This document shows positions 1 through 47,862 of a stretch of 47,862 nucleotides of DNA, one piece after another. How positions within the stretch are numbered: the stretch's first letter is position 1; every line of letters begins with the position of its first letter. The position numbers and the translations under genes were made by a program. The stretch lies in the sequence record OZ346152.1; one strand, given 5' to 3'. The notes under the pieces are model-generated. The model worked only from the letters and a program-made list of their open reading frames with translations. It did not search any database and was not told where the DNA came from. The stretch is from a phage.

Positions 1-1569
1 ATGATCATATGGGAAGATTTGACGGCGGCGCAAAAGCGAGCCATTAAAGAAATCAGTGAGCATTCATTCGAAAAGATGATCAGAATCTGGTTCCAGTTAT
101 TGCAGGGGCAAAAATTCCAGAGCAACTGGCATTTTAGCTTATTGTGCAGTGAGGTAGAGAAGATCATCAATGGAGAGTCGCAGAATGTGATTTTCAACAT
201 TACGCCAGGTAGCGGTAAGACTGAGATTTTCTCGATCCACATGTCACCCTACGCGTCATTGAAAAGCCGGAAAGTGAGAAACCTTAACCTTTCGTTTAGT
301 GATGGCCTTGTCCAGCAAAACAGCAACCGGATAAAGGAGATTATTGGTTCTCCTGAGTGGCAAGAGCTATGGCCAGGAAAACTGGCAAAGGCGAGCGCCA
401 AAGATCTGATAGTCACCGAAGGCGGCAAGGTTAAATTGCAAGTTAACTCACGTTCTATTGGCGGCCAGGTAACAGGTTTGCGTGGTGGCTATATGGACGA
501 TGGTTTTACTGGTATGCTGGTTCTTGATGATCCAGACAAGCCGGATGATATGCTTTCTAAGGTAAAGCGTGAGGCTATCCACATGCGGTTAAAAAACACA
601 GTGCGATCGCGTCGAATGAAAGACACCACGCCGATTGTTATGGTGCAACAGCGACTACACGTTAATGATTCCACCTGGTTTATGCTTAATGGCGGGATGG
701 GTGGTATCGAGTTTAAAGTTGTGAGCATTCCGGCGCTGGTTACGGAAGAATACCGCGAGACGCTTCCTGATTGGTTGAAGCCTGAATTTGATCGTGATGT
801 GCTGTCAAGTAAGCCAGTGATGATAGATGGCGTTGCTCATTATTCATTTTGGCCTGCAAAGGAAAGCGCGGAGGAATTGCTTGCATTGCGCAATGCAGAT
901 CCTTACACGTTCGCCAGCCAATACCAACAGCAACCAATCGCGCTTGGCGGGAACGTGTTTAAAACAGAGTGGTTCCAGTATTACGGCAACGGCGAAAAAT
1001 GCGCGCTACCAAAACCGGATCGCTTTGAATACACATTTATTACTGGAGATACCGCGCAGAAGGCCGGAGAGCTTAACGACTATTCAGTTTTTTGTTATTG
1101 GGGGATGTATAAGAATCGCGTTTACTTCATTGATGGCATTCGCGGAAAGTGGGAAGCGCCGGATCTTGAATTAAATTTTATTGCCTTCGTTAACCAGTGT
1201 TGGAAGCGCAATAAAGAGTGTGGCAGCTTGCGACGTATCCACATTGAGGATAAGGCCAGCGGCACGGGCTTGATTCAGGGGGCCAAAAAGAAGATACCGA
1301 TTGATATAAATCCCGTTCAGCGAAGTAATGACAAGGTAACGCGCGCAATGGACGCCGCACCAGTGATGAGGGCCGGACGTGTGGCACTGCCAGAAAATCA
1401 CCCCATGCTGCCTGAGATACTGGCAGAGGTTGCAGCATTCACTTTTGATGATTCTCATCCCCATGATGATATTGTCGATAATATAGTTGATGCTGTTAAC
1501 GTCGAAATGAATTTGGCAGATGATCCGGTAGCAAGGATGAAAAAGTTGGCAGGTCTACGCAATAAATAG
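1..1569 (+). CDS. terL: terminase large subunit
   Basis: 522-aa ORF starting at window base 1; Walker A-like PGSGKT near the N-terminus; directly upstream of portal; TAG stop sits inside a box-motif copy. Confidence 0.8.
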   Translation: MIIWEDLTAAQKRAIKEISEHSFEKMIRIWFQLLQGQKFQSNWHFSLLCSEVEKIINGESQNVIFNITPGSGKTEIFSIHMSPYASLKSRKVRNLNLSFSDGLVQQNSNRIKEIIGSPEWQELWPGKLAKASAKDLIVTEGGKVKLQVNSRSIGGQVTGLRGGYMDDGFTGMLVLDDPDKPDDMLSKVKREAIHMRLKNTVRSRRMKDTTPIVMVQQRLHVNDSTWFMLNGGMGGIEFKVVSIPALVTEEYRETLPDWLKPEFDRDVLSSKPVMIDGVAHYSFWPAKESAEELLALRNADPYTFASQYQQQPIALGGNVFKTEWFQYYGNGEKCALPKPDRFEYTFITGDTAQKAGELNDYSVFCYWGMYKNRVYFIDGIRGKWEAPDLELNFIAFVNQCWKRNKECGSLRRIHIEDKASGTGLIQGAKKKIPIDINPVQRSNDKVTRAMDAAPVMRAGRVALPENHPMLPEILAEVAAFTFDDSHPHDDIVDNIVDAVNVEMNLADDPVARMKKLAGLRNK

Positions 1570-1585
1570 CACTAATTGCTAAAAA
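1566..1585 (+). promoter_or_regulatory. box-motif copy, variant ATAGCACTAATTGCTAAAAA; no -10 at the family spacing
   Basis: Contains the terL TAG stop; near-palindromic TAGCA..TGCTA core; TATAAT at 1590-1595 is too close for the family geometry. Confidence 0.3.
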
Positions 1586-1598
1586 GTTATATAATCAA

Positions 1599-1624
1599 GG
1601 CTGGATTTTTCCAGCCTTTTTTAT
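1599..1624 (+). terminator. rho-independent terminator
   Basis: GGCTGG-ATTTTT-CCAGCC hairpin followed by a T-run. Confidence 0.7.
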
Positions 1625-1639
1625 TATGGAGATTTGAAG

Positions 1640-2932
1640 ATGAGCGAAAAAACAAGGCTAGTTAAGGCCGATGGATACAACGAGATTTTCAAGGGTAGCA
1701 AGGGCAATGGGCGTGTGGAGTTGCCTTTCTTTATGCAAGGGTTCGAATACACCACGCACGCTGATTTTTACATTCGCGACGGCCTAGCAAAACGAATCAT
1801 CGACGTTGTTCCAGAAGAAATGGTGACGCCTGGATTTAATATTGACGGCGTGGAAGATGAGGAAAGTTTTAGATCTTTGTGGGATGAGAAGCGACTAAAC
1901 GATAAAATCATTGATGCGCTTTGCTGGTCGCGTCTTTTTGGTGGCGCGGCAATCGTGGCAATCGTTCAGGATGGCAGGTCGTTAAAGTCGCCTGTAGCGC
2001 CTGGTGCAACCCTTGAAGATGTTCGCGTTTACGATCGCTTTCAGGTTCGCGTAGAAAAGCGCGAAACTAATCCACGCAAGGTACGATATGGTGAGCCATT
2101 AATTTACACCATTGCGCCTGGTGCCGACTTGCCAGAATACCAGGTTCACTATTCGCGAATCTGTATTATCGACGGTGAGCGTCTACCAAATCAGCGACGT
2201 CAATCAAATGATGGGTGGGGTGAGTCGGTCCTGAATAAGCGACTTGTTGAGGCCATTTGTGATTATAACTACTGCGAAAACTTAGCAACTCAATTGTTGC
2301 GACGTAAGCAACAGGCAGTATGGAAAGCTAAAGGACTTGCCGATCTTTGTGATGATGATGATGGTGTTAACGCCGCGCGTTTGCGCCTTGCTCAAGTTGA
2401 TGATGAGGGTGGCGTAGGCCGTGCGATCGGTATTGATGCGGAAGATGAGGAATATGATGTTTTAAATTCTGATATTTCCGGCGTAGATTCATTCCTGGAA
2501 AAGAAGATGGATCGCATTGTATCTCTTTCCGGCATCCATGAAATCATCCTCAAAAACAAGAACGTTGGCGGTGTTAGTGCGAGCCAAAACACGGCGCTTG
2601 AAACCTTCTACAAGCTGATCGATCGAAAGAGAAAGGAGGAATACAAACCAATCCTTGAATTTCTGATCCCGTTCCTGATTCAAGAGGAAGAATGGAGTAT
2701 TCAGTTTGCGCCGTTAAGCGTTCCAAGTGAAAAGGACCAGGCCGAGATCTTGAACAAGAACATTGATTCTTTGAGCAAGGCTATTGACGGTCAATTCATG
2801 GACACAGAGGAGGCGCGCGACACATTGCGAGCCATTGCGCCTAACGTTAAACTAAAAGACGGCAATGACATTAAATTACCTGAGCAGGACGTAGAGCCGG
2901 AGCCAGGAACAACCGAGGGTGACGATCAATGA
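1640..2932 (+). CDS. portal protein
   Basis: About 430 aa, gene order after terL; ATG at 1640 with GGAG 8 nt upstream (track start 1634 is TTG). Confidence 0.7.
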   Translation: MSEKTRLVKADGYNEIFKGSKGNGRVELPFFMQGFEYTTHADFYIRDGLAKRIIDVVPEEMVTPGFNIDGVEDEESFRSLWDEKRLNDKIIDALCWSRLFGGAAIVAIVQDGRSLKSPVAPGATLEDVRVYDRFQVRVEKRETNPRKVRYGEPLIYTIAPGADLPEYQVHYSRICIIDGERLPNQRRQSNDGWGESVLNKRLVEAICDYNYCENLATQLLRRKQQAVWKAKGLADLCDDDDGVNAARLRLAQVDDEGGVGRAIGIDAEDEEYDVLNSDISGVDSFLEKKMDRIVSLSGIHEIILKNKNVGGVSASQNTALETFYKLIDRKRKEEYKPILEFLIPFLIQEEEWSIQFAPLSVPSEKDQAEILNKNIDSLSKAIDGQFMDTEEARDTLRAIAPNVKLKDGNDIKLPEQDVEPEPGTTEGDDQ

Positions 2933-3684
2933 TAGTGAAAGGCGTCGTTAAACAATGGCGCTTTCCTGAAGCAAGCGAGCGGCAATTGCGCCGCTCAATT
3001 CAGGAGGCGGTAAGGGATCTTGTTGTGCTGATGCGCAGCAAAACAAGGGAAATGAAATTTGATGCGGATACCGAAGAAATCAACGCCGCAGAGGATGAGA
3101 TTAGCAGCCTCGCGTTAAAGCTAATAGCTGGCATCGCCGCATCGCTTCCGGCTGTCGGCCTTGCTGTGTATAAATTCAACTCAAAGCAATTTATTAACGT
3201 AGCGAAATCAACGGGAGGTAAGTCAAATTCCGCCGTTATCATCCTTATGGCTATTGGGGCCAATGCGAATGAGAGTTGGTATAGGACGCTATACGGTCAA
3301 TGGCATGACATGACGATCGCATCTCTTCAAAAACTATTTGGAAACATCGTGTCTGACTGGTCAACCAATATCAGATCGGCAAACTTTCGCGGAATGAGAG
3401 ATAGTCAGGTCAATGAATTGGCTGGTAAGAGATTTGCGGTGTATAGCTCTTGGGGTAAGACCAGGGCGGAAAACATCATAGGCGCTTGGAATAGTAGACT
3501 CATGCGCCAGCGTCTTTATGATGCAAAAGTAACTCATTATTTTTGGCATGGTATGCTTGATGACAGAGAGCGATTGCAGCATGTACAATGGGAAGGTAAG
3601 CGCATTGCGCTAGATTCTGAACATGATTTTCCTGGTGAGCCTTTCGGTTGTCGTTGTTGGGCTATACCAGATTGGAATAGTTAA
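2929..3684 (+). CDS. head morphogenesis protein (putative, Mu F / SPP1 gp7-like)
   Basis: 251 aa directly after portal; ATGA overlap with portal stop. Confidence 0.45.
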   Translation: MIVKGVVKQWRFPEASERQLRRSIQEAVRDLVVLMRSKTREMKFDADTEEINAAEDEISSLALKLIAGIAASLPAVGLAVYKFNSKQFINVAKSTGGKSNSAVIILMAIGANANESWYRTLYGQWHDMTIASLQKLFGNIVSDWSTNIRSANFRGMRDSQVNELAGKRFAVYSSWGKTRAENIIGAWNSRLMRQRLYDAKVTHYFWHGMLDDRERLQHVQWEGKRIALDSEHDFPGEPFGCRCWAIPDWNS

Positions 3685-3694
3685 GAGGTATTAA

Positions 3695-4810
3695 ATGAAA
3701 GCAAAACAAAGATTTGATAGCGCCAAAGTAAAGGCGCACTTTGATGATAACGGGTTTTTAGTTGATCGCCCTATCGTGGCGCGAATTGGTTTACAAGTCT
3801 ATCAGACTCCTTTCGGTGAGCGCCGAGAATTTCGTCCGGCGTCCGAAGTATTCAAGGCCGACTCGCTCGCCACCTTCGCAGGGAAGCCAGTCACGGTTGG
3901 TCACGTCACGGTAACGCCAGAAAACGCCGAAAAGGTTGTGGTTGGTTCTTGTGCTGGCGCTGGTGTTCCTAACGGGATCGGCGTAGAGGTTCCGTTAAGC
4001 ATTTACTCAAAACGAGCAATCGAAAGCGCGAAGAAGCGAGACACGGCGGAAATTTCAGTTGGTTATACATCGGTTGATATTGATAAACCAGGCTGGGGCA
4101 ATAATAAAACTGGTGAGTACGTTTTCGATGAGGACGTTAGCGAAGACTGGAAACCTGATTCTCCTGATTGGGTTAAGTTTGATGCAATCCAGACTGAAAT
4201 CAAGGTAAACCACATCGCGTTAGTTTTCCGAGGTCGAGCTGGCATTGCAAAATTAAACCTTGATAGCCAGCAAGATTTTCCGTATAGTGACGACGTTATT
4301 AACAACAAAGAGGATCAAATCATGACTGTAAAAATTAAACTGGATGGCGCTGTAGAGTTTGACGTGCCGAAAGCAGTTGCGGATCACATTGAATCACTGA
4401 AAGCTGATGCCAAAGCGCAGAAAGAAAAGGCGGACGGCCTGGAAGCTGAGCGAGACGCACTGCAAACCAAAGTAGATGGCATTCAGGATCAGATTGATGC
4501 CGCAGTCAAGAAAGCCAAAGAAGATGCCGCGCAACATGCTCAATTAGTAGCGGACGCTAAAGAGTTAGGCATCAAGTGCGACGGCCTGGATGCGAAAGCA
4601 ATCAAGGTTGCATACATCAAAGAAGTTATGGGAAATGACGTTTCCGATAAAACTGATGCCTATATCGAAACAGCTTTCGACATTGCCAAAAACTCTGATA
4701 AAATGGCGGCGCAGCGTAAGAGCATTAAAGGTGACTCTTTCGCGAATGAAAAGCAGGATGACGCAGGTTCTAAGCTGAATCCTAACGCTCGTTTTGAGAA
4801 ACTGAAATAA
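3695..4810 (+). CDS. putative scaffolding protein (possibly with prohead-protease-like N-terminal part)
   Basis: 371 aa; charged coiled-coil-like C-terminal half (KADAKAQKEKADGLEAERDALQTKVDG...); position before capsid genes. Confidence 0.4.
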   Translation: MKAKQRFDSAKVKAHFDDNGFLVDRPIVARIGLQVYQTPFGERREFRPASEVFKADSLATFAGKPVTVGHVTVTPENAEKVVVGSCAGAGVPNGIGVEVPLSIYSKRAIESAKKRDTAEISVGYTSVDIDKPGWGNNKTGEYVFDEDVSEDWKPDSPDWVKFDAIQTEIKVNHIALVFRGRAGIAKLNLDSQQDFPYSDDVINNKEDQIMTVKIKLDGAVEFDVPKAVADHIESLKADAKAQKEKADGLEAERDALQTKVDGIQDQIDAAVKKAKEDAAQHAQLVADAKELGIKCDGLDAKAIKVAYIKEVMGNDVSDKTDAYIETAFDIAKNSDKMAAQRKSIKGDSFANEKQDDAGSKLNPNARFEKLK

Positions 4811-4822
4811 GGAGTAATTAAA

Positions 4823-5332
4823 ATGGCTAAAATTGGAGCAAGTTATTTTGACACTATGGCGCGCGCTCTTCCTGGTCAGGTATCCGATACTTCGGCATAT
4901 AACATCGACGGCGCTTGTGTTCTTGACAAGGATGATGGAATCGCTATCCCCGTTGGCGTGGCGGTAAAATTAAAAGGCGTAGATTCTATGGGTAACAAAC
5001 TTATCGACGCCATCACTTCAAGCGGTGACGTTCCTTATGGCGTGGCTATCCGATCGCACTTCCAGACAACCGGAGAAAACGGTCGTATGGTTTATGAAGT
5101 TGGTGGAGGCATCAACGTCATGACAGAGGGTAGAGTTTGGATGGTCGTAGATGATTCCGATAAGGAAAAGACTCCACAATATCGCGAGCCTGTGAAAATT
5201 GATGATTCCACAGGATTTGTTAAAAGTTCTGGAGCAATTACAACGAACTGGATCTTTACTGGCGATAAAACAACTTACGGTTCTGGTCAGGATGTGATTA
5301 CATTGTTTGAAGTTCAGGTCTTCCCAAGCTAA
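4823..5332 (+). CDS. virion structural protein, paralog A (possible head decoration)
   Basis: 169 aa; strong AAGGAG RBS; shares NIDG..V, RS, VW and WIFTGD segments with the 5383 ORF. Confidence 0.35.
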   Translation: MAKIGASYFDTMARALPGQVSDTSAYNIDGACVLDKDDGIAIPVGVAVKLKGVDSMGNKLIDAITSSGDVPYGVAIRSHFQTTGENGRMVYEVGGGINVMTEGRVWMVVDDSDKEKTPQYREPVKIDDSTGFVKSSGAITTNWIFTGDKTTYGSGQDVITLFEVQVFPS

Positions 5333-5338
5333 AATCAA

Positions 5339-5362
5339 GGCGCTCGCTTGAGCGCCTTTTTT
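5339..5362 (+). terminator. rho-independent terminator
   Basis: GGCGCTC-GCTT-GAGCGCC hairpin plus TTTTTT. Confidence 0.7.
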
Positions 5363-5382
5363 ATTATGTAAGGAGAAATAAA

Positions 5383-6165
5383 ATGGCTAAAGATTATTCA
5401 TCTGTTATGGGTCTTTCTTGCCCTGGTTGTTTGGTTGATTCTACTCGCTACAATATTGATGGTACTGGCGTTTGTGGTTCTGAATCGATCATTGCTGGTA
5501 AGGTTGTTTTCTTTAAGGAGAGAATCGGCGGTTACAACATATTTGTTGACCACAAAGAGGAGGACGCTGTGGTTGCGGGTGTTGCGCTAAGGAGCAACAT
5601 AACAACGACAGTTAACGAGGAAGACGGGTATTCCGACTACAAGGAAGGAGACTCCATCAACATTTTGACAAGAGGTGTTGTATGGTGTGTAACTCAAACA
5701 ATTGAATCTCCCCCTGAGCATGGGGATCTTGTTTATGTTAACAATGATGGTTTTGTAGCAAAGAGTGATGGCGATGAAATCGTCGATGGCTGGATTTTTA
5801 CTGGTGACTTCTACAAGTTTGATGAAACAATAAACATAGTAGGAGTAAGGATAACGCCGCTTCATCATAGAAAATACCTTCTTACTGGTGCGATTATTGA
5901 GGCTGAAAATGGATACATAGAGGGCACAGAGACGATCAATAACGTTCAATTAAAGGTAACGGTTGTTCCGACTTGGGCTGATGACAAAACGGGTCAGTGG
6001 ACAATTACAAATCCACAAGATCCAAAGGTTGCCAGTGTTAGCCGCACAGGTCTTGTTGTTCCTACTGGTGTAGGAGGCAGAGTTAATGTCAACTGGACTG
6101 CTAATGATGGTTCTGGAGTTGCTGACCAGTTTGATATTGTATTTAAGAAAACCGCTGGCGCATAA
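5383..6165 (+). CDS. virion structural protein, paralog B
   Basis: 260 aa; AAGGAG RBS; paralogous to the 4823 ORF; Gly/Thr/Val-rich beta-strand-like C-terminus. Confidence 0.35.
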   Translation: MAKDYSSVMGLSCPGCLVDSTRYNIDGTGVCGSESIIAGKVVFFKERIGGYNIFVDHKEEDAVVAGVALRSNITTTVNEEDGYSDYKEGDSINILTRGVVWCVTQTIESPPEHGDLVYVNNDGFVAKSDGDEIVDGWIFTGDFYKFDETINIVGVRITPLHHRKYLLTGAIIEAENGYIEGTETINNVQLKVTVVPTWADDKTGQWTITNPQDPKVASVSRTGLVVPTGVGGRVNVNWTANDGSGVADQFDIVFKKTAGA

Positions 6166-6190
6166 CTGATAGCATAAAAAAACATTGCAC

Positions 6191-6209
6191 GTTTAACAAA
6201 AAGTGCTAT
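6191..6209 (+). promoter_or_regulatory. box-motif copy in reverse orientation (GTTTAACAAAAAGTGCTAT), orphan
   Basis: Lies between the 5383 ORF and the capsid terminator/RBS; no matching -10 on either strand. Confidence 0.3.
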
Positions 6210-6215
6210 CATCTA

Positions 6216-6241
6216 GGCCGTTACATTTAACGGCCTTTTTT
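6216..6241 (+). terminator. rho-independent terminator
   Basis: GGCCGTT-acattt-AACGGCC hairpin plus TTTTTT. Confidence 0.75.
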
Positions 6242-6255
6242 ATGGAGGAAGCAAA

Positions 6256-7227
6256 ATGGCTAAAAAATATGATGAACTAGATGCTACGATTGTAGCGAAT
6301 CATTTGCAGATTCAGGGTGTTAAGTCCGACGCTTCTGATATGGGTATTTGGACCGCTCAAGAGCTACACAAGATCCGCTCTACCGCATACGAGAAAGAGT
6401 ATCCGGCAGGTTCCGCGCTTCGCGTATTCCCTGTAACAAACGAGCTTTCTGATACTGATAAGACTTTCGAGTATCAGACTTTTGATAAGGTTGGCTACGC
6501 GAAAATTATCGCCGACTACACCGATGATCTGCCGACCGTGGACGCGCTGATGACTTCTGAGTTTGGCAAAGTGTTCCGCCTGGGTAACGCTTATCTGATC
6601 TCCATTGATGAGATTAAAGCAGGTCAGCGAACTGGCAAGAGCCTGTCAACTCGCAAGGCTAACGCTGCGCAAAATGCACATGATCAGTTGATTAACTTCC
6701 TGGTGTTCAAAGGTTCCAAGCCTCATAAAATCGTTTCCGTTTTCAATCACCCTAACCTTACGAAAATTGTTTCTAAAGGGTGGATGAGCCAGGACGGCAA
6801 CACCAAGTTCCCGGAAGTGGCAAGCGATGAACTGGAGGCTGCAATCGAAACGATCGAGGAAGTAACCAAAGGTCAGCACCGCGCGACTAACATCCTGATC
6901 CCGCCGTCCATGCGTAAAGTCCTGACGGTTCGAATGGAAAATACCACTGAAAGTTATCTTGAATACTTCCAGAAGCAAAACGGCGGTATCACTATCGACT
7001 CTATCGCAGAGCTTGAGGATATTGACGGCAAAGGTACGAAAGGTTGCTTGGTTTACGAAAAAGATCCAATGAACATGAGCATTGAGATTCCAGAAGCGTT
7101 TAACATGCTTCCGGCGCAGCCAAAAGACCTACATTTCAAGGTTCCTTGCACTTCCAAGTGTACTGGCCTTACGATTTATCGTCCGTTTACGATGGTGCTT
7201 ATTACTGGCTTGAAAAAAGCTGGGTAA
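6256..7227 (+). CDS. major capsid protein (putative)
   Basis: 323 aa; GGAGG RBS; flanked by strong terminators, i.e. an abundant monocistronic unit; head-module position. Confidence 0.55.
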   Translation: MAKKYDELDATIVANHLQIQGVKSDASDMGIWTAQELHKIRSTAYEKEYPAGSALRVFPVTNELSDTDKTFEYQTFDKVGYAKIIADYTDDLPTVDALMTSEFGKVFRLGNAYLISIDEIKAGQRTGKSLSTRKANAAQNAHDQLINFLVFKGSKPHKIVSVFNHPNLTKIVSKGWMSQDGNTKFPEVASDELEAAIETIEEVTKGQHRATNILIPPSMRKVLTVRMENTTESYLEYFQKQNGGITIDSIAELEDIDGKGTKGCLVYEKDPMNMSIEIPEAFNMLPAQPKDLHFKVPCTSKCTGLTIYRPFTMVLITGLKKAG

Positions 7228-7238
7228 TTAGATAACAT

Positions 7239-7269
7239 GGGGAGCCTTAAGGGTTCCCCCTTTTTTTTA
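7239..7269 (+). terminator. rho-independent terminator
   Basis: GGGGAGCC-TTAA-GGGTTCCCC hairpin followed by a 9-nt T-run. Confidence 0.7.
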
Positions 7270-7286
7270 TTTATGGAGTACACAAA

Positions 7287-7553
7287 ATGAGCAAAACTTT
7301 AAAACTTAAAGTAACTGGCGTTTGCATGATTATTATGGACGGTAAGCGTTATCATCCTGGCGATGAAATTGAAATTGAATCCGATCGCATTAATGATTCC
7401 GCAGTTGAATACCTGATCGCTCGCGGTGATGTGGAAGTTAAAGACAATTCCGAAATTAACGAGCAAATCAAGGCGAAAGCGGAGAAGAAGCGCAAAAAAG
7501 ATCCTACCGAGGGTAAGAGCCGCAAAGAGCTAGAGGATGGCGGCGAATATTAA
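7287..7553 (+). CDS. hypothetical protein, Lys-rich C-terminus
   Basis: 88 aa; ATG with GGAG RBS. Confidence 0.4.
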
Positions 7554-7557
7554 TAAT

Positions 7558-7582
7558 TGGGGCGCTTATGCGCCCTTTGTCA
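7558..7582 (+). terminator. hairpin with weak T-tract (attenuator-like)
   Basis: GGGCGC-TTAT-GCGCCC then TTTGT; the same hairpin-plus-GGAGAAAACAAAATG cassette recurs at 22966-23006. Confidence 0.35.
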
Positions 7583-7599
7583 CATCTGGAGAAAACAAA

Positions 7600-8019
7600 A
7601 TGGTAGATGAATTTTACACAGACGCTGAAATCATGCAGCAAATCGTAAAGTTAGCCCCACCAATGCAACAAGTTGATCCCGATTTAATTGTGGCATGGAT
7701 TGAGCTTGCTAAAGAGTTTGTTTGCAAAAAACGGTTTAAAAACTCATACCCGAAAGCGGTTGCGCTTTACACTCTTCACCTTATGACCTTAGACGGGGCA
7801 ATGAAACAGGAAGGTGAAAGCGTAGAAAGCTACTCCCGCCGCGTTGCCTCGTTCACTCTGACTGGTGAGTTTAGTCAGACGTTTGATCGAATTTCTTCCG
7901 ATACAAGCGGAAAGCAGATCCGACAAACGCCGTGGGGCAAAATGTACGAAGTGTTAAACCGTAAGCACGGTGGCGGCTTTGGCCTTGTGACTGGATTGCG
8001 CCGGAGATGCTGCCGATGA
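7600..8019 (+). CDS. head-tail connector / head completion protein (putative)
   Basis: ATG at 7600 with GGAGA 8 nt upstream (track start 7537 has no usable spacing); module position. Confidence 0.35.
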
Positions 8020-8387
8020 ACTACAATGAGATTGCAAGAATGGCTACGGCTGGGATTAACTTTTTCAGCGATGCTAACGGTATGTTTAAGTGCATCACGC
8101 AGCAGGGAGGGGTTGAGATTATCGGCGGAGAGGAAGTTACCAAGCCGGAGATTTCAGTGATGATAAAGGGGCTTGTTAGATCTCCGAGGACTAGAGAGGT
8201 TGACGGTGAAACAATCCGAGTAACCGACAAGTTGGGGATATTCACCAATGAAACTGAGATCAAAAATGGTTATCAGATTGAAGTTGATGGCGAACGTTAT
8301 GTTGTCGTTGAAGCAAGACCAGTCAGGCAGACTAACATCACGGCGGCTTATCGTCCAATATTAAGGAGGATTGCTGTGCATGGCTGA
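8016..8387 (+). CDS. head-tail joining protein (putative)
   Basis: ATGA-overlapped start at 8016; module position. Confidence 0.3.
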
Positions 8388-8823
8388 TAATTATAAGATC
8401 AGGGAATTTCACGGTGATATAAGCAGGTGGATTGATTCAGTAAGCAGCGGCCTTGTTGATTGCGTTGAAATGTTCGCGACAAACGTCCACGAGGATCTTG
8501 TAAATCGCTCGCCAGTTGATACGGGCCGATATAAAGCCAACTGGCAGATAACAGCAAACAAGCCGCCGCTATATGCGCTCAACCAATACGATCGCGATGG
8601 TGGTAAAACCATTGCAGAAGGTAAGCGAGCAATATATGCAATCATGCGTGGCGGTGGCGCGGTGCGGTCAATCTATTTTTCAAACATGCTCATTTACGCC
8701 AACGCGCTTGAATACGGGCATTCAAAACAAGCGCCGTCCGGCGTACTTGGAATCGTGGCGGTAAAGCTGCGATCTTATATGGCTAAGGCAATAAAGGATT
8801 CGAGGGCAAAAAATGCACTATGA
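8380..8823 (+). CDS. neck / tail completion protein (putative)
   Basis: ATG at 8380 with AAGGAGGA 9 nt upstream (track start 8371 is TTG). Confidence 0.3.
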   Translation: MADNYKIREFHGDISRWIDSVSSGLVDCVEMFATNVHEDLVNRSPVDTGRYKANWQITANKPPLYALNQYDRDGGKTIAEGKRAIYAIMRGGGAVRSIYFSNMLIYANALEYGHSKQAPSGVLGIVAVKLRSYMAKAIKDSRAKNAL

Positions 8824-9214
8824 TTTAATGTTGGCGGCAAGAAAGGCGCTGGCGGCTGAATATGAATCACGATTTAAGATAGCCTATGAAAACGTTGATT
8901 TTGTGCCGCCTGGAGATGGTTCTATGTGGTTAAAATTTAACTACATGGAAGTAGACACGGATCGCATATCTCTTGATAGAAAATGTGTTTCTTATATCGG
9001 TTTGGTTCAGGTTGGGATTGTCATTCCTCCTGGCGGTGGCACTGATAAAGCGCGTTTGCTGGCTAAAGAGATTGCGAGATTTTTCTATGATGGTAGAATG
9101 TTTGAAACTGGCTATATTAGCGAGGGGGCAAACGTCCACGCATTACTAAAAAGTGAAACAGGTTGGTTCTTGCCGATCCGTTTCAGTGTTAGGCTTGACA
9201 CAAAGGAGGAATAA
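8813..9214 (+). CDS. tail completion protein (putative)
   Basis: 133 aa; translationally coupled to the upstream gene. Confidence 0.3.
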   Translation: MHYDLMLAARKALAAEYESRFKIAYENVDFVPPGDGSMWLKFNYMEVDTDRISLDRKCVSYIGLVQVGIVIPPGGGTDKARLLAKEIARFFYDGRMFETGYISEGANVHALLKSETGWFLPIRFSVRLDTKEE

Positions 9215-9216
9215 TC

Positions 9217-9879
9217 ATGCACTTGCCTAATGGTTCTCAAATTTTCATCGGCGTTAATATGGGTGAGCCAATTAGCGCGACTCAAATCAGCAATGCTGAT
9301 AATCCTGTTTTTACAACCAAAAACACTCAAAGCATCAAAAAAGGCGCTTATGTTCTTATTGAAACATCTTCTTGGGGCAAACTTGTTAGTCGAGTGCTTC
9401 GAGTTAAGGAAGTATCAGATAATGTAAGTGTTACTCTTGAGGGTGTTAGCACTAAAGATACAAACGTATTTCCAGAAGGACAGAACACAGCAACTTTCCG
9501 AGAAGTGAAATCTTGGGTAGAGGTTCCTTGCGTGCAGGATCTTGCGCAGGACGGCGGCGAGCAACAGTATTACACTTATCAGTGTTTGGCTGATGACCAA
9601 GAGCAGCAGTTGCCGACCTACAAGAGCGCCGTTTCTCTCACCTATACTTTCGCGCATGAGTATGATAATCCGATTTATCCGATCTTGCGCGAGGCTGAGG
9701 AATCCGGCGACGTTACCGCCTTGCGTATGTACGTGCCGAAAGCTAAAGAGATGCGTTGCTGGGCTGGCGTGTTGTCTTTTAATGACATTCCGCAAACCAC
9801 CATGAACGAAATTGAAACTGTTTCCCTTTCCGTATCTCTGAAAGGTCGATTCACGTTCTTACCTTCTGACGTTAAGTAA
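9217..9879 (+). CDS. major tail protein (putative)
   Basis: 220 aa; AAGGAGGA RBS; followed by a terminator and then the chaperone / tape-measure genes. Confidence 0.5.
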   Translation: MHLPNGSQIFIGVNMGEPISATQISNADNPVFTTKNTQSIKKGAYVLIETSSWGKLVSRVLRVKEVSDNVSVTLEGVSTKDTNVFPEGQNTATFREVKSWVEVPCVQDLAQDGGEQQYYTYQCLADDQEQQLPTYKSAVSLTYTFAHEYDNPIYPILREAEESGDVTALRMYVPKAKEMRCWAGVLSFNDIPQTTMNEIETVSLSVSLKGRFTFLPSDVK

Positions 9880-9884
9880 AACAA

Positions 9885-9905
9885 GGGGCGTTGCGCCCCT
9901 TTTTT
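9885..9905 (+). terminator. rho-independent terminator
   Basis: GGGGCG-TT-GCGCCCC hairpin plus TTTTTT. Confidence 0.75.
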
Positions 9906-9944
9906 CATTCCTGTAAAATCAATCTATCAAATAAATTAATTCCA

Positions 9945-9964
9945 CTTTTAACAAAAAGTGCTAT
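9945..9964 (+). promoter_or_regulatory. box-motif copy in reverse orientation (CTTTTAACAAAAAGTGCTAT) abutting the SD of the tail chaperone gene
   Basis: Perfect box core; on the minus strand N18 then TAGATT would point leftward into the terminator. Confidence 0.3.
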
Positions 9965-9978
9965 AAGGAGATCTTGAG

Positions 9979-10296
9979 ATGGCAAAGATGAAACTAACGT
10001 TAGGCCCACTGCCTGATTTTAAGCTGCCTGTTTCTTTCGTGCTTCCAAATGGTGATGAGCAAGTTATTGTTTTTACCGTGCGCCACAAGAAGGCAAGCGA
10101 GATTCACGAACGATACACGGCAGAAAAGCCGATGAGTGACGTAGAAATGATCACTTTCCTTGCTTCCGGTTGGGATCTGGAAGATGAATTTAACGAGGAA
10201 AACGTTGCTAAATTGCTGGATTATTACCCTTCTGCTTCATTATCGCTGACTGGTCATTATATGAAAGCACTTGCGGGGCAGCGGGTAAAAAACTAA
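9979..10296 (+). CDS. tail assembly chaperone (gpG-like)
   Basis: 105 aa immediately upstream of the tape measure; ends just after an A_AAA_AAC slippery heptamer. Confidence 0.6.
   Translation: MAKMKLTLGPLPDFKLPVSFVLPNGDEQVIVFTVRHKKASEIHERYTAEKPMSDVEMITFLASGWDLEDEFNEENVAKLLDYYPSASLSLTGHYMKALAGQRVKN
10287..10293 (+). other. -1 programmed ribosomal frameshift slippery heptamer A_AAA_AAC
   Basis: Heptamer sits 1 codon before the chaperone stop; the -1 frame is open from here to 10613. Confidence 0.55.
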
Positions 10297-10613
10297 AGCG
10301 GGCGGTTTACCTGTTTTACCTCAAGCCGCCAACTGACGCACAATTAGAGGCCGTCGGCCTATCCCGTTCAGACTACGAAGGGGAGGAGCCGCCGGAGGTA
10401 ATTTTTGATGAATCAATGTTTCAATCTTGGGATCTGTTTTGCGCTATGCAGACGCAATGGAGATCGACTAGCGGCAGTGTGTATGGGTTCGACTATAACG
10501 TTTTGCCTATGCTTTTTGACATTTACAAGATTGAGGATCGGGAGATGGCGCTAAATGATTTGCGCATCATGGAACAAAAGGCGCTAGAAATGATTCATTC
10601 AAACAAAACATAA
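10287..10613 (+). CDS. -1 frame extension of the tail chaperone (gpGT-like fusion, 9979..10613 with a -1 shift)
   Basis: The -1 frame reads KKLKRAVYLFYLKPP... with no stop and joins the track ORF 10416..10613. Confidence 0.5.
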   Translation, partial: KKLKRAVYLFYLKPPTDAQLEAVGLSRSDYEGEEPPEVIFDESMFQSWDLFCAMQTQWRSTSGSVYGFDYNVLPMLFDIYKIEDREMALNDLRIMEQKALEMIHSNKT

Positions 10614-10633
10614 GCGCCGCAAGGCGCTTTTTT
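10614..10633 (+). terminator. rho-independent terminator (weak)
   Basis: GCGCC-GCAA-GGCGC hairpin plus TTTTTT. Confidence 0.55.
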
Positions 10634-10652
10634 AATATCTGGAGGTTTTAAA

Positions 10653-13334
10653 ATGGCTGAGAAATACGCTGGCCTAACGCTAGGCGTTGACGTGTCGCAG
10701 GTCAATAATGCTGTTAAATCATTGCAGCAATTCAAGAAGGCAAACGACGACGCAAAAAAAAGCGTTAATGAATTTGTTGATTCTGAGGTTGTGGCCCGAC
10801 AGCAAGCAAAACAGCTTGCCGAAGAACTGGCGCGCCAGAAAGCAGAATTTAAGAAAATCCAGGAGTCAATTGATCCCACCGCATCAAAGATGGATAAGCT
10901 GCGAAAGGCAGCGACACAGCTTGATGCGCTATGGAAAAAGGGCGTTGTTCCTGATCAGACTTTTTTTGAGCTTGGGGCAATTCTTGAGACGCAGCAAAAC
11001 AAGCTGATCGCAACCAAAAAAGCGATGACAGAGGAAGGCCGCGCGGCGCTTGAGGAATCAAAGAACAAGGCGCGCGCAGCGGAAGAGGCTAGAAAATTCG
11101 TCCAGGCTTTGCGTGAGCAGGAGGAAGCAGCAGGAAAAAGCAAGTCTGAATTGCTGGAAATGAAAGCGGCACAGCTTGGAGTTAGCCAGGAAGCAGCGCC
11201 TTACATCGCAAGGCTGAAAGAGCAGGAAAAGCAGATCCAGAAACTTGGAATTTCTACGGGCCAATACAATCAAGCAATGAAGCTATTGCCAATGCAGATC
11301 ACAGACGTGGTGACTTCACTTGCTTCTGGTATGCCCGTTTGGTTGGTAGCAATCCAGCAGGGTGGACAGATTAAGGATTCTTTTGGTGGGGTGGCTAATA
11401 CATTTAAGGCACTAATGACCTTTATCACTCCTTTAAGTGCTGGAATGACTGTGTTGACTGGTGCTCTTGGATTTGCTGCATACAATGCATATAAGGCAAA
11501 TGCGCAGCTAAAGGAGATCACAAAAACAGTTGAGGATGCAACTGGTCTTTCTGGTGAGTTTGCCGAAAAGATTGCTACCGGAATCCAGGAGCTTTCCGAC
11601 AAAACAGGAGAAAGCGCCGAAGATCTGGCAAAGGCTTACATCACCACGAAAGACGGCGCGAGCGAGGCGATTAAAAAACTGGTTGACGTTGGCATGACTT
11701 ATGATGACGCAAAAAAGAAAGTCAACGAGTACAAGGGCGCGTCTAGCTTTGTTAGCTTGAATAACGAAATTGCAAACCACAAAAACAAAGTCCTTGAGTT
11801 GGGCGATTCGTGGTATGAAGTGTTGAAAGCGAAACGTGATTACGCTTCCCCGTCAGGCGGCCTGTTAGGTAAAGAGCTTGGCTATGTTAATCCTATGCTT
11901 AAGTTTGCACTTAACACTTATGAAGACATTGGAAAGGTCGTAAAAGATGCGAATAGGGATATGGCTGAGCGAGCGGAGCGAATCGACAAAGAAAACCTGT
12001 CATTAAACAGAGTGAGAGCAGCACAAGAGGCTTTAAACAAAGCCATTGAGGATCAGAAGGGTGTGGCGCGTTCTGCTGATGAAGAACTGAAAAAGCGAGC
12101 GGCTGAAAACGTGGAGTTCAGACGCAAAGAGCTTGAGGAGATCAAGAAGCAGGAGCAGAAAAAGAAAGAGGCTAAAGGCGGAATAGTTCGCGGCCCGACT
12201 GAGCAGCTTGATAAAGAGTTGTACGTTTTAAAGGCGCAACTGGAAACGCTTAAAGAGCATCGCACTGTTAATGATGTTATTTCTCGTCAGCGTAAATCTT
12301 TATGGAGCATCGAAAAGCAGATAGAGATCCTGGAGGATGCGCAGAGCAAGCGTAAATTGACCGGAGCGGAACAGGCGCTACTAAACGAGCAAAAAGCCGT
12401 TCTTGAAATGGCAAGGCAAAAAGCGGAGTTAGGGGATCAGATTGTTTTGCAGGAGCGCAAAAACAAGCTGGAGCAAGATAGCATTAAGTTTATCCGTGAA
12501 ACGCAGGCGGCTATTGATGTGCTTGGCCTTAAGCAACTTGGCTACACTGAAAAGCAGATCGAGCGCGAGCTAGAGTTACGCAAGCTGCGCACCGACTACG
12601 AGGCGCAAGGCGGAAGCGTTAGCGATGAAGTTTTTCAGCAAATGGAGGCAAAACTTAAGCTGTATTACCAGACGCAAGACGAGGCGCAAAGCAACTGGTT
12701 AGCCGGAGCAAAGAACGCATGGGAGCTATTCGCGGAAGATGCAAACAATGCCTATGGCAATGTTCAGCAGATCGCAAGCGAGGCGTTAAACGGCCTTACA
12801 AACCAACTAGCGAATTTTATCGCTACTGGCAAGGCAAACTTTAAAGACTTATCGACGGCTATCATCAAAATGATTATTCAGATGATCACGAAAATGGTTG
12901 TCTTTAATGCTTTATCTGGCCTGATGGGTGGTCAAACCTGGACGATGGGGAGCTTGCTTAAGAACATTGGCGGATTTGCTGGCGGTGGATACACTGGCGA
13001 CGGCGGGAAGTATGAGCCAGCCGGAATTGTCCATAAGGGTGAATTTGTCATGACGAAGGAGGCGACGCAGCGTATCGGGGTAGGCAACTTGTACCGCATG
13101 ATGCGAGGCTATGCTAACGGCGGCGTTGTTGGTAGTTCCGGCTATACTGGCGGTGGCGCTGTCACTGGTGGAGCACCTCAATTTAACATTGGTGGGATTG
13201 ATGTTAGCATCAATAACGGCAGCGATCCGAAGGGCATCGAAACTGGCGTTAAGATGATCTTTACTGATATGATTAAACGTTCCTGTATGCAGGGCGGGGA
13301 GGTTTACGAATTTGTTATGAGCAAGCGAGGTTGA
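10653..13334 (+). CDS. tail tape measure protein
   Basis: 893 aa; long coiled-coil-rich N-terminal two thirds, hydrophobic/Gly-rich C-terminal third; follows the chaperone. Confidence 0.85.
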   Translation: MAEKYAGLTLGVDVSQVNNAVKSLQQFKKANDDAKKSVNEFVDSEVVARQQAKQLAEELARQKAEFKKIQESIDPTASKMDKLRKAATQLDALWKKGVVPDQTFFELGAILETQQNKLIATKKAMTEEGRAALEESKNKARAAEEARKFVQALREQEEAAGKSKSELLEMKAAQLGVSQEAAPYIARLKEQEKQIQKLGISTGQYNQAMKLLPMQITDVVTSLASGMPVWLVAIQQGGQIKDSFGGVANTFKALMTFITPLSAGMTVLTGALGFAAYNAYKANAQLKEITKTVEDATGLSGEFAEKIATGIQELSDKTGESAEDLAKAYITTKDGASEAIKKLVDVGMTYDDAKKKVNEYKGASSFVSLNNEIANHKNKVLELGDSWYEVLKAKRDYASPSGGLLGKELGYVNPMLKFALNTYEDIGKVVKDANRDMAERAERIDKENLSLNRVRAAQEALNKAIEDQKGVARSADEELKKRAAENVEFRRKELEEIKKQEQKKKEAKGGIVRGPTEQLDKELYVLKAQLETLKEHRTVNDVISRQRKSLWSIEKQIEILEDAQSKRKLTGAEQALLNEQKAVLEMARQKAELGDQIVLQERKNKLEQDSIKFIRETQAAIDVLGLKQLGYTEKQIERELELRKLRTDYEAQGGSVSDEVFQQMEAKLKLYYQTQDEAQSNWLAGAKNAWELFAEDANNAYGNVQQIASEALNGLTNQLANFIATGKANFKDLSTAIIKMIIQMITKMVVFNALSGLMGGQTWTMGSLLKNIGGFAGGGYTGDGGKYEPAGIVHKGEFVMTKEATQRIGVGNLYRMMRGYANGGVVGSSGYTGGGAVTGGAPQFNIGGIDVSINNGSDPKGIETGVKMIFTDMIKRSCMQGGEVYEFVMSKRG

Positions 13335-13336
13335 TA

Positions 13337-13687
13337 ATGAAGCTGGATCAGTTTAAGTGGTGTACGCAGGTTCAGAACGGCGGCGGGTCCATGACGTCAT
13401 CAAATAACGATCGAGAGATTGCATTCGGTAACGGATACACACAGGTAGCATCTGGAGGCTTTAACACAATCCGGCGAGAGTTTAGCATTGTTTACGCTGG
13501 GCTTGATTACAGAGATGTTGTCAAGTTCCTGAATGAGCACAGGCTAAAACCTTTCTTGTGGATCATGCCAGATGGAAGCCCTGGATTGTTTAGGGTGAAA
13601 AGCGGTAGCGTCGGGCTTACTCCGTTGTCGCCAACCGTTCAGGAAGTAAAAGCCACTTTTACGGAACAATTTACATCAATGCAGTAA
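13337..13687 (+). CDS. minor tail protein (gpM-like)
   Basis: ATG at 13337 with GAGG RBS (track start 13331 is TTG); position after the tape measure. Confidence 0.5.
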   Translation: MKLDQFKWCTQVQNGGGSMTSSNNDREIAFGNGYTQVASGGFNTIRREFSIVYAGLDYRDVVKFLNEHRLKPFLWIMPDGSPGLFRVKSGSVGLTPLSPTVQEVKATFTEQFTSMQ

Positions 13688-13693
13688 TTTTAA

Positions 13694-13716
13694 AGCCGCC
13701 TTTGTGCGGCTTTTTT
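13694..13716 (+). terminator. rho-independent terminator
   Basis: AGCCGC-loop-GCGGCT hairpin plus TTTTTT. Confidence 0.6.
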
Positions 13717-13750
13717 CTTGATGTTACAATGAGCAAAAAGGAGGTAGAAA

Positions 13751-14512
13751 ATGGCTAATAAAGAATCAGGTAGAGTTGAATTTGAGAACTGCCTACAAAG
13801 TTTGTACCCAGGCGAAATTATAACGCTTGTAGAGATTGACGGGACGAAGTTCGGAGCAAATATTTACCGATTTCACAATGAGAACATCTCTTATACTGCC
13901 GAAGAATTAATGCAAGCGCAGCAAACTGGAATCTTGCCGCCGAAAGATATTATTTTCCGGGGTGAGGTTTACGGGGCGCGGCCTTTCGGTGTGAGCGGGA
14001 TTAACTTCACAAGTAACGGCAGGGCAGATAAGCCTCAGCTTATATTGTCAAACCTTGACAGCAGGGTTAGCGCAATGATCAGAAATTACAATGGCATGAT
14101 GCAAGCAAAGGTGACTTTCTGGATCACGGCAAAGGAATTTATCGGAGAAGGCGGAGCAATCAAAGATGGCGCTTACAGAAAATTGGTTTATTACATTGAG
14201 CGACCAAGCCAGTATAATAGAGAGGTGGCGAAATTTGATCTGACGTCGCCTTACGATATGGATGGATTGATGATCCCGCCGCGCATCACTCAAAGCGTTT
14301 GCTATTGGGCGCAAAGGGGGTGGTACAGGAGCGGAAAGGGTTGCTCTTATAACGGATCGGCAATGTTCGATAAAGACAATAAGCCAGTAACAGATCCATC
14401 ACAAGACTATTGCGCCGGAACTGTAACGGCTTGCAAATTGAGATTCGGTCAGCAAAACGAGTTGGATTTCGGCGGTTGCGCGGTGGCGTCACTGCTACGG
14501 AGGAATCAATAA
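13751..14512 (+). CDS. minor tail protein (gpL-like)
   Basis: 253 aa; C-terminal Cys cluster (CYW..GCSY..C..C) like the lambda gpL Fe-S motif; gene order. Confidence 0.6.
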   Translation: MANKESGRVEFENCLQSLYPGEIITLVEIDGTKFGANIYRFHNENISYTAEELMQAQQTGILPPKDIIFRGEVYGARPFGVSGINFTSNGRADKPQLILSNLDSRVSAMIRNYNGMMQAKVTFWITAKEFIGEGGAIKDGAYRKLVYYIERPSQYNREVAKFDLTSPYDMDGLMIPPRITQSVCYWAQRGWYRSGKGCSYNGSAMFDKDNKPVTDPSQDYCAGTVTACKLRFGQQNELDFGGCAVASLLRRNQ

Positions 14513-15243
14513 TGATTAGTGCAAAAATTAAACTTGAAATAATGCAGCACGTTAAAGAGGAATACCCTAAAGAGGCTTGCGGCGTCATAACTCAAAAGTC
14601 ACGGGTACAGAAATATCACCGCATAACCAACGTGCATGACGATCCAGAAAATCATTTTGAAATGGATGCCGTAGAATACGCTGAATCGCTCGACAAAGGC
14701 GAATTAATCGCGGTGGTACATTCCCATTGCGGTGACGGTGCTAGTACGATACCGAGCGCGCACGACTCGTGTATGTGCGATGAAATGGGTGTATCGTGGA
14801 TTATAGTTTCATGGCCCGAAGGTGATATGAGAATTGTCGAGCCGCAGGAGAGGCCGCTTATCGGTCGCCCGTGGTCGCTGGGGTCGTTCGATTGCTGGGG
14901 TCTTATCATGGCATGGCATAAACAGCACGGAATAGTATTGAATGACTTCCGAAAGCCTTACGAGTGGTGGAAGTCAGAATATGGTGAAAATCTTTACCAG
15001 GATAATTATTTGAAAGAGGGATTTGTTGAAACTAACGAGCCTCCAAAACCTGGTGATATGGTGATTATGCAGCTATCATCGCCAGTCTGGAATCATGCGG
15101 GGATTTATTTGGGTAACAATCAGCTATTACATCATGCGTTTGGAAAGCTATCTCGCATCGACTTGTATTCTGGATGGTATCAGGAGCACACTGTAAAAAT
15201 TTGCCGACATAAGGATCTGAAATATGACATTGAAAGTAATTAA
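14512..15243 (+). CDS. tail tip assembly protein (gpK-like, MPN/JAB plus NlpC/P60)
   Basis: HSHCGDG metal-site-like motif and DCWGL Cys-peptidase motif; TAATG-coupled ATG at 14512 (track start 14410 runs into the upstream gene). Confidence 0.6.
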   Translation: MISAKIKLEIMQHVKEEYPKEACGVITQKSRVQKYHRITNVHDDPENHFEMDAVEYAESLDKGELIAVVHSHCGDGASTIPSAHDSCMCDEMGVSWIIVSWPEGDMRIVEPQERPLIGRPWSLGSFDCWGLIMAWHKQHGIVLNDFRKPYEWWKSEYGENLYQDNYLKEGFVETNEPPKPGDMVIMQLSSPVWNHAGIYLGNNQLLHHAFGKLSRIDLYSGWYQEHTVKICRHKDLKYDIESN

Positions 15244-15823
15244 ACTATCTGGTTCCCTGGGTCGTAGATTTGGCGTCTTTCATAAAATGGCGGTTGACTC
15301 ATACCCCGAAGCAATACGCGCGTTATCTTCCCAAGTTGATGGGTTCAAAGACTACATGCAAAGCGAAGTAGGATCGCGTATGCGTTACGCTGTTATTGTT
15401 GACGGCAAAGAGATTAGCCAGCATGACGAACGCACTTGGAAATGCGCGAAAGAGGTCAGGATAATTCCAATTCCCACGGGGTCGAAGTCAGGAGGGCTGT
15501 TCCAATCCATACTTGGTGTTACCATTATGGCGGTGGCAGTGATTGCAAGTGGCGGCGTGGCAGCAATGATGGCTAGTTCGTTTGCATCTTCTGCTTTCCT
15601 CATGGGCGGTGCTATCGCGCTTGGCGGTGTCATGCAAATGATTTCGCCGCAGCAGGGCGGAATGAAACTGCAAAGCCAATCAGCAGAAAACAAGCCTTCT
15701 TACGCTTTCGGCGGCGCAGTAAATACCACGGCGGCAGGTTATCCGGTTCCTTTGCCATATGGATATAGGACAGTAGGCGGAGCGATCTGGTCGGCTGGAA
15801 GCTACGCAGAAGATAAAGCATAA
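15224..15823 (+). CDS. tail assembly protein (gpI-like)
   Basis: 199 aa; Gly/Ala-rich hydrophobic C-terminal half; position between the K-like and J-like genes. Confidence 0.5.
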   Translation: MTLKVIKLSGSLGRRFGVFHKMAVDSYPEAIRALSSQVDGFKDYMQSEVGSRMRYAVIVDGKEISQHDERTWKCAKEVRIIPIPTGSKSGGLFQSILGVTIMAVAVIASGGVAAMMASSFASSAFLMGGAIALGGVMQMISPQQGGMKLQSQSAENKPSYAFGGAVNTTAAGYPVPLPYGYRTVGGAIWSAGSYAEDKA

Positions 15824-15830
15824 AAAAATA

Positions 15831-15852
15831 CCCGCCTTGCGCGGGTTTTTTT
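15831..15852 (+). terminator. rho-independent terminator
   Basis: CCCGC-CTTGC-GCGGG hairpin plus TTTTTTT; a TATAAT at 15860-15865 lies just downstream. Confidence 0.6.
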
Positions 15853-15901
15853 GTGCCTTTATAATGTTCAAACCAAGAAACAGCACAAAAGGTTAAAAGT
15901 C

Positions 15902-18900
15902 ATGGCTAAACATATGATAAGCGGCAGTAAGGGCGGAAGCAAAAAGCCATACGTGCCAAAAGAGATGGAAGATAACCTGATCTCGATAAACAAGATTAAA
16001 GTTTTGCTGGCTGTATCTGATGGCGAGTGCGATCCAGATTTCACGTTGCGTGATCTTTATCTTGATGATGTTCCTGTAATTGCCAGCGATGGCACTGTTA
16101 ACTATGAGGGGGTAACGGCTGAATATAGGCCAGGCACACAGACGCAAGATTACATCCAGGGGTTTACTGACACATCAAGCGAGGTGACAGTTTCGCGAGA
16201 TATTACAGCAGACAATCCCTATATTATCTCTGTAACAAACAAAAATCTTTCCGCAATCAGAATCAAGATTCTGATGCCAACTGGCATAAAACAGGAGGAT
16301 AACGGCGATCTTGTTGGTGTAAGGGTTCAATATGCCGTAGATATGGCTGTTGATGGCGGTTCTTATAACGAGGTTATGAGAGATGTAATTGACGGCAAGA
16401 CAAGATCAGGGTATGACCGCAGCAGAAGGATTGATCTTCCTAAGTTTGAGGAGCGCGTTTTAATCAGAGTTAAGCGACTGACTCCAGATAGCACATCTTC
16501 AAAGGTGACTGATAAAATCAAACTGCAAAGTTACGCTGAGGTTGTGGATGCAAAATTCCGTTATCCTCTGACTGGACTTGTATTCGTAGAATTTGACAGC
16601 GAATTGTTTCCTACGCAAATCCCTAACATTTCTATAAAAAAGAAATGGAAGATTATTAATGTGCCAAGCAACTACGATCCAATATCAAGAGAATATCACG
16701 GGTCATGGGATGGTACTTTTAAAAAAGCGTGGTCAAATAATCCTGCATGGGTTCTTTATGATCTGGTGACGAATCAGCGTTATGGACTTGACCAGCGAGA
16801 GTTAGGAATACAGATCGACAAGTGGAGCTTATACGAGGCAGGTGTTTACTGTGATCAGAAAGTTCCAGACGGCAAGGGCGGGACAGAGCCTCGCTACCTA
16901 TGCGATGTGGTGATCCAGAATCAAGTAGAGGCTTATCAGCTAATCCGTGACATTTGCTCAATCTTTCGCGGAATGAGCTTTTGGAATGGAGAGAGCTTAT
17001 CAATCGTGATTGATAAACCGCGCGATCCATCATACGTGTTTACTAATGAAAACGTCATCAACGGTGATTTTCAGTACACAGCAGCAAGCGAAAAAAGCAT
17101 GTACACGCAATGTAATGTGACGTTTGACGACGAACAAAACATGTATCAACAGGACGTCGAGGGTGTTTTTGATACTGAGGCGGCATTACGATTTGGATAC
17201 AATCCAACAAGCATTACAGCGATCGGGTGTACACGCAGGAGCGAAGCGAATCGTCGCGGTCGGTGGGTTTTGAAAACAAACCTTAGAAGCACTACTGTAA
17301 ACTTTGCTACTGGACTGGAGGGGATGATTCCATCAATAGGTGATGTGATTGCTATCGCTGATAATTTTCAGAGCAGCAACCTAACGTTAAACCTATCGGG
17401 CCGAGTGATGGAAGTTTCAGGATTGCAGGTTTTCGTTCCGTTTAAGGTTGATGCTCGTCCTGGTGATTTTATTATCATCAACAAGCCGGACGGCAAGCCA
17501 GTTAAGCGAACGATCTCAAAGGTGAGCGCAGACGGAAAAACCATTGAGTTAAATATTGGATTTGGTTTTGATGTTAAGCCTGATACTGTTTTTGCGATTG
17601 ACCGTACTGACCTTGCGTTGCAGCAATACGTTGTGACAACTATCAGCAAGGGTGATGACGAAAACGAGTTTACCTTTTCAATCACGGCTGTGGAGTACGA
17701 TCCGAACAAATACGACGAGATTGATTATGGCGTAAACATTGATGACAGGCCAACTTCAATTGTTCAGCCTGACGTGATGGTAGCGCCTGAGAACGTGCAG
17801 ATCTCTTCTTATTCTCGCGTCGTGCAGGGTGTAAGCGTTGAAACTATGGTTGTGTCGTGGGATAAAGTGCCTTATGCATCGCTGTATGAAATGCAGTGGC
17901 GTAAAGGTGATGGAAACTGGCTGAATACACCACAGACCGCAAACAAAGAAGTTGAGGTTGAAGGTATTTATTCAGGTAACTACCAAGTAAGGGTGAGATC
18001 TGTTTCTGCTTCCGGTTCTACGTCGCCGTGGTCAAAGATTGCAACCGCCACCCTGACAGGTAAAGTTGGCGAGCCAGGAGCGCCGATTAATCTTACAGCT
18101 TCTGATAATGAAGTTTTTGGCATTCGTGTTAAATGGGGTATGCCGGAAGGATCAGGCGATACGGCTTACATTGAGCTTCACCAATCGCCGGATGGGACGG
18201 TGGAAAACTCAAGTTTGCTTACGCTGATCCCGTATCCTCAATATGAGTATTGGCATAGCACGTTACCAGCGGGTCAAGTTGTATGGTATAGAATCCGTAG
18301 CGTTGACAGGATCGGCAACGTTTCCGGCTGGACTGACTTTGTTCGCGGCATGGCGTCAGATGATGTTGAATCTGTTTTAGGCGACATTCTGGACAAGATT
18401 TTTGATACCGAAGCGGGTCAAGAAATCAAAGAGAACGCCATAGACAGTGCAAACAAAATCAAAGACCAGGCGCAATCAATCATCCAGAACGCATTGGCAA
18501 ACGATGCCGATGTGAAGTGGACGCGAGTACAAAACGGAAAGCGTAAGGCTGAATATGGTCATGCACTGGAGCTTATTGCTACCGAAACGGAGGCGCGAGT
18601 AACTCAAATCGAAGAGTTAAAGGCGTCAATTGATGAAGATATAGTTTCAAGTATCAAAACCGTTCAGGAAGCGATTGCCAACGAATCAGAGACGCGAGCT
18701 ACTCAAGTGCAGCAGCTTGATTCTAAATTTACGAAGGAAATAGACGGCGTAAAACGAGATACGGCTGCAAGTATTGGCGAGGTAAGGCAAACAATTGCCA
18801 ATGAATCAGAAGCGCGCGCCCAGGCAGTTCAGCAGCTTGACGCCAAGTTTACGAAAGAGATAAACGACCTTGACGAAGTTATCAAGACCGAAGTCGAGGC

Positions 18901-19480
18901 TAACATCTCAGAAGTGAAACAGGCGATCGCTAATGAGACAGAGGCGAGGGTTCAGGCTGACCAGGCTTTAACAGCCAAATTCGGAGACGTTGAATCAGCA
19001 CTAGCCGAAAAACTTGATTCGTGGGCTAACGTTGATTCGGTTGGCGCTAAGTACGCTATGAAATTGGGCCTTACTTACAAGGGACAGAAGTACAGCGCAG
19101 GAATGATCATGCAGTTGTCGCAATCTTCTCAAGGCTTGATCTCGCAAATCTTGTTTGATGCTAACAGGTTCGCGATCATGACTAGCTCTACTGGCGGAAC
19201 GTTTACTTTGCCTTTCGTTGTTGAAAACAACCAGGTTTTCATTAACAGCCTGCTAGTGAAAAACGGGTCCATTACTAACGCAATGATTGGTAACGTGATT
19301 CAGTCAAATAACTTTGTTCAGAATCAGCAAGGATGGAGGCTTGATAAAAATGGTAACTTTGAGAACTACGGAACGAGAGCGGGGGAAGGTGCTACAAAAT
19401 TCACTAACGAAGGATTAAAGGTGAAAGATGCAAATGGACAATTGAGGGTTGAAATAGGGAGAATAACCGGAAGTTGGTAA
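15902..19480 (+). CDS. central tail fibre / host specificity protein (J-like)
   Basis: About 1193 aa from the ATG at 15902 (track start 15851 is TTG); fibronectin-like middle and repeated coiled-coil C-terminal segments (ANESETRA..QQLD..KFTKEI). Confidence 0.8.
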   Translation: MAKHMISGSKGGSKKPYVPKEMEDNLISINKIKVLLAVSDGECDPDFTLRDLYLDDVPVIASDGTVNYEGVTAEYRPGTQTQDYIQGFTDTSSEVTVSRDITADNPYIISVTNKNLSAIRIKILMPTGIKQEDNGDLVGVRVQYAVDMAVDGGSYNEVMRDVIDGKTRSGYDRSRRIDLPKFEERVLIRVKRLTPDSTSSKVTDKIKLQSYAEVVDAKFRYPLTGLVFVEFDSELFPTQIPNISIKKKWKIINVPSNYDPISREYHGSWDGTFKKAWSNNPAWVLYDLVTNQRYGLDQRELGIQIDKWSLYEAGVYCDQKVPDGKGGTEPRYLCDVVIQNQVEAYQLIRDICSIFRGMSFWNGESLSIVIDKPRDPSYVFTNENVINGDFQYTAASEKSMYTQCNVTFDDEQNMYQQDVEGVFDTEAALRFGYNPTSITAIGCTRRSEANRRGRWVLKTNLRSTTVNFATGLEGMIPSIGDVIAIADNFQSSNLTLNLSGRVMEVSGLQVFVPFKVDARPGDFIIINKPDGKPVKRTISKVSADGKTIELNIGFGFDVKPDTVFAIDRTDLALQQYVVTTISKGDDENEFTFSITAVEYDPNKYDEIDYGVNIDDRPTSIVQPDVMVAPENVQISSYSRVVQGVSVETMVVSWDKVPYASLYEMQWRKGDGNWLNTPQTANKEVEVEGIYSGNYQVRVRSVSASGSTSPWSKIATATLTGKVGEPGAPINLTASDNEVFGIRVKWGMPEGSGDTAYIELHQSPDGTVENSSLLTLIPYPQYEYWHSTLPAGQVVWYRIRSVDRIGNVSGWTDFVRGMASDDVESVLGDILDKIFDTEAGQEIKENAIDSANKIKDQAQSIIQNALANDADVKWTRVQNGKRKAEYGHALELIATETEARVTQIEELKASIDEDIVSSIKTVQEAIANESETRATQVQQLDSKFTKEIDGVKRDTAASIGEVRQTIANESEARAQAVQQLDAKFTKEINDLDEVIKTEVEANISEVKQAIANETEARVQADQALTAKFGDVESALAEKLDSWANVDSVGAKYAMKLGLTYKGQKYSAGMIMQLSQSSQGLISQILFDANRFAIMTSSTGGTFTLPFVVENNQVFINSLLVKNGSITNAMIGNVIQSNNFVQNQQGWRLDKNGNFENYGTRAGEGATKFTNEGLKVKDANGQLRVEIGRITGSW

Positions 19481-19510
19481 AAAAAAGGGGGCATAGCCCC
19501 CTTTAATTTT
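19481..19510. terminator. bidirectional rho-independent terminator
   Basis: GGGGGC-ATA-GCCCCC hairpin flanked by an A-run and a T-run, between convergent genes. Confidence 0.65.
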
Positions 19511-20123
19511 AATCATAGTGTGATGAATTTATAACCAAAACAGATGAAGCCGTGTAAATACCAACAGGACCAGAAGTTTGCGCAACCTGCCTAGATAAAG
19601 AATATACCCCGTTGCCATACGCGGCAGCTTGAGACTCAAATATCATGAATCCACCTAAAGACGGATTACGCACAGAGTTTAAAGCTGTTAGTGATGGCAT
19701 GATGGCGCAAGGGTATCCCAAGTTAACGTCAAAAGTGATCCCGCTTACAGATACAAGTTTTGCATCCAAAGGCTTCATCTTTCCATGATAAACCATCTCA
19801 CCATTAGCATTATAAAAAGCTATTCCGTGACTACCAGGAGGAGTAACCATATTGCTAAAAGCATAAACAAATACCTCACCTTGATTGTCGGACTTTTCTA
19901 TCTTTATTGCGTGCTTCCCACCATTATTAAACTGATTAAATGCTATGTATGATTTTGATGTTAACCTTACAAAAAAGAAGCACGGCCTATTTATTGGTAT
20001 AGAAGTATTAAAAACGGTTCCTGTTTTTGCTGATATTTTACCTTTATCTATAAGGTTAACAGGAGTGAAATCTGGACTTAACCACAATGATCCGTCTGGT
20101 TTTTTTATGCTCATCCCGTACAT
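19509..20123 (-). CDS. putative receptor-binding / tail-tip accessory protein
   Basis: 204 aa from ATG at 20123 (track start 20135 is TTG); reverse-strand locus immediately downstream of the J-like gene. Confidence 0.3.
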   Translation of the reverse strand: MYGMSIKKPDGSLWLSPDFTPVNLIDKGKISAKTGTVFNTSIPINRPCFFFVRLTSKSYIAFNQFNNGGKHAIKIEKSDNQGEVFVYAFSNMVTPPGSHGIAFYNANGEMVYHGKMKPLDAKLVSVSGITFDVNLGYPCAIMPSLTALNSVRNPSLGGFMIFESQAAAYGNGVYSLSRQVAQTSGPVGIYTASSVLVINSSHYD

Positions 20124-20125
20124 TA

Positions 20126-20404
20126 TTACCCCCAAAAAGTATATATATATCTTGAGTCAGATCCAGAAAGTCCGCTCCATGTAACAGTATCACCGCTTAC
20201 ACCTAAACTTGGAGCGCCAGGATCTCCTCCGCGCCACGAATTCATTCCAACATATATTGCTTTCAACGACTTACCTGGCGGCCTGTTTGAGTAGGTCTTA
20301 CTGCCAGATGATTGAGTAAATTTATCCAAGAAAAAAACTGGAGTTAAAAGGCCAGTAACATTTCTACCTTGCTCATCATATATTGCATACCCATATTCAG
20401 CCAT
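20126..20404 (-). CDS. hypothetical protein (receptor-binding locus)
   Basis: 92 aa; GAGGTG RBS; ends with TAATAA overlapping the next start. Confidence 0.3.
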   Translation of the reverse strand: MAEYGYAIYDEQGRNVTGLLTPVFFLDKFTQSSGSKTYSNRPPGKSLKAIYVGMNSWRGGDPGAPSLGVSGDTVTWSGLSGSDSRYIYTFWG

Positions 20405-20672
20405 TTTTGCACCTCAAATCAATGAATTTTCTTTCATCTTGCCAACGGTTGATAAATTTAACTTCTTTATTGTCAACGCTCAACCTGTATTGCTTTTGGC
20501 TGAATCTGTTTTCGCGGACAGCATTAATTTTAACCTCATGGAATCCGTTAACAGGGAATGTTTTAACGTTAAATTTTGCCGTGCAATCGATCTCCTTGAA
20601 GTTGCCAGTAGGCGAAGAAGAACATCCGGTCAGAGCGGCTACGGTGGCTATAACTGCGATTAATTTTTTCAT
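20397..20672 (-). CDS. lipoprotein (superinfection-exclusion-like, Cor/Llp-type)
   Basis: 91 aa from ATG at 20672 with AAGGAG RBS; signal peptide with lipobox LTGC; first gene of the leftward locus. Confidence 0.5.
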   Translation of the reverse strand: MKKLIAVIATVAALTGCSSSPTGNFKEIDCTAKFNVKTFPVNGFHEVKINAVRENRFSQKQYRLSVDNKEVKFINRWQDERKFIDLRCKNG

Positions 20673-20703
20673 CTTCAATACTCCTTAGTTGTTGTTGGCT
20701 GTA

Positions 20704-20746
20704 ACTATACACGATCCGACAAGCTGGGTTTAGCAAAAAGTGCTAC
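20704..20746 (-). promoter_or_regulatory. box-type promoter unit (box, N18, TATAGT) firing leftward into the lipoprotein locus
   Basis: Minus-strand GTAGCACTTTTTGCTAAAC, 18 nt, TATAGT about 30 nt upstream of the lipoprotein RBS. Confidence 0.5.
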
Positions 20747-20869
20747 ATGTTATTTTTTGTTTTACAGTGTTATCTGATTTAAGACGGCGTAAATTTAGCG
20801 CAAATTTTATCCAACATAAGGGCAATAAACAATCAATAAAATAGATATATACATATAAAATCAATAGTT

Positions 20870-21050
20870 TATTTATGTATGTATGTATATTTGTTTTTTC
20901 TTGTTATCTGTGTTTCTTGTGGTTTTGGTTGTTTGTGGTGATTTTTCTTTCTGAGTATCTGTATGTGCCATCATTCATGTGTATGTATATAATCCGGCGT
21001 ATCTGAGAGAACAAGGGAACAAGAAAAATAACACATATTAATCATTAACT
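20870..21050. repeat. AT-rich intergenic element A, paralogous to 41140-41320
   Basis: Shared blocks (tttatttat, tgttttctt, tgtgg-rich run, catgtgtatgtatata..tccggcg, aacagaaaaataaca) in the same order. Confidence 0.6.
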
Positions 21051-21116
21051 TACGTGTCAGATTTGTTTTCTTGCCATCTGAGAACGTTTAGAAAACAGAA
21101 AAAAACAAAACAACTA

Positions 21117-21144
21117 TTGACTAAATCAACCAAATGGCTACAAT
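21117..21144 (+). promoter_or_regulatory. sigma70-type promoter (TTGACT, 16 nt, TACAAT)
   Basis: Near-consensus hexamers about 30 nt upstream of the 21175 ATG. Confidence 0.55.
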
Positions 21145-21174
21145 GCACGCACAAAGCAACTAGGAGCATTAAAG

Positions 21175-22230
21175 ATGAGTGATTTTAACGCCTACACTAG
21201 CGAAGAAATGAGCAATGAGCTTTATCATGATCCTAACGCGTGGACGGCTGAATACGTCAGCGGTTCCAGCTTGGCGGAGATTTACAGCACGTGCCCGGCG
21301 TACTGGAAGTACAAGCCTCGCCAGGAAACTAAGGCACTTGTTTTCGGTACGCAGTCGCATACCAATTTTGAAAGCAAGGAGTTATTCGAAAAAACATATC
21401 GCCGCGCACCGTCGCAGGATGATTTTAAAGATCTGATCACAAGTCAAACGGCGTTGGCCTCAAAGCTGAAATCTTTTGGCCTGAAAGGTACAACTGGTAA
21501 GCAATACCCCGAATTGCTGGAAATGCTGTACAAGTGCGGTGAGGATCTCAATGTATGGTGGCTTATCGAAATGATGGCAGAATGCCAGGCCGCAGCGGAC
21601 GGCGTGCAGCTAATCGACGCGAAAGATTATGATGCCTGTGTAGCGATGCGGCGAGTACTTGAGGCAATACCTGAGCATAATGCTTGCATGAATAGCCCAA
21701 CCGCGCAGCGTGAAATGTCAATATTCGGGATCATCAATGGCGTAAAAGTTAAAGTGCGCCTTGATCACGTTGACGTAAACAAGGATGTAAAGGCCACAAT
21801 CATTAACGGTTACGACGAAAAAGGCCGACCGATTTATGAAGAAGTCATCTATCCAGAAGCTGTGATTATCACTGACTATAAAACAACGGTTAGCGCAAAT
21901 CCGGTTGACTTCCAGCGCCTGGCTTACAATCACGGCTATTATCTCAAAATGGCTTTGCAGCATGATTTATTTAAAAAGGCGTATCCAGACGAGGAAAGGC
22001 CAGTAATTGTGAGATTGCTTGCTCAAGAGAAGAAAGAGCCTTACTTGCCGCTCGCATTCCGAATGAACATTGAGCAATTGAAGATCGGTCGCATCCAGTA
22101 CATGAGCGTGATCAACAAGTTCAACGTTTGCCAACAGTTAGATGAATGGCCTTCGTATGCAAACGGGCAACCAGAAATTGATCTTGATACTCCTGATTGG
22201 GTACGCGCTCAATTCAGGCAGTATCTATGA
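21175..22230 (+). CDS. putative recombination exonuclease (PD-(D/E)xK, RecB/Cas4-like)
   Basis: 351 aa; IITDYKTT motif typical of RecB-family nuclease domains; first gene of an operon with annealing protein and SSB. Confidence 0.45.
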   Translation: MSDFNAYTSEEMSNELYHDPNAWTAEYVSGSSLAEIYSTCPAYWKYKPRQETKALVFGTQSHTNFESKELFEKTYRRAPSQDDFKDLITSQTALASKLKSFGLKGTTGKQYPELLEMLYKCGEDLNVWWLIEMMAECQAAADGVQLIDAKDYDACVAMRRVLEAIPEHNACMNSPTAQREMSIFGIINGVKVKVRLDHVDVNKDVKATIINGYDEKGRPIYEEVIYPEAVIITDYKTTVSANPVDFQRLAYNHGYYLKMALQHDLFKKAYPDEERPVIVRLLAQEKKEPYLPLAFRMNIEQLKIGRIQYMSVINKFNVCQQLDEWPSYANGQPEIDLDTPDWVRAQFRQYL

Positions 22231-22242
22231 CAAACCAAATAA

Positions 22243-22276
22243 ATAGCTAAACTTTTATAATGGTTGGTGATATAAT
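22243..22276 (+). promoter_or_regulatory. candidate promoter with truncated box (AAATAGCTAAAC), 18 nt, extended -10 TGaTATAAT
   Basis: TATAAT at 22271-22276 preceded by TG at 22268-22269; the proximal part of the box sits at the family distance. Confidence 0.4.
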
Positions 22277-22291
22277 TCGCCAACCAGATAA

Positions 22292-22960
<669 letters not shown>

Positions 22961-22965
22961 TAAAC

Positions 22966-22987
22966 GGGGCGCTTGCGCCCCTTTTGT
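22966..22987 (+). terminator. rho-independent terminator / attenuator
   Basis: GGGGCG-CTTG-CGCCCC hairpin plus TTTTGT. Confidence 0.6.
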
Positions 22988-23003
22988 CATAGGAGAAAAC
23001 AAA

Positions 23004-23456
23004 ATGCACGTTATTACAGGTGAGATCCGAAAAGAGCCAAAAGTAAAGCAAATGCCTAACGGCAGCACGCTATATGTTGTTGAGCTTTCCGAACGATATA
23101 AAGACCGTGAAGGCAATTGGCAGTATACAAACTATGTATTTTTCTTTAACGCGAAAACAGACGGCCTGAATGGTTGGTATGCTGAGGCGTTCCAGGTAGG
23201 CAAGGTTATTTCTGTTTCCTGCGATACCTTGCGAGTTGAAACGCGAGAATACAACGGAAAGATTTACAGCACCGTGCAGCCTGGCGGATTTGCAAACCTG
23301 CTATTTAGCCAGCGCGGAGAAAGCCAGCAACAATATCAGCAGCGAACACAAGGAGGCTGGGGGCAACCACAGCAGCAACAGCAACAAAACACTCAACAGC
23401 AGCCACAGCAAAGCAATCAGCCTCCGATTGACTTTGACGACGATATACCATTCTGA
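23004..23456 (+). CDS. ssb: single-stranded DNA-binding protein
   Basis: OB-fold-sized N-terminal part, Gln-rich linker, acidic tail DFDDDIPF; ATG at 23004 with GGAGA RBS (track start 22953 is TTG). Confidence 0.8.
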   Translation: MHVITGEIRKEPKVKQMPNGSTLYVVELSERYKDREGNWQYTNYVFFFNAKTDGLNGWYAEAFQVGKVISVSCDTLRVETREYNGKIYSTVQPGGFANLLFSQRGESQQQYQQRTQGGWGQPQQQQQQNTQQQPQQSNQPPIDFDDDIPF

Positions 23457-23460
23457 TAAC

Positions 23461-23491
23461 AAAAAGCCCCGCATGTGCGGGGCATTTTTTT
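23461..23491. terminator. bidirectional rho-independent terminator
   Basis: GCCCCGCA-TG-TGCGGGGC hairpin flanked by an A-run and a T-run, between convergent ssb and fibre genes. Confidence 0.7.
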
Positions 23492-25868
23492 AGTTAAGAG
23501 TAGTAGGATTGTTGATTAGCTTTGACAGTAAATCTTTTAATTCTGCAACCTCATTTTCAAGTTTGCTTATGCGATCATCACTTTCACGGCATACTTTCAC
23601 AAGCAATCCAGTAACAGCACCATAATCAACAGATAAGAATCTTTCCTCGCCAACTAACTGATTTCCATCCTTAGTTGGACCAGCAAGATCCGTGTACTGA
23701 GTGAATCCGCCAACAGCTTCCGGTATTGCCTCCATTACTTCTTGAGCAATTACCCCAGCATAAGGTAAACCATTCTCCTTAAGCGTGTAAGTGTATCCGC
23801 TCATTTTGCGCAATGATTCAGTCGCGTTTTCAATCTCCTCAATGTTGTCCTTAAGATCTCTGTCAGATACTTGATTGAATGCCGTCGCATTTACAGGGCC
23901 GTTAACTTGAAGATGCTTTGAGTTATCTTTATTTAACTGACCGTAAAAAATCCACCCAGGGCCGTTATCGAAAGCCCACTCAATAACAGACGGTCTATCT
24001 GACCCGTTCCCCCACAATTTGAAACTTGCAGGGTGTGATGAGTTTCCGTCGTTCTGCATATTGAAATACTTACCACTCGGTCGGTCTATCTCTAAACTCG
24101 CCGCCTGTACATATGCTTTTCCCGCAAAGTCTTTCGTACCTAACACAACCCCAGAATCGATAAGTTCAACCTTGCTTTTCGTTATGTCATTTAGAAATAA
24201 CGCACTCGTTCCAGTATCTTTACCTAAAAACCAAAGACGTGTGCCTGCGGAGTTGTACCCTGTTACGTGCAGCGGTTGGTTGTTTGTTGATGCTGTTCCG
24301 TCGATACGAAAACCGCCATTAGCGGTTGTAACTTTAATGCTTGGTACGGTCATAGCGAATGTGCCACTGGCCGCAAGGCCGTTATACGCGATCAGCTTGT
24401 TGTCATACGAAAGGCCGCCATCATCACGCAGCTGTAGCACTTTCTGCGACGTGCGGTTGCGAATGCCAACATCCGTGCCTCCTACAAACATTTCGACGAT
24501 TCGATCACCGCTTTTAGCTCTCACGTAAGCGTTATATTCCGGCGACGACCCCGCGTTATACAACTCGTACCATTTAGACCAGATGCCAGTAGTCGCGTTA
24601 CTAAGCCATCGCATAAAGCGACGCCCGCTATTGTATCCTGTAAACGTCTGTATGCAGCTTTTAGGATCGTTAGCGCCAGTGCGCTGAACAAGTAGACAAC
24701 CTGCTTCCTGAACGGGATAATTACGCTCCGGCGTTGCGTTGGCAGATAAGCTAGTATAATAAAATCCAGCCTTATCACCCTGAAGGATGTTAAGGTCTTC
24801 ACTAACCAACGTTGCCCGGCGCTCATGCATGACCTGAAGGTTTGCGCGCGCTCCCTGGTCGTTCGATGCTCCTGTCCCGCCGTCACCGATCGCCACGTCA
24901 CCATTAGCACCCAGCTTCGCCAGTTCAATGGCACCCACATTTCCAGATGAGCCGTTAATCGCGGCATTGTTTCCAGCGAAAACCTTCACGCGAGAGGTCA
25001 GGTAGTCAACGTTAAACGCAAAAAATGTGTCACCAGCACCCCCGCACACCCCAGGACCATATTTGAACGGCGTCATCTCGCCCGAAGGGAACTGAGAAAT
25101 ATCATCAACGCGCCAAAAGCCGCCTTTGACCGAATCGCGCAACCGCTTGAGCATATCCCTTACGCCAGTCGGCGCAGGTAATGTTACACCCGCATACGGC
25201 ACTCTATTTTGAGCTTCTGAACTTTCAGCAGCAGCCGCTGCGCGATCAGCCTCTGTTTTAGCCTTGTTTGCACTGTTTGCAGCATTAGTTTCCGATGTTT
25301 TAGCGTTTGTTTCAGAAGTCTTCGCGGCACTAGCCGAGTTAGCAGCATTAGTTTCCGATGTTTTAGCCGCATTCTTACTTGCATTAGCTGCATTTTCAGA
25401 TGCTTTGGCATTAGTTTCCGATGTTTTAGCGTTTGTTTCAGAAGTCTTTGCAGCACTAGCGCTCTGTTTTGCTGATTCAGCGCCTTGTTTCACCTGATTC
25501 ACAAGATCTTTCAACCCATCAAGATCGAAATCTCTAAAAAATTCAAGCGCGTCAGCAATCTCCGTTTCCTTGCTTTGATAGTAACGCAGTGTTTCCGCTA
25601 CGTCCTGCGCCAGCCCGTCAACCGTCAACGAGTCATGAAGCAAGATCAGGTAATTTGTCTTCTGGACTACCGCGCCGCCAGTAGTAATTGCGCGAATGCT
25701 TGTATCGCTAATCACCTCTGTAATCACAGCAGCTTGCAAAGGTTGAGTAAGAAAGAAAATAGTTGCACCTGGGCGAATCAATGTTAATTGCTCACGCCAT
25801 TTTGTATCGTAACCAGTTACATAACCTTGCGCGTCCATAGACGCTTGGCCTTGTCTGTAAATCGCCAT
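23490..25868 (-). CDS. side tail fibre with C-terminal intramolecular chaperone (S74-like) domain
   Basis: 792 aa from ATG at 25868 with AGGAGG RBS (track start 25892 is GTG); N-terminal SETNAK-type repeats; C-terminal [24 protein letters not shown]. Confidence 0.75.
25282..25460. repeat. imperfect tandem repeat, period about 63 bp, three copies, coding
   Basis: Near-identical blocks gcattagtttccgatgttttagc.. at 25282, 25345 and 25408 encoding the fibre's TSETNAK repeats. Confidence 0.7.
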
Positions 25869-25885
25869 TTGTAAAATCCTCCTAA

Positions 25886-25905
25886 ATAGCACTTTTTGCT
25901 AATGA
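25886..25905 (+). promoter_or_regulatory. box-motif copy (variant ATAGCACTTTTTGCTAATGA), orphan, abutting the side-fibre SD on the opposite strand
   Basis: Diverged proximal half and no -10 at N18 on the plus strand. Confidence 0.3.
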
Positions 25906-25933
25906 CAATGCAGATAATAGCATTTTCAAGTGC

Positions 25934-25958
25934 AAAAAAAAACCCCGCATAAGCGGGG
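25934..25958 (-). terminator. rho-independent terminator (minus strand)
   Basis: CCCCGC-ATAA-GCGGGG hairpin with a plus-strand A-run upstream, i.e. a T-run on the minus strand. Confidence 0.65.
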
Positions 25959-25974
25959 CAATACTAGCGGAGTT

Positions 25975-26904
25975 TTATAGCAGTGATTCGGGCTTGTAGA
26001 GTTTTCTTTCTACGCCCTGTTTAAAATTATCGTTAACAGGCATCATTATGTCAAGACCTCTTTCCTCTGCCGCGATTATCACATCACGATCATCTTTCCG
26101 GCAGACTACGCGCATTCTTCTTTCTCCTTTATATCTATGCGCAACCATTTCAAGATTTGAAGGAGTAAAACAGGCCCACACCTCTTGACCAGTTGATAAA
26201 TGAACGTGTTGGGAGTCAACCCAATCAAGGCACAAATAGATCGTCTTATCCGTGCTACCTGTTTTAACAACAGATCCGCGCGTGTAGTCGCGAGCTAAAA
26301 ACCAATCCTTTCCATCCTCATCAATGAAAAGCACGTTACACATTTCATCATCCAGCCCGTCATCATGCACCAGGTGACAAGGTAGCGCGTGAATGTATCG
26401 ACCATCCTTGACGCCGCAATCATAATGACAATCTTCCGGCGGATATATCCCCTCATAAACGCTTAAAGGTGTGCGATCGAATTTTAATGTTTTTGCCATC
26501 ACTTTTTCGCAGCATTCATGACTTGCCTGTTTCCCGAACGAGTAGCCAGAAGAACGTGAAGCGCGTTTGTTTGCTCTGATCCTGTAATCTTGTGGCACTT
26601 TGCCGAGGAAGCGGCCCAAAATGTTGATGGCCTCGCTGTAAGGTTCGCCAGTCAATTTCATTAACCAACCGATTCCAGTGTCGTTACCGCACACGTTGCA
26701 GATCGCGCCGCCGTCGCCCTCTTCGTTTAGCTTATCAGTCCATCTAAAACGATCCTTACCGCCGCAGTGTGGGCAAGGCTGATGCTTTTTGTTGAAAACA
26801 TCGCTATGCAGTCCGCAAATGCTTTGTAATGCTTCACGCCATAACCCCTTCATATATGGCAAAACGTCTTCTTTCTGATAGGTCATAAAGTTTTCAGTAT
26901 TCAT
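25975..26904 (-). CDS. DNA primase (putative, zinc-ribbon type)
   Basis: 309 aa from ATG at 26904 (track start 26931 is TTG); CPHCGG..CNVCG zinc ribbon near the N-terminus; adjacent to the helicase. Confidence 0.5.
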   Translation of the reverse strand: MNTENFMTYQKEDVLPYMKGLWREALQSICGLHSDVFNKKHQPCPHCGGKDRFRWTDKLNEEGDGGAICNVCGNDTGIGWLMKLTGEPYSEAINILGRFLGKVPQDYRIRANKRASRSSGYSFGKQASHECCEKVMAKTLKFDRTPLSVYEGIYPPEDCHYDCGVKDGRYIHALPCHLVHDDGLDDEMCNVLFIDEDGKDWFLARDYTRGSVVKTGSTDKTIYLCLDWVDSQHVHLSTGQEVWACFTPSNLEMVAHRYKGERRMRVVCRKDDRDVIIAAEERGLDIMMPVNDNFKQGVERKLYKPESLL

Positions 26905-26912
26905 AGCAACCT

Positions 26913-26951
26913 CAATAAAAAAGCCCAGCAAATATTATCATTTCGCTGGGC
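26913..26951 (-). terminator. rho-independent terminator (minus strand)
   Basis: GCCCAGC..GCTGGGC hairpin followed on the minus strand by TTTTTTATT. Confidence 0.55.
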
Positions 26952-26958
26952 CTTATCA

Positions 26959-27435
26959 TTAGCTATTCGTGCTGTTATCACCTTTGTAGAATCGTCCGCC
27001 TGGTTCGTAGTCTGAATTTTTGACTACGCGCAACATTTCGTATTTGTCGCAACGGGTAGTAAGGGGCTTACCGTTAGAGTCAAACCGCAGGTCTGGACGA
27101 CAAAACGAGGCGCGGTATCCTTTGCATCCATTATATTTGTAGTCGTTATGCACTTTTTGTGCTCCGGCGGCTGAAATCATACCACGCTTTCGCCATTGGT
27201 TAACTACTTGCTGAGATACGCGCAGACGTCGAGCCATAGCAGGAACACCGCCGTAATACTCGATCAGAATGTCAAGGCGAGATTTCAGGCTTGCTTTTAC
27301 CTCATCTCGCAGGATAAGAAATCCGGTTCGGTGTTTTCGTGGCTTTTTGTCTTTACCTCGTCGCGTTCCGTTGTTACCGTTAATAGTGCGCTTGTCGATC
27401 TCACCCGTAGACACTGCAATTCGTGCATCTTTCAT
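26959..27435 (-). CDS. HTH DNA-binding protein (Cro/XRE-like helix flanked by basic and Cys-containing segments)
   Basis: 158 aa; MARRLRVSQQVVNQWRKRG helix-turn-helix-like segment; N-terminal KKPRKHR; GAGGTG RBS. Confidence 0.4.
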   Translation of the reverse strand: MKDARIAVSTGEIDKRTINGNNGTRRGKDKKPRKHRTGFLILRDEVKASLKSRLDILIEYYGGVPAMARRLRVSQQVVNQWRKRGMISAAGAQKVHNDYKYNGCKGYRASFCRPDLRFDSNGKPLTTRCDKYEMLRVVKNSDYEPGGRFYKGDNSTNS

Positions 27436-27446
27436 CTAGTCACCTC

Positions 27447-27490
27447 ATAGCATTTTTTGTTAAAACAGTTTATTGTAATGAGTCTATTAT
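27447..27490 (+). promoter_or_regulatory. box-type promoter unit (box, N18, TATTAT) for the helicase operon
   Basis: ATAGCATTTTTTGTTAAAAC at 27447-27466, 18 nt, TATTAT at 27485-27490, ATG at 27523. Confidence 0.55.
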
Positions 27491-27522
27491 ATACTCCAAA
27501 TGGCATTTTTTAAAGGTTTAAG

Positions 27523-29520
27523 ATGATTCCAAATATCGAAAAACAAATATCGGCGTTAGGCGAAGCAGTAATAAAAAGCATCCAAGAGCGATTCACGGTT
27601 GGCAATATAGTGCCTTATCCTTATCAGTGCGTTGCGTATGCCGAGATCGCAAAGCGCATGAAAAACTATGAACATCCTTTCTTTGTTAAGGCTTCTGTGT
27701 CGGCTGGCAAAACATTGATGTTTGCGATGGTTGCGGCGCAATGCCGCAAAATGGGATTGAAAATGATGGTGCTTGCTCGCCAGGCTGAAATTGTTGATCA
27801 GGATTCGGAAGAGATCAGCAATCTTGGCGTGCCAAACTCAATCTATTGCGCCGGACTGAAAACAAAAAGCGCATACTTTCCGATCGTAGTCGGTTCTGAG
27901 GGCACTGTAGTAAACGGATTGTTTAAGTCGTTAGGTGATTATGTTCCGCACGTTATCGGTATTGATGAATGTCACCAGGTGGATTGGGAGGATCTCGCGG
28001 ACGCGATAGAAAATAATGAATCTTACCAGCAGATGACCACTAAGAAGGATTTGCCTGTACTGATTGGAGAAGAACAGCAATTTGATTCCAATGGCGATCC
28101 AATGTTCGGAACAGGGCGCACACAGTACACCGTAATAATCATGGAAATGATGCGCAGGTGTCGCGAGGCATACGGGCACGAATTGCGAATATTCGGTATG
28201 ACTGGATCTGAGTTTCGCGGCGTGGTTCCAATACTGGTTGAAGATAAGAACAAAAAGGGATTCTGGCGTGAGCAGGTGACTAACATAGACACAAACTACT
28301 TAATCAAATTTGGTTCGGTAGTGCCAACAAATTTCGGCGACGTAGGCGACCTGGGGTATGACCTTTCAGAGTTCGAAGCCAGTAGCGAGGATGGCGTTTC
28401 AGACTTTGACTCTAAAACATTGCGCAAGATGGAAGAAAAGATCCATCAAGACGCAACAATGACACAGAAAATCATGGCTAAAGTCCATGAGATATGCAAA
28501 GACAGGAACGGAGTTTTAGTTACATGCGCAGGGGAAAGGCACTGCAAGGAGGCCGCCGCCGCACTGCCGCCAGGCGTTGAATACAGGATCATAACTGGCA
28601 AGACTGGAGATAATCAGCGTAAAGAGTGGCTAAGGGAGGCATACGAGGGAAAAGTAAAATACATCTTCCAGGTACAGGCGCTTACCACTGGCGTTAACGT
28701 TCCGTTTTGGGATACTTCGGTAATACTGAGAAAGATAGGATCTCTAACATTGCTTATCCAGCTTTTGGGGCGCGGTATGCGACTGCTTAAGCAATGGCAC
28801 ATTGAGCAGGGATTCAAGAAAAAAGATCATCTTGTATTGGATTTTGCAGGCACTATGGATGAGTTAGGGGATTTGTATTTCGATCCAATTCTTGAGCAAG
28901 CGCAATTTCAAAAGAGATTTACAAACGGGAAAGAGCCTAAGACTTGCCCGATATGTGGAACACTAAACAGCTTTTACGCTCGCCGATGTATGCACGTAGA
29001 CGATAACGGGAAACGATGCGAGCATTTTTGGACTTACAGAATTTGCGAGGACCAGGTAGATCCGAGAACGAAAAAGATAATCAAGCGCGGTTGCGGAACA
29101 AAAAACGACGTGGTGGCGAGGGTGTGCCGTTGTTGCGATATTTCTCTTGTCGATCCTAACGAGAAGTTAAGCGGCAAGCACTACACCAAAAACGATTGGT
29201 GCAACGTTAAATCTTTCCGCGTTGATATGACGAAAAACCAAAAAGGAATTGTTTTTTGCTATGAGCTTGAGGCCAACGGCGACACGTTCAAGGCATACGA
29301 AAGATTTTTCCCTGAGTCAGAAAGCAACATTTGCCGGACGATATGGAGAAAAATAGCATTGCAGCACATACCGGATCGTAAGATTGCTGGTATGGTGGCG
29401 AGCTATAGAAATGCGCGTAAAATAATGTCATACGCTCATCACATCATGCCGCCTGTACGCGTAACGCATCGCAAAAACGGCAAAGGTGAGGATAACATTG
29501 CAAAACGGGAGTTTGTTTAA
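27523..29520 (+). CDS. SF2 helicase (DExH-type) with C-terminal zinc-ribbon region
   Basis: Walker A SAGKT, motif II IGIDECHQ, Cys-rich C-terminus (CPICG..C..C). Confidence 0.75.
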   Translation: MIPNIEKQISALGEAVIKSIQERFTVGNIVPYPYQCVAYAEIAKRMKNYEHPFFVKASVSAGKTLMFAMVAAQCRKMGLKMMVLARQAEIVDQDSEEISNLGVPNSIYCAGLKTKSAYFPIVVGSEGTVVNGLFKSLGDYVPHVIGIDECHQVDWEDLADAIENNESYQQMTTKKDLPVLIGEEQQFDSNGDPMFGTGRTQYTVIIMEMMRRCREAYGHELRIFGMTGSEFRGVVPILVEDKNKKGFWREQVTNIDTNYLIKFGSVVPTNFGDVGDLGYDLSEFEASSEDGVSDFDSKTLRKMEEKIHQDATMTQKIMAKVHEICKDRNGVLVTCAGERHCKEAAAALPPGVEYRIITGKTGDNQRKEWLREAYEGKVKYIFQVQALTTGVNVPFWDTSVILRKIGSLTLLIQLLGRGMRLLKQWHIEQGFKKKDHLVLDFAGTMDELGDLYFDPILEQAQFQKRFTNGKEPKTCPICGTLNSFYARRCMHVDDNGKRCEHFWTYRICEDQVDPRTKKIIKRGCGTKNDVVARVCRCCDISLVDPNEKLSGKHYTKNDWCNVKSFRVDMTKNQKGIVFCYELEANGDTFKAYERFFPESESNICRTIWRKIALQHIPDRKIAGMVASYRNARKIMSYAHHIMPPVRVTHRKNGKGEDNIAKREFV

Positions 29521-29939
29521 TGGCTATAACTGATAAAGGAGATTATCTTGAGTTTTACGAAAGAGATCCAACCGACACAAGAAGGGAGGTTAATCACCAG
29601 ATAGATAGTTTTCAGTGGTTGACTTATGCTCATCCTTACTTGCTGGCGTGGCATACGGTAAACGAGAATGAGAAGTCTAAAGTAACGGCTATGATTGATC
29701 AGCAGTCCGGCTTGGTTAAGGGAGTAAGCGATTTCATCATCCTGATTGGTTTAAACGGAAAATACCCCTTTGCAGCGATTGAGATCAAACGAGTGAATAA
29801 ATCAGGCAAGGGGAAAGCATCACCAGTCAGCGATGAGCAAAAGGCTTTTTTGCGTCGCGTTCGCAGCTTAGGAGGATTCGCTGCGGTAGCCTACGGATTC
29901 AATCAGTTTAAGTTGGCTATTGAATACATGCTTAAATAG
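29520..29939 (+). CDS. VRR-NUC domain nuclease
   Basis: 139 aa; D..E.K core (SDFIIL..AIEIKR); TAATG-coupled to the helicase; TAG stop inside a box. Confidence 0.55.
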   Translation: MAITDKGDYLEFYERDPTDTRREVNHQIDSFQWLTYAHPYLLAWHTVNENEKSKVTAMIDQQSGLVKGVSDFIILIGLNGKYPFAAIEIKRVNKSGKGKASPVSDEQKAFLRRVRSLGGFAAVAYGFNQFKLAIEYMLK

Positions 29940-29979
29940 CACTTTTTGTTAAAACTGGCGCAATGGATTGCGCCATAAT
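29936..29979 (+). promoter_or_regulatory. box-type promoter unit (box, N18 hairpin, CATAAT)
   Basis: Consensus box at 29936-29955; spacer TGGCGCAATGGATTGCGC is an inverted repeat; CATAAT at 29974-29979. Confidence 0.55.
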
Positions 29980-30018
29980 TCAATAACACGAGATTGCTTT
30001 TAATAGCGGAGAAATGAA

Positions 30019-30744
30019 ATGGCTAAAGATATTTTAGATAAAGACACCCATGACGCATTCGTTAGCTTTGAGCAGTTGGAGAGAGAAACGTTTATAGGGA
30101 ATGCCCTTGCAACTGGAGGCCATTACCAGGCAGTAAAGCCAAATCAATATTATAAGGTAAGCGGCAACCGATACGCTGGAAGCACCACGCCTGACGTTGT
30201 GCGCGATATGTGGAGCACGCCTCAAGAGATCGTGGAGTGGATGGAATCAGAATTTGGTGAATACGATCTCGACGCGGCAGCAAGCCAGGAAAACGCAGTT
30301 TGCGAGAAGTTCTATAGCAAGGAAACAAACTGCTTAAAGCGTTGGTGGGGTAGCAACAAGCACGTATGGCTTAACCCGCCGTACAGCAACCCAACTCCAT
30401 TTATCAAGAAAGCAATTGAGCAAATGGAGCACAACAACCAAATTGATGTTTTGTTGCCAGCCGACAACTCTACAGCATGGTTTTATGAGGCACAGAAAAA
30501 CGCGGCTGAAATCATCTGGATCACTGGCGAGGTTTACGAAGAGGGTGGAGTAGAATACTCCCGCACCGGAAGAATAGCCTTTGTGTCTGGATTGACTGGC
30601 GAGCCTGTGCAGGGCAACAATAAGGGAAGCGTGATTTTTGTCATGCGCAAACTTAAAGAAGGCGAGGAGCAGAAAACGCGATACGTTAAGATCAGCGATA
30701 TTTGCCCTTCTGTAACCGAACGCCGCGCGCGCAAACGGAGCTAA
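30019..30744 (+). CDS. dam: DNA N6-adenine methyltransferase (phage Dam-type)
   Basis: 241 aa; catalytic NPPY motif (WLNPPYS); GGAGA RBS. Confidence 0.7.
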   Translation: MAKDILDKDTHDAFVSFEQLERETFIGNALATGGHYQAVKPNQYYKVSGNRYAGSTTPDVVRDMWSTPQEIVEWMESEFGEYDLDAAASQENAVCEKFYSKETNCLKRWWGSNKHVWLNPPYSNPTPFIKKAIEQMEHNNQIDVLLPADNSTAWFYEAQKNAAEIIWITGEVYEEGGVEYSRTGRIAFVSGLTGEPVQGNNKGSVIFVMRKLKEGEEQKTRYVKISDICPSVTERRARKRS

Positions 30745-30748
30745 CACG

Positions 30749-31006
30749 ATGAAAAAAGAGAGAAGCGTTTATTTAAATGAAACTGGCGAATGGTTGTTAT
30801 TTCGCGCTATGGTGTGCGATGCACTTGATAAAAATCCTAACGTGAAAAAGATGATTGATTGCGATCCGTGGGAATTTTCAAGCGCATTAGATATGAGCTT
30901 TGAGGAGACAAGAAAACTCCCGCTTGAAAAATGGCACGAACAAATCAGAAATGACATGCAAGAGTTTGTCGATTCGTGGAATTTTCAGCACGGAATGATC
31001 CACTAA
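30749..31006 (+). CDS. hypothetical protein
   Basis: 85 aa; GGAG RBS; stop TAA-TAG merges into a box. Confidence 0.4.
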   Translation: MKKERSVYLNETGEWLLFRAMVCDALDKNPNVKKMIDCDPWEFSSALDMSFEETRKLPLEKWHEQIRNDMQEFVDSWNFQHGMIH

Positions 31007-31049
31007 TAGCACTTTTTGTTAAAACGCCCGGCCTAGTGTCGGGCATAAT
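31006..31049 (+). promoter_or_regulatory. box-type promoter unit (box, N18 hairpin GCCCGGCCTAGTGTCGGG, CATAAT)
   Basis: The whole 44-bp unit is nearly identical, in inverted orientation, to the unit at 34223-34266. Confidence 0.55.
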
Positions 31050-31081
31050 TATTTCAACGAAGCAAACATGAGGAAATAAAA

Positions 31082-31261
31082 ATGGTGGTATTCGATAAAC
31101 GCGCTTTTAATCTTGCTCAAGAAGTAGCAAAAGGTTCAGTAGAGGGCGGTTCAAAGGAAGGATTCCAGTTTGATTGGGGCATCGCGATGTTTTTACTGAA
31201 AGTTGCATACGGTCACGCGCCAATTGAACAAGCGGAGACATATTATAAGCATGAAGGTTGA
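31082..31261 (+). CDS. hypothetical small protein (59 aa, below the track cutoff)
   Basis: ATG with GAGGAAA RBS about 30 nt downstream of the box promoter; ORF translated by hand. Confidence 0.3.
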   Translation: MVVFDKRAFNLAQEVAKGSVEGGSKEGFQFDWGIAMFLLKVAYGHAPIEQAETYYKHEG

Positions 31262-31493
31262 GCAAGGAAGAGATGCAGTATGGAATCACGCTAAAGAATG
31301 CGGAATAGCCGACGATATAAAGAAGATCGCGCAATACTTTGATATTGCAGATGTGAGCATAATTAGCGGCGACAAGATGACTTTCCTCAAGGAAAGGCCG
31401 CGAAAAATGGTAAGAGTTCCAGCAGTTCCAACAAAAATTGATTTCAAAGAGGCAATGGCTAAAATCCGAGAGCCTCGCAAATATTATAAATGA
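31251..31493 (+). CDS. hypothetical protein
   Basis: 80 aa from the first ATG of track ORF 31203..31493; overlaps the preceding small ORF. Confidence 0.3.
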   Translation: MKVEQGRDAVWNHAKECGIADDIKKIAQYFDIADVSIISGDKMTFLKERPRKMVRVPAVPTKIDFKEAMAKIREPRKYYK

Positions 31494-31587
31494 GGATAGT
31501 TATCATGTGGCGCTTGTTTGTTCTACCGTTACCCGTTATCATCGCTGTTACAGTTATGTACCATATAGTGATGAGATAGGTAGCAGA

Positions 31588-32703
31588 ATGAAAAATGTAA
31601 AAATTACAGATGAGCAATTCAAGATCGAACGGGCGGCAGGTAAGACATATAAACAGATCGCTCAAGAGTACGGAATGAATGTGAGAAGCGTCGAGCGTCG
31701 CGCGGCGCGTCTTGCAAAGCAAGGGCAGTTATCGACCATCGGGGCGCCTGGTTTTGGTGTTCATGGTGAGTCAGTAATGACTGACAAAGAAGGAAATATA
31801 ATCCTCAAGTGGACCAAAACCAGCAAGGATAAAGAGCAATTAGAGGCACTGATGCGCGCAGCAATGGAGGCATTTAGCGAGGAAGTGCCGCGATTAGATC
31901 CAGTTCCATTGCAGGAGCGTAACTATAATGAAACGCTTTCATTGTATCCGATCTTTGACATGCACTTAGGCGCTATGGCCCATAAGCACGAATGCGGCGA
32001 AAATTGGGATACTGCGACGGCAGAGCGCGTTATGAATAACTTTATCGACTATGCTTTGATGTGCGCACCGGACAGCGAAAAGGCTGTTATCCTGATTGGT
32101 GGCGATATGCTGCATAGCGACGGCCTGGAGGCGGTGACACCTGCAAGCGGTCACGTACTTGATCAAGATAGCCGATATGCAAAATTGGTTTACGTTGCAA
32201 TACGTGCAGTGCGCCGCGCAATTAATAAAATGCTGTTAAAGCATAAACATGTTGAGGTCCAGGTCGTAGAGGGTAATCACGACCAATCAGGAATGATTTG
32301 GCTACGCGCAGCAATGGCGGCAGCATATGAGAACGAGCCGCGCGTTTACGTTGATGTTTCTCCTCGCGTTGTTCACCACACGCAATACGGAAAAACTTTC
32401 CTTGCGTACCATCACGGGCACACAGTGCGCAAACCTGAGACTTTGCTAATGATGTGCGCGTCAGATTGGCGGGAGGACTTCGGAAACTCAAAAACTATGT
32501 ATGCGCACGTAGGGCACTGGCATCACCAGACTGTGACGGAAACGTCGCTTGGCATCGTTGAGGTGCATAGCACCCTGGCGGCAAAAGACGCATACGCCGC
32601 GCGCGGTGGCTGGAGATCTCGACGCCGTGCAGCGGTTATCATTTACGACAAAGAGCATGGAGAAGTGGGGCGATTTGTTCACTATCCAGAAATGATGAAT
32701 TGA
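31588..32703 (+). CDS. metallophosphoesterase (calcineurin / SbcD-Mre11-like) with N-terminal sigma-region-4-like HTH
   Basis: Motifs DMH, GGDMLHSD, GNHD, GHWHH; N-terminal TYKQIAQEYGMNVRSVERRAARLAKQ; first ATG of the frame (track start 31438 is TTG). Confidence 0.55.
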   Translation: MKNVKITDEQFKIERAAGKTYKQIAQEYGMNVRSVERRAARLAKQGQLSTIGAPGFGVHGESVMTDKEGNIILKWTKTSKDKEQLEALMRAAMEAFSEEVPRLDPVPLQERNYNETLSLYPIFDMHLGAMAHKHECGENWDTATAERVMNNFIDYALMCAPDSEKAVILIGGDMLHSDGLEAVTPASGHVLDQDSRYAKLVYVAIRAVRRAINKMLLKHKHVEVQVVEGNHDQSGMIWLRAAMAAAYENEPRVYVDVSPRVVHHTQYGKTFLAYHHGHTVRKPETLLMMCASDWREDFGNSKTMYAHVGHWHHQTVTETSLGIVEVHSTLAAKDAYAARGGWRSRRRAAVIIYDKEHGEVGRFVHYPEMMN

Positions 32704-32749
32704 TGAATTTTTATTTAAATCAATGACAAATTAAATCAAAAACTTGCAA

Positions 32750-32779
32750 AGGGGCGGCGTTTGTCGCCTCTTTTTTTTG
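32750..32779 (+). terminator. rho-independent terminator (moderate)
   Basis: AGGGGCG..CGCCTCT stem with one G-T pair followed by an 8-nt T-run. Confidence 0.45.
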
Positions 32780-32848
32780 TTTAATTTTTTACCATGTAAG
32801 TTTATCATTCGGTCAATATATTGACTTTAATTAATATGGAGAATAAAA

Positions 32849-33064
32849 ATGAAAGATTTTATTAACGCAGCTACCGCCGGATCTGGCGGTTCATCTATCG
32901 CAAGCGCAGCTACAGGGCAGTTAACCATTGCTATTGCCAGCTTTGTTTTAATGGCTGCATTCGGTGCATGGGGCGCTTACCTTCGCTGGCGTGATAGTAA
33001 AAAATTCCACGAGGCGATCGAAAAAGGTGATATTCAAAAAGCTATTGAAATCAGGGGCAAGTAA
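32849..33064 (+). CDS. holin (pinholin-like)
   Basis: 71 aa; weakly hydrophobic Gly/Ala/Ser-rich first segment then a hydrophobic second TMD and charged C-terminus; directly upstream of the endolysin. Confidence 0.55.
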
Positions 33065-33555
33065 TGAGCATAAAGAACAAGGTAGCGGCTGCGGCCTTTG
33101 GCGTTGCGGTTGCCTTGACTTCTCCACTTCTTGAAGAGATCGAAGGGGTAAGATACAAGCCATACAAAGATATTGCGGGAGTATGGACTGTTTGCGCAGG
33201 AATAACCGGACCAGATGTTATCCTGGGGAAAACGTACACTAAAAAAGAGTGTGATGCTTTGTTGGCTAAACATATCCAGGTTGCTAAAAAAGAAGTTGAC
33301 AAGCAAGTTAAGGTTGACATTCCTGATAGTATGCGTGCAGCAATGTACTCATTCACTTATAATGCAGGAGTTGGAGCTTTCAGAAATTCAACAATGCTGA
33401 AACTCATCAACCAGGGGAAATTAAACGAGGCTTGCGATCAGCTTTATCGTTGGACGTATTACCATAACCCCAAAACAGGAAAGCGCGAGAAGTCTAAAGG
33501 CTTACTTAACAGGCGCAAGGTCGAATACAAATATTGCACAATGGATCTGAAATGA
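33064..33555 (+). CDS. SAR endolysin (GH24 lysozyme)
   Basis: N-terminal signal-anchor-release-like segment ([15 protein letters not shown]) then lysozyme E..D..T catalytic arrangement ([26 protein letters not shown]). Confidence 0.75.
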
Positions 33556-33947
33556 TGAAGAAATTTTTACTTACACCAATCGCAATGGCGGTGATCTTGT
33601 CTGGATGTTCAAGCGTTACGCCACTGACCGGATTAATCGGCAGTAAGCCGGAAATAACAGCACAGGCTGGCGCGGAGAACGTGAAGCAGACAGTTGGCAT
33701 TACAGCAAAGCAGGACGCCAGCACAAAACAGAAAACCACAATAAAGGAATCTGCGGTTGACAAGGTGGACACGTCCAGCAAGAAGGATTTCACAACATCA
33801 ACCATTCAGGCCAATACCATCAAGGCAGACAAAATTCAGGTCGTGCAGGGTAATAACGGCAGATGGTACGATCCAGTAATCATATGCGTGGTTGTGTTAA
33901 TTGTGCTGATTTGTCTTTACTGGAGAGAAAAGAAAAAGGAGGCTTAA
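33552..33947 (+). CDS. unimolecular spanin (T1 gp11-type)
   Basis: Lipoprotein signal with lipobox LSGC at the N-terminus and a single C-terminal TMD ([16 protein letters not shown]); overlaps the endolysin stop. Confidence 0.7.
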
Positions 33948-33965
33948 TGCCTCCTTTATTTTTAT
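33938..33965. terminator. bidirectional terminator
   Basis: GGAGGC-TTAAT-GCCTCC hairpin with T-rich runs on both strands, between convergent genes. Confidence 0.55.
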
Positions 33966-34186
33966 GCGTCGGGCCACATATGAGTTTCGTTTGTTGGCTT
34001 GTTCGATTCGTCGTACTGCCTTACTTCAATGCTGAAAGTGTCGCCGTACAGTTCTGCAATCTTGCGCTCATTTTCAACCGCCGATTGCTCACTCCATCCA
34101 AAATCCCTGTCGTAAATTGTCGGGATTTCAGCAGAAGATCCGTTGTCATGATTATATACGCGAACTACTAAAAACTTGCTGGACAT
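33962..34186 (-). CDS. hypothetical protein (acidic)
   Basis: 74 aa; AAGG RBS; driven by the box promoter at 34223-34266. Confidence 0.4.
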   Translation of the reverse strand: MSSKFLVVRVYNHDNGSSAEIPTIYDRDFGWSEQSAVENERKIAELYGDTFSIEVRQYDESNKPTNETHMWPDA

Positions 34187-34222
34187 AATTTTACCTTTTG
34201 GTTGTTTCGTTTCGATGAAACA

Positions 34223-34266
34223 AATATACCCGACACTAGGCCGGGCGTTTTAACAAAAAATGCTAT
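34223..34266 (-). promoter_or_regulatory. box-type promoter unit (box, N18 hairpin, TATATT), inverted copy of the 31006 unit
   Basis: Minus strand ATAGCATTTTTTGTTAAAAC, GCCCGGCCTAGTGTCGGG, TATATT. Confidence 0.55.
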
Positions 34267-34457
34267 TCCATACGCTTTACCGTAACCAGTAATACACCAT
34301 CATCATTGCATAAAACATGTTCAGTGGTGCTAAAAGCGCGCATATCTGAATAAAGTAGCGTAAGTAAAGCATGAATAAAATCCTCATGTGATATTGAATT
34401 TACGGCGCAGTGCTTCAAGATCTTGTCTATTAGCTTTTGCCTGGAACAATTCATCAT
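34263..34457 (-). CDS. hypothetical protein (overlaps the 3' end of the 34384 gene out of frame)
   Basis: 64 aa; GGGGAG RBS; TAG stop inside the box; real status uncertain. Confidence 0.25.
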   Translation of the reverse strand: MMNCSRQKLIDKILKHCAVNSISHEDFIHALLTLLYSDMRAFSTTEHVLCNDDGVLLVTVKRME

Positions 34458-34779
34458 CGCCCATCTCCCCTATTCTCGCCATATCCCTGATCCAGTCGTT
34501 GCGCATACCATCCAGGCTATACAATTCGAATCCGAAAGGCCGCTTTGACGATCCTTTGGACCAGTATTTTCCGCAGACCCCATCTATATAACCAGCCGTC
34601 ATCATTCTTGCGCAAAATTCCTTAGATGCAAGGCTGGCGAACATTCGCGGCGTAAGTCCGGCGGCCCGTGCGAGCCGCTCACATTCTCTATGCTGATAGA
34701 TAAATTTGGCTATGTGCTGCCTGTTAAACCAGTCGTATGACTCACACCATTTATACAGATCAAGCAAAAACATAATCAT
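34384..34779 (-). CDS. hypothetical protein
   Basis: 131 aa; ATGA overlap with the upstream ATPase gene. Confidence 0.4.
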   Translation of the reverse strand: MIMFLLDLYKWCESYDWFNRQHIAKFIYQHRECERLARAAGLTPRMFASLASKEFCARMMTAGYIDGVCGKYWSKGSSKRPFGFELYSLDGMRNDWIRDMARIGEMGDDELFQAKANRQDLEALRRKFNIT

Positions 34780-36356
34780 CCCAGCAGTATTGGATTGACA
34801 AAAATAACACCATTAATCACACAAACATAATTTCTTTCTTCCAGCATTGGCAGCAAGTGCCCTTCTATCCTCTTCATTACGCCAGCCTGACCAACGAAAG
34901 GTTTTACCTTTCTCGCCGATTCGTACAGGGCGCGAATATTCAGGATACCTTTGTTAGCCTTGCCGTGCCTCGTGATCAATTCAATCAATTTACCCATTTC
35001 AGCATCATCACCAGCATAACCAGAAGCATTGGCGGCGCTAATGTATGTTTTGCTCAATTCCTGAAACATGATCAACGCCTCTTGCATTGTTTCCACGTCG
35101 ATCTCTTTCGACTTCTGCGGGTATCCGGCAGGATTAAACCAGTTACGGATAACATGCAGGACGGAAGCAAGCCTGATCACCTGTTTATCCATTTTACCCA
35201 GCGCACCGCGTAACATTGTATGAGAATACTTTCCGCCGTCTGCAAGATGCGGTTCCATATCCTGGCGAGCAATGTTGAGCACTCGCATAGCTGAGCGGCT
35301 TATTTTCAGCGATATATTTGATTCGCTCATGATGTTATGCACCAATTGATAATATTGGGCTTTCAATTCAGAATCCACCGCCTCATAGGTAGAATCACCA
35401 TTTTCATCAATGAATGAGCGACGGCCTAAGAATGATTCTTCGCGGACCAACAAAAAGCGCTCACTCACACCGATACCGCGCGATCCAGCGTCCATGATAC
35501 CGCTTATCGTTTCATCCTGTGCTATAACGCTCATGCATCCAAGCGCGCGAAAACTCATATTATTGTCAGCATTAGCACGGGCAATTGATACGTGACCATT
35601 ATCCCACGCCTTAAGCACTAGCTCACTGTTAGTCTTCCTTTCGCTATTTGCATAGGTCAAGCCTAACAGGCTATTAATACTTGTTGCTTCGTCAGATATT
35701 ACGGCAAAGTTACCTTGCTTGTTGTTGATTTTCGCCAAGCCTTCTGGAGTTGTATCTGAAACAGGAAAAGTTATATCACACATTTTTTCCAGCTTTTCCT
35801 CCAGATCCTCTTTTTCCTGGTATAGAGATTCCATATCAGCGCCGGATCTTTCGCTTTTCATCTCCTTTGCAAGACCTGCCAGCTTTGCCTGTATTTTCTT
35901 TCTTTCCTTGCGGCGTTGCTCGTTGATCTTCTCAACTTCCGCAATCATCGGAGCAATAGCCATACTGTTGATCGCAGATTTACCAGTTGACGGCGGCTGG
36001 CTTGTAACGACGTAAAGCGCAGTCGGCTGATCGGTTCCGTGATAGTCAACCGTAAAGCGTCCAAGCATAGCGGCAGAAATGCAGCCGATAAAGTGCATGT
36101 AAGCCGATGATTCAGGGAATTGAACGGATCGCGCAATGCTGCGTGATAACTTGCCTACAACATCAATATCATTACCAAGAGAAATAACGGGGTAGCGATC
36201 GTGACCGCTATTCACATCCTTTACGTCGCCCCAAAAGCTGGACGACTGGCGATAGCCGTTAGCCTGAATTGATACGCGAACTGGCGAAAGGTTCTGGCTT
36301 TCAGCCATAGCGATTATTTGCTGTGGAGTTAATTTGTTCGTTTCTAATGAAAACAT
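34776..36356 (-). CDS. P-loop NTPase of unknown role (possible replication/recombination ATPase)
   Basis: 526 aa; Walker A-like PPSTGKS and Walker B-like FAVISDEATS; AAGGAG RBS. Confidence 0.4.
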   Translation of the reverse strand: MFSLETNKLTPQQIIAMAESQNLSPVRVSIQANGYRQSSSFWGDVKDVNSGHDRYPVISLGNDIDVVGKLSRSIARSVQFPESSAYMHFIGCISAAMLGRFTVDYHGTDQPTALYVVTSQPPSTGKSAINSMAIAPMIAEVEKINEQRRKERKKIQAKLAGLAKEMKSERSGADMESLYQEKEDLEEKLEKMCDITFPVSDTTPEGLAKINNKQGNFAVISDEATSINSLLGLTYANSERKTNSELVLKAWDNGHVSIARANADNNMSFRALGCMSVIAQDETISGIMDAGSRGIGVSERFLLVREESFLGRRSFIDENGDSTYEAVDSELKAQYYQLVHNIMSESNISLKISRSAMRVLNIARQDMEPHLADGGKYSHTMLRGALGKMDKQVIRLASVLHVIRNWFNPAGYPQKSKEIDVETMQEALIMFQELSKTYISAANASGYAGDDAEMGKLIELITRHGKANKGILNIRALYESARKVKPFVGQAGVMKRIEGHLLPMLEERNYVCVINGVIFVNPILLG

Positions 36357-36384
36357 TCGTTAGCTTCTCCTTTGTGGGCCGTAA

Positions 36385-36428
36385 ATTTTAACGGCCCAAT
36401 ACTACCCCGTTTTGTCAAAAAGTGCTAT
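36385..36428 (-). promoter_or_regulatory. box-type promoter unit (box variant with GACAAAAC, N18, TAAAAT)
   Basis: Minus strand ATAGCACTTTTTGACAAAAC, 18 nt, TAAAAT; GGGCCGT..ACGGCCC dyad spans the -10. Confidence 0.5.
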
Positions 36429-36646
36429 TTGATCCGCTCTATTGCAACCAGAAGTCGATCAGGCTGGCGGTCGCTGTAGCATTCTCCTGTAATCCCATCC
36501 TTAAACGTAAAGTAAAGCGCCTTATGATATGAAAAACCAATCAGCCAACCTACCGCCGTTTTTTTGATGGGCCTGACTATATCGCCAGGCTTGAAAGTCT
36601 TTGTGGTAGAATGCGTTACTTTGTAACGGTTTTCACTGTTTATCAC
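36425..36646 (-). CDS. hypothetical protein (GTG start)
   Basis: 73 aa; GTG start preceded by GAGGG and overlapping the upstream stop; TAG stop inside the box. Confidence 0.35.
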   Translation of the reverse strand: MINSENRYKVTHSTTKTFKPGDIVRPIKKTAVGWLIGFSYHKALYFTFKDGITGECYSDRQPDRLLVAIERIK

Positions 36647-37029
36647 AGATATTTTCCCTCAAAAAGATAACAGCCGCCAGCAGAGAATCCGACCTCTTCA
36701 CGGTACAGGTTCCAGCGGTCGCCGCACTCATCAAAAACATAACCCGCAACGCTTCCAAGCGGTCGCCCTTTCTCGATCTGGTATCGCTTGCCCTGCTTAA
36801 AGTGCTTTTTGCACGGCATGTTATGATCTACAAACGTGCAAAGAACGGTTTTTGTGTTAATGGCGCGGTAATCATCTCGGTTTGCTGGAAGCCAGCGGCT
36901 ACCCTTAACAAGCGTCTTAACTTGGAACTCTTCCACCTCGATCACATCATTACTTCCTGCAATCTTCTGATAAACCGTTTTAAAACGGCCTTTCATCAAT
37001 ACGTTGGTTTCATTACAGATAACATTCAT
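36643..37029 (-). CDS. hypothetical protein
   Basis: 128 aa; AAGGAG RBS; several Cys/His residues. Confidence 0.4.
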   Translation of the reverse strand: MNVICNETNVLMKGRFKTVYQKIAGSNDVIEVEEFQVKTLVKGSRWLPANRDDYRAINTKTVLCTFVDHNMPCKKHFKQGKRYQIEKGRPLGSVAGYVFDECGDRWNLYREEVGFSAGGCYLFEGKYL

Positions 37030-37058
37030 GATCAGATCTCCTTTGTTTGTTCGATGTG

Positions 37059-37102
37059 ATTATGCCAGGTTTTTACACCTGGCTTTTAACAAAAAGTGCT
37101 AT
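37059..37102 (-). promoter_or_regulatory. box-type promoter unit (box, palindromic N18 CCAGGTGTAAAAACCTGG, CATAAT)
   Basis: Perfect box core on the minus strand; 18-nt hairpin spacer; CATAAT. Confidence 0.55.
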
Positions 37103-37809
37103 TTTGAGTTTGACTCAAAGACGGCGCGAGCAAAGCCGCGCGGAGTGAGGGAGCGGATCATCTTTGTGCGCGATGACTTGCCGCCAGTTTTGGCCCATCC
37201 TGGATTATCTTTGTCTTCCTCTTTCGGCAGGATTAAAGCGCGTGGAGGAATAACAAAGCCGTTGCCAGTCCAGAGGCACGTTTTCTTAAAGTAGCGATCC
37301 CGCGCCGGAATAATATCAGGGAAGTCGGGATGTTTATCATCTTCCGGCAGATAGCCAGCGTAATCGCACGGATGGAACGTATAATCAGGCTTTCGCCATA
37401 ACGTTGACAACTTGCCAACCGGATTTTCGATCATGTAAGGAACACCGAAATAATCAGCTATATCAGCCGCGATCCTGCAAGTGTCGGCGGCCTCATCCTG
37501 GAACGATGGATTCTCAAGGCGTTTTTTGGCCCAATGGCGAGATCCGCTATTTGCAAGGTCGGTGCATGGTGGAAATGCCATAATAAAGTCAGGAATGCCC
37601 CATTCCTCCCAGCGCGCGCGGTGGTAAAATCTTTCATCAATCCAGACGTTAACGTATTCGATATTCTCATGCTGTATGCGCACTGACTGGTAATCACCGT
37701 GATCGCCGCCGTCAGCATTAAAGCAAATGCACTTATAGCCATTATCAGCCCAATCTTTAACGGCTTTACCAGATCCATCAAATAGGGAGAATATTAAACC
37801 TTTATACAT
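37099..37809 (-). CDS. DNA C5-cytosine methyltransferase-like protein (small Dcm-type)
   Basis: 236 aa from ATG at 37809 with GAGG RBS; motif I-like FSLFDGSG, motif IV-like PPCTDLANSG, motif VI-like IENPVG; TAG stop inside the box. Confidence 0.55.
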   Translation of the reverse strand: MYKGLIFSLFDGSGKAVKDWADNGYKCICFNADGGDHGDYQSVRIQHENIEYVNVWIDERFYHRARWEEWGIPDFIMAFPPCTDLANSGSRHWAKKRLENPSFQDEAADTCRIAADIADYFGVPYMIENPVGKLSTLWRKPDYTFHPCDYAGYLPEDDKHPDFPDIIPARDRYFKKTCLWTGNGFVIPPRALILPKEEDKDNPGWAKTGGKSSRTKMIRSLTPRGFARAVFESNSK

Positions 37810-37819
37810 CGTAATTACC

Positions 37820-38044
37820 TCAAAACGGAAAACAGCGCGCACAACCAGGATCGAAATCGCATCCACAATCATTAACAATCATGGTGGGATCTGCAAATAT
37901 TGCGCTTGATTCAAGATCCATATCCATATCACCTAAAGCCTCATCAAGAGTCTTAATTTTATATGCCACTTCAAGCGCTGCCTCTTTATTTAGTCCGGCA
38001 TCTTCTGCCATTTGAAGGCGTTCAAAAAATCCGTCTTGACTCAT
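37820..38044 (-). CDS. small acidic protein with C-terminal Cys cluster
   Basis: 74 aa, Asp/Glu-rich, CGCDFDPGCARC near the C-terminus; AAGGAG RBS inside the upstream peptide ORF. Confidence 0.4.
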   Translation of the reverse strand: MSQDGFFERLQMAEDAGLNKEAALEVAYKIKTLDEALGDMDMDLESSAIFADPTMIVNDCGCDFDPGCARCFPF

Positions 38045-38157
38045 CGCATAATCTCCTTAATAACAACCAAGATAATAGCCAGGCCAGCAGCAGTAACCAA
38101 AAAGCCAGCCGCGCCAATAATCGAATAAAAAAAGAAATCAATAGCTTTATCCATCAT
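38041..38157 (-). CDS. small hydrophobic peptide (38 aa, single predicted TMD)
   Basis: MMDKAIDFFFYSIIGAAGFLVTAAGLAIILVVIKEIMR; GAGGTG RBS; stop overlaps the next ATG; below the track cutoff. Confidence 0.3.
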   Translation of the reverse strand: MMDKAIDFFFYSIIGAAGFLVTAAGLAIILVVIKEIMR

Positions 38158-38199
38158 TTTTCACCTCATTTAAAAGGCGGCAAAACGCCGCCAGATTAA

Positions 38200-38427
38200 T
38201 TAAAGAGCGCGCCAACTTTGAATATAGAAAGCGTTTTCTTCCAGTAATTCTTTTACCTGATCTTTATTGTATTTGCGCACCTTGCCGCCTGGATGGATGC
38301 CAATAAGATAGCCGCCTTTGCCCTCGGTGATAGTGATTTGGCTAATTCCGCAAGACTTATCAAGTTTTACAGCCACGCGGTGATGAGCGTCAATAGTTGC
38401 CATAATGTTTAAAACTTTTGCTTTCAT
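38200..38427 (-). CDS. hypothetical protein
   Basis: 75 aa; GAGGA RBS. Confidence 0.4.
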   Translation of the reverse strand: MKAKVLNIMATIDAHHRVAVKLDKSCGISQITITEGKGGYLIGIHPGGKVRKYNKDQVKELLEENAFYIQSWRAL

Positions 38428-38535
38428 TTAAATATCCTCAATTGAAATATGAATGACGTGGCGCTCTTTTCCCGTCGCCGCCGTAATGGTCATTTGCAAC
38501 CGCCACCATCCAGGTATTTTTGAAAATAAATAGCA

Positions 38536-38748
38536 TCATTTCTTATTTTTCATCTTAAATTTATGGCCTGGAACACCAGCGCCAATATAGCCATCGTTGT
38601 ATTCCATTAAATAAAGGTGAAGACCATTGTCTGAAATTACATGGGGATCTTCTTTGAGATTTCCCATTAGTGGATATTCTTTTCCGCGCGTAAATCTCCA
38701 AGTTGAGTTATAAGTTTCTACGCATTTAAGTTTTAATTGCTTTGCCAT
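38536..38748 (-). CDS. hypothetical protein
   Basis: 70 aa; TAATG-coupled to the upstream gene. Confidence 0.4.
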   Translation of the reverse strand: MAKQLKLKCVETYNSTWRFTRGKEYPLMGNLKEDPHVISDNGLHLYLMEYNDGYIGAGVPGHKFKMKNKK

Positions 38749-38945
38749 TAAATGATCTCCATTACGGTTTCAAAGCCAGCCAACTTGAAATGATATTCGT
38801 TAACCTTAACAACCTTCCATTCCAAGCCTGAATGGTAAGCAACCATATCATCAAGATCGATGGTAATTTCAGTGCCTTTCTTGAATAAGCCTTTTTCGTG
38901 AGACTTGTCGCGAATAATTACTTTAACATCAACTTGATTTTCCAT
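38748..38945 (-). CDS. hypothetical protein
   Basis: 65 aa from ATG at 38945 with GAGGA RBS (track start 38996 would lie inside the promoter unit). Confidence 0.4.
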   Translation of the reverse strand: MENQVDVKVIIRDKSHEKGLFKKGTEITIDLDDMVAYHSGLEWKVVKVNEYHFKLAGFETVMEII

Positions 38946-38976
38946 CTTTAAATCCTCGTTTGTTGTCGATGGGTGT

Positions 38977-39020
38977 AATATACCATTCAGGAGCACATCG
39001 TTTTTAACAAAAAGTGCTAT
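38977..39020 (-). promoter_or_regulatory. box-type promoter unit (box, N18, TATATT)
   Basis: Minus strand ATAGCACTTTTTGTTAAAAA, 18 nt, TATATT, then ..CATCGACAAC..GAGGATTT, ATG. Confidence 0.55.
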
Positions 39021-39307
39021 TCAACAACTTTTCCAGTTAAAGAGATAAGTTGCCTTGTAATCTTGTGGCGTCGATACTTACGCGCAACAACCGGAAGGTT
39101 TTCACCGCTTTGATGACCAAAACAGATCGGCAATTCACCTTCAAGCGAACGGAAGCCGCCAAATTCAAGATCCCGCACTGGCTTCGCGCGCCAGGCTTCA
39201 ATAAATCCGCGTTCGTCACGAGTGATATAGCGGTATATGTTCGGGAGGGGCAATTGTATCCCCTCAAAATCCACGGTATCGGTATAGCTATAAAACTTAG
39301 AACTCAT
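39017..39307 (-). CDS. hypothetical protein
   Basis: 96 aa from the ATG overlapping the upstream small-ORF stop; TAG stop inside the box. Confidence 0.4.
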   Translation of the reverse strand: MSSKFYSYTDTVDFEGIQLPLPNIYRYITRDERGFIEAWRAKPVRDLEFGGFRSLEGELPICFGHQSGENLPVVARKYRRHKITRQLISLTGKVVE

Positions 39308-39449
39308 AGTCAACAACTCCAAACTCGTTAACGATTTGCGCCTTGTAGAAGCCGCCATTTTTAGCCAGGTTGTAACAAGCGGCTACGGTTTCAAATTCGC
39401 GCGCTTCCGGCTGGCTGTTTTCGTGTTCCCAGGTAATCAGAGTAACCAT
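39297..39449 (-). CDS. hypothetical small protein (50 aa, below the track cutoff)
   Basis: Hand-translated MVTLITWEHENSQPEAREFETVAACYNLAKNGGFYKAQIVNEFGVVDYEF; GAGGA RBS 8 nt upstream. Confidence 0.3.
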   Translation of the reverse strand: MVTLITWEHENSQPEAREFETVAACYNLAKNGGFYKAQIVNEFGVVDYEF

Positions 39450-39482
39450 TTTCAAATCCTCACATTCGTTGTCGATGCGTGT

Positions 39483-39526
39483 AATGTACAGGAATGCGAG
39501 GATTGAGTTTTAACAAAAAGTGCTAT
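39483..39526 (-). promoter_or_regulatory. box-type promoter unit (box, N18, TACATT)
   Basis: Perfect consensus box on the minus strand; downstream leader GTACATTACACGCATCGACAACGAA resembles those at 38977 and 40787. Confidence 0.55.
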
Positions 39527-39790
39527 TTAGTCCAGAAATTCGATTTCACGCTCGCCAGTTAACGGATCTACAAGCCAGAATCCGAGAGGTTCGCCATAAA
39601 CACCGCCATAGAATCCAAGCGCCGCCAGATCTTCACCTTTAACGAATACCAGGTTCCCGCTACGGCTTACGTGAGACACGTTAACGATAACCGGAAATGT
39701 GCGATCCTTAAATGCGGGCCGCAGGGCGTAACATCCGTTATTAAGCAAACGTGCTTTGCGCTTAACTGGAATAGGTGCATTAATTTTCAT
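39527..39790 (-). CDS. hypothetical protein
   Basis: 87 aa; AAGGAG RBS; TAA stop merges into the box. Confidence 0.4.
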   Translation of the reverse strand: MKINAPIPVKRKARLLNNGCYALRPAFKDRTFPVIVNVSHVSRSGNLVFVKGEDLAALGFYGGVYGEPLGFWLVDPLTGEREIEFLD

Positions 39791-40016
39791 GGTTATTACT
39801 CCTTATCGTAAAGATTTAAAGACGTATAGTTTATTGCGGTAACTATATATCCGCATTGTTATTTCTCGCAATGCAATATATTCCTTCCTGTTTTCCGGCA
39901 TCCTGGCGAGCAATAACAGGCAGTATTTATAAGCGCGGTCAAGATTCCTTTCCGTGCCCCTGCAATATCCCTTGTTGCGCCTGGAGCGGTACAGCCATAA
40001 CAATTTCTTGAACATT

Positions 40017-40226
40017 TCAGATACGCCCATACAGATCGCAAACCTCGTTGATAAAACAGCGTTGAGACTCTTTATTGTCACGCTCAAAAATTGCGCGGCA
40101 TTCAAACTTAAGATTATGCACGATGACAACAACCATATTTTCAGGCATTGAGCGGTTATAGCGTCGCGCGTCAGTGATTAAAACATCCATACCCATCTCA
40201 TGTGCTTTCTTGATCACATCCAACAT
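40017..40226 (-). CDS. hypothetical protein
   Basis: 69 aa from ATG at 40226 with AGGAGA RBS (track start 40250 is TTG). Confidence 0.35.
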   Translation of the reverse strand: MLDVIKKAHEMGMDVLITDARRYNRSMPENMVVVIVHNLKFECRAIFERDNKESQRCFINEVCDLYGRI

Positions 40227-40480
40227 TTTTTCTTCTCCTGCAATAAGCAAACATCATTGATAAAATCAGCACGGCCCTTAATGTTGCTGATGTGGAACGT
40301 CTTTTCAGCGTACAGGCCATCACCTTCAATCACGATCATTACGCGAGTCGGTTTATTCACGGGCGCACATGAAAAGAGTGGGCGCACCGGAAGAAATTTA
40401 GTAGCCACATCCAGGTTAGCCCTGGCGGCCCTGCAAAATGCCTCCGCCAGATCCAAATCATTTTCGGTAATCACCGCCAT
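40214..40480 (-). CDS. hypothetical protein
   Basis: 88 aa; TAATG-coupled to the upstream gene. Confidence 0.35.
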   Translation of the reverse strand: MAVITENDLDLAEAFCRAARANLDVATKFLPVRPLFSCAPVNKPTRVMIVIEGDGLYAEKTFHISNIKGRADFINDVCLLQEKKKCWM

Positions 40481-40752
40481 TACTTCTTGATCTCCTCACT
40501 GATAAATTTCAGCACCTGACGCAAGAAAACTTCGTTGTTGATAGTCGCTGGCAATTCTTCCTTCACTTCTTGCGGCAGATAGATATTGCCGTGCCAGGTC
40601 AAGCAATCGTAGTTGATACGATAAGAGCAAAGCCACTCACAATCGTTATCTGCTTCCCAAATACAGAGTTGCAGAACATCGCCAAAATCTTCAACAGTCA
40701 GATCCAGACCGTGACGCTTAGCGAAGTTGAAAGTGGTTTTGCTGATGTTCAT
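40480..40752 (-). CDS. hypothetical protein (first gene of the leftward early block)
   Basis: 90 aa; AGGAGA RBS; several Cys/Trp residues. Confidence 0.4.
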   Translation of the reverse strand: MNISKTTFNFAKRHGLDLTVEDFGDVLQLCIWEADNDCEWLCSYRINYDCLTWHGNIYLPQEVKEELPATINNEVFLRQVLKFISEEIKK

Positions 40753-40786
40753 TGCTATCTCCTGAGCGGTTCGTTTTGATGTGTGT

Positions 40787-40830
40787 AATGTACCCGATCA
40801 GACGGCCTGAGTTTTAACAAAAAGTGCTAT
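40787..40830 (-). promoter_or_regulatory. box-type promoter unit (perfect box, N18, TACATT) for the leftward early block
   Basis: Minus strand ATAGCACTTTTTGTTAAAAC, TCAGGCCGTCTGATCGGG, TACATT, 34 nt before the ATG at 40752. Confidence 0.55.
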
Positions 40831-40860
40831 TTGACGGTTAGCACCAGGATTGTGATCGAA

Positions 40861-40949
40861 ATAATCAAAAGTAATCATTCGTAATCAAATCACGTCAAAA
40901 TGATGATTTCCTTTGCAAATTTGATGAGAAAAGTAATCACGTTTAATCA
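40861..40949. repeat. iteron-like array: five copies of (A/G/T)TAATCA with 10-bp phasing
   Basis: Copies starting at 40861, 40871, 40881, 40933 and 40943 in the divergent control region. Confidence 0.45.
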
Positions 40950-41139
40950 TTGGTTGCAGGGGAGATAGTGAAACCTTCCCCTCTTGCCTCACTTTTCCGC
41001 CTGGCTGTCAGTGGTTGTTGTCTTTTGTTCACCCCTGTTACCGATTTCAGGCGGCGTGTTTCCGCGCGGTTTTCCGGTGTAGCGAAAACGGAAAAAACAA
41101 AAAAAATCCTATATAATACATTGAAAATAAAGATTATTT

Positions 41140-41320
41140 ATTTATATATATCTATAATGTTTTCTTTTTGTTCTCACTGTTACAGTGCTTTTTGTTGGTT
41201 ATGGTGTGGTTGTGTGTGGGTATATATGGATAGTTGCGCGCGCTGCGGATTGCATATGTATATATACTTTTTCCGGCGGATTGCGTTAACAGCGTGAACA
41301 GAAAAATAACAGCCCTGAAA
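41140..41320. repeat. AT-rich intergenic element B, paralogous to 20870-21050
   Basis: Same ordered blocks as element A; an estimated 65-70% identity by eye. Confidence 0.6.
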
Positions 41321-41385
41321 TCAACAACTTGCGCATGATTTTGTAGTTTTTCGATATTGGTAACGTTTTGAATACAACAAAAACA

Positions 41386-41413
41386 TTGACACGCACCAAA
41401 TAGCTTTTATAAT
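41386..41413 (+). promoter_or_regulatory. sigma70-type promoter (TTGACA, 16 nt, TATAAT)
   Basis: Consensus -35 at 41386-41391 and consensus -10 at 41408-41413; about 30 nt upstream of the 41445 ATG. Confidence 0.6.
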
Positions 41414-41444
41414 GCGCCAACAGTCAACAACTGGAGGAAAGGAA

Positions 41445-41909
41445 ATGGAACAGAAGACCACTAAGGACTATTGCGATTGGCTTCGCGAGCTTGGTCGCCG
41501 CCTGGCTAGTGGCGATATTGAAGAGTATAAAATGTCACTAATTGACCTGGCCGGAATGTTAAGCGGTGATGACTGCTACAAGATCACGCGCAGTTCATCC
41601 TACAGCCGGACCATTATCAACCGCGTTCCAGAAGTAAGGGCCGCAGGTCGGGTAAGTATCAAGGTCGAGGAAACGGAAGATGATAAATTTTACGTTTTCC
41701 GCATGGTCCGAGAATCGAAAAGGAAAATCATCACGCCCGAAGAATTGCCAGCCATCAAGGCAAGGGCGATCAAAAAGTTTGCCGATCGCTTACTGGCAGC
41801 AATCCCGAACATCGTTGACCTGGAAGGGGATAAACTGGCTGGAGCTTGTGAGGGCGTAAGCCGCTACCAGGATATGATCCGCGAAATCATCAAAGAGGAG
41901 GAGCAATAA
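41445..41909 (+). CDS. hypothetical protein, first gene of the rightward early operon
   Basis: 154 aa from ATG at 41445 with GGAGG RBS (track start 41412 lies inside the promoter -10). Confidence 0.45.
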   Translation: MEQKTTKDYCDWLRELGRRLASGDIEEYKMSLIDLAGMLSGDDCYKITRSSSYSRTIINRVPEVRAAGRVSIKVEETEDDKFYVFRMVRESKRKIITPEELPAIKARAIKKFADRLLAAIPNIVDLEGDKLAGACEGVSRYQDMIREIIKEEEQ

Positions 41910-42448
41910 TGAAAAAATACACTTTCGAACTGTGGGGCAAGAAGTACGAATTAATCACCAGCAAGCCGATTGTTATCGTTGATCTGGATGGCACACTATC
42001 GGACGGATCGCATCGCTTGCACTTGTTGCCAACTGAAAACTTGCACCTTACCGAATCGTGGAGCGAATTTAACAGGGCCGCCGCCGGAGATTCGCCGATT
42101 AAAAGCACGATCGCAGTTATTAACGGTTTGTGGGTGTCAGGATTTGCCATCGTCATCTTGACCGGACGCAGCGACGAGGTGCGCTACGAAACCTGCAAAT
42201 GGCTTAACGAGAACGGCGTGAAGTTTGACGAAATCATCATGCGCCGCCAGGAGGACAACCGAAAGGATACGGTTATTAAAGAAGAAGCCTTGCGCGCTAT
42301 TGGCCTGGACAACATTGTTTGCGCCTTTGACGATTCGCCGAACGTGGTTAAGCACTTCCGCAGCTTGGGGATCACAACCTATCAGGTCACGGAATACGAC
42401 AAGCCACACGCTCACCTGCAATCTCACGGCGTGGAGTGTTTAAAATGA
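41909..42448 (+). CDS. HAD-superfamily phosphatase (putative nucleotide or polynucleotide phosphatase)
   Basis: Motif I IVIVDLDGTL (DxDGT), motif II ILTGR, C-terminal FDD; TAATG-coupled start. Confidence 0.55.
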   Translation: MKKYTFELWGKKYELITSKPIVIVDLDGTLSDGSHRLHLLPTENLHLTESWSEFNRAAAGDSPIKSTIAVINGLWVSGFAIVILTGRSDEVRYETCKWLNENGVKFDEIIMRRQEDNRKDTVIKEEALRAIGLDNIVCAFDDSPNVVKHFRSLGITTYQVTEYDKPHAHLQSHGVECLK

Positions 42449-42606
42449 CTTGGTTGCTTTTAATCTTTGTCACAAGTTACAACTCCGCAGCTATTGAGTC
42501 GCAGGAGTTCCACGGCGAATCAAGATGCCAGGAAGCGCGAAAGCAAGTTATTCTCCACATGTCAGATAGCGGGAAGGATGTAACAGCGTTATGCGTTCGT
42601 AAATAG
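42445..42606 (+). CDS. hypothetical small protein with hydrophobic N-terminus (53 aa, below the track cutoff)
   Basis: ATGA-coupled to the phosphatase stop; ends AAA-TAG inside the box at 42603. Confidence 0.25.
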   Translation: MTWLLLIFVTSYNSAAIESQEFHGESRCQEARKQVILHMSDSGKDVTALCVRK

Positions 42607-42645
42607 CACTTTTGCAAAAACAGATTATCGGGCTTGCGGTATAGT
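42603..42645 (+). promoter_or_regulatory. box-type promoter unit (box variant ATAGCACTTTTGCAAAAAC, N18, TATAGT)
   Basis: 19-nt box, 18 nt, TATAGT at 42640-42645; GGGCTT..AAGCCC dyad spans the -10; ATG at 42677. Confidence 0.5.
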
Positions 42646-42676
42646 AAGCCCATCAACAACGAACGAGGATTAAATC

Positions 42677-42940
42677 ATGGCTAACAAGATCGAGTTTTTT
42701 AAAGCGGTAGACATTATCGACGGCGCGCCTAGCTTCTTCGCTATCCATTCTATTGACGGCAAGGATATTGGGTACAACGTCATTCGTCGAGATGGAATCT
42801 CAAAACTTAGCGACCTGGTAGGTTTTGTTGTGTCAAACGGGAAATGTGCATGGCGCGATTCGCCACGAGAGCCGCGCCGCCGCGACATGATTGATCCTGA
42901 ATTACTTTACACGCTGGTAGTTGAAGGAGAAAATAAATGA
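42677..42940 (+). CDS. hypothetical protein
   Basis: 87 aa; GAGGA RBS. Confidence 0.4.
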   Translation: MANKIEFFKAVDIIDGAPSFFAIHSIDGKDIGYNVIRRDGISKLSDLVGFVVSNGKCAWRDSPREPRRRDMIDPELLYTLVVEGENK

Positions 42941-43122
42941 TTTGGTTACTTGCTTTTTTGGTTGTTTTTCTTTACATTTCAGGCTTATTCACGTTCCGCG
43001 CGTTGGTGAAATATTCTGACGCGACAGACAAAGACGATAAAATCGTTCTCGCTTTCTGGTTTGTTTGGGTGTGGTTAGCAATTTACGAGATCATCAGAGA
43101 CAAACATAAATTTGAGTGGTGA
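42937..43122 (+). CDS. small membrane protein (two predicted TMDs)
   Basis: 61 aa; hydrophobic segments LLAFLVVFLYISGLF and LAFWFVWVWLAIY; GGAGA RBS. Confidence 0.4.
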   Translation: MIWLLAFLVVFLYISGLFTFRALVKYSDATDKDDKIVLAFWFVWVWLAIYEIIRDKHKFEW

Positions 43123-43178
43123 TTCTTGCTATGGCGCATTCATGAAGTGCGCCATTTTGAGAAAACCTAAAGGGGGAA

Positions 43179-43331
43179 ATGATGCGTAACTTTGAAAAAA
43201 TCATTACCAAAAAGAAGCGTCGCGGGTACGATGAGCATGTGGAGCTTGTGAAAAAGCAACGCAAGAAGCGCAACGAAGACAAGAAGCGCGGGAAAAAATT
43301 TAATGCGATTTTTCGCTATGGAGATCATTAA
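43179..43331 (+). CDS. small basic protein (about 50 aa, below the track cutoff)
   Basis: AAGGGGGA RBS; Lys/Arg-rich (KKKRRG..KKQRKKRNEDKKRGKK); ends 3 nt before the kinase ATG. Confidence 0.3.
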   Translation: MMRNFEKIITKKKRRGYDEHVELVKKQRKKRNEDKKRGKKFNAIFRYGDH

Positions 43332-43333
43332 TC

Positions 43334-43924
43334 ATGAAACGAGACATTATCATCCTTAATGGGCCGCCAGGTTGCGGGAAGGACACTATTGCAGCTTACC
43401 TAACGGGCCATCGTTACCCAGCGGTTAAGGCATCATTCAAGCAACCTATGTTCGACATTGCTTTTTCTATGCTTGGCCCGACTCGATACGATGAATTTAT
43501 GGGCCTATACAACGACCGAGAGCAAAAAGAAAAGCCTCAAGTTATCTTAGGTGGCAAGTCGCCTCGACAATTCATGATCTGGATTAGCGAGGATGTAATG
43601 AAGCCAGTTTTTGGAGATCACTATTTCGGGCGTCGAATGGTTGAAGAGATTCACGAGATGTACCGAGATTTGTCGGTTGTGATCAGTGATGGCGGATTCC
43701 CCGAAGAAATCAAGCCGCTCGTTAAGGCGGGGCATGAGGTGCATATTTGCCGATTGCATCGCGACGGCTTCACGTTTGCTGGCGATTCGAGAGATTATAT
43801 TGACCTGAGCGGTTATCACTATCGAATCCATCACTATGATTTCCACTTGCAGGACGGCAAGCCGGAACTGGCTGTAAGCGAGATCGTCAATGCAGTCAAA
43901 TGGAAGCACACACAGATTAAATAG
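43334..43924 (+). CDS. P-loop kinase, dNMP-kinase-like
   Basis: N-terminal IIILNGPPGCGKDT P-loop resembling the phage dNMP kinase family; TAG stop inside the box. Confidence 0.5.
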   Translation: MKRDIIILNGPPGCGKDTIAAYLTGHRYPAVKASFKQPMFDIAFSMLGPTRYDEFMGLYNDREQKEKPQVILGGKSPRQFMIWISEDVMKPVFGDHYFGRRMVEEIHEMYRDLSVVISDGGFPEEIKPLVKAGHEVHICRLHRDGFTFAGDSRDYIDLSGYHYRIHHYDFHLQDGKPELAVSEIVNAVKWKHTQIK

Positions 43925-43964
43925 CACGAATTGCTAAACGCGGGGTTATCGGCCCCGCTATAAT
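43921..43964 (+). promoter_or_regulatory. box-type promoter unit (variant ATAGCACGAATTGCTAAACG, N18 hairpin, TATAAT)
   Basis: Spacer CGGGGTTATCGGCCCCGC is a dyad; consensus TATAAT at 43959-43964; ATG at 43995. Confidence 0.55.
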
Positions 43965-43994
43965 GCTCACATCAACAAGCAAGAGGAAATCGCA

Positions 43995-44375
43995 ATGGTT
44001 AACATCAGAAAAATTCGCGTCGGCACTAAATTCTTAGTTACTTACGCAATTCCAGATAGCGGAATGAAGAAGGGGCAGATTGTTAAGGTTGATAGCAAAA
44101 GATTCGGAATCCCTGGTATCAATGGCTATCTAATCAATAAAGATCTTGGATTCGACGGATTCGCTATCCGTGCGCTTGAGGGTATTGTTGCCACTCTTAA
44201 ACGAATCACTAATCATCGCGGTTGTCCAATCAAGACGATTAAAGCGCCAGTAAATTACGGCAAACTGGATAATCGTCGAATCCGCCGCCTGGCGCGTAAC
44301 GCGTTAAAATTCCGTGGCGTAGGCGATGATTTCTACTATGGATACAAGAGGATTGCGCGCAATGCTGGGAAATAA
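43995..44375 (+). CDS. hypothetical protein
   Basis: 126 aa; AGAGGAAA RBS. Confidence 0.4.
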   Translation: MVNIRKIRVGTKFLVTYAIPDSGMKKGQIVKVDSKRFGIPGINGYLINKDLGFDGFAIRALEGIVATLKRITNHRGCPIKTIKAPVNYGKLDNRRIRRLARNALKFRGVGDDFYYGYKRIARNAGK

Positions 44376-44474
44376 CAATAACGCAACGAATCCTAAGCCA
44401 CCTTTTGATTTTCATTCCGCAATGATTGCGGTATTATCAATGCTACTTTTTCTTTATAGCACGAGGGCGCTACT

Positions 44475-44723
44475 ATGGTTTTTAACGCATTGAAACGACT
44501 GTTTAAGCCGGAATACCGGATCGTATTTTGCCGCGACTGTTCTACTTATCATGTGCAGCGACGCAGCTTAGGCGGCAATTGGCACTATGTTACAGATGAC
44601 TTTTTCGGCATCATTGCCACTGAATTTAAGTATTACAGTGATGCCTATATGTACGTCAAGAAGCGCCACCGCTTACGCAAGTGTCGTTTTTCCGTACTGA
44701 TTCACGTTAATGATTGTTACTGA
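44475..44723 (+). CDS. hypothetical protein (Cys/His-containing)
   Basis: 82 aa; GAGGG RBS. Confidence 0.35.
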   Translation: MVFNALKRLFKPEYRIVFCRDCSTYHVQRRSLGGNWHYVTDDFFGIIATEFKYYSDAYMYVKKRHRLRKCRFSVLIHVNDCY

Positions 44724-44730
44724 GGTGAAA

Positions 44731-44913
44731 ATGAAGACTGGTATTATTATTCTTTTCCTGATCCTTTTCGGCAGCCATTTAACCATTAACTATGAGGGCA
44801 TTATGGCCTTTTGGGGCAACTTGATGATGTTTGCCGCTGGTTCAATTGCTGGCTACTCTGACGGGAAAAAGGATGGCGTGCGCAAGATGCTGATGGGACT
44901 TAAACAAAAATAA
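44731..44913 (+). CDS. small membrane protein
   Basis: 60 aa from ATG at 44731 with GAGGTG RBS; hydrophobic IIILFLILFG and MMFAAGSIAG segments. Confidence 0.35.
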   Translation: MKTGIIILFLILFGSHLTINYEGIMAFWGNLMMFAAGSIAGYSDGKKDGVRKMLMGLKQK

Positions 44914-44924
44914 GGGGATCTAAA

Positions 44925-45215
44925 ATGGCAAACAAAACTTACCGCAAACTACTGGTTAACGCTTTTGAAAACATCGCGCAGTGTAACAAGTGGAACGACT
45001 CTAAACACTCGCCAGTCACAATGAAGCGCGCCGGATTCAAAAATGCTCGTTCATGGGCGCGAGCTTTCGCAGCTTGCTATATGCCGGATGGTGGACTAGG
45101 AGCGATGAACGACTTCTTGATCAACATGATAGAGGAAGCGGCGCGAGAGGATCGACCGCTGACACAGCGAGATTTTGACGACTTCGCGCGCGATGAGCTT
45201 TACTATCTGAGCTAA
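44925..45215 (+). CDS. hypothetical protein
   Basis: 96 aa; AAGGGGA RBS; stop TAA-TAG merges into the box. Confidence 0.4.
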   Translation: MANKTYRKLLVNAFENIAQCNKWNDSKHSPVTMKRAGFKNARSWARAFAACYMPDGGLGAMNDFLINMIEEAAREDRPLTQRDFDDFARDELYYLS

Positions 45216-45258
45216 TAGCACTTTTTGTTAAAACTTCCGCAAGGGCATTTGATAAAGT
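45215..45258 (+). promoter_or_regulatory. box-type promoter unit (perfect box, N18, TAAAGT)
   Basis: ATAGCACTTTTTGTTAAAAC at 45215-45234; GGGCA..TGCCC dyad spans the -10; ATG at 45291. Confidence 0.5.
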
Positions 45259-45290
45259 GCCCTTATTGAAGCGAAACAGAGGAAAGCGCA

Positions 45291-45503
45291 ATGAAAATCA
45301 AAATCACCAAAATCGACACTATCAACGGCGACGGATCAATCACTCTTGAGCAATGCGGTTTGGTTGTTGGTGATGTGCTGGAAGTTGACGGTCATTTCAG
45401 TGACGGATCTTATTGTGTTATTGCGCCGCGTAACAGCGAGTTTATCAAGGCTGGCGACAATATTAGTGTTAACCATGACGAATGCGAGGTAGTAGAAGAA
45501 TGA
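45291..45503 (+). CDS. hypothetical acidic protein
   Basis: 70 aa; AGAGGAAA RBS. Confidence 0.4.
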   Translation: MKIKITKIDTINGDGSITLEQCGLVVGDVLEVDGHFSDGSYCVIAPRNSEFIKAGDNISVNHDECEVVEE

Positions 45504-45763
45504 TCACGATTAACCTGTCAGAGCAGCAAGCGCGCATTATGTTAGCGGCCTTTGGCTGGCGAGATGATGACGGTATTCAGGCAACGGTTAAAATCCCTGA
45601 GACGGTAGCGCGTGAAGTTTTTAACCAGCTTGAACACGCATTTGTTCCTGTTGGCACTGATCAGGCAGAAACAGCGGCTTGGTTCGGAGAGAACGGATAC
45701 AGAGATCAGCAAGTCGAAAACTGGAAGCGCATAAACGAGACTGCGGAGGAATCAGGACTATGA
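45500..45763 (+). CDS. hypothetical protein
   Basis: 87 aa from the ATGA-coupled ATG at 45500 (track start 45482 lacks an RBS). Confidence 0.35.
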   Translation: MITINLSEQQARIMLAAFGWRDDDGIQATVKIPETVAREVFNQLEHAFVPVGTDQAETAAWFGENGYRDQQVENWKRINETAEESGL

Positions 45764-46083
45764 TTTATATTCACTACTACAAGATCGGAACTAACGAAAA
45801 CAAGCAGGAGCGTCGCGCAATTTGTGACACGCTTGATGAGGCTAAAAAGCGTCAACAGGTTTTAGGTGGGTGCATTCAGGGTTTTGAGTGCGTGGAGAAC
45901 ATCGAACAAACCAACGAACTTGTTGTCGACGAGGTGAGCCAATTGATTGACGATCTAATTAGCGAAGAATTGGGATCGCCCAGGAGCATGAATTTCACCA
46001 CTGAGCAGTGGAACGAGTACAAGCACAACTCACTGGAAAACATCAAGTGCATAATGCGCGGAGAATTTAACGAAAATGAATAG
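45760..46083 (+). CDS. hypothetical protein
   Basis: 107 aa from ATG at 45760 with GGAGGA RBS and ATGA overlap (track start 45679 overlaps the upstream gene). Confidence 0.4.
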   Translation: MIYIHYYKIGTNENKQERRAICDTLDEAKKRQQVLGGCIQGFECVENIEQTNELVVDEVSQLIDDLISEELGSPRSMNFTTEQWNEYKHNSLENIKCIMRGEFNENE

Positions 46084-46139
46084 CCATAGGAGCGCATAAA
46101 TCTCATTCTAACGATGAATTTTTTAATTAAGGTGATTCA

Positions 46140-46268
46140 ATGGATAACTACATAAAACCGTCGCAGTGGTGCGCACAGAAGCAAGAGGAAGCATTAGAGC
46201 GAGGCGACACTGAAACAGCAATGCACTATTTCGAAATGTACAACTTGTGGAAGGGTAGAGGTCTGTAA
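46140..46268 (+). CDS. hypothetical small protein (about 42 aa, below the track cutoff)
   Basis: AAGGTGA RBS; TAATG-coupled to the next gene. Confidence 0.25.
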   Translation: MDNYIKPSQWCAQKQEEALERGDTETAMHYFEMYNLWKGRGL

Positions 46269-46498
46269 TGTTTGGAATGAACGAGGCGCAATTCAACGCA
46301 GCTAAACGCCAGGCTAAAAAGTGCGGCGAGGCGATGAAAGCGGATGTGGAAAAGCGCGGGAAGTATGTTGATGAAGTAATGAAGGGCATCATTGCAGAAC
46401 ACTACCAGCCAATCGCGCCAATGTTGACGATCACTCAATTCATTTGGCTATGTGGTTACTTGCGCGGACGTTGGGGGAACGCTTTCGACAGGGAATGA
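46268..46498 (+). CDS. hypothetical protein
   Basis: 76 aa; translationally coupled. Confidence 0.35.
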   Translation: MFGMNEAQFNAAKRQAKKCGEAMKADVEKRGKYVDEVMKGIIAEHYQPIAPMLTITQFIWLCGYLRGRWGNAFDRE

Positions 46499-46660
46499 TT
46501 GACAACTCTTTCCTGATTGGTTAGCATGGCGTCGTTTACATAAGAGCGGCTTAGTCCGAACGCGTGACGCGATAGTCACACAGCAACGGCGATATGCAGG
46601 AGGTTTTTGCAATGCAAGATAATCCGTAAGACGTATCGCCTTTTTTAATGGAGATTCAAA

Positions 46661-46894
46661 ATGATTAAATACAAATTAACCGTTTCTTTCCGTGATACCG
46701 TTATTCATCCTTTCTACAATAGCTTTGTTAACAGCTTTACAGTAGAAGCTACAGAGGATCAGCTAGACGGTGACGAAACTTGCATTTCTATCGGTAATGT
46801 TGCTTACCCGATTCACAACATTACCAGCATTAAGCGTGAGGTTGTCGCTGATGAATTACAAAGTGAAGATGACGATCCGGCGAATGGGGCGTAA
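46661..46894 (+). CDS. hypothetical acidic protein
   Basis: 77 aa; GGAGA RBS; preceded by a structured 160-nt non-coding leader. Confidence 0.4.
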   Translation: MIKYKLTVSFRDTVIHPFYNSFVNSFTVEATEDQLDGDETCISIGNVAYPIHNITSIKREVVADELQSEDDDPANGA

Positions 46895-47036
46895 TTGCCA
46901 ATCATGCAAACAGGAATATGAATGCGTAGTTGATGCTCTTGATGAACTGGAAGCAGTAGCAAAAGCAAAAGAGCAATCTGGCGCTAATCCTGAAACACAT
47001 CAATTTTCAATTAACCTTGTGAGGGCTTTACAATGA
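46869..47036 (+). CDS. hypothetical Cys-containing small protein (start uncertain)
   Basis: First ATG of track ORF 46770..47036 that does not lie deep inside the upstream gene; CQSC..C pattern. Confidence 0.25.
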   Translation: MTIRRMGRNCQSCKQEYECVVDALDELEAVAKAKEQSGANPETHQFSINLVRALQ

Positions 47037-47257
47037 TCGCATTATCTTTCTGCATTGGTTTTATCATGGCTATCATTATCTTTTCCGTTGTCATGCGCTT
47101 TGCTTATAAGTTCGTGATTAATAAAGGTTGGTACGCTTCTGCAATCTGGAGCGAAAAACAAAAGAAATGGCTTGTCCGTGGTCAATACCTGATGATCGGT
47201 AGCAAGATCCTAAATTCCATTCGAGCCAAAGATGGAAAAGTAAAATATACAGCTTAA
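47033..47257 (+). CDS. small membrane protein
   Basis: 74 aa; N-terminal hydrophobic segment IALSFCIGFIMAIIIFSVVM; ATGA-coupled. Confidence 0.4.
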   Translation: MIALSFCIGFIMAIIIFSVVMRFAYKFVINKGWYASAIWSEKQKKWLVRGQYLMIGSKILNSIRAKDGKVKYTA

Positions 47258-47263
47258 AAATCA

Positions 47264-47286
47264 CCCGCCGAACGGCGGGTTTTTTA
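47264..47286 (+). terminator. rho-independent terminator
   Basis: CCCGCCG-AAC-GGCGGG hairpin plus TTTTTTAT. Confidence 0.7.
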
Positions 47287-47298
47287 TTGCCCGTTGTC

Positions 47299-47307
47299 TG
47301 GTATAAT
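47299..47307 (+). promoter_or_regulatory. extended -10 promoter element (TGgTATAAT) upstream of terS
   Basis: TG at 47299-47300, TATAAT at 47302-47307; about 28 nt before the terS RBS. Confidence 0.45.
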
Positions 47308-47335
47308 CAGGAATCTAACAAAAGGAGGATTAACA

Positions 47336-47862
47336 ATGGCTAAAAACGTTGAGCCTGCTGTAAAGGCATTAAATTTCAAAGAGTTATACAATAAAACTTA
47401 TGGCGATATTGTTACGCTAAACAACCGCCACAAGTACACGCCGGAACAGGTTTTTGATATGGCGATCCGCTATTTCACTTGGGCCGAAGAGAATCACATT
47501 CAGGCGGCTGAAACTGCTTCCTTTCAGGGTGACGTGTACGAGAGCAGAGTTTACAAGCCTCGCGTTTTCACGGTAAACGGATTCAGCTTGTATCTCGGCG
47601 TGACTGAGGCGGCTGTAAGCAAATGGCGTAAAGAGCCTGGATTCTGCGATGTGATGGAGTTTGTTGATAAAGTAATTTACGAGCAAAAATTCCAGCTTGC
47701 GGCAAATAACATGATTAACGCTGGATTTATCGGTAAAGAGATCGGAGTAGAGAAGCCAGCAACAGTGAGCGTTGAAGCGAGCGCGGCAGCTAATGCAAGC
47801 ATTGACGCAGTAACTGCCGATGAGGTGAAAGAGGCTGTGATTGATATTCTGGAGCAACTTTA
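47336..47862 (+). CDS. terS: terminase small subunit (putative; 3' end at the window edge)
   Basis: ATG with AAGGAGGA RBS; 175 codons run to the last base; the final 'ta' plus window base 1 'a' would give a TAA overlapping the terL ATG on a circular map; absent from the track because no in-window stop. Confidence 0.5.
   Translation, partial: MAKNVEPAVKALNFKELYNKTYGDIVTLNNRHKYTPEQVFDMAIRYFTWAEENHIQAAETASFQGDVYESRVYKPRVFTVNGFSLYLGVTEAAVSKWRKEPGFCDVMEFVDKVIYEQKFQLAANNMINAGFIGKEIGVEKPATVSVEASAAANASIDAVTADEVKEAVIDILEQL

Follow-up and report, generated by a model that had tools for sequence, protein, structure and literature searches.

Small siphophages carry, right after the gene for the J-like protein of the tail tip, a host-recognition locus described as the "RBP locus downstream of gpJ" (reference: Maffei et al. 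2021), and the choice of receptor has been linked to the alleles of this post-J locus (PMC8594841; 10.64898/2026.04.02.716166). The described versions include the following: BtuB-type loci are found in the phages FritzSarasin (Bas04) and KarlJaspers (Bas06), in vB_EcoS-95 (genes 84-86) and in PTXU06 (gp35-37); Bas04 and Bas06 are listed as BtuB-dependent in the BASEL tables, and RB-TnSeq returned btuB, sdaC and dcrB as hits for them. The FhuA-type version is the cor cassette of T1 (ST32, ST31, ST30), N15 (gp22-24), ES18 (gp30-32), phi80 and HK022, which likewise lies directly after J and recognizes FhuA instead of BtuB; in T1 and ES18 it is made up of a gp22-like gene, a gp23-like gene and Cor. 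In the LptD-type version of Oekolampad (Rtp44/Rtp45 is the corresponding pair), a single 321-aa receptor-binding protein (RBP; bas18_0025, PDB 9rpt chain C) recognizes LptDE, and the gene of the exclusion lipoprotein (bas18_0026) comes first in a convergent layout. The pb5/Llp system of T5 and the BtuB-binding pb5 homologues of BF23-like phages have no sequence relationship to the locus described below, and pb5, of ~640 aa, is encoded elsewhere in the genome.

The window, by which we mean the whole stretch of 47,862 nucleotides that was analysed, comes from a Tempevirinae (T1-like) coliphage. Its J-like central tail fibre or tail-tip gene, whose counterparts in Bas04, Bas06, T1 and ES18 are annotated as J-like tail tip proteins, occupies 15902-19480 on the plus strand, with an uncertain start (the ORF opens at a TTG at 15851, and 15902 is the first ATG). 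Three tightly packed minus-strand genes follow in the ORF list, namely, in the order of transcription, a prolipoprotein gene (20397-20672; 91 aa from its ATG, 93 aa from a TTG), a 92-aa gene (20126-20404) and a 204-aa gene (19509-20123; 204 aa from its ATG, 208 aa from an upstream TTG). The lipoprotein gene runs 8 nt into the 92-aa gene (ATGGCTGA), the gap from the 92-aa stop to the ATG of the 204-aa gene is 2 nt, and the three genes form one operon. The lipoprotein ATG has an AAGGAG 8 nt upstream of it, and the Shine-Dalgarno sequence of the 204-aa gene is GGGGG. Only a bidirectional intrinsic terminator hairpin (19484-19504; AAAGGGGGC-ATA-GCCCCCTTT, nine pairs, six of them G-C, with T-runs on both strands) separates the J stop at 19480 from the 204-aa stop at 19509, so that the locus is directly downstream of the J-like gene; the hairpin begins 4 nt past either stop and is common to the rightward J gene and the leftward operon. 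The GC content of the locus is 0.393 versus 0.451 for the window.

Upstream of the operon, on the minus strand at 20745-20727, lies the box repeat TAGCACTTTTTGCTAAACC, a copy of the 21-nt Tempevirinae repeat aaATAGCACnnnTTGnTAAAA, which has been described as a direct repeat in phage TLS, with its function left unresolved by the authors (PMC11447400). It is one of 13 copies with at most two mismatches from TAGCACTTTTTGTTAAAAC, none being expected from 100 shuffles. The box is oriented with transcription and stands ~73 nt before the lipoprotein ATG at 20672, in keeping with the ~76 nt upstream of a start codon that characterize the TLS repeat. A -10-like hexamer, TATAGT (20704-20709, minus strand), follows 17-18 nt downstream of it; about ten other copies have the same architecture, with such a hexamer at the same spacing and then a ribosome-binding site and an ATG, and the -10 region GATCGTGTATAGTT is kept in Bas04, Kalemo and Bas06. 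Thus, the ORF calls, the hairpin and the repeat scan bear out the arrangement proposed in a sequence-only reading, that of three leftward genes bounded on one side by a bidirectional terminator past the J-like gene and on the other by a box. The same reading had called the box a promoter: the repeat and the hexamer are real, but a plain sigma-70 consensus scan gave no minus-strand promoter at the locus, and the term accordingly reflects architecture; we presume the box to be a promoter or activator element of the operon. A point against the explanation preferred below is that two virion genes are, unusually, co-transcribed behind a non-structural gene, from an element that elsewhere in the window precedes non-structural genes. 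In Kalemo, small ORFs are annotated farther upstream than the presumed promoter, in the interval from the box to the exonuclease gene, where the GC content is 32%.

By its sequence, the locus is a BtuB-type allele of the published post-J locus. In Bas04, Bas06, Kalemo, PTXU06 and vB_EcoS-95, too, J is followed by this trio, and the BtuB-type loci share with the window the genes, their order and orientation, the terminator and, in Tempevirinae, the box. The 204-, 92- and 91-aa proteins are identical to the products of vB_EcoS-95 genes 84-86 at 203/204, 92/92 and 91/91 positions (99.5-100%, with no difference of substance), the sole substitution being N63T; their respective identities are 86/93/94% to Bas04 and 63/73/56% to Bas06, and all three are 53-72% identical to those of PTXU06. 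The cassette also behaves as an exchangeable unit in genome alignments: T1 aligns with the window on both flanks and not at 19373-21241, and the Dhillonvirus PTXU06 aligns only at 19672-20632. The locus is present almost unchanged in many GenBank phages, with relatives at >97%. The sequence-only reading had singled it out as the likeliest place for host-range novelty in the genome; it holds as a site of host-range determination, but the novelty falls away with the recognition of a known and widely shared allele. The locus is real but ordinary, already described and with nothing new for host range.

Searches of Pfam, NCBIfam and PDB sequences with the three proteins returned nothing significant; the two larger ones are nevertheless full-length members of families that also include the FhuA-type proteins. 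The 204-aa protein (22.0 kDa) belongs to phrog_425, the N15 gp23/T1 ST31 family (E 1.1e-50, residues 4-208 on profile positions 2-224 of 224; T1 ST31 scores 9e-68), and the 92-aa protein (10.0 kDa) to phrog_557, the N15 gp22/T1 ST32 family (E 6.2e-21, residues 3-92 on positions 2-92 of 100; T1 ST32 scores 2e-31). The FhuA-type cassette thus shares both families with the window, together with a small Cys-pair lipoprotein, the hairpin motifs and a ...YD C-terminus. Pairwise, however, its large protein is only 23-25% identical to the 204-aa protein, the similarity of its small protein to the 92-aa protein is not significant, and its lipoprotein resembles the 91-aa protein in the signal peptide only. 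The layout differs too, the pair in T1 and ES18 being co-directional with J and cor convergent, whereas in the window all three genes are inverted into a leftward operon with the lipoprotein first. The convergent layout of the window recurs in Oekolampad.

Homologues of the pair are also encoded after the fibre gene of short-tailed Stx phages (VT2-Sakai orf62-orf64; the 933W group), at 51% identity for the 92-aa and 46% for the 204-aa protein, and the C-terminus of that fibre, ...NGRLAVRIGRLR, resembles the J tip. Unlike the window phage, these are podoviruses in which the genes run in the direction of the fibre gene and have no adjacent lipoprotein gene (lom follows). Stx-converting short-tailed phages have been reported to use BamA (YaeT). 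The comparison also brings out how conservation is distributed in the 204-aa protein: residues 144-195, its hypervariable segment, are only 13-15% identical to the Stx-phage homologues, against 72% for the N-arm (residues 1-25) and 78-89% for the C-terminal strand, which together with the inter-domain hairpin (residues 97-118) are its conserved parts.

The sequence-only reading had suggested that the 204-aa and/or 92-aa product could be the receptor-binding determinant, and several lines of evidence support it besides homology to the BtuB-type allele. In published LC-MS of vB_EcoS-95 virions, the counterparts _0084 (22.0 kDa) and _0085 (10.0 kDa) were detected and the lipoprotein _0086 was not, the coverage being thin for the 204-aa homologue (two peptides, 13%) and 55% for the 92-aa homologue. 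Both are thus virion components of that near-identical phage, and by sequence transfer they would be so here. The predicted structure of the 204-aa protein has two beta-sandwich domains and shares its fold with the solved RBP of Oekolampad (PDB 9rpt_C), to which it is 17% identical; in sequence, a profile search gave no match to phrog_1265, the Oekolampad/Rtp44 RBP family, and the 204-aa family HMM reached the Oekolampad RBP at only E 0.008 in a one-sequence search. Both proteins lack a signal peptide and transmembrane segments (maximum KD19 1.23 and 0.59).

The fold match, the virion proteomics and the lack of an export signal together argue against a role of the two larger proteins in exclusion. 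Such a role is what their database names, "membrane associated protein" and "outer membrane protein", would imply: the pair would be membrane-associated helpers, the trio a superinfection-exclusion cassette, and specificity would reside in J. A Sie-related role has indeed been suggested for the T1 homologues in the KanT1 paper (PMC13164509), and here all three genes sit in one operon with the lipoprotein first. However, T1 and ES18 have the pair co-directional with J and cor on the opposite strand, and the Stx phages carry it after a J-tip-like fibre gene with no Cor-like gene. Moreover, the last 60 J residues are 67% identical between the FhuA-type T1 and the window phage, so that J tracks receptor type poorly. 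We regard the helper role as extremely improbable and predict that the 204-aa protein is a receptor-binding protein of the BtuB type. The C-terminus of J, ...NGQLRVEIGRITGSW, whose motif is kept in T1, ES18 and PTXU06, is presumed to be the docking site of the tip proteins.

The terminal receptor of the window phage is predicted to be BtuB, the vitamin B12 transporter, by transfer from relatives whose RBPs are 63-86% identical. The RBP is 14% off that of Bas04, and the differences include positions within residues 26-96 (76% identity), which could be taken to mean that the cassette targets another outer-membrane protein, for example another TonB-dependent transporter. Against this, Bas06 is only 63% identical and yet BtuB-dependent; the hypervariable segment is 88% identical to that of P0002, the representative of an 85%-identical cluster; and in published comparisons the receptor type is constant within each RBP family at >30% identity (10.64898/2026.04.02.716166). 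A receptor other than BtuB hence seems very unlikely to us. In the receptor-prediction preprint, AlphaFold3 models of BtuB with the RBP gave ipTM values of 0.47 (weak) for Bas04 versus 0.82 for Bas06, the modelled genes being given there only as re-annotated CDS numbers.

The data suggest that the 92-aa protein is the virion partner of the 204-aa protein, with which it shares an N-terminal hairpin motif, YG-x-x-I-x-D-x-x-G. How the labour is divided between the two is more finely balanced: the 204-aa protein alone might bind the receptor and the 92-aa protein act as an adaptor or stabilizer between the J tip and the RBP, making no contact with BtuB. In the LptD-type cassette a single RBP chain suffices, with no counterpart of the 92-aa protein, and in the BtuB group the 92-aa protein is the more conserved of the two (93 versus 86% in Bas04, 73 versus 63% in Bas06), its most invariant part being the N-terminal half with the docking-like motif; its central region (~50-70), however, differs between alleles. 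We give this arrangement a little less than an even chance; it refines the explanation preferred here and does not contradict it.

The 91-aa protein has a classical lipobox (MKKLIAVIATVAALTG/C, that is LTG/C17) with Ser at +2, as read from the translation, and a weak match to Pfam LPAM_1. The signal peptide, the LTGC lipobox and the promoter-proximal place that the sequence-only reading had given it are therefore upheld, and its further label, "Cor/Llp type", survives in form and position only, as an analogy. Indeed, it has the form of Cor, with a signal peptide and lipobox, a small mature part and a Cys pair (Cys30 and Cys88 are invariant in 13 homologues, and the same pattern recurs in T1 and ES18 Cor), and it occupies the position of the exclusion lipoproteins Cor, Rtp45 and that of Oekolampad. 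Membership of the Cor family was rejected: the score against NCBIfam Cor (NF047972) is 18.6 bits, below the curated cutoff of 31, BLASTP aligns only residues 1-34 with T1 Cor, the match to phrog_1119 (E 6e-8) is lost once the signal peptide is removed, and the mature part alone found no Cor in a profile search. The mature part is likewise unrelated to that of the LptD-type exclusion lipoprotein. The modelled small beta-barrel overlaps T5 Llp (PDB 8a60_B, 7qjf), a non-specific likeness in that generic SH3-like barrels match it just as well.

Since the lipoprotein fails the Cor threshold, its role is drawn by analogy: we predict an outer-membrane, periplasm-facing superinfection-exclusion factor that probably blocks BtuB. 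In the literature searched, we found no exclusion lipoprotein acting on BtuB in Drexlerviridae. A function unrelated to receptor blocking, such as lysis, envelope remodelling or host fitness, would agree with a mature part that has no significant similarity to Cor, Llp or Rtp45, and with weak, signal-peptide-driven matches to the TrbH, TrbK and TraV lipoproteins. However, TrbK is itself an entry-exclusion lipoprotein, proven exclusion factors (Cor, Rtp45) hold the same position, and every allele examined, be it of the BtuB, FhuA or LptD type, has a lipoprotein gene linked with its RBP genes. The lipoprotein also co-varies with the RBP (94% identity where the RBP is at 86%, and 56% where it is at 63%). 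We accordingly think an unrelated function improbable.

Taken as a whole, we hold with good confidence that the modular host-recognition cassette found right after the J-like gene of small siphophages is present here as a BtuB-type allele. One leftward transcript would start at the box and -10-like hexamer near 20700, encode the three proteins and end at the shared terminator. The 92- and 204-aa proteins would be built into the virion and dock, without covalent bonds, at the conserved C-terminal end of the J fibre trimer through the hairpin motifs of both and the N-arm and C-terminal strand of the latter. The C-terminal beta-sandwich of the 204-aa protein, with its hypervariable segment (~144-195), may then contact the extracellular face of BtuB, a TonB-dependent transporter, in the irreversible step that would trigger DNA ejection. 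After export, the 91-aa product would receive its lipid at Cys17 and go to the inner leaflet of the outer membrane, where, by analogy with Llp on FhuA and Rtp45 on LptD, it could bind BtuB from the periplasmic side and change the surface loops of the transporter, such that superinfecting phages and newly released progeny would be unable to bind infected cells or debris.

The fold match, the virion proteomics and the missing export signal also suggest a structural relationship between the BtuB/FhuA-type RBPs and those of the LptD type. One could go further and propose that the 92- and 204-aa proteins form a heteromeric, pseudo-threefold module capping the J trimer, with three ~100-residue beta-sandwiches, each behind a hairpin of the form G-h-x-h-x-D/N-x-x-G. 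Such a module would correspond to the single-chain, ~320-aa LptD-type RBP divided in two, and the "J-tip + small + large" adhesin would be portable among T1-like siphophages, lambdoid FhuA phages and short-tailed Stx phages. A search of 1.84 billion representatives with the 92-aa profile found no fused ~300-aa protein, only stand-alone proteins of ~85-99 aa (and multi-stretch matches in long repetitive proteins that are unrelated according to Pfam), and when the 92-aa family was compared by hhalign with the 204-aa family, whole or in halves, no more than the 15-residue hairpin motif aligned, at a probability of 5-9%; on both counts the proposal is speculative, and we consider it doubtful. Were it true, the FhuA, BtuB and LptD RBP families, which have been described as unrelated, would be one ancient structural family. 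The picture drawn by the BASEL and receptor-prediction studies is unchanged, and for the window phage the locus can now be annotated with confidence as encoding two tail-tip/RBP proteins, mislabelled in databases as membrane or outer-membrane proteins, and a candidate exclusion lipoprotein, with BtuB as the predicted receptor.

The three minus-strand genes downstream of the J-like central tail fibre gene encode, in order of transcription, a 91-aa lipoprotein (20397-20672, its ATG preceded at 8 nt by AAGGAG), a 92-aa protein (20126-20404) and a 204-aa protein (19509-20123, from ATG), as delimited by ORF translation. The lipoprotein stop and the start of the 92-aa gene overlap by 8 nt, and only 2 nt separate the 92-aa stop from the 204-aa start; by this tight packing they form one operon. 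A terminator scan found a GC-rich 9-bp hairpin with T-runs on both strands at 19484-19504, which starts 4 nt past the 204-aa stop and also terminates the rightward J-like gene (stop 19480). With the box element upstream, these features bear out the coordinates and three-gene layout of the sequence-only reading. Two fibre genes of the window contain internal repeats: a 78-nt unit recurs in frame, 120 nt apart, at 18669-18866 in the QAIANESEAR coiled-coil region of the J-like gene, and the gene of the 800-aa lateral tail fibre has in-frame repeats at 21/42/63-nt spacing (25282-25460) that encode its KTSETNA units.

Over a 1.5-kb region the locus shows 96-98% nucleotide identity to JLBYU07, JLBYU26, vB_EcoS-95, the BEK phages, tonijn and Poky, and ~87% to ~50 more Warwickvirus genomes; the products of vB_EcoS-95 genes 84, 85 and 86 are identical to the window proteins at 203/204, 92/92 and 91/91 positions. 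Thus, its sequence is already public many times over. With PHROG profiles, the 204-aa protein matches phrog_425 over its full length (E 1e-50), the 92-aa protein phrog_557 (E 6e-21) and, weakly, the lipoprotein phrog_1119 (Cor; E 6e-8). These families also hold T1 ST31, ST32 and ST30/Cor, respectively, and the product names of ES18 gp31, gp30 and gp32 are the same. In T1, N15, HK022, phi80 and ES18 this locus is known as the "extended cor cassette" (PMC13164509). Maffei et al. call it the "bona fide RBP locus downstream of gpJ"; its alleles agree with the specificity for the terminal receptor, and a cognate exclusion protein is part of it (PMC8594841). A 2026 preprint confirmed this on 64 T1-like phages (10.64898/2026.04.02.716166).

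The 204/92/91-aa proteins are 86/93/94% identical in amino acids to those of FritzSarasin (Bas04) and 63/73/56% to those of KarlJaspers (Bas06), both dependent on the vitamin B12 transporter BtuB in the BASEL tables and by RB-TnSeq (10.64898/2026.04.02.716166). Judged by sequence, the window allele is of the BtuB type. In contrast, the large protein of FhuA-type T1 shows 23% pairwise identity to the 204-aa protein, the pairwise similarity of its small protein to the 92-aa protein is not significant, and its lipoprotein resembles ours only in the signal peptide. T1 aligns to either side of the cassette while 19373-21241 stays unaligned, the Dhillonvirus PTXU06 aligns only across the cassette, and the cassette GC of 0.393 falls in the lowest 3% of same-size windows; in these sequence comparisons the locus behaves as a cassette. 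It had been proposed as the likeliest place of host-range novelty; both the cassette and this BtuB-type allele of it prove to be already known, with near-identical copies in published phages, and the locus determines host range without novelty residing there. The RB-TnSeq of Bas04 and Bas06 also returned strong hits in sdaC and dcrB beside btuB (10.64898/2026.04.02.716166 supplement); by analogy, DNA entry of the window phage probably depends on the SdaC-DcrB pair (inner membrane/periplasm) as well.

The names "membrane associated protein" (phrog_425) and "outer membrane protein" (phrog_557) have spread via RefSeq and Pharokka annotation. A sequence scan found no signal peptide or hydrophobic segment in either the 204-aa or the 92-aa protein; hence, these names lack a basis in the sequence, and neither protein is predicted to be able to reach BtuB from within the infected cell. 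LC-MS of purified vB_EcoS-95 virions detected gp84 (22.0 kDa, 2 peptides), gp85 (10.0 kDa, 3 peptides, 55% coverage) and the J-like gp83, with the lipoprotein gp86 absent from the detections (PMC6340994). With the missing signal/TM segments, these data make both names look like legacy mis-annotations. A weak HMM alignment places 204-aa residues 96-172 onto residues 211-295 of RBP_Oeko, the LptD-type receptor-binding protein (RBP) of Oekolampad. The AlphaFold2 model (mean pLDDT 80.8) has two beta-sandwich domains, and its fold matches the solved RBP_Oeko (PDB 9rpt chain C), also the top match in Foldseek, which suggests a strong fold link between BtuB/FhuA-type and LptD-type RBPs. The Oekolampad locus is likewise convergent and led by its lipoprotein gene, and Rtp45, a relative of its lipoprotein, is a structurally proven exclusion factor (10.1101/2025.07.07.663478). 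The proposal that the 204-aa and/or 92-aa product is the receptor-binding determinant is thus supported by the BtuB-type allele, the RBP fold, the virion LC-MS and the lack of an export signal; the structure prediction and homology search it called for yielded this fold, the PHROG families and a beta-barrel model of the lipoprotein.

Among 18 family members, the best-conserved parts of the 204-aa protein are the N-terminal arm (1-25), the inter-domain hairpin (97-118) and the C-terminal strand (...VLVINxSxYD). It is precisely in the arm and hairpin that the monomer model has low confidence, and we infer that they would fold only on partners; RBP_Oeko, too, is poorly ordered in its tail-proximal part (10.1101/2025.07.07.663478). 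Against the Stx-phage homologues, residues 144-195 are 13-15% identical, versus 72% for the arm and 78-89% for the C-terminal strand. In RBP_Oeko, Gln299 contacts LptD (10.1101/2025.07.07.663478) and lies just past the aligned stretch, in the same C-terminal region. Hence, residues 144-195 are the likely BtuB-contacting surface. A hairpin motif, G-h-x-h-x-D/N-x-x-G, recurs at the N-termini of the 92-aa (EYGYAIYDEQGR) and 204-aa (MYGMSIKKPDGS) proteins, within the latter (SHGIAFYNANGE), twice near the J C-terminus (GWRLDKNGN, GLKVKDANGQ), and also in T1, ES18 and RBP_Oeko. This recurrence raised the idea that the 92-aa and 204-aa proteins form a split, pseudo-threefold tip module; sequence tests were negative or marginal, and we consider it unlikely.

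The promoter-proximal product is a lipoprotein, as had been read from the sequence: its translated start, MKKLIAVIATVAALTG/C, is a canonical lipobox with Ser at +2, and it weakly matches LPAM_1. Under the +2 sorting rule, a lipoprotein with Ser at this position should go to the outer membrane. Two invariant cysteines, Cys30 and Cys88, parallel the pair found in Cor of T1 and ES18; the gene accompanies the RBP genes in every case and varies along with them, and the protein is modelled as a small beta-barrel (pLDDT 72.5). Of the suggested Cor/Llp-type exclusion protein, the form and position stand, as both fit an exclusion factor, but Cor family membership does not, the NCBIfam Cor score being 18.6 bits against a cutoff of 31. 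With the mature part alone giving no Cor match either, the designation as a Cor was dropped. By analogy, the lipoprotein probably works like Cor, Llp or Rtp45. None of the papers searched demonstrates an exclusion lipoprotein directed at BtuB for Drexlerviridae; the KanT1 paper noted the association and proposed that the mechanism extends to BtuB (PMC13164509).

Upstream lies a minus-strand copy (TAGCACTTTTTGCTAAACC, 20745-20727) of a box, TAGCACTTTTTGTTAAAAC, with 13 copies at <=2 mismatches in the window against 0 expected from 100 shuffles. In this copy and ~10 others, a -10-like hexamer follows at 17-18 nt (here TATAGT, 20709-20704, minus strand), and an RBS and start codon come next. The proposed box promoter is therefore present in its elements, but a plain sigma-70 consensus scan found no minus-strand promoter at the locus. 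The box is the previously described repeat of phage TLS (21 nt, aaATAGCACnnnTTGnTAAAA), oriented with transcription ~76 nt upstream of start codons, for which its authors consider three possible functions: an UP-like element associated with promoters, an enhancer site or a "stoperator" (PMC11447400). In Bas04, Kalemo and Bas06 the lipoprotein gene is likewise preceded by the box and a GATCGTGTATAGTT block, in the last despite protein divergence to 56-73% identity, whereas Dhillonvirus phages and T1 have ordinary sigma-70-like promoters there. In several copies (including 29937-29980, 31007-31050, 34206-34267 and 37083-37130) the 18-nt box-to-hexamer spacer is a GC-rich inverted repeat (e.g., tggcgcaatggattgcgcca and gcccggcctagtgtcgggc); on the other strand this gives a hairpin with GTTTTAAC behind it, resembling an intrinsic terminator. 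The element may be a promoter one way and a terminator the other. Copies at 31005-31066 and 34206-34267 form an 89% inverted repeat around a 3-kb block. Two minus-strand copies (6190-6208, 9945-9963) lie antisense within the rightward structural-gene region, the one at 9963 overlapping a plus-strand gene's RBS with a terminator-like hairpin <=~50 nt on, minus strand; they may give rise to antisense transcription or serve as binding sites that work in either orientation. Between the operon and the rightward exonuclease VIII gene, the intergenic control region (20750-21175, 32% GC) includes short runs resembling tandem repeats (ATGTATGTATGTATAT; GTTTCTTGTGGTTTTGGTTGTTTGTGG, repeat family D11), and a plus-strand sigma-70-like promoter lies in it at 21117-21144; the three tiny ORFs annotated in its Kalemo counterpart look spurious.

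We regard the following four-step mechanism as a whole as quite probable. A leftward transcript would start at the box/-10 element and end at the terminator shared with the J-like gene. The 92-aa and 204-aa proteins, whose virion presence is shown for the near-identical phage vB_EcoS-95, would be assembled on the J tip through putative docking elements. The variable C-terminal sandwich of the 204-aa protein would bind BtuB, as allele-receptor correlation and fold suggest, and the lipoprotein, by analogy, would bind BtuB from the periplasmic side, making it unavailable to further phage and progeny. An oddity is that two virion genes stand behind a non-structural gene, under a box that elsewhere in the window precedes non-structural genes; the timing of operon expression is not predictable from sequence.

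Homologues of the 204-aa and 92-aa proteins (46% and 51% identity) also follow the tail-fibre gene of short-tailed Stx phages, where, unlike in our locus, they are co-directional with it and lack any lipoprotein; this is a further line of evidence that both are virion tip proteins. The Stx-phage fibre end ...NGRLAVRIGRLR resembles the window J tip ...NGQLRVEIGRITGSW. In VT2-Sakai (AP000363), orf63 (4714-4995, annotated as 75 aa) is probably mis-started, with an in-frame GTG 18 codons upstream giving 93 aa and regaining the conserved N-terminal motif EYGFAIYNRNN of the 92-aa family. The upstream orf62 resembles the C-terminal part of J; therefore, the tip module extends to short-tailed Stx phages. 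Its recognition there, the strong fold link between BtuB/FhuA-type and LptD-type RBPs, and the assembled case that the so-called membrane proteins are virion tip proteins are the modest addition of this analysis.

Follow-up and report, generated by a model that had tools for sequence, protein, structure and literature searches.

The T1-like phages of E. coli belong to the Drexlerviridae, and genes for an adenine and a cytosine methyltransferase are routinely annotated in this family as Dam-like and Dcm-like. For the adenine enzyme the reference is T1 itself, whose Dam makes G6mATC, as was proven by gene deletion: T1 grown on a dam- host is still DpnI-sensitive, this sensitivity is lost when the phage dam gene is deleted, and the host Dam modifies T1 DNA only partially (PMC10470545). 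For the cytosine enzyme, the closest described system is the Dcm of K42, a KarlJaspers (Bas06) strain. The K42 enzyme raises 5mC on the msDNA of retron Ec86 (Eco1) in vivo, as measured by LC-MS, and triggers the Ec86 defence; later work has accepted that Ec86/Eco1 is triggered via msDNA methylation by the phage Dcm. A C82A/E128A/K175A/K176A mutant of this enzyme is inactive, Lys175 and Lys176 having been assigned to substrate binding from a structural comparison with DNMT3A, and mutating either C of the CCTGG in the Ec86 msDNA abolishes triggering and defence. K42 mutants that escape the retron have a base altered 9 nt ahead of the C5 gene's start. Without the phage enzyme the 5mC content of the msDNA is low, and CCWGG as its target was assumed in the K42 study from the name 'Dcm', not mapped.

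Results

The DNA analysed here (the window, 47,862 nucleotides; record OZ346152.1) is, over its whole length, the genome of a T1-like member of the Drexlerviridae (genus Warwickvirus), to which the phages MikeNSara, tiwna and FritzSarasin are each 98% identical. It does contain, as originally predicted, two orphan DNA methyltransferases of different classes, one of the N6-adenine Dam type and one of the C5-cytosine type, both ORFs being present. Inspection of the adjoining genes revealed no restriction endonuclease gene beside either of them, and both are therefore orphan. The two genes had been presented as a single span, 30019-37809, which is not a unit: dam lies on the plus strand and the C5 gene on the minus strand, with the lysis cassette and a helicase in between. 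Scans of the whole window for tRNAs and for Rfam families were empty. Both genes are already known, near-identical copies being annotated in many phage genomes and close homologues having been characterised, so that their presence adds little that is new.

The dam gene (30019..30744, plus strand) encodes a T1-type phage N6-adenine DNA methyltransferase of 241 aa. In profile searches the ORF scored far above the curated cutoffs of PF05869 (E=9.8e-62, 208 bits; cutoff 28.1) and of the TIGR01712 equivalog (181 bits; cutoff 97), and it was assigned to PHROG 111. Its NPPY catalytic motif (motif IV, residues 119-122; 30373..30384, plus strand) is conserved in the Dam proteins of T1 and KarlJaspers, and both the proposed coordinates and the motif were thus borne out. 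The protein is 84% identical to KarlJaspers Dam and 66% identical to T1 Dam (M.EcoT1Dam, YP_003925; PF05869/TIGR01712), which it also resembles in length (241 vs 237 aa) and in genome position, the order helicase, VRR-NUC-like gene, dam being common to the window and T1. The two differ in sequence divergence only, with the N-terminal 23 residues unaligned. By analogy with T1 Dam, the window enzyme most likely targets the adenine in GATC.

The product of the second gene (37099..37809, minus strand) is a compact, Dcm-like C5-cytosine DNA methyltransferase of 236 aa, a real phage protein by fold, motifs and family. Matching to methyltransferase profiles had been proposed as a test of this ORF, and its outcome was divided: neither Pfam (even at E<=1) nor NCBIfam returned anything, but the protein matched PHROG 757 with E=2e-84. 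Searches of PDB sequences gave at best marginal matches, to DNMT3B and M.HaeIII. Since the sequence profiles are nearly silent, its identification required the PHROG match together with a fold comparison, in which it showed the C5 DNA methyltransferase fold, with C5 DNA-cytosine methyltransferases nearest and Dnmt2 structures among the matches. Clustering at 50% identity divides the PHROG 757-type family into about 2,100 clusters, and the family accounts for 1,499 phage records, nearly all of its members being about 205-260 aa long; 5 of 60 diverse members touched PF00145 weakly (best E=0.0039), and no other family was recurrent.

The catalytic motifs could be located along the protein (coordinates on the minus strand) and their conservation counted in 60 relatives that are 35-56% identical to it. 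Motif I, which binds SAM, is FDGSG (residues 10-14; 37768..37782); its counterparts in the alignments are FAGIGG in E. coli Dcm and the corresponding motif I stretches in DNMT3B and M.HaeIII. Motif IV is PPC (residues 80-82; 37564..37572), and its catalytic Cys82 is present in 60/60 relatives. Motif VI is ENP, the equivalent of ENV (residues 128-130; 37420..37428), and pairs with LENV in the alignment to E. coli Dcm; Glu128 is invariant (60/60), and Asn129 and Pro130 are found in at least 58/60. That Cys82 and Glu128 are invariant at such low identity means that the C5 motifs are not there by chance. Motif IX, RSLTPRG (residues 219-225; 37135..37155), was located by aligning it locally with RRLTPRE in E. 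coli Dcm, and its residues Arg219, Pro223 and Gly225 are conserved, each in 95% or more of the relatives; the protein ends 11 residues after it. Other positions deviate from the canonical pattern. At motif II the protein has Asn31, as has KarlJaspers Dcm, where 56/60 relatives have Asp. At the expected position of motif VIII (QxRxR) it has FKKTC, including Lys175-Lys176 (37282..37287; Lys175 in 59/60 relatives), and no GN(A/S)V motif X is recognisable in the sequence. The only candidate motif X residue is Asn234 (47/60 relatives), close to the C-terminus (...FESNSK). The ORF with motifs I, PPC and ENP that had been predicted is therefore confirmed, on the minus strand, with its catalytic Cys and Glu invariant.

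The start that gives 236 aa is backed by the family alignment, by an identical start in KarlJaspers and by a Shine-Dalgarno sequence, GAGG (37818..37821, minus strand), which overlaps the stop of the preceding ORF, an arrangement also seen in KarlJaspers. Judging from its distance to the start, the base change of the K42 escape mutants would fall in this GAGG. The gene begins 10 nt past the upstream stop, within a leftward polycistron. Each methyltransferase gene had been placed behind a box promoter, a reading which we could not sustain: a sigma-70 scan found 16 sites against 16.9 in shuffled sequence, none of them in the upstream regions of dam or the C5 gene, and there is no promoter-like site in the 79-nt spacer ahead of dam. 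What precedes dam, between it and the VRR-NUC-like ORF, is a hairpin read from the sequence (GGCGCAAT-GG-ATTGCGCC, 8-bp stem; 29957..29974, plus strand); the T1 annotation has a rho-independent terminator at this position.

The window C5 protein is 91% identical to KarlJaspers Dcm, without gaps; nearly all of the 22 substitutions lie in the N-terminal half, and just 3 in residues 121-236. It is equal to K42 Dcm in length and residue numbering, and the two systems share the 711-bp gene, Cys82, Glu128, Lys175 and Lys176, and the gene neighbourhood, although KarlJaspers and K42 belong to Hanrivervirus and the window phage to Warwickvirus. The earlier view that the activity of the C5 enzyme is open is out of date, the K42 homologue being active on DNA; by analogy, the window enzyme should be active too.

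With E. coli Dcm (M.EcoRII type, PF00145) the compact protein shares the order of the core motifs I, IV, VI and IX, the chemistry and the presumed target, CCWGG. An hhalign comparison of the compact family with the single E. coli Dcm sequence, at a probability of about 1% or less and used for motif placement only, put the motifs in register. In contrast to these similarities, the two proteins show important differences: (i) E. coli Dcm has 472 aa, including an N-terminal extension of 92 aa, whereas the phage protein, unusually short as had been noted, has 236 and no extension; (ii) motifs VIII and IX are 45 aa apart in the phage protein and 126 in Dcm, with a variable region of about 35 and about 115 residues, respectively; (iii) the C-terminal tail past motif IX has 17 residues instead of 72; and (iv) KK stands at the expected place of motif VIII, where Dcm has RxR, and the GN(A/S)V of motif X is not recognisable. 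The original prediction that there is no recognisable target-recognition domain was thus partly right, although about 35 residues do separate motif VIII from motif IX. The compact phage gene is not derived from the host dcm. The catalytic domains of DNMT3A and DNMT3B are only 13% identical to the window protein; they are eukaryotic and CpG-specific, and work as oligomers (DNMT3A/3L or 3A/3B).

Site counts were compared with expectations derived from base composition. In the window GATC occurs 287 times (182 expected) and CCWGG 113 times (67 expected, 1.69 times), against 6 CCSGG (55 expected), and 24 of the 64 six-base palindromes are missing. Since GATC and CCWGG are common in the host genome too, their retention in the phage is weak evidence. 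In T1, for which the absence of the C5 gene was verified, CCWGG nevertheless occurs 1.17 times as often as expected. A search for CCWGG avoidance in C5-less phages across 54 Dam-anchored T1-like loci was confounded, because most loci scored as lacking the gene stop short of its expected position, and was dropped; absence was verified among them for T1 only, where CCWGG is merely lower (1.17 vs 1.69 times).

Observations on other Drexlerviridae bear on the target of the C5 enzyme. Virion DNA resistant to EcoRII has been reported for KP36 (155 sites) and AAS23, and both carry compact C5 homologues. The Shigella phage 2019SD1 (Hanrivervirus), whose genome is from nanopore reads only, appears to have a disrupted C5 gene and not a single CCWGG, and was considered as a natural experiment in CCWGG avoidance. 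We rejected it: all 36 CCWGG sites that could be aligned carry errors such as nanopore basecalling has been reported to make over Dcm-5mC, and the pattern is an artefact of methylated CCWGG. The miscalls are an indirect sign of CCWGG modification. Both EcoRII resistance and nanopore miscalls could also stem from the host Dcm. For the window C5 protein we infer CCWGG specificity.

Discussion

Taken together, the two genes very probably encode self-sufficient orphan methyltransferases that mark the replicating DNA of the phage with the GATC and CCWGG patterns. In this explanation activity rests on the literature for close homologues, and identity, fold, motifs and family on the present analysis. 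The T1-type Dam would use SAM to methylate the adenine in GATC at N6. The C5 enzyme would follow the classical mechanism, with attack by Cys82 (PPC) on C6 of a flipped-out cytosine, Glu128 (ENP) holding the flipped base, and methyl transfer to C5. It most likely acts on the inner cytosine of CCWGG, a site that would be read by a minimal stretch of about 35 residues lying between motifs VIII and IX. How a 5-bp site is read by so small a region is a structural question in itself. The phage DNA would thereby acquire the two commonest enterobacterial methylation patterns. The presumed benefit is full methylation of fast-replicating DNA, beyond the pace of the host Dam and Dcm or in dam-/dcm- hosts, which would guard against restriction enzymes cutting GATC and CCWGG/CCNGG, while sites that the phage cannot methylate would be removed from its genome instead. 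The cost, shown for a relative, would be that the C5 enzyme methylates Ec86/Eco1 msDNA and so sets off an abortive-infection defence. The C5 gene is in this sense double-edged, a probable protection at CCWGG and yet a retron trigger.

The protective role had been proposed from the outset, and it is plausible only: the BASEL study found no simple relation of these methylase genes to restriction resistance, most Drexlerviridae being very sensitive to restriction, and the K-12 hosts already own Dam and Dcm. It is conceivable, if rather unlikely, that both methylases are active but mainly serve another purpose, namely full methylation to escape processes of the MutH/SeqA type, or the timing of replication, packaging or expression. 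Against this, the purge of other palindromes shows that restriction pressure has shaped the window genome, and GATC and CCWGG, the expected targets of the two enzymes, are exactly the two motifs that were left unpurged. Early work also reported that T1 escapes host restriction.

The compact family may represent a minimal C5 architecture whose recognition is unlike that of host Dcm, for instance a dimer on the palindrome or an enzyme of hairpin or single-stranded substrates; we regard this as improbable. E. coli MG1655 is dcm+ (b1961), and yet Ec86 stays quiet in it until the phage enzyme is expressed, which is odd if the phage and host Dcm act identically; a difference in recognition could account for Ec86 being triggered in dcm+ K-12 by the phage enzyme and not by the host Dcm. 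That the window enzyme itself is an active C5 methyltransferase reading a shorter or overlapping motif, modifying the outer cytosine, or preferring hairpin or single-stranded DNA would also fit its small variable region, the fact that no sequence similarity to host Dcm could be detected outside the core motifs, and a CCWGG specificity that was assumed for K42. On the other side, 5mC preceded by a purine would be cut by McrBC of K-12, on which relatives of the window phage were isolated. Further evidence against a differing recognition comes from the loss of triggering when either cytosine of the msDNA CCTGG is mutated, from the EcoRII resistance of KP36 and AAS23, from the 2019SD1 miscalls, and from the purge of CCSGG with retention of CCWGG, as would suit an enzyme that tells W from S. 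We consider such a difference quite unlikely, and CCWGG the probable site.

It is very unlikely that the C5-like ORF is no DNA methyltransferase in vivo, being an inactive relic, a DNA-binding decoy or a Dnmt2-like RNA m5C enzyme. The silence of Pfam and NCBIfam, Asn31 in motif II and the non-canonical motifs VIII and X would all fit such a protein, and the Dnmt2 structures among the fold matches would fit an RNA m5C enzyme; but the catalytic Cys and Glu are invariant family-wide, 1,466 phage records carry an intact copy (at least 80% of the gene covered), and KarlJaspers Dcm, whose K42 counterpart is active on DNA, shares Asn31. We give almost no credence to the transfer of a group larger than methyl, such as the 5-carboxymethylcytosine made with host Cx-SAM by the phage DNA cytosine C5-carboxymethyltransferase CmoX (PDB 8yf3), since, although E. 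coli produces Cx-SAM and CmoX functions there without the phage CmoA, CmoX has SPPC, an Arg350 that binds the Cx-SAM carboxyl in place of Asn304 of M.HhaI, and adjoining cmoA and ligase genes, whereas the window protein has FPPC, Asn234 with no Arg there, and small proteins of unknown function as immediate neighbours, and the product of the K42 enzyme was 5mC by LC-MS.

An active C5 methyltransferase thus being the preferred reading, the compact family to which it belongs is without a curated profile and invisible to Pfam and NCBIfam, and this explains why KP36 was once reported to have no cytosine methylase though a homologue is present in its genome.

Two orphan DNA methyltransferases in a T1-like phage

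Across its whole length, the 8.7-kb stretch around both methylase genes shares 96.5–98.2% identity with the 25 Escherichia phages that match it best, including MikeNSara, tiwna, tonijn and FritzSarasin (Bas04). Together with the classification of FritzSarasin (Drexlerviridae, Tempevirinae, Warwickvirus), this identity shows the window to be most of the genome of a T1-like virulent siphovirus; scans of the window for tRNA genes and Rfam families came back empty. The original prediction, two orphan methyltransferases of different classes, was essentially right, as judged by PF05869 and TIGR01712 for the adenine enzyme and by PHROG family 757, fold and conservation for the cytosine enzyme. No endonuclease gene was found among the neighbours of either gene (small proteins of unknown function, a VRR-NUC-like nuclease, a helicase and an exonuclease), so both methylases are orphans. 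The region 30019–37809, presented as one feature, is not a functional unit: the two genes lie on opposite strands, with an exonuclease, the lysis cassette and a helicase between them.

The adenine methylase gene (dam) occupies 30019–30744 (+). Its 241-aa product carries NPPY at residues 119–122, matches PF05869 (E=9.8e-62, 208 bits; cutoff 28) and the NCBIfam equivalog TIGR01712, 'phage N-6-adenine-methyltransferase' (181 bits; cutoff 97), and is 66% identical to the Dam of T1 and 84% identical to that of KarlJaspers; the gene order helicase, VRR-NUC-like gene, dam is the same as in T1. It is an ordinary member of the T1-type phage Dam family, and its own target would be GATC. In a recent re-test of T1 Dam (YP_003925), T1 DNA produced in a dam- host remained sensitive to DpnI, a CRISPR-made dam deletion lost DpnI cutting and rendered the DNA MboI-sensitive, and host Dam by itself achieved only partial modification of T1 DNA (PMC10470545). 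Directly 5' of dam, in this phage as in T1 and KarlJaspers, lies the 139-aa VRR-NUC-like nuclease gene (29520–29939, +; PHROG 824), annotated as VRR-NUC in RefSeq relatives.

A compact family of cytosine-C5 methyltransferases

The C5-type ORF was also confirmed (37809–37099, minus strand, 236 aa), with FDGSG at residues 10–14, PPC at 80–82 and ENP at 128–130. Pfam and NCBIfam returned no match to the protein even at E≤1, and such an absence of methyltransferase profiles had been named as evidence against the assignment; for Pfam it is formally what we found, but it is overturned by the match to PHROG family 757 ('DNA methyltransferase', E=2e-84), by the fold and by the conservation. A word-indexed search gave 3,033 relatives and, among the 120 matches listed, nearly all are 225–262 aa long and none carries a precomputed Pfam domain. 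An exhaustive profile search at E≤0.001 gave 2,097 clusters (50% identity), 941 of them with E≤1e-10, complete members being almost all of 205–260 aa. By tblastn the gene is present in 1,499 deposited genomes from many kinds of phage (T1-like, Klebsiella Webervirus, Dhillonvirus, Kagunavirus, rV5-like, PVP-SE1-like and some T4-like). In 60 relatives that are 35–56% identical to the query, Cys82, Gly89, Glu128, Pro147, Tyr173, Trp180 and Pro188 are invariant, while Lys175, Thr177, Asn129, Pro130 and Arg219 are retained in at least 95%; PF00145 is the only Pfam family to recur among the 60, as a weak match in five of them (best E=0.0039). Residue 31 in motif II (nt 37717–37719) is Asp in 56 of the 60, and Asn in this phage and its 19 closest aligned relatives; KarlJaspers Dcm, of which the strain K42 version is active, also has Asn31.

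The AlphaFold model, built on a 20-sequence alignment, is a confident one (pLDDT 85.4, pTM 0.85), with disorder confined to residues 85–88, right after the catalytic Cys, and Foldseek ranked DNMT3A first. Motifs were placed by the hhalign register plus a local alignment of RSLTPRG to RRLTPRE. Motifs I, IV, VI, VIII and IX stand at residues 10, 80, 128, 174 and 219 in the phage enzyme versus 93, 175, 224, 274 and 400 in E. coli Dcm, and the two proteins end at 236 and 472. The catalytic core thus has normal motif spacing, and the phage enzyme differs from Dcm in lacking its 92-residue N-terminal extension, in an interval of 45 rather than 126 residues between motifs VIII and IX, and in a tail of 17 rather than 72 residues. 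The enzyme is as short as originally described, but the target-recognition part that could not be made out by eye is present, as a segment of about 35 residues (183–217) modelled with lower confidence. FKKTC replaces the canonical QxRxR, and the motif X signature GN(A/S)V is absent from the protein, Asn234 being the sole candidate residue. The phage enzyme was not copied from the host gene: hhalign found no significant similarity to E. coli Dcm beyond the motifs.

Probable target sites and their modification

We counted sites in the 47,862-bp window against expectations from base composition and from a Markov model: GATC occurs 287 times (182 and 289 expected, respectively), CCWGG 113 times (67 and 120) and CCSGG 6 times (55 and 22). 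Of all 32 five-base quasi-palindromes, none is more depleted than CCSGG, and 24 of the 64 six-base palindromes, such as AAGCTT, CTGCAG, GGATCC and GATATC, are wholly missing; the genome is thus swept of restriction sites except the two motifs that the enzymes would be expected to methylate. Retention of CCWGG alongside loss of CCSGG would fit if the enzyme discriminates W from S and the phage meets CCNGG cutters, presumably of the SsoII/Ecl18kI type. In T1, which has Dam and in which we found no homologue of the C5 gene, CCSGG is at normal frequency (65 sites), CCWGG stands at 1.17 times expectation and 11 of the 64 six-base palindromes are missing. Among 54 Dam-anchored relatives from IMG/VR, the close ones hold CCWGG at about 1.6–2.0 and CCSGG at about 0.03–0.14 times expectation, and the Klebsiella-type ones keep both. 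A contrast between loci with and without the C5 gene was set aside as unclean, because most loci lacking it end before its expected position. Two Dam-encoding contigs, L039 (IMGVR_UViG_3300048920_000084) and L059, have one CCWGG each, which may reflect real avoidance or another sequencing artefact; L039 likewise has a single CCSGG, and in L059 GATC is scarce as well.

Shigella phage 2019SD1 (NC_049820; loci L052 and L060), of the same genus as KarlJaspers, has no CCWGG in 50 kb, and its RefSeq entry shows a truncated, apparently broken C5 gene and a scrambled helicase. Site avoidance was rejected as the reason. In the alignment with KarlJaspers, CC-GG, CCGTG, CCSGG, CACGG and the like stand in place of CCWGG at all 36 homologous sites, many with a frameshift; the assembly came from native DNA and nanopore reads only (Albacore 2.3.1 and Canu), and basecallers of that generation are documented to miscall Dcm-5mC sites, which in a Klebsiella benchmark accounted for about 70% of the errors in the consensus. 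Taken together, this indicates that essentially every CCWGG in the virion DNA is modified, whether by the host's enzyme or by that of the phage, the frameshifted genes probably being artefacts.

Relatives of this phage have been studied by experiment. KarlJaspers (Bas06, Hanrivervirus) has the same C5 gene in the same neighbourhood, its Dcm being 91% identical without gaps and differing at only three positions in residues 121–236. In the retron Ec86 (Eco1) preprint, which used K42, a strain of KarlJaspers, four of four escape mutants map to the '711-bp' dcm gene; K42 Dcm expressed alone is toxic only in retron-bearing cells; LC-MS detects high msDNA 5mC with the wild-type enzyme and low levels with the C82A/E128A/K175A/K176A mutant or empty vector; defence is lost when the CCTGG of the msDNA stem is mutated to AATGG, ACTGG or CATGG; and 34 of 35 Ec86-sensitive phages encode the enzyme. 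A 2026 paper cites Eco1 activation by a phage DNA cytosine methyltransferase as established. In two older studies of Drexlerviridae (AAS23, KP36), virion DNA was reported to resist EcoRII and hence to carry Dcm-type methylation. AAS23 gp52 was recognised as a methylase only by HHpred, and the 2013 KP36 paper attributed the resistance to the host, having reported 'no cytosine methyltransferase' gene, but tblastn locates a full-length homologue of 47.5% identity in KP36 (NC_029099 47558–48244, hit H66). In the K42 study CCWGG was taken from the name 'Dcm', with the sites unmapped. MG1655, the host used there, carries dcm, yet the retron stays silent, with low msDNA 5mC, until the phage enzyme is made (Ec86 preprint). 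A compact enzyme differing from host Dcm in specificity or substrate range could explain this through substrate preference, but so could dosage or access, and we consider such a difference improbable.

Self-protection against restriction would be the best-supported role of the two methylases, since sites have been purged across the genome and host Dam acts only in part on T1; in the BASEL survey, methylase genes and restriction resistance showed no simple correlation. Carrying the C5 enzyme has a known cost: it sets off retron Eco1. The questions raised by both genes are largely answered in the literature; what remains is the recognition sequence and the structural basis of recognition in so compact a family, which lacks a curated profile.

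Gene starts and transcription context

Each gene had been placed behind a box promoter, but our sigma-70 consensus scan found none upstream of either (16 sites in 29400–38600 versus 16.9 expected from shuffles). The C5 gene starts 10 nt after the stop of a 74-aa ORF, itself coupled to a preceding 38-aa ORF, which places it within a leftward polycistron. This hydrophobic 38-aa ORF (MMDKAIDFFFYSIIGAAGFLVTAAGLAIILVVIKEIMR; 38042–38158, -) starts right after a GC-rich terminator-like hairpin (38176–38192, -), its stop codon and the start of the following gene overlap, and it matches a 117-bp annotated gene of FritzSarasin. The 79-nt spacer 5' of dam contains a hairpin with an 8-bp stem, where T1 has an annotated terminator.

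Start annotations of the C5 gene vary (774 bp in FritzSarasin, 257 aa in sequence cluster P0001, 711 bp in KarlJaspers), and a longer reading of 259 aa, begun at the TTG of position 37878, extends into the upstream gene. The 236-aa start has GAGG at the correct distance and agrees with the family N-termini and with KarlJaspers. Two of the four K42 escape mutants have a base change 9 nt 5' of the dcm start (Ec86 preprint), which would fall in this GAGG Shine-Dalgarno, common to both phages. Shine-Dalgarno, family alignment and escape mutation favour the 711-bp start.

An identical 18-nt hairpin, GCCCGGCCTAGTGTCGGG, lies just downstream of a gene at both 31026–31043 (+) and 34229–34246 (-), with 0.05 matches expected by chance; T1 has an annotated terminator at the place of the former. 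Finally, about 650 nt of non-coding sequence (40753–41411) separate the leftward and rightward gene clusters. This stretch, which may serve as an origin or in early control, contains a perfect TTGACA-16-TATAAT promoter (41386–41413, +), several GTAATCA repeats and AT-rich runs.

Follow-up and report, generated by a model that had tools for sequence, protein, structure and literature searches.

An inverted pair of T1-type box units around the lysis genes of a Warwickvirus phage: old paralogs with a candidate RNA hairpin

Here we report an analysis of two 44-bp units that face each other across the lysis region of a T1-like phage of the genus Warwickvirus (Drexlerviridae), carried out on a window of 47,862 nt (sequence record OZ346152.1) that represents the whole stretch of DNA analysed. 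Taken as a whole, the arrangement is probably best explained by paralogous T1-type promoter units that serve two converging gene groups, with a hairpin in each unit marking the 3′ end of the gene group upstream. The comparisons below establish the family to which the units belong, their geometry, the conservation of the hairpin, the presence or absence of the right-hand cassette and the swapping of its cargo, and the absence of any inverted form from the deposited genomes.

The two inverted units were recovered where the preliminary description had placed them, at 31006-31049 on the plus strand and 34223-34266 on the minus strand, as were the common box and the identical 18-nt spacer. The left unit reads ATAGCACTTTTTGTTAAAAC GCCCGGCCTAGTGTCGGG CATAAT and the right unit, from 34266 to 34223, reads ATAGCATTTTTTGTTAAAAC GCCCGGCCTAGTGTCGGG TATATT. 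The left box, AATAGCACTTTTTGTTAAAAC, occupies 31005-31025 and the right box, AATAGCATTTTTTGTTAAAAC, occupies 34247-34267 on the minus strand; both are copies of a 21-nt direct repeat characteristic of T1-like phages, and each is followed after 18 nt by a -10-like hexamer (CATAAT at 31044-31049; TATATT at 34223-34228, minus strand). A pattern consisting of the 38 nt of box and spacer has exactly two matches in the window, against 0.00 expected from 100 shuffles. In a repeat search the pair also proved to be the longest inverted repeat of the window, with 62-nt arms (31005-31066 and 34206-34267) that are 89% complementary and lie 3139 nt apart.

The 21-nt direct repeat aaATAGCACnnnTTGnTAAAA has been published for phages TLS, T1, Rtp and vB_EcoS_Rogue1, where it lies ∼76 nt upstream of start codons and has been proposed to act as a stoperator, an enhancer site or an UP element (PMC11447400). 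Both units described here are copies of this repeat with its conserved ATAGCAC and TAAAA ends, and match AATAGCACTTTTTGTTAAAAC at 21/21 (left) and 20/21 (right) positions. The window contains ∼17 copies on both strands, compared with ∼18 in T1 and 18-21 in TLS, and agrees with the published repeat in consensus, in copy number, in orientation with the genes and in distance to the start codon. Boxes in the early and replication regions point the same way as the ORF that follows; the distance from box start to ATG is 73-84 nt across the units of the window (77 nt for the left and 81 nt for the right unit), and automated ORF calling places the upstream stop codon within the box for 11 of the 17 units, to which manual checking adds the right unit as a twelfth. 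A TAnnnT hexamer stands at the fixed 18-nt offset in 10/15 units of the window and 12/14 units of T1. The TLS paper (PMC11447400) treats the repeat alone and describes neither an inverted pair nor hairpin spacers nor the 18-nt spacing between box and -10 hexamer, but its repeat table places DR12 directly against terminator T62 and DR10 ahead of T57. The ∼17 box copies, the hairpin in the common spacer and a terminator at 32748-32773 are all additions to the preliminary description.

The gene content described earlier for the segment between the units (small ORFs, exonuclease, holin, endolysin, spanin and a leftward 74-aa ORF) was confirmed. To the left, an 85-aa ORF (phrog_2676; 30749-31006, plus strand) closes the upstream rightward group, with a TAA stop that runs into the left box. 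The group that the left unit would serve (31082-32703, plus strand) begins with a 59-aa ORF (31082-31261), continues with an ORF of ∼80 aa (31251-31493) and ends with a metallophosphoesterase “DNA repair exonuclease” carrying an N-terminal HTH (∼31588-32703). Between this exonuclease and the holin lies a strong intrinsic terminator (32748-32773, plus strand) with an 11-bp stem, a U-rich tail, a z of -4.2 and a d-score of +30, and on its 3′ side is a -10-like TAnnAT that is conserved in relatives. The lysis cassette proper (32849-33947, plus strand) consists of the holin (32849-33064), a lysozyme-family endolysin (33064-33555) and an Rz-like/u-spanin (∼33552-33947). The bidirectional terminator that had been put at 33938-33965 is indeed present, and we place it at 33935-33957; with its 9-bp stem, AAAGGAGGC-ttaat-GCCTCCTTT, it is common to the rightward lysis genes and the leftward 74-aa ORF (phrog_27210; 33962-34186, minus strand), which is the cargo of a variable cassette behind the right unit. 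Beyond it, a 64-aa ORF (phrog_9539; 34263-34457, minus strand) closes the leftward helicase group, with its TAG stop within the right box.

The earlier reading of the units as convergent promoters is reasonable in so far as each is followed by a co-directional gene, a -10-like hexamer at a fixed 18 nt from the box and an ATG at the usual distance; promoter activity itself, and what recognises the box, are what we infer from this layout. CATAAT and TATATT each fit the sigma-70 -10 hexamer at 5/6 positions, but no sigma-70 -35 hexamer was found 16-18 nt upstream of the -10 in either unit (the nearest candidates being TAAAAC at 18 nt, which scores 2/6, and TTGTTA in the box, 22 nt away), and a consensus promoter scan of the window listed neither unit. 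Initiation would thus require a factor that reads the box. The fixed 18-nt distance between box and hexamer favours a promoter role over that of a stoperator. Taking the hexamer at 31044 as the -10 would put the box at approximately -51 to -31. Middle promoters of T4 are likewise factor-dependent, with a MotA box centred at -30 in place of the -35, and the UP elements of T5 and T4 promoters span -59 to -38. The units resemble such promoters in their good -10, their lack of a usable -35 at 16-18 nt and their conserved upstream box at a fixed distance, and the AT-rich T5-N3-A4 core of the box recalls an UP element, a role also suggested for the repeat in PMC11447400. In contrast, the box sequence is different and sits at about -51 to -31, and no AsiA/MotA-like factor was identified in this phage. 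A literature search found no experimental mapping of transcription start sites or 3′ ends for any T1-like (Drexlerviridae) phage.

A GC-rich stem-loop occupies the spacer of both units and of three others of the 17. The sense strand of both spacers folds into a 7-bp stem: GCCCGGC-ctagt-GTCGGGC on the left (31026-31044, plus strand; one G.U pair; sense RNA -11.5 kcal/mol), the last base of which is the first base of the CATAAT hexamer, and GCCCGGC-ctagt-GTCGGGT on the right (34228-34246, minus strand; -10.1 kcal/mol). Measured from the stop codon of the co-directional gene upstream, the stem starts 20 nt further on in the left unit and 17 nt further on in the right. In the hairpin alignment of 16 distinct sequences, 95.5% of cells are paired compared with 89.7% in shuffles, with none of 500 shuffles reaching 95.5%, and pairing drops to 18-46% when the partners are slid. 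Compensatory pairs, in which both sides have changed, number three (as in 14 of 500 shuffles), although these may stem from few independent events. Pair 27-35 is a G.U in 7/16 sequences; read from the opposite strand, this pair would be a C/A mismatch. Several independent variants produce wobble pairs on the sense strand only, and the sense stems exceed the antisense stems in stability by 3.9-4.8 kcal/mol. From these patterns of substitution we propose that the spacer hairpin is kept by selection as an RNA structure of the sense strand.

Two other functions for the palindrome were weighed against a sense-strand RNA structure. It is very unlikely that the spacer is instead a DNA operator for a dimeric repressor, although a site between an upstream element and the -10 is a classic repressor position and the phage encodes HTH proteins (a Cro/YdaS-like 158-aa ORF at 26959-27435, minus strand, and the HTH of the exonuclease). 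The hairpin spacers of different units are unrelated in sequence and their stem positions change in compensating pairs, which fits base pairing rather than one fixed half-site; the asymmetry of G.T pairs is also tolerated. Another possibility, which we regard as unlikely, is that the hairpins work in the antisense direction, as terminators formed of hairpin and GUUUUAAC, and so insulate against outward escape from the convergent module. Each hairpin would then be followed on the antisense strand by G/C and the UUUUAAC of the box, and the tail score is slightly better in that direction (nT 1.86 versus 1.10-1.71 for sense), but the antisense stems are the weaker ones, at -7.6 and -5.3 kcal/mol, an A/C mismatch replaces the G.U, and the right antisense sequence lacks the hairpin in its minimum-energy fold. 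The sense-only wobble pairs of the independent variants also argue against this possibility.

Whether a sense-strand hairpin would terminate transcription is a separate matter. A permissive terminator scan lists both hairpins, but their U tracts are poor, with 4-5 U in the first 8 nt, and their d-scores are -38 (left) and -34 (right) compared with +30, +4 and -12 for canonical terminators nearby, and efficient termination at the hairpins is therefore doubtful; any termination there would be our inference. The RefSeq record of T1 carries rho-independent terminators, annotated by prediction only, at 38973-39001, 39998-40024 and 41980-42007. The second of these, an ortholog by position, shares the stem of the left hairpin (CCCGGC/GTCGGG) and follows the same gene. 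Compared with the annotated terminators of T1, the U tract here consists only of the -10 hexamer and the T-rich leader; the T1 record has no annotation of a box or -10 overlapping its hairpins. The layout fits the “transcripton” idea for T1, in the form in which it is quoted in the TLS paper (PMC11447400), of terminator-bounded modules with immediate restart.

Comparison with related genomes bears directly on the origin of the pair. The left unit is ancient, being present in T1 and apparently in TLS, and both units occupy the same positions in Warwickvirus and Hanrivervirus, genera that share ∼77% nucleotide identity. In each of three genomes, no two units are more alike outside the box than left and right (0.73, 0.76 and 0.69, against medians of 0.31-0.44). 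Across 17 genomes, the left and right spacers differ at 0/18 positions here and at 2-8/18 elsewhere, and the flanks are side-specific in all genomes compared, with CATAAT on one side, TATATT on the other and differing leaders. Judged from these comparisons, the two units are best read as old paralogs of which the perfect spacer identity alone is recent or lineage-specific. Short-tract gene conversion could have produced that identity, as could parallel change in a hairpin under tight constraint; the data do not separate conversion from single substitutions made in parallel, since “ctagt” is also the loop of a Hanrivervirus-type right stem and of the left unit of phage tonnikala, which has no right partner.

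Each of the three explanations originally offered for the inverted pair fares poorly against this record. A recently duplicated promoter would account for the identical spacer and for the two units being mutually nearest within the family, but the units lie at the same sites in two genera and are mutually closest there too, their spacers differ in other genomes and their flanks are side-specific throughout, such that at most a short conversion tract is recent; we consider recent duplication of one promoter highly improbable. Two genome isoforms would arise if the 3.2-kb segment were inverted through homologous or site-specific recombination. In favour of this are the 62-nt arms with a 39-nt core of box and spacer that contains one difference, and the RecE/Erf-type recombination proteins encoded by T1-like phages according to the T1 annotation; with both putative promoters pointing inward, every gene would also still lie behind a promoter in the inverted isoform. 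The preliminary description had called for the orientation of the segment to be compared across relatives, and among 341 matching phage records none holds the predicted inversion junction in one place, while 107 keep collinearity across 80% or more of the region. No recombinase family turned up when the ten ORFs within and beside the segment were scanned against PHROG and Pfam, identical 21-nt boxes occur genome-wide in both orientations with no visible rearrangement, and close relatives lack the right arm entirely. Tonnikala, JakobBernoulli and T1 (and apparently TLS) have the left unit only, with gene order unchanged. Like the Gin, Cin and Hin invertible segments, the region is a multi-gene segment bracketed by an inverted repeat, but unlike them it has no invertase gene that we could find, no alternative orientation in relatives and one dispensable arm, and inversion must be judged extremely unlikely. 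The remaining proposal, that convergent transcription from both units tunes lysis timing, draws on the fact that they face each other with the lysis genes in between. Such control is scarcely probable, because the terminator at 32748-32773 (with the -10-like TAnnAT beyond it) isolates the lysis genes from the operon of the left unit, and because the phages without the right unit keep the lysis cassette; the bidirectional terminator likewise separates the spanin from the leftward ORF.

The right unit is better understood together with the gene behind it. An accessory cassette of ∼300 bp (33958-34261, minus strand), comprising the small ORF, its leader, the -10, the hairpin and most of the box, is missing from tonnikala, which is 98.5% identical, from JakobBernoulli, from T1 and apparently from TLS, whose published repeat table lists no nearby minus-strand repeat. 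In tonnikala and JakobBernoulli the terminator directly abuts the stop codon of the 64-aa ORF, and in other relatives unrelated ORFs replace the 74-aa ORF in the same slot. The suggestion that the repeats are a substrate for exchange thus holds for the small leftward ORF beside the right unit but not for the rest of the segment. Lambdoid morons, in Hendrix/Juhala-type descriptions, are accessory genes with their own promoter and terminator inserted between core genes. We interpret the right unit and small ORF as a “moron”-like one-gene accessory cassette, in which the terminator and the varying cargo are observed and the promoter would be active; as with lambdoid morons, near-identical phages may have or lack the unit, ORF and terminator, and the slot can hold unrelated ORFs, but here the phage is virulent and the putative promoter belongs to the phage's own family rather than being of host type.

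Under the reading that we favour, of paralogous promoter units with 3′-end hairpins, each unit would run from the 21-nt box through the 18-nt spacer and the -10 hexamer into a conserved leader, and the ATG would follow at 73-84 nt, counted from the start of the box. Transcription of the 59-aa ORF, 80-aa ORF and exonuclease would start at the left unit and that of the one-gene accessory cassette at the right unit, and both transcription units would converge on ordinary terminators. Only polymerases coming through from the preceding gene group, the stop codon of which sits in the box, would transcribe the hairpin, which therefore most likely marks the 3′ end of that group, where it may serve as a leaky terminator, a pause site or a 3′-end-stabilising hairpin immediately before transcription restarts. 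More tentatively, a spacer hairpin overlapping the -10 might constitute a two-in-one “stop and restart” mark of Drexlerviridae, a possibility that we hold as a minority view: one 44-bp stretch would both close off or stabilise the mRNA from upstream and let transcription begin again at a promoter that depends on the box, the units and the adjacent terminator would provide conserved flanks for swapping small accessory genes, and short-tract gene conversion would keep paralogous units alike.

As a pair, then, the units are ordinary genome punctuation, old and paralogous, and matter little alone. The idea of an invertible or timing-controlling lysis module can be dropped in favour of T1-type punctuation and one slot for accessory genes. 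What the analysis contributes to the published 21-nt repeat are by-products, namely a fixed 18-nt distance to the -10 and, in a subset of units, a candidate RNA hairpin with covariation support that overlaps the terminators of the T1 annotators. These should be of use to those who annotate or engineer phages of the Drexlerviridae, a family often met in therapy and in defence-system screens.

The two facing units reported in the preliminary description were confirmed by reading both sites. The left unit (31006-31049, plus strand) reads ATAGCACTTTTTGTTAAAAC-GCCCGGCCTAGTGTCGGG-CATAAT and the right unit (34266-34223, minus strand) reads ATAGCATTTTTTGTTAAAAC-GCCCGGCCTAGTGTCGGG-TATATT. The shared box and identical spacer also stand, as a 38-nt pattern of box plus spacer matches these two sites only in the window, with 0.00 matches expected from shuffled sequence. 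The similarity exceeds the extent originally given: a repeat search delimited inverted-repeat arms at 31005-31066 and 34206-34267 (62 nt, 89% complementary), and no other inverted repeat in the window is as long. The gene content between the units is likewise as described, comprising two small ORFs, an HTH-metallophosphoesterase protein (a DNA repair exonuclease according to PHROGs), a holin, a lysozyme-family endolysin, an Rz-like spanin and a leftward 74-aa ORF, and the bidirectional terminator is present, which we place at 33935-33957.

The window belongs to a Warwickvirus (Drexlerviridae, Tempevirinae), a T1-like coliphage, and is 97.8-98.4% identical across the unit region to phages JLBYU16, tiwna, tonijn, FritzSarasin and PeterMerian. 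Twenty unannotated "Campylobacter phage" records (e.g. MG065679, MG065636) share 78-83% identity with the coliphage region and look like T1-like coliphages rather than Campylobacter phages. The box, AATAGCACTTTTTGTTAAAAC, is not special to the left and right pair; with few mismatches allowed, about 17 copies occur in the window on both strands, and the T1 genome carries the same family of units. Every copy in the early and replication region has the orientation of the next gene, with 73-84 nt between box start and ATG. By automated ORF calling, 11 of 17 boxes contain the stop codon of the co-directional gene that precedes them; a manual check adds the right unit as a twelfth, with the TAG of a 64-aa ORF that ends the leftward helicase gene group; such stops (AATAG; TAA or TAG) fall at 29937-29939, 31004-31006 and 34263-34265, among others. 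A stretch of about 45 bp accommodates the gene end, box, hairpin and -10.

Of the units for which hexamers were listed, 10 of 15 in the window and 12 of 14 in T1 have a TAnnnT hexamer exactly 18 nt past the box. There is no sigma-70 -35 hexamer at 16-18 nt, the box-internal TTGnTA sitting 22 nt from the -10, and consequently a promoter consensus scan listed neither unit. A 2024 re-annotation of phage TLS described a 21-nt direct repeat, aaATAGCACnnnTTGnTAAAA, at 21 places, lying along the direction of transcription ∼76 nt upstream of start codons and found also in T1, Rtp and Rogue1, with suggested roles as a stoperator, enhancer site or UP element (PMC11447400). A full-text search for the box sequence and for Drexlerviridae or T1 promoters and transcriptomes returned this paper only, and no mapping of transcription start sites in any phage of the family was found in the literature. 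Downstream of the -10, the presumed 5′ leaders of units 34267(-), 39021(-), 39527(-), 40831(-), 42602(+) and 43920(+), and of T1 units, carry a conserved motif, CATCGA(C/A)AACGAA...AGGA, which may represent a start region or a signal for translation or processing. Two proteins are candidate readers of the box: the exonuclease (about 31588-32703), whose N-terminal HTH (31588-31720) is weakly similar to sigma-70 region 4 (E 0.0016, short of the Pfam cut-off) and to a PHROG "D5-like transcriptional regulator", and a Cro/YdaS-like HTH protein (26959-27435, minus strand) that adjoins a divergent promoter region at 27446.

One box unit (9885-9965, minus strand) lies antisense to late genes, in the gap between a 220-aa late gene (9217-9879) and the gene at 9979. 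It comprises the box, an 18-nt spacer, TAGATT, a 20-nt leader GATTTTACAGGAATGAAAAA and a hairpin GGGGCGCAACGCCCC followed by TTGTTTT, with no ORF, and could encode an antisense RNA of 40-50 nt. Box, spacing and leader are conserved in its T1 counterpart (about 18770-18851, minus strand), where the hairpin differs by compensating changes. Similar antisense boxes occur in the window at 6210 (-) and 20747 (-), in T1 at 15087 (-) and in TLS as DR7. Separately, imperfect tandem repeats with 21- to 63-nt spacing (25282-25460) encode a repetitive protein stretch within an 800-aa tail-fibre-like ORF (23490-25892, minus strand).

The spacer common to the left and right units, GCCCGGC-ctagt-GTCGGG(C/T), forms a stem of 7 bp, and the -10 hexamer begins with the last base of that stem. 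GC-rich hairpin spacers, unrelated in sequence, occur in 5 of 17 units (29935, 31005, 34267, 37103, 43920) and are absent from the other 12, so that the hairpin is an add-on and not part of the promoter core. Aligning the left and right units of 16 relatives (GenBank records and IMG/VR contigs) yielded 16 distinct sequences, in which 95.5% of cells are paired, compared with 89.7% in shuffles (0 of 500 reach the observed value) and 18-46% with the partners slid out of register. Three of seven pairs have changed on both sides (G-C to A-U, C-G to A-U and C-G to U-A), a number reached in 14 of 500 shuffles. Pair 27-35 is a G.U in 7 of the 16 sequences; a G.U on the promoter sense strand is a C/A mismatch on the opposite strand, and sense stems are 3.9-4.8 kcal/mol stronger than antisense stems. 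From this asymmetry, the structure under selection is most likely an RNA of the sense strand. Because transcription from the unit itself would begin downstream of the -10, this RNA would be made only by polymerases arriving from the upstream gene group.

Positional orthologs in the T1 RefSeq record are annotated as rho-independent terminators (38973-39001, 39998-40024 and 41980-42007), and the CCCGGC/GTCGGG stem of the left unit recurs in the second of these. In TLS, terminator T62 directly adjoins DR12 and T57 follows DR10 (PMC11447400). The U tract of the window hairpins is provided by the -10 hexamer and T-rich leader and nothing more, and their d-scores are -38 and -34, against +30, +4 and -12 for three nearby canonical terminators. 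We infer that the hairpin acts as a leaky terminator, a pause site or a 3′-end-stabilising stem-loop. Scanned against Rfam at gathering thresholds, the whole window gave no match. The idea that a phage RNA polymerase uses the hairpin as an N4-like promoter was rejected: the majority of units in the family lack a hairpin, and neither a phage RNA polymerase nor a sigma gene is reported for the group in the literature. The CTAG in both hairpin loops is under-represented in the window (34 observed, 62 expected); a special role for it was dropped, as it still occurs 34 times.

The arrangement had been proposed to reflect a recently duplicated promoter, a substrate for inversion or exchange of the segment, or control of lysis timing. 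Only in the window, FritzSarasin, tiwna, tonijn and SLUR29 are the two spacers identical (0 of 18 positions different); the other twelve genomes show 2-8 differences. Both units occupy the same sites in the same orientation in Warwickvirus (FritzSarasin, tiwna, tonijn, SLUR29, EcoS-95, JLBYU26, Phunderstruck, SECphi27, MatMar) and Hanrivervirus (grams, haarsle, JLBYU09, egaa), the region being only ∼77% identical in the latter. Outside the box, left and right resemble each other more than any other two units do, both in the window (0.73) and in a haarsle-type contig (0.76) and another Warwickvirus contig (0.69), where medians across all unit pairs are 0.31-0.44, and the flanks are side-specific everywhere (CATAAT or TATATT, with different leaders). 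These comparisons indicate old paralogs at the same sites in two genera, which argues against recent duplication. The spacer identity is one to three steps away from states in other genomes and could stem from gene conversion over a short tract or from parallel mutation: the "ctagt" loop is one step from "cttgt", found on both sides in other genomes, and its presence both on one Hanrivervirus-type right stem and in the left unit of tonnikala, which has no right partner, favours neither route.

For inversion, a junction was built in silico by joining the left flank, box and spacer to the complement of 34228-33990; in a sensitive-mode search, none of 341 phage records matching parts of it contained it in one piece, and 107 records are collinear across at least 80% of the 3.9-kb region. 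No recombinase family was detected in the ten ORFs of the segment and its surroundings. Phages without the right unit retain the same lysis cassette, and under the refuting condition set in the preliminary description the reading as inversion or exchange of the segment fails. As to lysis timing, a strong terminator (32748-32773, z -4.2), conserved with compensating changes across genera and in T1, intervenes between the left unit and the lysis genes, which this unit therefore does not directly serve. Directly after it and upstream of the holin, 32774-32848 contains a box-less TAnnAT (TATCAT in the window) kept across Warwickvirus, Hanrivervirus and T1, which may be a separate promoter for the lysis genes.

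The right unit is part of an accessory cassette. Tonnikala (98.5% identical) and JakobBernoulli lack the equivalent of 33958-34261, namely the 74-aa ORF, leader, -10, hairpin and most of the box; in both, the stop codon of the 64-aa ORF comes immediately next to the bidirectional terminator. T1 also lacks the cassette, and the TLS table contains no minus-strand repeat near the post-spanin terminator (PMC11447400). Where a cassette is present its gene varies, the ORF of grams being 65% identical to that of the window and those of haarsle/egaa and JLBYU09 unrelated to it; this resembles a moron-like slot in which promoter unit and terminator are constant and the gene is exchangeable. HNH homing-endonuclease genes are inserted at differing points of the region in different relatives, including tonnikala (3732-4205, between the 64-aa ORF and YdbL), mar001J1, EC167 and T1 (genes 8, 15 and 63), with a T1 HNH gene directly after the hairpin-bearing unit at 41955.

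The observation is thus real and its explanation ordinary. The two units are paralogs within a known promoter-type repeat found across the family, and both represent the subtype in which a hairpin of the upstream operon is embedded; we infer promoter activity, a box-reading factor and termination at the hairpin. Their facing orientation would follow from the right unit serving as promoter for a small accessory gene that was inserted where the leftward replication operon ends.

What the first reader, a model, noticed from the sequence alone, without database searches (positions are those of the whole stretch)
31588..32703. Metallophosphoesterase fused to a sigma-region-4-like helix-turn-helix
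The 371-aa protein carries the full calcineurin/Mre11-SbcD-type signature (DMH, GGDMLHSD, GNHD, AYHHGH, GHWHH) after an N-terminal 50-aa segment (TYKQIAQEYGMNVRSVERRAARLAKQ) patterned like the -35-binding helix-turn-helix of sigma factors. A DNA-binding module on a phosphoesterase is unusual and makes this a candidate DNA-targeted nuclease/phosphatase, or a regulator. Any link to the box is speculation. A second HTH protein (26959..27435, 158 aa, Cro/XRE-like helix, divergent from the helicase box promoter and with its own terminator) is the other obvious candidate regulator.
Basis: partly seen in the sequence, partly recalled or inferred. Interest (0 to 1): 0.55.

Follow-up and report, generated by a model that had tools for sequence, protein, structure and literature searches.

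The report
Phage nuclease-like phosphoesterase with DNA-binding head
This gene of a T1-like coliphage encodes a helix-turn-helix DNA-binding domain joined to an Mre11/DP1-like metal-dependent phosphoesterase; it is a real, strongly conserved and very widespread phage protein (T1 ORF16, PHROG 704), most likely a DNA nuclease, and its actual job has never been tested.

Summary
ORF 31588-32703 (+) encodes a 371-aa protein with a three-helix HTH (residues 8-44), a beta-hairpin/helix linker (56-99) and a complete binuclear metallophosphoesterase core (113-365). The metal ligands are 95-100% conserved across 143 relatives of 33-55% identity.

It is not an unusual fusion. The window is a T1-like phage (Drexlerviridae, Warwickvirus) and the protein is the orthologue of T1 ORF16, matching PHROG 704 ("DNA repair exonuclease") full length at E 1.7e-148. 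Homologues occur in 2,042 deposited phage genomes and 4,604 clusters at 50% identity. The HTH is ancestral: 136 of 144 representatives share it.

The genome-wide promoter "box" is real, but it is confined to Drexlerviridae and does not travel with the protein, so the HTH-box link is not supported.

Best reading: an early/middle, HTH-tethered Mn-dependent DNA nuclease of phage DNA metabolism. It is functionally analogous to the mycobacteriophage metallophosphoesterases Bxb1 gp47 and A10ZJ24 Gp48, which share only the superfamily. The function is inferred, not shown.

The parts
31588..32703 (+). CDS of the HTH-metallophosphoesterase protein (371 aa plus stop); orthologue of phage T1 ORF16, PHROG 704
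   Evidence: ORF and translation; phrog_704 E 1.7e-148 over residues 5-370; 98-99.5% identical proteins in Warwickvirus phages; T1 ORF16 in the same synteny
31609..31719 (+). N-terminal three-helix HTH domain (residues 8-44; helices 8-16, 21-27, 32-44; recognition helix VRSVERRAARLAK)
   Evidence: AF2 model, block-mean pLDDT 91-95 over residues 11-40; sub-threshold Sigma70_r4_2, HTH_23 and HTH_28 hits; family profile aligns best to GerE/LuxR HTHs; homologous segment in 136 of 144 representatives
31753..31884 (+). Linker module: beta-hairpin (residues 56-80, with family-conserved G69 and W75) plus long helix (82-99)
   Evidence: AF2 secondary structure; G69 93% and W75 95% conserved; segment length nearly constant (median 58 aa) across representatives
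31924..32682 (+). Binuclear metallophosphoesterase core (residues 113-365). Motif I D124/H126 (31957-31965), II GGDMLHSD (32098-32121), III GNHD (32272-32283), IV HHGH (32410-32421), V GHWHH (32512-32526). Family-specific loop TPxSGHxLDxDxR (residues 184-196).
31007..31049 (+). Predicted promoter of the operon: 18-nt 'box' TAGCACTTTTTGTTAAAA (31007-31024), a 19-nt spacer containing a GC hairpin, and the -10-like CATAAT (31044-31049)
   Evidence: Box statistics: 15 copies against 0.08 expected; fixed box, 19 nt, -10 geometry at 12 or more sites; same geometry in T1. Promoter function is inferred, not shown.
31082..31493 (+). Two small ORFs of unknown function (31082-31261 and 31251-31493) transcribed ahead of the target in the same unit
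   Evidence: phrog_2180 and phrog_2817, unknown function; annotated in tonnikala as gp06 and gp07
32748..32783 (+). Intrinsic terminator closing the operon (11-bp GC-rich stem, then a T-run), separating it from the holin-endolysin-spanin cassette
   Evidence: Terminator scan; RNA fold -17.9 kcal/mol, z -4.15, 0 of 200 shuffles as stable; sequence

Best explanation
The gene encodes a two-module enzyme. An N-terminal LuxR / sigma-region-4-type helix-turn-helix is joined through a conserved beta-hairpin/helix linker to a catalytically intact binuclear (Mn2+/Mg2+-type) metallophosphoesterase, and that core's nearest structural relatives are the DNA nucleases PolD-DP1, Mre11 and SbcD. The most likely mechanism is as follows. 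The HTH holds the protein on duplex DNA; whether binding is sequence-specific is unknown. The phosphoesterase core then cleaves DNA phosphodiester bonds as an exo- or endonuclease. In doing so it serves phage DNA metabolism, either by processing replication or recombination intermediates or by breaking down host DNA to feed nucleotide salvage. It appears to be made as the last gene of an early/middle operon (box promoter at 31007, terminator at 32748) in the replication/recombination gene block. It works without a Rad50/SbcC-type partner, and the HTH and linker replace the capping and partner-binding domains of Mre11/SbcD. Shown here: architecture, conservation of catalytic residues, fold neighbourhood, distribution and operon boundaries. 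Inferred: the DNA substrate, nuclease activity, timing and biological role.
Confidence: 0.55

Rival explanations
1. It is a transcription regulator. The sigma-region-4/LuxR-type HTH binds phage promoters (the 18-nt box centred near -40, or late/lysis promoters) and switches gene expression, with the phosphoesterase domain as an accessory or sensor module.
For: The HTH type is typical of activators. The box sits at a class-II-activator-like position with fixed spacing to the -10. The phage has no RNA polymerase of its own. The gene lies immediately before the lysis cassette in Drexlerviridae and within one to three genes of an endolysin or lysozyme gene in three other lineages.
Against: The box does not co-occur with the protein. 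It is absent from Jersey, MR4 and the lambdoid prophage loci although their recognition helices are very similar. The family occurs in a T7-like phage that has its own RNAP and in a lambdoid replication module. The gene itself is driven by a box promoter, so it cannot be needed for first-round box transcription. The catalytic residues are more conserved than the HTH. A dedicated Cro-like regulator sits at the divergent control region.
Confidence: 0.1
2. It is a phosphodiesterase for small nucleotides rather than DNA, for example cyclic or linear oligonucleotide immune signals, Ap4A or dinucleotides, or nucleotide salvage intermediates. That would make it an anti-defence or metabolic enzyme.
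Against: A conserved DNA-binding HTH in 94% of members has no obvious role for a small-molecule enzyme. The top structural neighbours are nucleases. There is no match to any PADLOC defence model, and searches for phage metallophosphoesterases with anti-defence roles found no paper on this family.
Confidence: 0.15
3. It is a replication-initiation or replisome-assembly factor. The HTH binds an origin, and the phosphoesterase domain nicks DNA or serves as a polymerase-B-subunit-like scaffold for helicase and primase.
Against: No iterons, AT-rich tract or skew switch lie in or next to the gene in the window or in the prophage locus. The prophage already encodes a DnaD-like organiser (Lin1244_N). 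Polymerase B-subunits have lost the catalytic residues, whereas here they are strictly kept.
Confidence: 0.12
4. It is a protein Ser/Thr/Tyr phosphatase like lambda phosphatase (NinI), acting on host or phage proteins.
For: It belongs to the same superfamily and has the same metal-binding scaffold.
Confidence: 0.04

Closest known systems
PHROG 704 / phage T1 ORF16 (ST16) and its annotated homologues ('DNA repair exonuclease', 'putative phosphoesterase', 'winged helix-turn-helix domain-containing protein')
   Same: Same protein family over the full length (E 1.7e-148); same synteny as T1 (helicase, ORF21/VRR-NUC, Dam, small ORFs, this gene, lysis); 98-99.5% identical proteins in other Warwickvirus phages.
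   Different: Nothing of substance; this is one more member. The names in databases are automatic and mutually inconsistent (also 'oxidoreductase', 'DNA polymerase II small subunit', 'Rrf2 family regulator'). None rests on an experiment that I could find.
Mre11 / SbcD double-strand-break nucleases
   Different: No capping domain and no Rad50/SbcC-binding region: the protein ends at the core, and 188 of 362 Mre11 residues align. No Rad50/SbcC gene is present in the phage. An N-terminal HTH plus hairpin/helix linker is present instead. No significant sequence match.
PolD small subunit DP1 (archaeal 3'-5' proofreading exonuclease, PDB 5IHE)
   Different: 13% identity. No DP2 partner exists, and T1-like phages encode no DNA polymerase at all. 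DP1's OB-fold and DP2/PCNA-binding parts (PMC11795197) have no counterpart in the model's secondary structure.
Mycobacteriophage Cluster A metallophosphoesterases (Bxb1 gp47 RDF, A10ZJ24 Gp48)
   Different: Related only at superfamily level (hhalign probability 8.4%, motifs III-V only). About 255 aa with motif I at residue 10, so no HTH and no linker module. Different hosts (Actinobacteria).
LuxR/GerE and sigma-70 region 4 HTH domains
   Same: Same tri-/tetra-helical HTH pattern. The family profile aligns to GerE, RhlR and DesR. Members hit Sigma70_r4_2, GerE, HTH_1, HTH_8 and others.
   Different: All matches for the window protein are below Pfam thresholds. There are no sigma regions 2 or 3 and no receiver or ligand domain. 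It is attached to an enzyme instead.

Membership tests
Calcineurin-like metallophosphoesterase superfamily (PF00149 clan) | Five metal-binding motifs: DxH, GD, GNH[DE], H, GHxH | tested here: met
   D124/H126, D173, N230/H231, H276, H310/H312 are present and 95-100% conserved in 143 relatives
Calcineurin-like metallophosphoesterase superfamily (PF00149 clan) | Beta-alpha-beta-alpha-beta sandwich fold | tested here: met
Calcineurin-like metallophosphoesterase superfamily (PF00149 clan) | Pfam PF00149 score above the gathering threshold | tested here: not met
   17.2 bits against cutoff 21.5; only 23 of 102 family members hit Metallophos at E <= 0.01. The family is too divergent for the Pfam model and has no Pfam family of its own.
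PHROG 704 (phage 'DNA repair exonuclease') | Full-length match to the family profile | tested here: met
   E 1.7e-148, residues 5-370 on profile positions 3-389 of 390
Mre11/SbcD nucleases | Metallophosphoesterase nuclease domain with Mre11-type motifs | tested here: met
Mre11/SbcD nucleases | C-terminal capping domain and Rad50/SbcC-binding region | tested here: not met
   The protein ends 6 residues after the core (strand 358-365); only the catalytic domain aligns (186-188 residues)
Mre11/SbcD nucleases | Partner SMC-like ATPase (Rad50/SbcC) encoded alongside | tested here: not met
   None among the 83 annotated genes of the 98%-identical phage tonnikala, and none in any neighbourhood examined
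Mre11/SbcD nucleases | Mn2+-dependent exo/endonuclease activity | not testable with these tools
   Requires purified protein
PolD DP1 / polymerase B-subunits | Metallophosphoesterase domain combined with an OB fold and binding to a catalytic polymerase subunit | tested here: not met
Sigma-70 factors | Region 4 HTH together with regions 2 (and 3) | tested here: not met
   Only a sub-threshold region-4-like hit at residues 17-41 (18.5-20.9 bits against 25.7); the rest of the protein is a phosphoesterase
LuxR/GerE-type HTH DNA-binding domains | Tri-/tetra-helical HTH with recognition helix; sequence match to family models | tested here: inconclusive
   Three confident helices at 8-44. The family profile aligns to GerE at E 0.058 and RhlR at 0.14. 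4 of 102 members hit GerE (best E 2.4e-8) and 10 hit Sigma70_r4_2 (best E 1.5e-9). The window protein itself is below threshold. DNA binding is untested.
PPP protein phosphatases (lambda phosphatase type) | GDxHG / GDxVDRG / GNHE signatures and a close PPP fold | tested here: not met
Mycobacteriophage gp47/Gp48-type metallophosphoesterases | Sequence homology beyond the superfamily motifs | tested here: not met
   hhalign of the family profile against Bxb1 gp47: probability 8.4%, 87 columns covering motifs III-V only
Known anti-phage defence or counter-defence phosphoesterases (PADLOC models) | Match to any defence-system model | tested here: not met
   0 families at E <= 1

The most novel reading that the evidence does not exclude
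The HTH gives the nuclease address specificity. The family would then be a widespread class of HTH-guided phage nucleases that cut at defined DNA sites or structures, on the host chromosome (targeted host shut-off and nucleotide harvest) or on phage replication intermediates. The rapidly diverging HTH would track lineage-specific targets. A weaker variant is a bifunctional enzyme-regulator that also controls the switch to lysis and late genes, next to which it so often lies.
Probability: 0.15. Interest if true: 0.6.

Novelty: new member of a known kind. Interest (0 to 1): 0.3.

Why it matters
On its own the finding is ordinary, because the gene is the T1 ORF16 orthologue found in nearly every T1-like phage. 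What makes it worth a note is the mismatch between abundance and knowledge. The family is in more than 2,000 sequenced phages: Drexlerviridae, Jersey-like, some T7-like, lambdoid prophages, and Vibrio, Rhizobium and Roseobacter phages. It is persistent in 508 of 522 Drexlerviridae. It has no Pfam family, carries contradictory database names, and has no experimental characterisation that I could find. T1-like phages encode no DNA polymerase and are classically reported to degrade host DNA (recalled from my own knowledge; my literature search found nothing). This protein is a plausible candidate for that activity or for a replication-linked nuclease. Assigning its function would correct the annotation of thousands of genomes. 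It might also explain part of how these notoriously aggressive phages take over the cell.

Tried and rejected
1. **HTH binds the promoter box.** Rejected as unsupported. The box is abundant in the window, tonnikala and T1 but absent from Jersey, MR4, the lambdoid prophage loci and other carriers with similar HTHs.

2. **A DNA target shared by phages with similar HTHs.** No shared 14-mers and only chance-level 13-mers among the window, T1, Jersey and MR4.

3. **Origin-binding initiator.** No iterons, AT-rich tract or skew change in or near the gene, in the window or in the prophage locus.

4. **Conserved partner gene.** Neighbourhoods in eight lineages share no fixed partner, and in particular no Rad50/SbcC. 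A MazG-like (dGTP_diPhyd_N, weak) neighbour appears twice and was not pursued.

5. **Direct sequence link to solved structures.** None with the single sequence. The profile gives only sub-significant HTH hits, plus 'Nuclease MPE' at E 1.8 and Mre11 at E 4.5.

6. **First AF2 model from close homologues.** Mediocre (pLDDT 76.5). It gave an undiscriminating fold ranking and was superseded by the 102-sequence model.

7. **Homology to the experimentally studied mycobacteriophage metallophosphoesterases.** Superfamily level only.

8. **Defence or anti-defence family membership.** No PADLOC hit.

9. **Literature.** Searches on T1, Drexlerviridae and phosphoesterase function, on T1 host-DNA degradation and on conserved promoter motifs found no functional study of this family. 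Savinov et al. 2012 could not be opened and is cited only through PMC11795197. A preprint on phage-induced chromosome degradation concerns T2 denA, not T1-like phages.

Full report
**Observation**

The ORF at 31588-32703 (+) is open and encodes 371 aa.

Pfam detects both halves only below its thresholds: Sigma70_r4_2 at 18.5 bits against 25.7, and Metallophos at 17.2 against 21.5. Scanned alone, the N-terminal 101 residues give Sigma70_r4_2 at 20.9 bits plus HTH_23 and HTH_28.

The longest ORF starts at a TTG at 31438, and RefSeq relatives use the GTG at 31507 (398 aa).

**What the window is**

The 2.6 kb around the gene is 97-98.4% identical to Escherichia phages JLBYU16, Poky, tonnikala and tiwna. 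Tonnikala is classified as Drexlerviridae, Tempevirinae, Warwickvirus. The window is almost a whole T1-like genome, starting at the large terminase gene.

Gene order around the target is:
- primase (25975-26931, minus strand);
- a Cro/YdaS-like regulator (26959-27435, minus strand);
- SNF2-type helicase (27523-29520);
- VRR-NUC nuclease (29520-29939);
- Dam methylase (30019-30744);
- three small unknown ORFs;
- the target;
- a terminator;
- holin, endolysin and spanin.

Phage T1 has the same order, and its ORF16 (377 aa) is the orthologue.

**The family**

The protein matches PHROG 704 ('DNA repair exonuclease') over its full length at E 1.7e-148.

- tblastn finds it in 2,042 of 50,697 deposited phage records, and 1,960 of those cover at least 80% of the query. 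Hosts include Escherichia, Klebsiella, Salmonella, Vibrio, Flavobacterium, Rhodobacter, Ruegeria, Yersinia, Pseudomonas and Rhizobium.
- An exhaustive HMMER scan of 1.84 billion cluster representatives gives 4,604 clusters at E <= 1e-3 and 1,042 at E <= 1e-30.
- Database names are inconsistent: putative phosphoesterase, DNA repair exonuclease, DNA polymerase II small subunit, oxidoreductase, winged-HTH protein, Rrf2 regulator.
[quoted passage not shown] It notes that polynucleotide kinase or dNMP kinase often follows the exonuclease gene (PMC13164509).

So the fusion is the rule for a very large catalogued family. It is not an oddity of this phage.

**Conservation**

In 143 near-full-length representatives of 33-55% identity:
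- D124, H126, D173, N230, H231 and H276 are 100% conserved;
- H312 is 99%, H176 97%, H310 95% and H278 90%.

Family-specific positions are also nearly invariant: T184 (100%), L191, D192 and R196 (96%), W75 (95%) and G69 (93%).

The N-terminal 50 residues are much less conserved (mean top-residue frequency 0.27-0.43, against 0.5-0.7 in the core). They are nonetheless homologous across the family. An iterative profile seeded with the window's first 55 residues recruits the N-terminal segment of 136 of 144 representatives at E <= 1e-3. Individual members hit HTH_1, HTH_8, HTH_50, Sigma70_r4_2, GerE and other HTH families. The family profile's N-terminus aligns best, though sub-significantly, with GerE (E 0.058), RhlR and DesR, which are LuxR-type HTHs of the same fold class as sigma region 4.

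**Structure**

With 27 close homologues AlphaFold2 gave pLDDT 76.5. With 102 diverse sequences it gave pLDDT 92.9 and pTM 0.81. The elements are:
- helices 8-16, 21-27 and 32-44 (the HTH);
- a beta-hairpin at 56-80;
- a helix at 82-99;
- a metallophosphoesterase sandwich at 113-365.

The protein ends at the catalytic core, so it has no Mre11/SbcD capping domain. No Rad50/SbcC-like gene exists in the phage. There is no significant sequence match to any PDB chain and no PADLOC match.

**Genomic context elsewhere**

- In the T7-like Pseudomonas phage MR4, which has its own RNAP and DNA polymerase, the gene lies after the exonuclease and endonuclease genes and before phosphatase, dNMP kinase and ligase.
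- In lambdoid E. coli prophages (66% identical protein) it lies between an antirepressor and a DnaB-type helicase, downstream of cro and a DnaD-like organiser.
- In metagenomic contig L013 it follows PolA and precedes a MazG-like gene and an endolysin.
- In Vibrio phage K367 it follows an endonuclease and precedes an endolysin and head genes.
- In L012 it follows a lysozyme.
- In Jersey it is part of a small divergent island between tail genes.
- In one contig it lies between portal and head genes.

The common denominators are DNA-metabolism neighbours and a position at the end of the early/replication block. There is no fixed partner gene.

**The operon**

An 18-nt box, TAGCACTTTTTGTTAAAA, occurs 15 times in the window at up to 3 mismatches, against 0.08 expected. 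In at least 12 copies it is followed after exactly 19 nt (18 in one copy) by a -10-like hexamer, and 25-35 nt later by an RBS and start codon. It is therefore the upstream half of a promoter, centred near -40.

One such promoter (box 31007-31024, CATAAT at 31044-31049) precedes the two small ORFs and the target. A strong intrinsic terminator at 32748-32773 follows the target's stop codon (-17.9 kcal/mol, z -4.15). The gene is thus the last cistron of a unit in the replication gene block, separate from the lysis cassette. Timing (early/middle) is inferred from the company it keeps.

**Is the HTH the box-binding factor?**

T1 has 19 box copies (at up to 4 mismatches) with the same geometry. Jersey and MR4 have only one chance-level match each. 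The 17-kb lambdoid prophage loci and the other carriers have none.

Yet the recognition helices are alike, with R33, V35, R38 and L42-A43-K44 kept:
- window VRSVERRAARLAK;
- T1 IRTVEARHAKLAK;
- Jersey RRNVQLRSARLAK;
- MR4 HRAVQIRKAALAK;
- prophage KRNVERLGAKLAK.

The four unrelated genomes share no 14-mer and only chance-level 13-mers. No repeats or origin-like features flank the gene. The gene is itself driven by a box promoter.

The box link is therefore unsupported. The Cro-like regulator at the divergent helicase control region is a more natural candidate, and host sigma-70 with unusual spacing is another. I did not test either.

**Mechanism**

Strict conservation of a complete binuclear site shows that catalysis is selected. 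Three things make a DNA nuclease tethered to DNA by its HTH the best-supported reading (confidence about 0.55): the nuclease-biased fold neighbourhood, the Mre11-like motif wording, and an ancestral DNA-binding module together with DNA-metabolism neighbours.

- Its orthologue A10ZJ24 Gp48 is expressed early, degrades linear, circular and genomic DNA in vitro, and damages host DNA in vivo (PMC12287305).

These proteins are only superfamily-level relatives (hhalign probability 8.4%) and lack the HTH, so they support 'works like' and not 'is a member of'.

Whether the window protein processes replication or recombination intermediates or degrades host DNA cannot be decided here. The rivals are a small-molecule phosphodiesterase (0.15), a replication initiation or assembly factor (0.12), a transcription regulator (0.10) and a protein phosphatase (0.04).

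**Verdict**

The object is a routine member of a very common, catalogued but experimentally uncharacterised phage family. Interest is modest (0.3). It comes from the size of the annotation gap and not from any peculiarity of this locus.

Noticed in passing
window 1567, 6191, 9946, 20728, 25887, 27448, 29937, 31007, 34248, 36410, 37084, 39002, 39508, 40812, 43922, 45216 (18 nt each): A genome-wide 18-nt box TAGCAC-N5-TG(T/C)TAAAA (15 copies at up to 3 mismatches against 0.08 expected). It lies a fixed 19 nt upstream of a -10-like hexamer, so it is the upstream half of a promoter centred near -40, too far upstream for a normal sigma-70 -35 element. T1 has 19 copies (at up to 4 mismatches) with the same geometry, and the box is absent from non-Drexlerviridae carriers of the target protein. 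The factor that reads it is unknown.
   Followed up: partly
window 6191-6208 and 9946-9963 (minus-strand orientation): Two box copies lie inside the plus-strand structural gene block in antisense orientation. On the plus strand, 6191 lies just upstream of a terminator-like hairpin and the major capsid gene, and 9946 just upstream of the tape-measure chaperone gene. T1 has equivalents at 15068 and 18832. They could be antisense promoters or have another role.
   Followed up: no
window 27436-27522: Compact divergent control region. The Cro/YdaS-like regulator gene (start at 27435, minus strand) abuts the helicase box promoter (box 27448-27465, -10 TATTAT at 27485-27490). A minus-strand sigma-70-like promoter (TTTAAA-17-TATAAT, 27514-27486) overlaps that -10 back to back. 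The layout suggests an autoregulatory switch.
   Followed up: no
window 31507 vs 31588: Start-codon discrepancy. RefSeq relatives (tonnikala gp08, 398 aa) start the gene at a GTG 27 codons upstream, whereas homologues from other genera begin at the ATG at 31588.
   Followed up: partly
window 34206-34267, 38960-39021, 39466-39527, 40770-40831 (minus strand): Downstream of four minus-strand box promoters, the transcribed leaders share a further conserved stretch (...ACA(C/T)CCATCGACAACGAA-like), repeat family D2. It is possibly a shared 5'-UTR element.
   Followed up: no
window 25282-25460 (minus-strand gene 23490-25892): Internal 21/42/63-nt periodic repeats (GCATTAGTTTCCGATGTTTTAGC...) within the large tail-fibre-like gene.
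   Followed up: no
window 32704-32848 compared with T1 (L006) 41956-42877: T1 and some relatives (e.g. vB_Eco_mar001J1, EC167) carry an HNH homing endonuclease and/or a small SH3-like ORF between this gene and the holin gene. The window has only the terminator there. In T1 a box promoter immediately follows ORF16, whereas the window has none at that spot.
   Followed up: partly
search results: 18 records (60 in the protein search) named 'Campylobacter phage' (host Campylobacter jejuni), e.g. A143, are T1-like and encode an 85%-identical protein. This looks like mislabelled hosts or contaminating coliphages in those submissions.
   Followed up: no
L013 8189-8626; metagenomic contig of P0295 (gene at 6628-6957): A small MazG-like ORF (weak PF18909 dGTP_diPhyd_N hit) lies directly beside the family member in two unrelated metagenomic phages. 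It could be a recurrent nucleotide-metabolism neighbour.
   Followed up: no
L014 8876-9788 (Bxb1, NC_002656.1): The RefSeq record labels gp46 (141 nt) as the 'recombination directionality factor' and gp47 as 'metallo-phosphoesterase'. The literature (PMC1470463, PMC11795197) identifies gp47 as the RDF, so this is probably an annotation slip.
   Followed up: no

What the first reader, a model, noticed from the sequence alone, without database searches (positions are those of the whole stretch)
37820..38157. Translationally coupled pair: a 38-aa hydrophobic peptide and a small acidic Cys-cluster protein
An unannotated 38-aa ORF (38041..38157, minus strand, GAGGTG RBS) encodes a single predicted transmembrane helix and ends in ATGA overlap with a 74-aa acidic protein (37820..38044) whose C-terminus has CGCDFDPGCARC. 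The SD of the acidic protein lies inside the peptide ORF. Small acidic proteins in early phage regions are frequent DNA mimics or host-factor inhibitors; the coupled membrane peptide is an unusual partner. This is a candidate host-takeover or anti-defence pair, not a demonstrated one.
Basis: inference. Interest (0 to 1): 0.4.

Follow-up and report, generated by a model that had tools for sequence, protein, structure and literature searches.

The report
T1-family acidic protein with SSB-like tail
Both small genes look real: a membrane peptide found in only some T1-like phages sits in front of a small acidic protein found in nearly all of them, whose C-terminus resembles the docking tail of the bacterial DNA-binding protein SSB, suggesting an untested way of tapping the host's DNA-repair and replication network.

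Summary
A 38-aa single-helix ORF (38041..38157, minus strand) has its own ribosome-binding site. It overlaps by ATGA a 74-aa acidic protein (37820..38044) that carries a CxC-x5-CxxC cluster. The window is a Warwickvirus-like T1-family phage (Drexlerviridae).

Comparison with relatives changes the picture.
- **The 74-aa protein** belongs to a family present in 450 GenBank phage records, including T1 itself (ST6). It has no Pfam, NCBIfam, PADLOC or PDB match.
- **The peptide** is accessory. It occurs in three unalignable host-genus-specific forms (E. coli-group, Klebsiella, Cronobacter phages), and each overlaps the start of the acidic gene.
- **The cysteine cluster** is optional.

The family shares a three-helix N-domain, an invariant ALGDMDMDxES motif, an acidic disordered linker and an exact C-terminus of hydrophobic-Pro-Phe/Trp (163 of 167 members). 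Cys-less members end KFDDGIPF or DDDDYIPW, close to the SSB tip DFDDDIPF that the phage's own SSB also carries.

My best reading, by inference only, is a decoy or adaptor that displays an SSB-tail-like docking peptide. The window's own tail (ARCFPF) is the least SSB-like in the family. An anti-defence role remains untested.

The parts
38200..38427 (-). Upstream 75-aa gene (phrog_4344, unknown function). It is the upstream neighbour of the acidic-protein gene in nearly every Drexlerviridae locus examined.
38176..38192 (-). GC-rich hairpin GGCGGC-GTTTT-GCCGCC followed by TTTT. It looks like a weak terminator or attenuator and sits between the 75-aa gene and the peptide's ribosome-binding site.
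   Evidence: Terminator-like site. Predicted stem in the RNA fold. Relatives have hairpins at the same place with different, complementary stems: GGGAGG/CCTCCC, GGCGGG/CCCGCC, GGGCGG/CCGCCC. The hairpin is absent where the two genes abut (L030-L036).
38162..38167 (-). Shine-Dalgarno-like GAGGTG of the peptide ORF
   Evidence: Sequence; the same motif is present in L003 and L004.
38041..38157 (-). 38-aa single-pass hydrophobic peptide (type A). G15, G18 and G25 are conserved, and the basic residues lie at the C-terminal end.
   Evidence: ORF. Full-length tblastn matches in 109 phage records. Only in-frame indels occur, including a 12-nt duplication in L116. Variable sites by codon position are 17/12/20. 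dN/dS is about 0.3-0.55, which is weak and barely below the shifted-frame controls.
38053..38058 (-). AAGGAG Shine-Dalgarno sequence of the 74-aa gene, inside the peptide ORF
   Evidence: Sequence; conserved as AAGGAG or AAGGGG in type A relatives.
37820..38044 (-). 74-aa acidic protein (phrog_9323). Residues about 4-38 form a three-helix N-domain. Residues 36-46 carry ALGDMDMDLES. Residues 47-58 are an acidic, low-confidence linker. Residues 60-71 form the CxC-x5-CxxC knuckle (nt 37832-37867). Residues 72-74 are FPF-COOH (nt 37823-37831).
   Evidence: ORF. PHROG hit E 8e-37. 97 close and 30 distant clusters. Alignments A1-A3. AF2 model. Tail statistics.
37099..37809 (-). C5-cytosine DNA methyltransferase (phrog_757; FDGSG, FPPC and ENP motifs). 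Its GAGG ribosome-binding site (37818-37821) overlaps the stop codon of the 74-aa gene.
   Evidence: PHROG hit E 2e-84. Annotated as Dcm-like in BASEL phages. Follows the acidic gene in loci L003-L041 apart from the degraded L039 but is absent in T1-group phages.

Best explanation
The region holds two real genes of the early/replication operon of a T1-family phage.

**The 74-aa product.** It belongs to a phage-only, uncharacterised family that is nearly universal in Drexlerviridae (T1 ST6 is a member). It is built from four parts:
- a small three-helix domain;
- an invariant ALGDMDMDxES segment;
- an acidic flexible linker, with or without a four-cysteine (probably zinc) knuckle;
- an exact C-terminal hydrophobic-Pro-Phe/Trp tip.

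**Proposed mechanism.** I propose that the tip works like the C-terminal tip of bacterial SSB (...DFDDDIPF-COOH). The terminal aromatic side chain and the free carboxylate would dock into the pockets that SSB-interacting proteins use. Candidates are ExoI, RecQ, RecG, PriA, the chi subunit and DnaG, or the phage's own recombination and replication proteins. The protein would then either compete with SSB as a decoy or inhibitor, or bridge such a partner to whatever the helical domain binds, as an adaptor.

**The 38-aa product.** It is an accessory single-pass inner-membrane peptide whose sequence tracks host genus. It is translated just ahead of the acidic protein, and its overlap probably helps set that protein's translation. 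Its own target is unknown.

**Shown versus inferred.** Shown: gene reality, family architecture, motif conservation and the resemblance to the SSB tip. Inferred: docking to SSB-partner pockets, zinc binding, membrane insertion and true translational coupling.
For: Conservation of the tip:
- 163 of 167 distinct small family members end in hydrophobic-Pro-Phe/Trp, a few with one extra residue, although tail length and sequence vary greatly.
- P73 is the only near-invariant position in the C-terminal half.

Resemblance to the SSB tip:
- Cys-less members have tails with a median of 12 acidic and 0 basic residues.
- They end KFDDGIPF, DYDDFIPW, DDDDYIPW, or EDVDDYIPW in T1. The phage's own SSB ends IDFDDDIPF. 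114 of 120 Drexlerviridae SSB clusters end [MI]DFD[DSE]DIPF.
- In the window only two credible genes end in Pro-Phe/Trp: the SSB and this one.
- The literature defines SSB-tip sites as a hydrophobic pocket for the terminal Phe, a basic lip for the alpha-carboxylate and a basic ridge for the Asp residues (PMC10164576; PMC5872125).

Structure and context:
- AF2 gives helices 6-15, 20-27 and 33-37, a low-confidence linker, then the knuckle.
- In most members the cysteines are either all four present or all absent (139 with the Cys4 pattern, 17 with none; about a dozen carry other cysteine counts).
- The gene lies in the operon that contains the helicase.
- The family is absent from plasmids, and a single motif scan of bacterial genomes found nothing.

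The peptide:
- Three unalignable types occur in E. coli-group, Klebsiella and Cronobacter phages. Each is 36-40 aa with one hydrophobic helix, and each overlaps the start of the acidic gene.
Against: - No binding or structural test was possible, and no complex prediction was available.
- The window's own tail (DFDPGCARCFPF) has Phe instead of Ile at -3. It has Cys, Arg and Ala where SSB has Asp, so it lacks the acidic run next to the tip.
- The T1 group ends in Trp, which was not seen in any of the 120 SSB clusters.
- The resemblance rests on three to seven residues.
- The N-domain has no known fold relative, so what it binds is unknown.
- Larger homologues in roughly 158-kb phages share the domain but lack the tip.
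- In Shigella phage 2019SD1 (L039) the gene is frameshifted, so it may be dispensable or simply mis-sequenced.
- For the peptide, dN/dS (0.3-0.55) is hardly lower than in the shifted frames, and the alternative frame is also hydrophobic because the strand is T-rich.
- The predicted RNA structure that masks the downstream SD is not significant (z = -1.16).
Confidence: 0.4

Rival explanations
1. The C-terminal tip is a docking peptide for a phage protein only. Candidates are the 75-aa phrog_4344 neighbour, the helicase or primase, or the Erf-like annealing protein. On this reading the 74-aa protein is an internal assembly or regulatory subunit of the phage replication-recombination machinery and does not engage host SSB partners.
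For: Synteny with the 75-aa gene holds in nearly all loci, and the gene lies in the operon that contains the helicase. Phage single-strand annealing proteins are reported to depend on SSB C-terminal tails (abstract of PMC13490951), so phage proteins with SSB-tip pockets are plausible.
Against: Synteny in a family with conserved gene order says little about interaction. No co-variation or complex model was obtainable. The fold of the 75-aa protein gave no functional clue.
Confidence: 0.2
2. The acidic protein is a DNA mimic or host-factor inhibitor acting as anti-restriction or anti-defence, and the membrane peptide assists it.
For: The protein has 16 acidic against 5 basic residues and a pI of about 4. 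It lies in an early region beside a methyltransferase that itself counters restriction. The 128-aa gene two positions downstream is the SECphi27 trigger of Mokosh type I, so this neighbourhood does interact with defence systems.
Against: There is no similarity to Ocr, ArdA or any known anti-defence or defence family. Most of the charge lies in a linker that varies in length and is predicted to be disordered, rather than on a rigid DNA-like surface. The gene is near-universal in the family rather than patchy, whereas anti-defence genes are usually patchy.
Confidence: 0.15
3. The 74-aa protein is an accessory or regulatory subunit of the adjacent C5-cytosine methyltransferase, with the Cys knuckle contacting the enzyme or DNA.
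For: The methyltransferase follows the gene in the IMG/VR loci L003-L041 apart from the degraded L039, usually 9-11 bases after the stop, and its ribosome-binding site overlaps that stop. The enzyme is short (236 aa) for a C5 methyltransferase.
Against: T1-group phages keep the acidic gene but have no methyltransferase next to it. Some phages insert another gene between the two (L038, L040, L041). Cys-less members also occur next to a methyltransferase (L088). A net charge of about -11 argues against DNA binding.
Confidence: 0.1
4. The 38-aa ORF matters only as a translated leader that loads ribosomes onto the 74-aa gene. Its hydrophobic product is a by-product of a T-rich sequence and has no function of its own.
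For: dN/dS is hardly distinguishable from the shifted frames. The +1 frame is also hydrophobic. Most relatives do without it and place an SD directly after the hairpin.
Against: Three unrelated sequences at the same site all encode a single helix of 36-40 aa. Glycines 15, 18 and 25 and the K-E pair are conserved across type A, while neighbouring residues change conservatively. The second codon position is the least variable, at 12 against 17 and 20 sites. The 74-aa gene has its own strong AAGGAG, so it should not need a leader.
Confidence: 0.1

Closest known systems
C-terminal tip of bacterial and phage SSB (SSB-Ct, ...DFDDDIPF-COOH)
   Same: Both have an exact C-terminal hydrophobic-Pro-aromatic end, preceded in many family members by an Asp/Glu run and carried on a flexible acidic linker. 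The closest tails (KFDDGIPF, DVDDYIPW) match six or seven of the last eight SSB residues in identity or class. The phage's own SSB carries the canonical tip.
   Different: The protein is not an SSB. It has no OB fold; it has a three-helix domain. The window's tail reads ARCFPF, with no acidic residues at -4 to -6. The T1 group ends in Trp. Many members place a four-cysteine knuckle directly before the tip. Binding to SSB partners is untested.
Acidic C-terminal tails of phage T7 gp2.5 and gp4, ending in Phe (own knowledge, not tested here)
   Same: An acidic flexible tail with an essential terminal aromatic residue, used as a docking element in phage replication.
   Different: Those tails belong to an SSB and a helicase-primase and bind the phage polymerase. 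Here the tail sits on a small stand-alone protein in a phage with no annotated DNA polymerase.
Small acidic DNA-mimic inhibitors (Ocr, ArdA, T7 gp5.9, Ugi)
   Same: Small, strongly acidic, early phage proteins.
   Different: No sequence or fold similarity was found. The charge here is concentrated in a variable, probably disordered linker.
Small single-pass hydrophobic proteins of phages and bacteria (for example type I toxins and small membrane-protein regulators; own knowledge)
   Same: 36-40 aa, one transmembrane helix, small-residue motifs and a few terminal charges.
   Different: No homology to any described family (no PHROG, Pfam or NCBIfam hit). It overlaps a soluble acidic protein gene rather than being paired with an antisense RNA. 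No toxicity data exist.

Membership tests
SSB-Ct-like C-terminal docking motif | The motif lies at the extreme C-terminus, so that the alpha-carboxylate is free. | tested here: met
   The stop codon follows the final Phe in the window. 163 of 167 distinct members end in the motif, a few with one extra W or L.
SSB-Ct-like C-terminal docking motif | Terminal aromatic residue (Phe) preceded by Pro and a hydrophobic residue (I-P-F) | tested here: met
   The window ends F-P-F. Relatives end IPF, LPF, VPF or IPW. Trp and Phe-at-minus-3 variants were not seen in 120 true SSB clusters.
SSB-Ct-like C-terminal docking motif | Run of Asp/Glu immediately before the tip (D-D-D at -4 to -6) | tested here: not met
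   The window has C-R-A at -4 to -6, and its nearest acidic residues are D63 and D65. The feature is met in Cys-less relatives, for example DDDDYIPW and KFDDGIPF, and partly in the x[DE]CIPF forms.
SSB-Ct-like C-terminal docking motif | Binds the hydrophobic pocket, basic lip and basic ridge of SSB-interacting proteins | not testable with these tools
   No complex prediction or binding assay was available. The criteria are taken from PMC10164576.
SSB (OB-fold single-stranded DNA-binding protein) | OB-fold ssDNA-binding domain | tested here: not met
   The AF2 model is helical. There is no Pfam SSB hit. The true SSB of this phage is a separate gene at about 23004-23456.
Zinc knuckle or ribbon | Four Cys ligands in a CxC...CxxC arrangement, conserved together | tested here: met
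   C60, C62, C68 and C71 are invariant in 28 close relatives. 139 members have all four and 17 have none; about a dozen carry other cysteine counts.
Zinc knuckle or ribbon | Metal binding | not testable with these tools
   This needs ICP-MS or a colorimetric zinc assay.
Known anti-defence or defence protein families | Sequence or profile similarity to a described member | tested here: not met
   No PADLOC, Pfam, NCBIfam or PDB hit. PHROGs 9323, 9085 and 4823 are 'unknown function'.
Translationally coupled gene pair | The upstream stop overlaps or abuts the downstream start, and the downstream SD lies inside the upstream ORF | tested here: met
   ATGA at 38044-38041 and AAGGAG at 38058-38053. 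The same layout appears in types B (ATGA) and C (TAATG).
Translationally coupled gene pair | Downstream translation depends on upstream translation | tested here: inconclusive
   The minimum-free-energy fold pairs the SD region with the start of the peptide ORF, but the z-score is only -1.16. This needs reporter assays.

The most novel reading that the evidence does not exclude
Drexlerviridae, including the classic phage T1, encode a dedicated non-SSB protein that displays a mimic of the SSB C-terminal tip. The phage would use it to capture or block the host's SSB-interacting genome-maintenance enzymes, as a soluble decoy or adaptor for the SSB interactome. In some lineages the tip is stiffened by a zinc knuckle, and the protein is co-expressed with a membrane peptide whose sequence tracks host genus. 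I found no report of a non-SSB protein using this motif in the searchable literature.
Probability: 0.3. Interest if true: 0.75.

Novelty: new variant of a known kind. Interest (0 to 1): 0.5.

Why it matters
The SSB tip is the hub through which more than a dozen bacterial replication, repair and recombination enzymes are recruited, and it is a proposed antibiotic target. A phage protein that copies only the tip would be a natural inhibitor or re-router of that hub. It would give an entry point into how T1-like phages handle host nucleases and restart factors; the annotated relative atuna has no DNA polymerase gene. It would also assign a function to a gene present in hundreds of sequenced coliphages and Klebsiella phages used in therapy collections. 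The accessory peptide adds a case of three different small membrane proteins placed at one genomic site in three host genera.

Tried and rejected
- **Family libraries.** Pfam, NCBIfam and PADLOC scans of the peptide, the 74-aa and 75-aa proteins and T1 ST6 gave nothing. PHROGs gave only unknown-function families.
- **Solved structures.** A PDB sequence profile search gave only chance hits with E > 0.2.
- **Homologues in roughly 158-kb phages.** All their neighbours are of unknown function.
- **Bacterial genomes.** A back-translated ALGDMDMD pattern gave 86 loci, none a true homologue by HMM.
- **Plasmids.** No match.
- **Rfam over 36000-41500.** One sub-threshold chance hit.
- **dN/dS on the peptide.** It did not separate the reading frame from the shifted frames.
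- **Methyltransferase-partner idea.** Rejected as the main explanation because T1-group phages keep the gene without the enzyme.
- **Knock-out study.** A phage gene knock-out paper turned out to concern an unrelated Queuovirinae phage.

Full report
**What the window is.** The 2-kb region around the finding is 94-96% identical to Warwickvirus phages (Drexlerviridae, Tempevirinae) such as JLBYU26, MikeNSara and atuna. The 74-aa product is identical to a protein of Escherichia phage tonnikala. The genes lie on the minus strand in a long operon that runs from a divergent control region near 40.8-41.4 kb through many small ORFs to a C5 methyltransferase and a helicase.

**Checking the observation.** Every detail holds.
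- The peptide ORF is 38157..38041. GAGGTG lies four bases upstream of its ATG.
- Its stop shares ATGA with the start of the 74-aa gene (38044..37820).
- AAGGAG lies inside the peptide ORF, eight bases before that start.
- The stop of the 74-aa gene overlaps the GAGG of the methyltransferase, whose ATG is at 37809.
- A GC-rich hairpin followed by TTTT (38192..38176) sits just upstream of the peptide's ribosome-binding site.
- Among 130 ATG-ORFs of 30-60 aa in all six frames of the window, this is the only one that combines a transmembrane-grade hydrophobic stretch with an SD-like motif.
- The ORF is annotated as a hypothetical protein in several relatives, so it is not new to annotation.

**The peptide in relatives.** I fetched 39 and then 70 related loci from IMG/VR and six more from GenBank.
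- The upstream 75-aa gene (phrog_4344) and the acidic gene are neighbours in nearly every locus. Between them, only some phages carry a small hydrophobic ORF.
- Type A, the window's type, occurs in Warwickvirus and Hanrivervirus. It gives full-length tblastn matches in 109 records down to 48% identity.
- Type B (MMNGVEKVIEILVAVFIFLGCLLVGGMVFMVFDEIWRTLL) occurs in Klebsiella phages.
- Type C (MKTWRKIASAIAIIAIAAYVLVPGFVFYFLVIETLRSCK) occurs in Cronobacter phages.
- The three types cannot be aligned convincingly. All are 36-40 aa with one hydrophobic helix, all have an SD and an ATG, and all end overlapping the start of the acidic gene (ATGA or TAATG).
- Within type A, length changes are in frame. 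One case is a 12-nt duplication.
- Glycines 15, 18 and 25 and the C-terminal K-E are kept. The second codon position is the least variable (12 sites against 17 and 20), as expected if hydrophobicity is selected.
- Pairwise dN/dS is 0.3-0.55, barely below the shifted-frame controls. The coding case therefore rests on comparative anatomy, not on substitution rates.
- Roughly 118 of 450 phage records with the acidic gene have a peptide. It is an accessory gene whose sequence tracks host genus, not an obligatory partner.

**The acidic protein family.**
- tblastn finds the gene in 450 GenBank phage records from Escherichia, Klebsiella, Shigella, Salmonella, Citrobacter, Enterobacter and Cronobacter phages.
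- A full HMM scan of 1.8 billion representative proteins finds only 30 clusters.
- There is no match in Pfam, NCBIfam, PADLOC, the PDB or plasmids. One back-translated motif scan of 185,579 bacterial genomes also found nothing.
- T1 itself has a 69-aa member, ST6, annotated as hypothetical.
- The alignment of divergent members shows an N-terminal region with invariant G17, V26, A36, L37, G38 and E45 (the AGLN...VAY...L..ALGDMDMD.ES core). A linker of very variable length and sequence follows, then a near-invariant proline two residues from the end.

**The C-terminal tip.**
- Of 167 distinct small members, 163 end in hydrophobic-Pro-Phe/Trp. The exceptions are truncated, frameshifted or single-residue variants.
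- The four cysteines are mostly all present (139 members) or all absent (17); about a dozen members carry other counts. This pattern fits a structural metal site.
- The Cys-less members have a median of 12 acidic and 0 basic residues after the core. They end KFDDGIPF, DYDDFIPW, GEDYIPW, DDDDYIPW and, in T1, EDVDDYIPW.
- This is close to the C-terminal tip of E. coli SSB, DFDDDIPF. The tip is the docking peptide for SSB-interacting proteins. Its terminal Phe enters a hydrophobic pocket, its carboxylate sits on a basic lip and its aspartates lie on a basic ridge (PMC10164576; PMC5872125).
- The phage's own SSB, about 15 kb away in the window, ends PPIDFDDDIPF. 114 of 120 Drexlerviridae SSB clusters end [MI]DFD[DSE]DIPF.
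- In the window only the SSB and this gene, among credible genes, end in Pro-Phe/Trp.

**Interpretation.** I therefore read the family as a small stand-alone module that presents an SSB-tip-like peptide on a flexible acidic arm. The helical domain presumably binds something else or oligomerises.

**Limits of that reading.**
- It rests on a short motif.
- The window's own protein is the least canonical member. It ends ARCFPF, with no acidic residue at -4 to -6, although DFD lies just before the knuckle.
- T1-type tails end in Trp, which no true SSB in my sample does.
- I could not run complex prediction or any binding test.
- Four full-text searches found no report of a non-SSB protein using this motif. 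That speaks to novelty, not to truth.
- In Shigella phage 2019SD1 the gene carries frameshifts, so it may be dispensable in the laboratory.

**Rivals.**
- A methyltransferase accessory role is unlikely to be the general function. T1-group phages keep the gene with no methyltransferase beside it, and other phages insert a gene between the two.
- DNA mimicry or anti-restriction remains possible but has no specific support. There is no similarity to known mimics, and the charge lies in a variable linker.
- A purely phage-internal docking role is a serious alternative that partly overlaps my explanation. Candidate partners are the 75-aa neighbour and the annealing or replication proteins.
- The neighbour's confident model (pLDDT 90) has only weak, uninformative fold matches.
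- The peptide could be only a translated leader. The recurrence of a single helix in three unrelated sequences argues against that.

**Verdict.** However, the peptide is optional, the cysteines are optional, and anti-defence is untested. The added value is a concrete, testable hypothesis for a gene present in most T1-like phages.

Noticed in passing
window 36643..37029 (-): This 128-aa ORF (phrog_2684) lies two genes downstream of the acidic gene. It begins with the same sequence (MNVICNETNVLMKGR...) as the 'protein of unknown function (128aa)' of phage SECphi27. That protein triggers Mokosh type I abortive infection (bioRxiv 10.1101/2022.08.27.505566). SECphi27 is a close relative of this window (H37).
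   Followed up: partly
window 38176..38192 (-) and the same position in L003-L029: A GC-rich hairpin between the 75-aa gene and the next gene is kept in many relatives, with stems that differ by complementary changes (GGCGGC/GCCGCC, GGGAGG/CCTCCC, GGCGGG/CCCGCC). It is often preceded by CCTGATTGGTT. It is likely a terminator or attenuator, or an RNA-stability element. It is absent where the genes abut.
   Followed up: partly
window about 23004..23456 (+): The phage's own SSB ends PPIDFDDDIPF, the same tip as E. coli SSB. This tip is nearly universal among Drexlerviridae SSBs.
   Followed up: yes
GenBank MG0656xx records (for example L116 = MG065675.1): About 20 records labelled 'UNVERIFIED: Campylobacter phage' are Tempevirinae genomes 85-88% identical to this coliphage region. 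They are probably mislabelled or contaminant coliphages.
   Followed up: no
window 37809 versus annotations in L001/L002 (4410..5183; 2910..3683): Several GenBank records start the methyltransferase 63 bases further upstream than the ATG, inside the 74-aa gene. The ATG at 37809, eight bases after GAGG, is the better-supported start and is the one used in atuna and grams.
   Followed up: partly
L080-L085 (about 4995..5200) and L081 (3718..3867): Other small hydrophobic ORFs occur in this neighbourhood in relatives. One is a 67-aa ORF after the methyltransferase. Another is a second 49-aa ORF upstream of the type C peptide in Cronobacter phages. This operon seems to be a frequent site for small membrane-protein genes.
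   Followed up: no
L101-L112 (phages of about 158 kb): Proteins of about 170 aa (phrog_4823) contain the same AGL[ND]...ALGDMDMD core and an acidic stretch, but have different N- and C-terminal regions and no Pro-Phe end. Metagenomic proteins P0114 and P0125 fuse the core to a CPAC...CPAC zinc ribbon. The core is therefore a mobile domain.
   Followed up: partly
L039 (Shigella phage 2019SD1, contig of 53145 bp): The acidic gene is interrupted by frameshifts while the upstream peptide ORF is intact. This is either a natural pseudogene or sequencing error.
   Followed up: no
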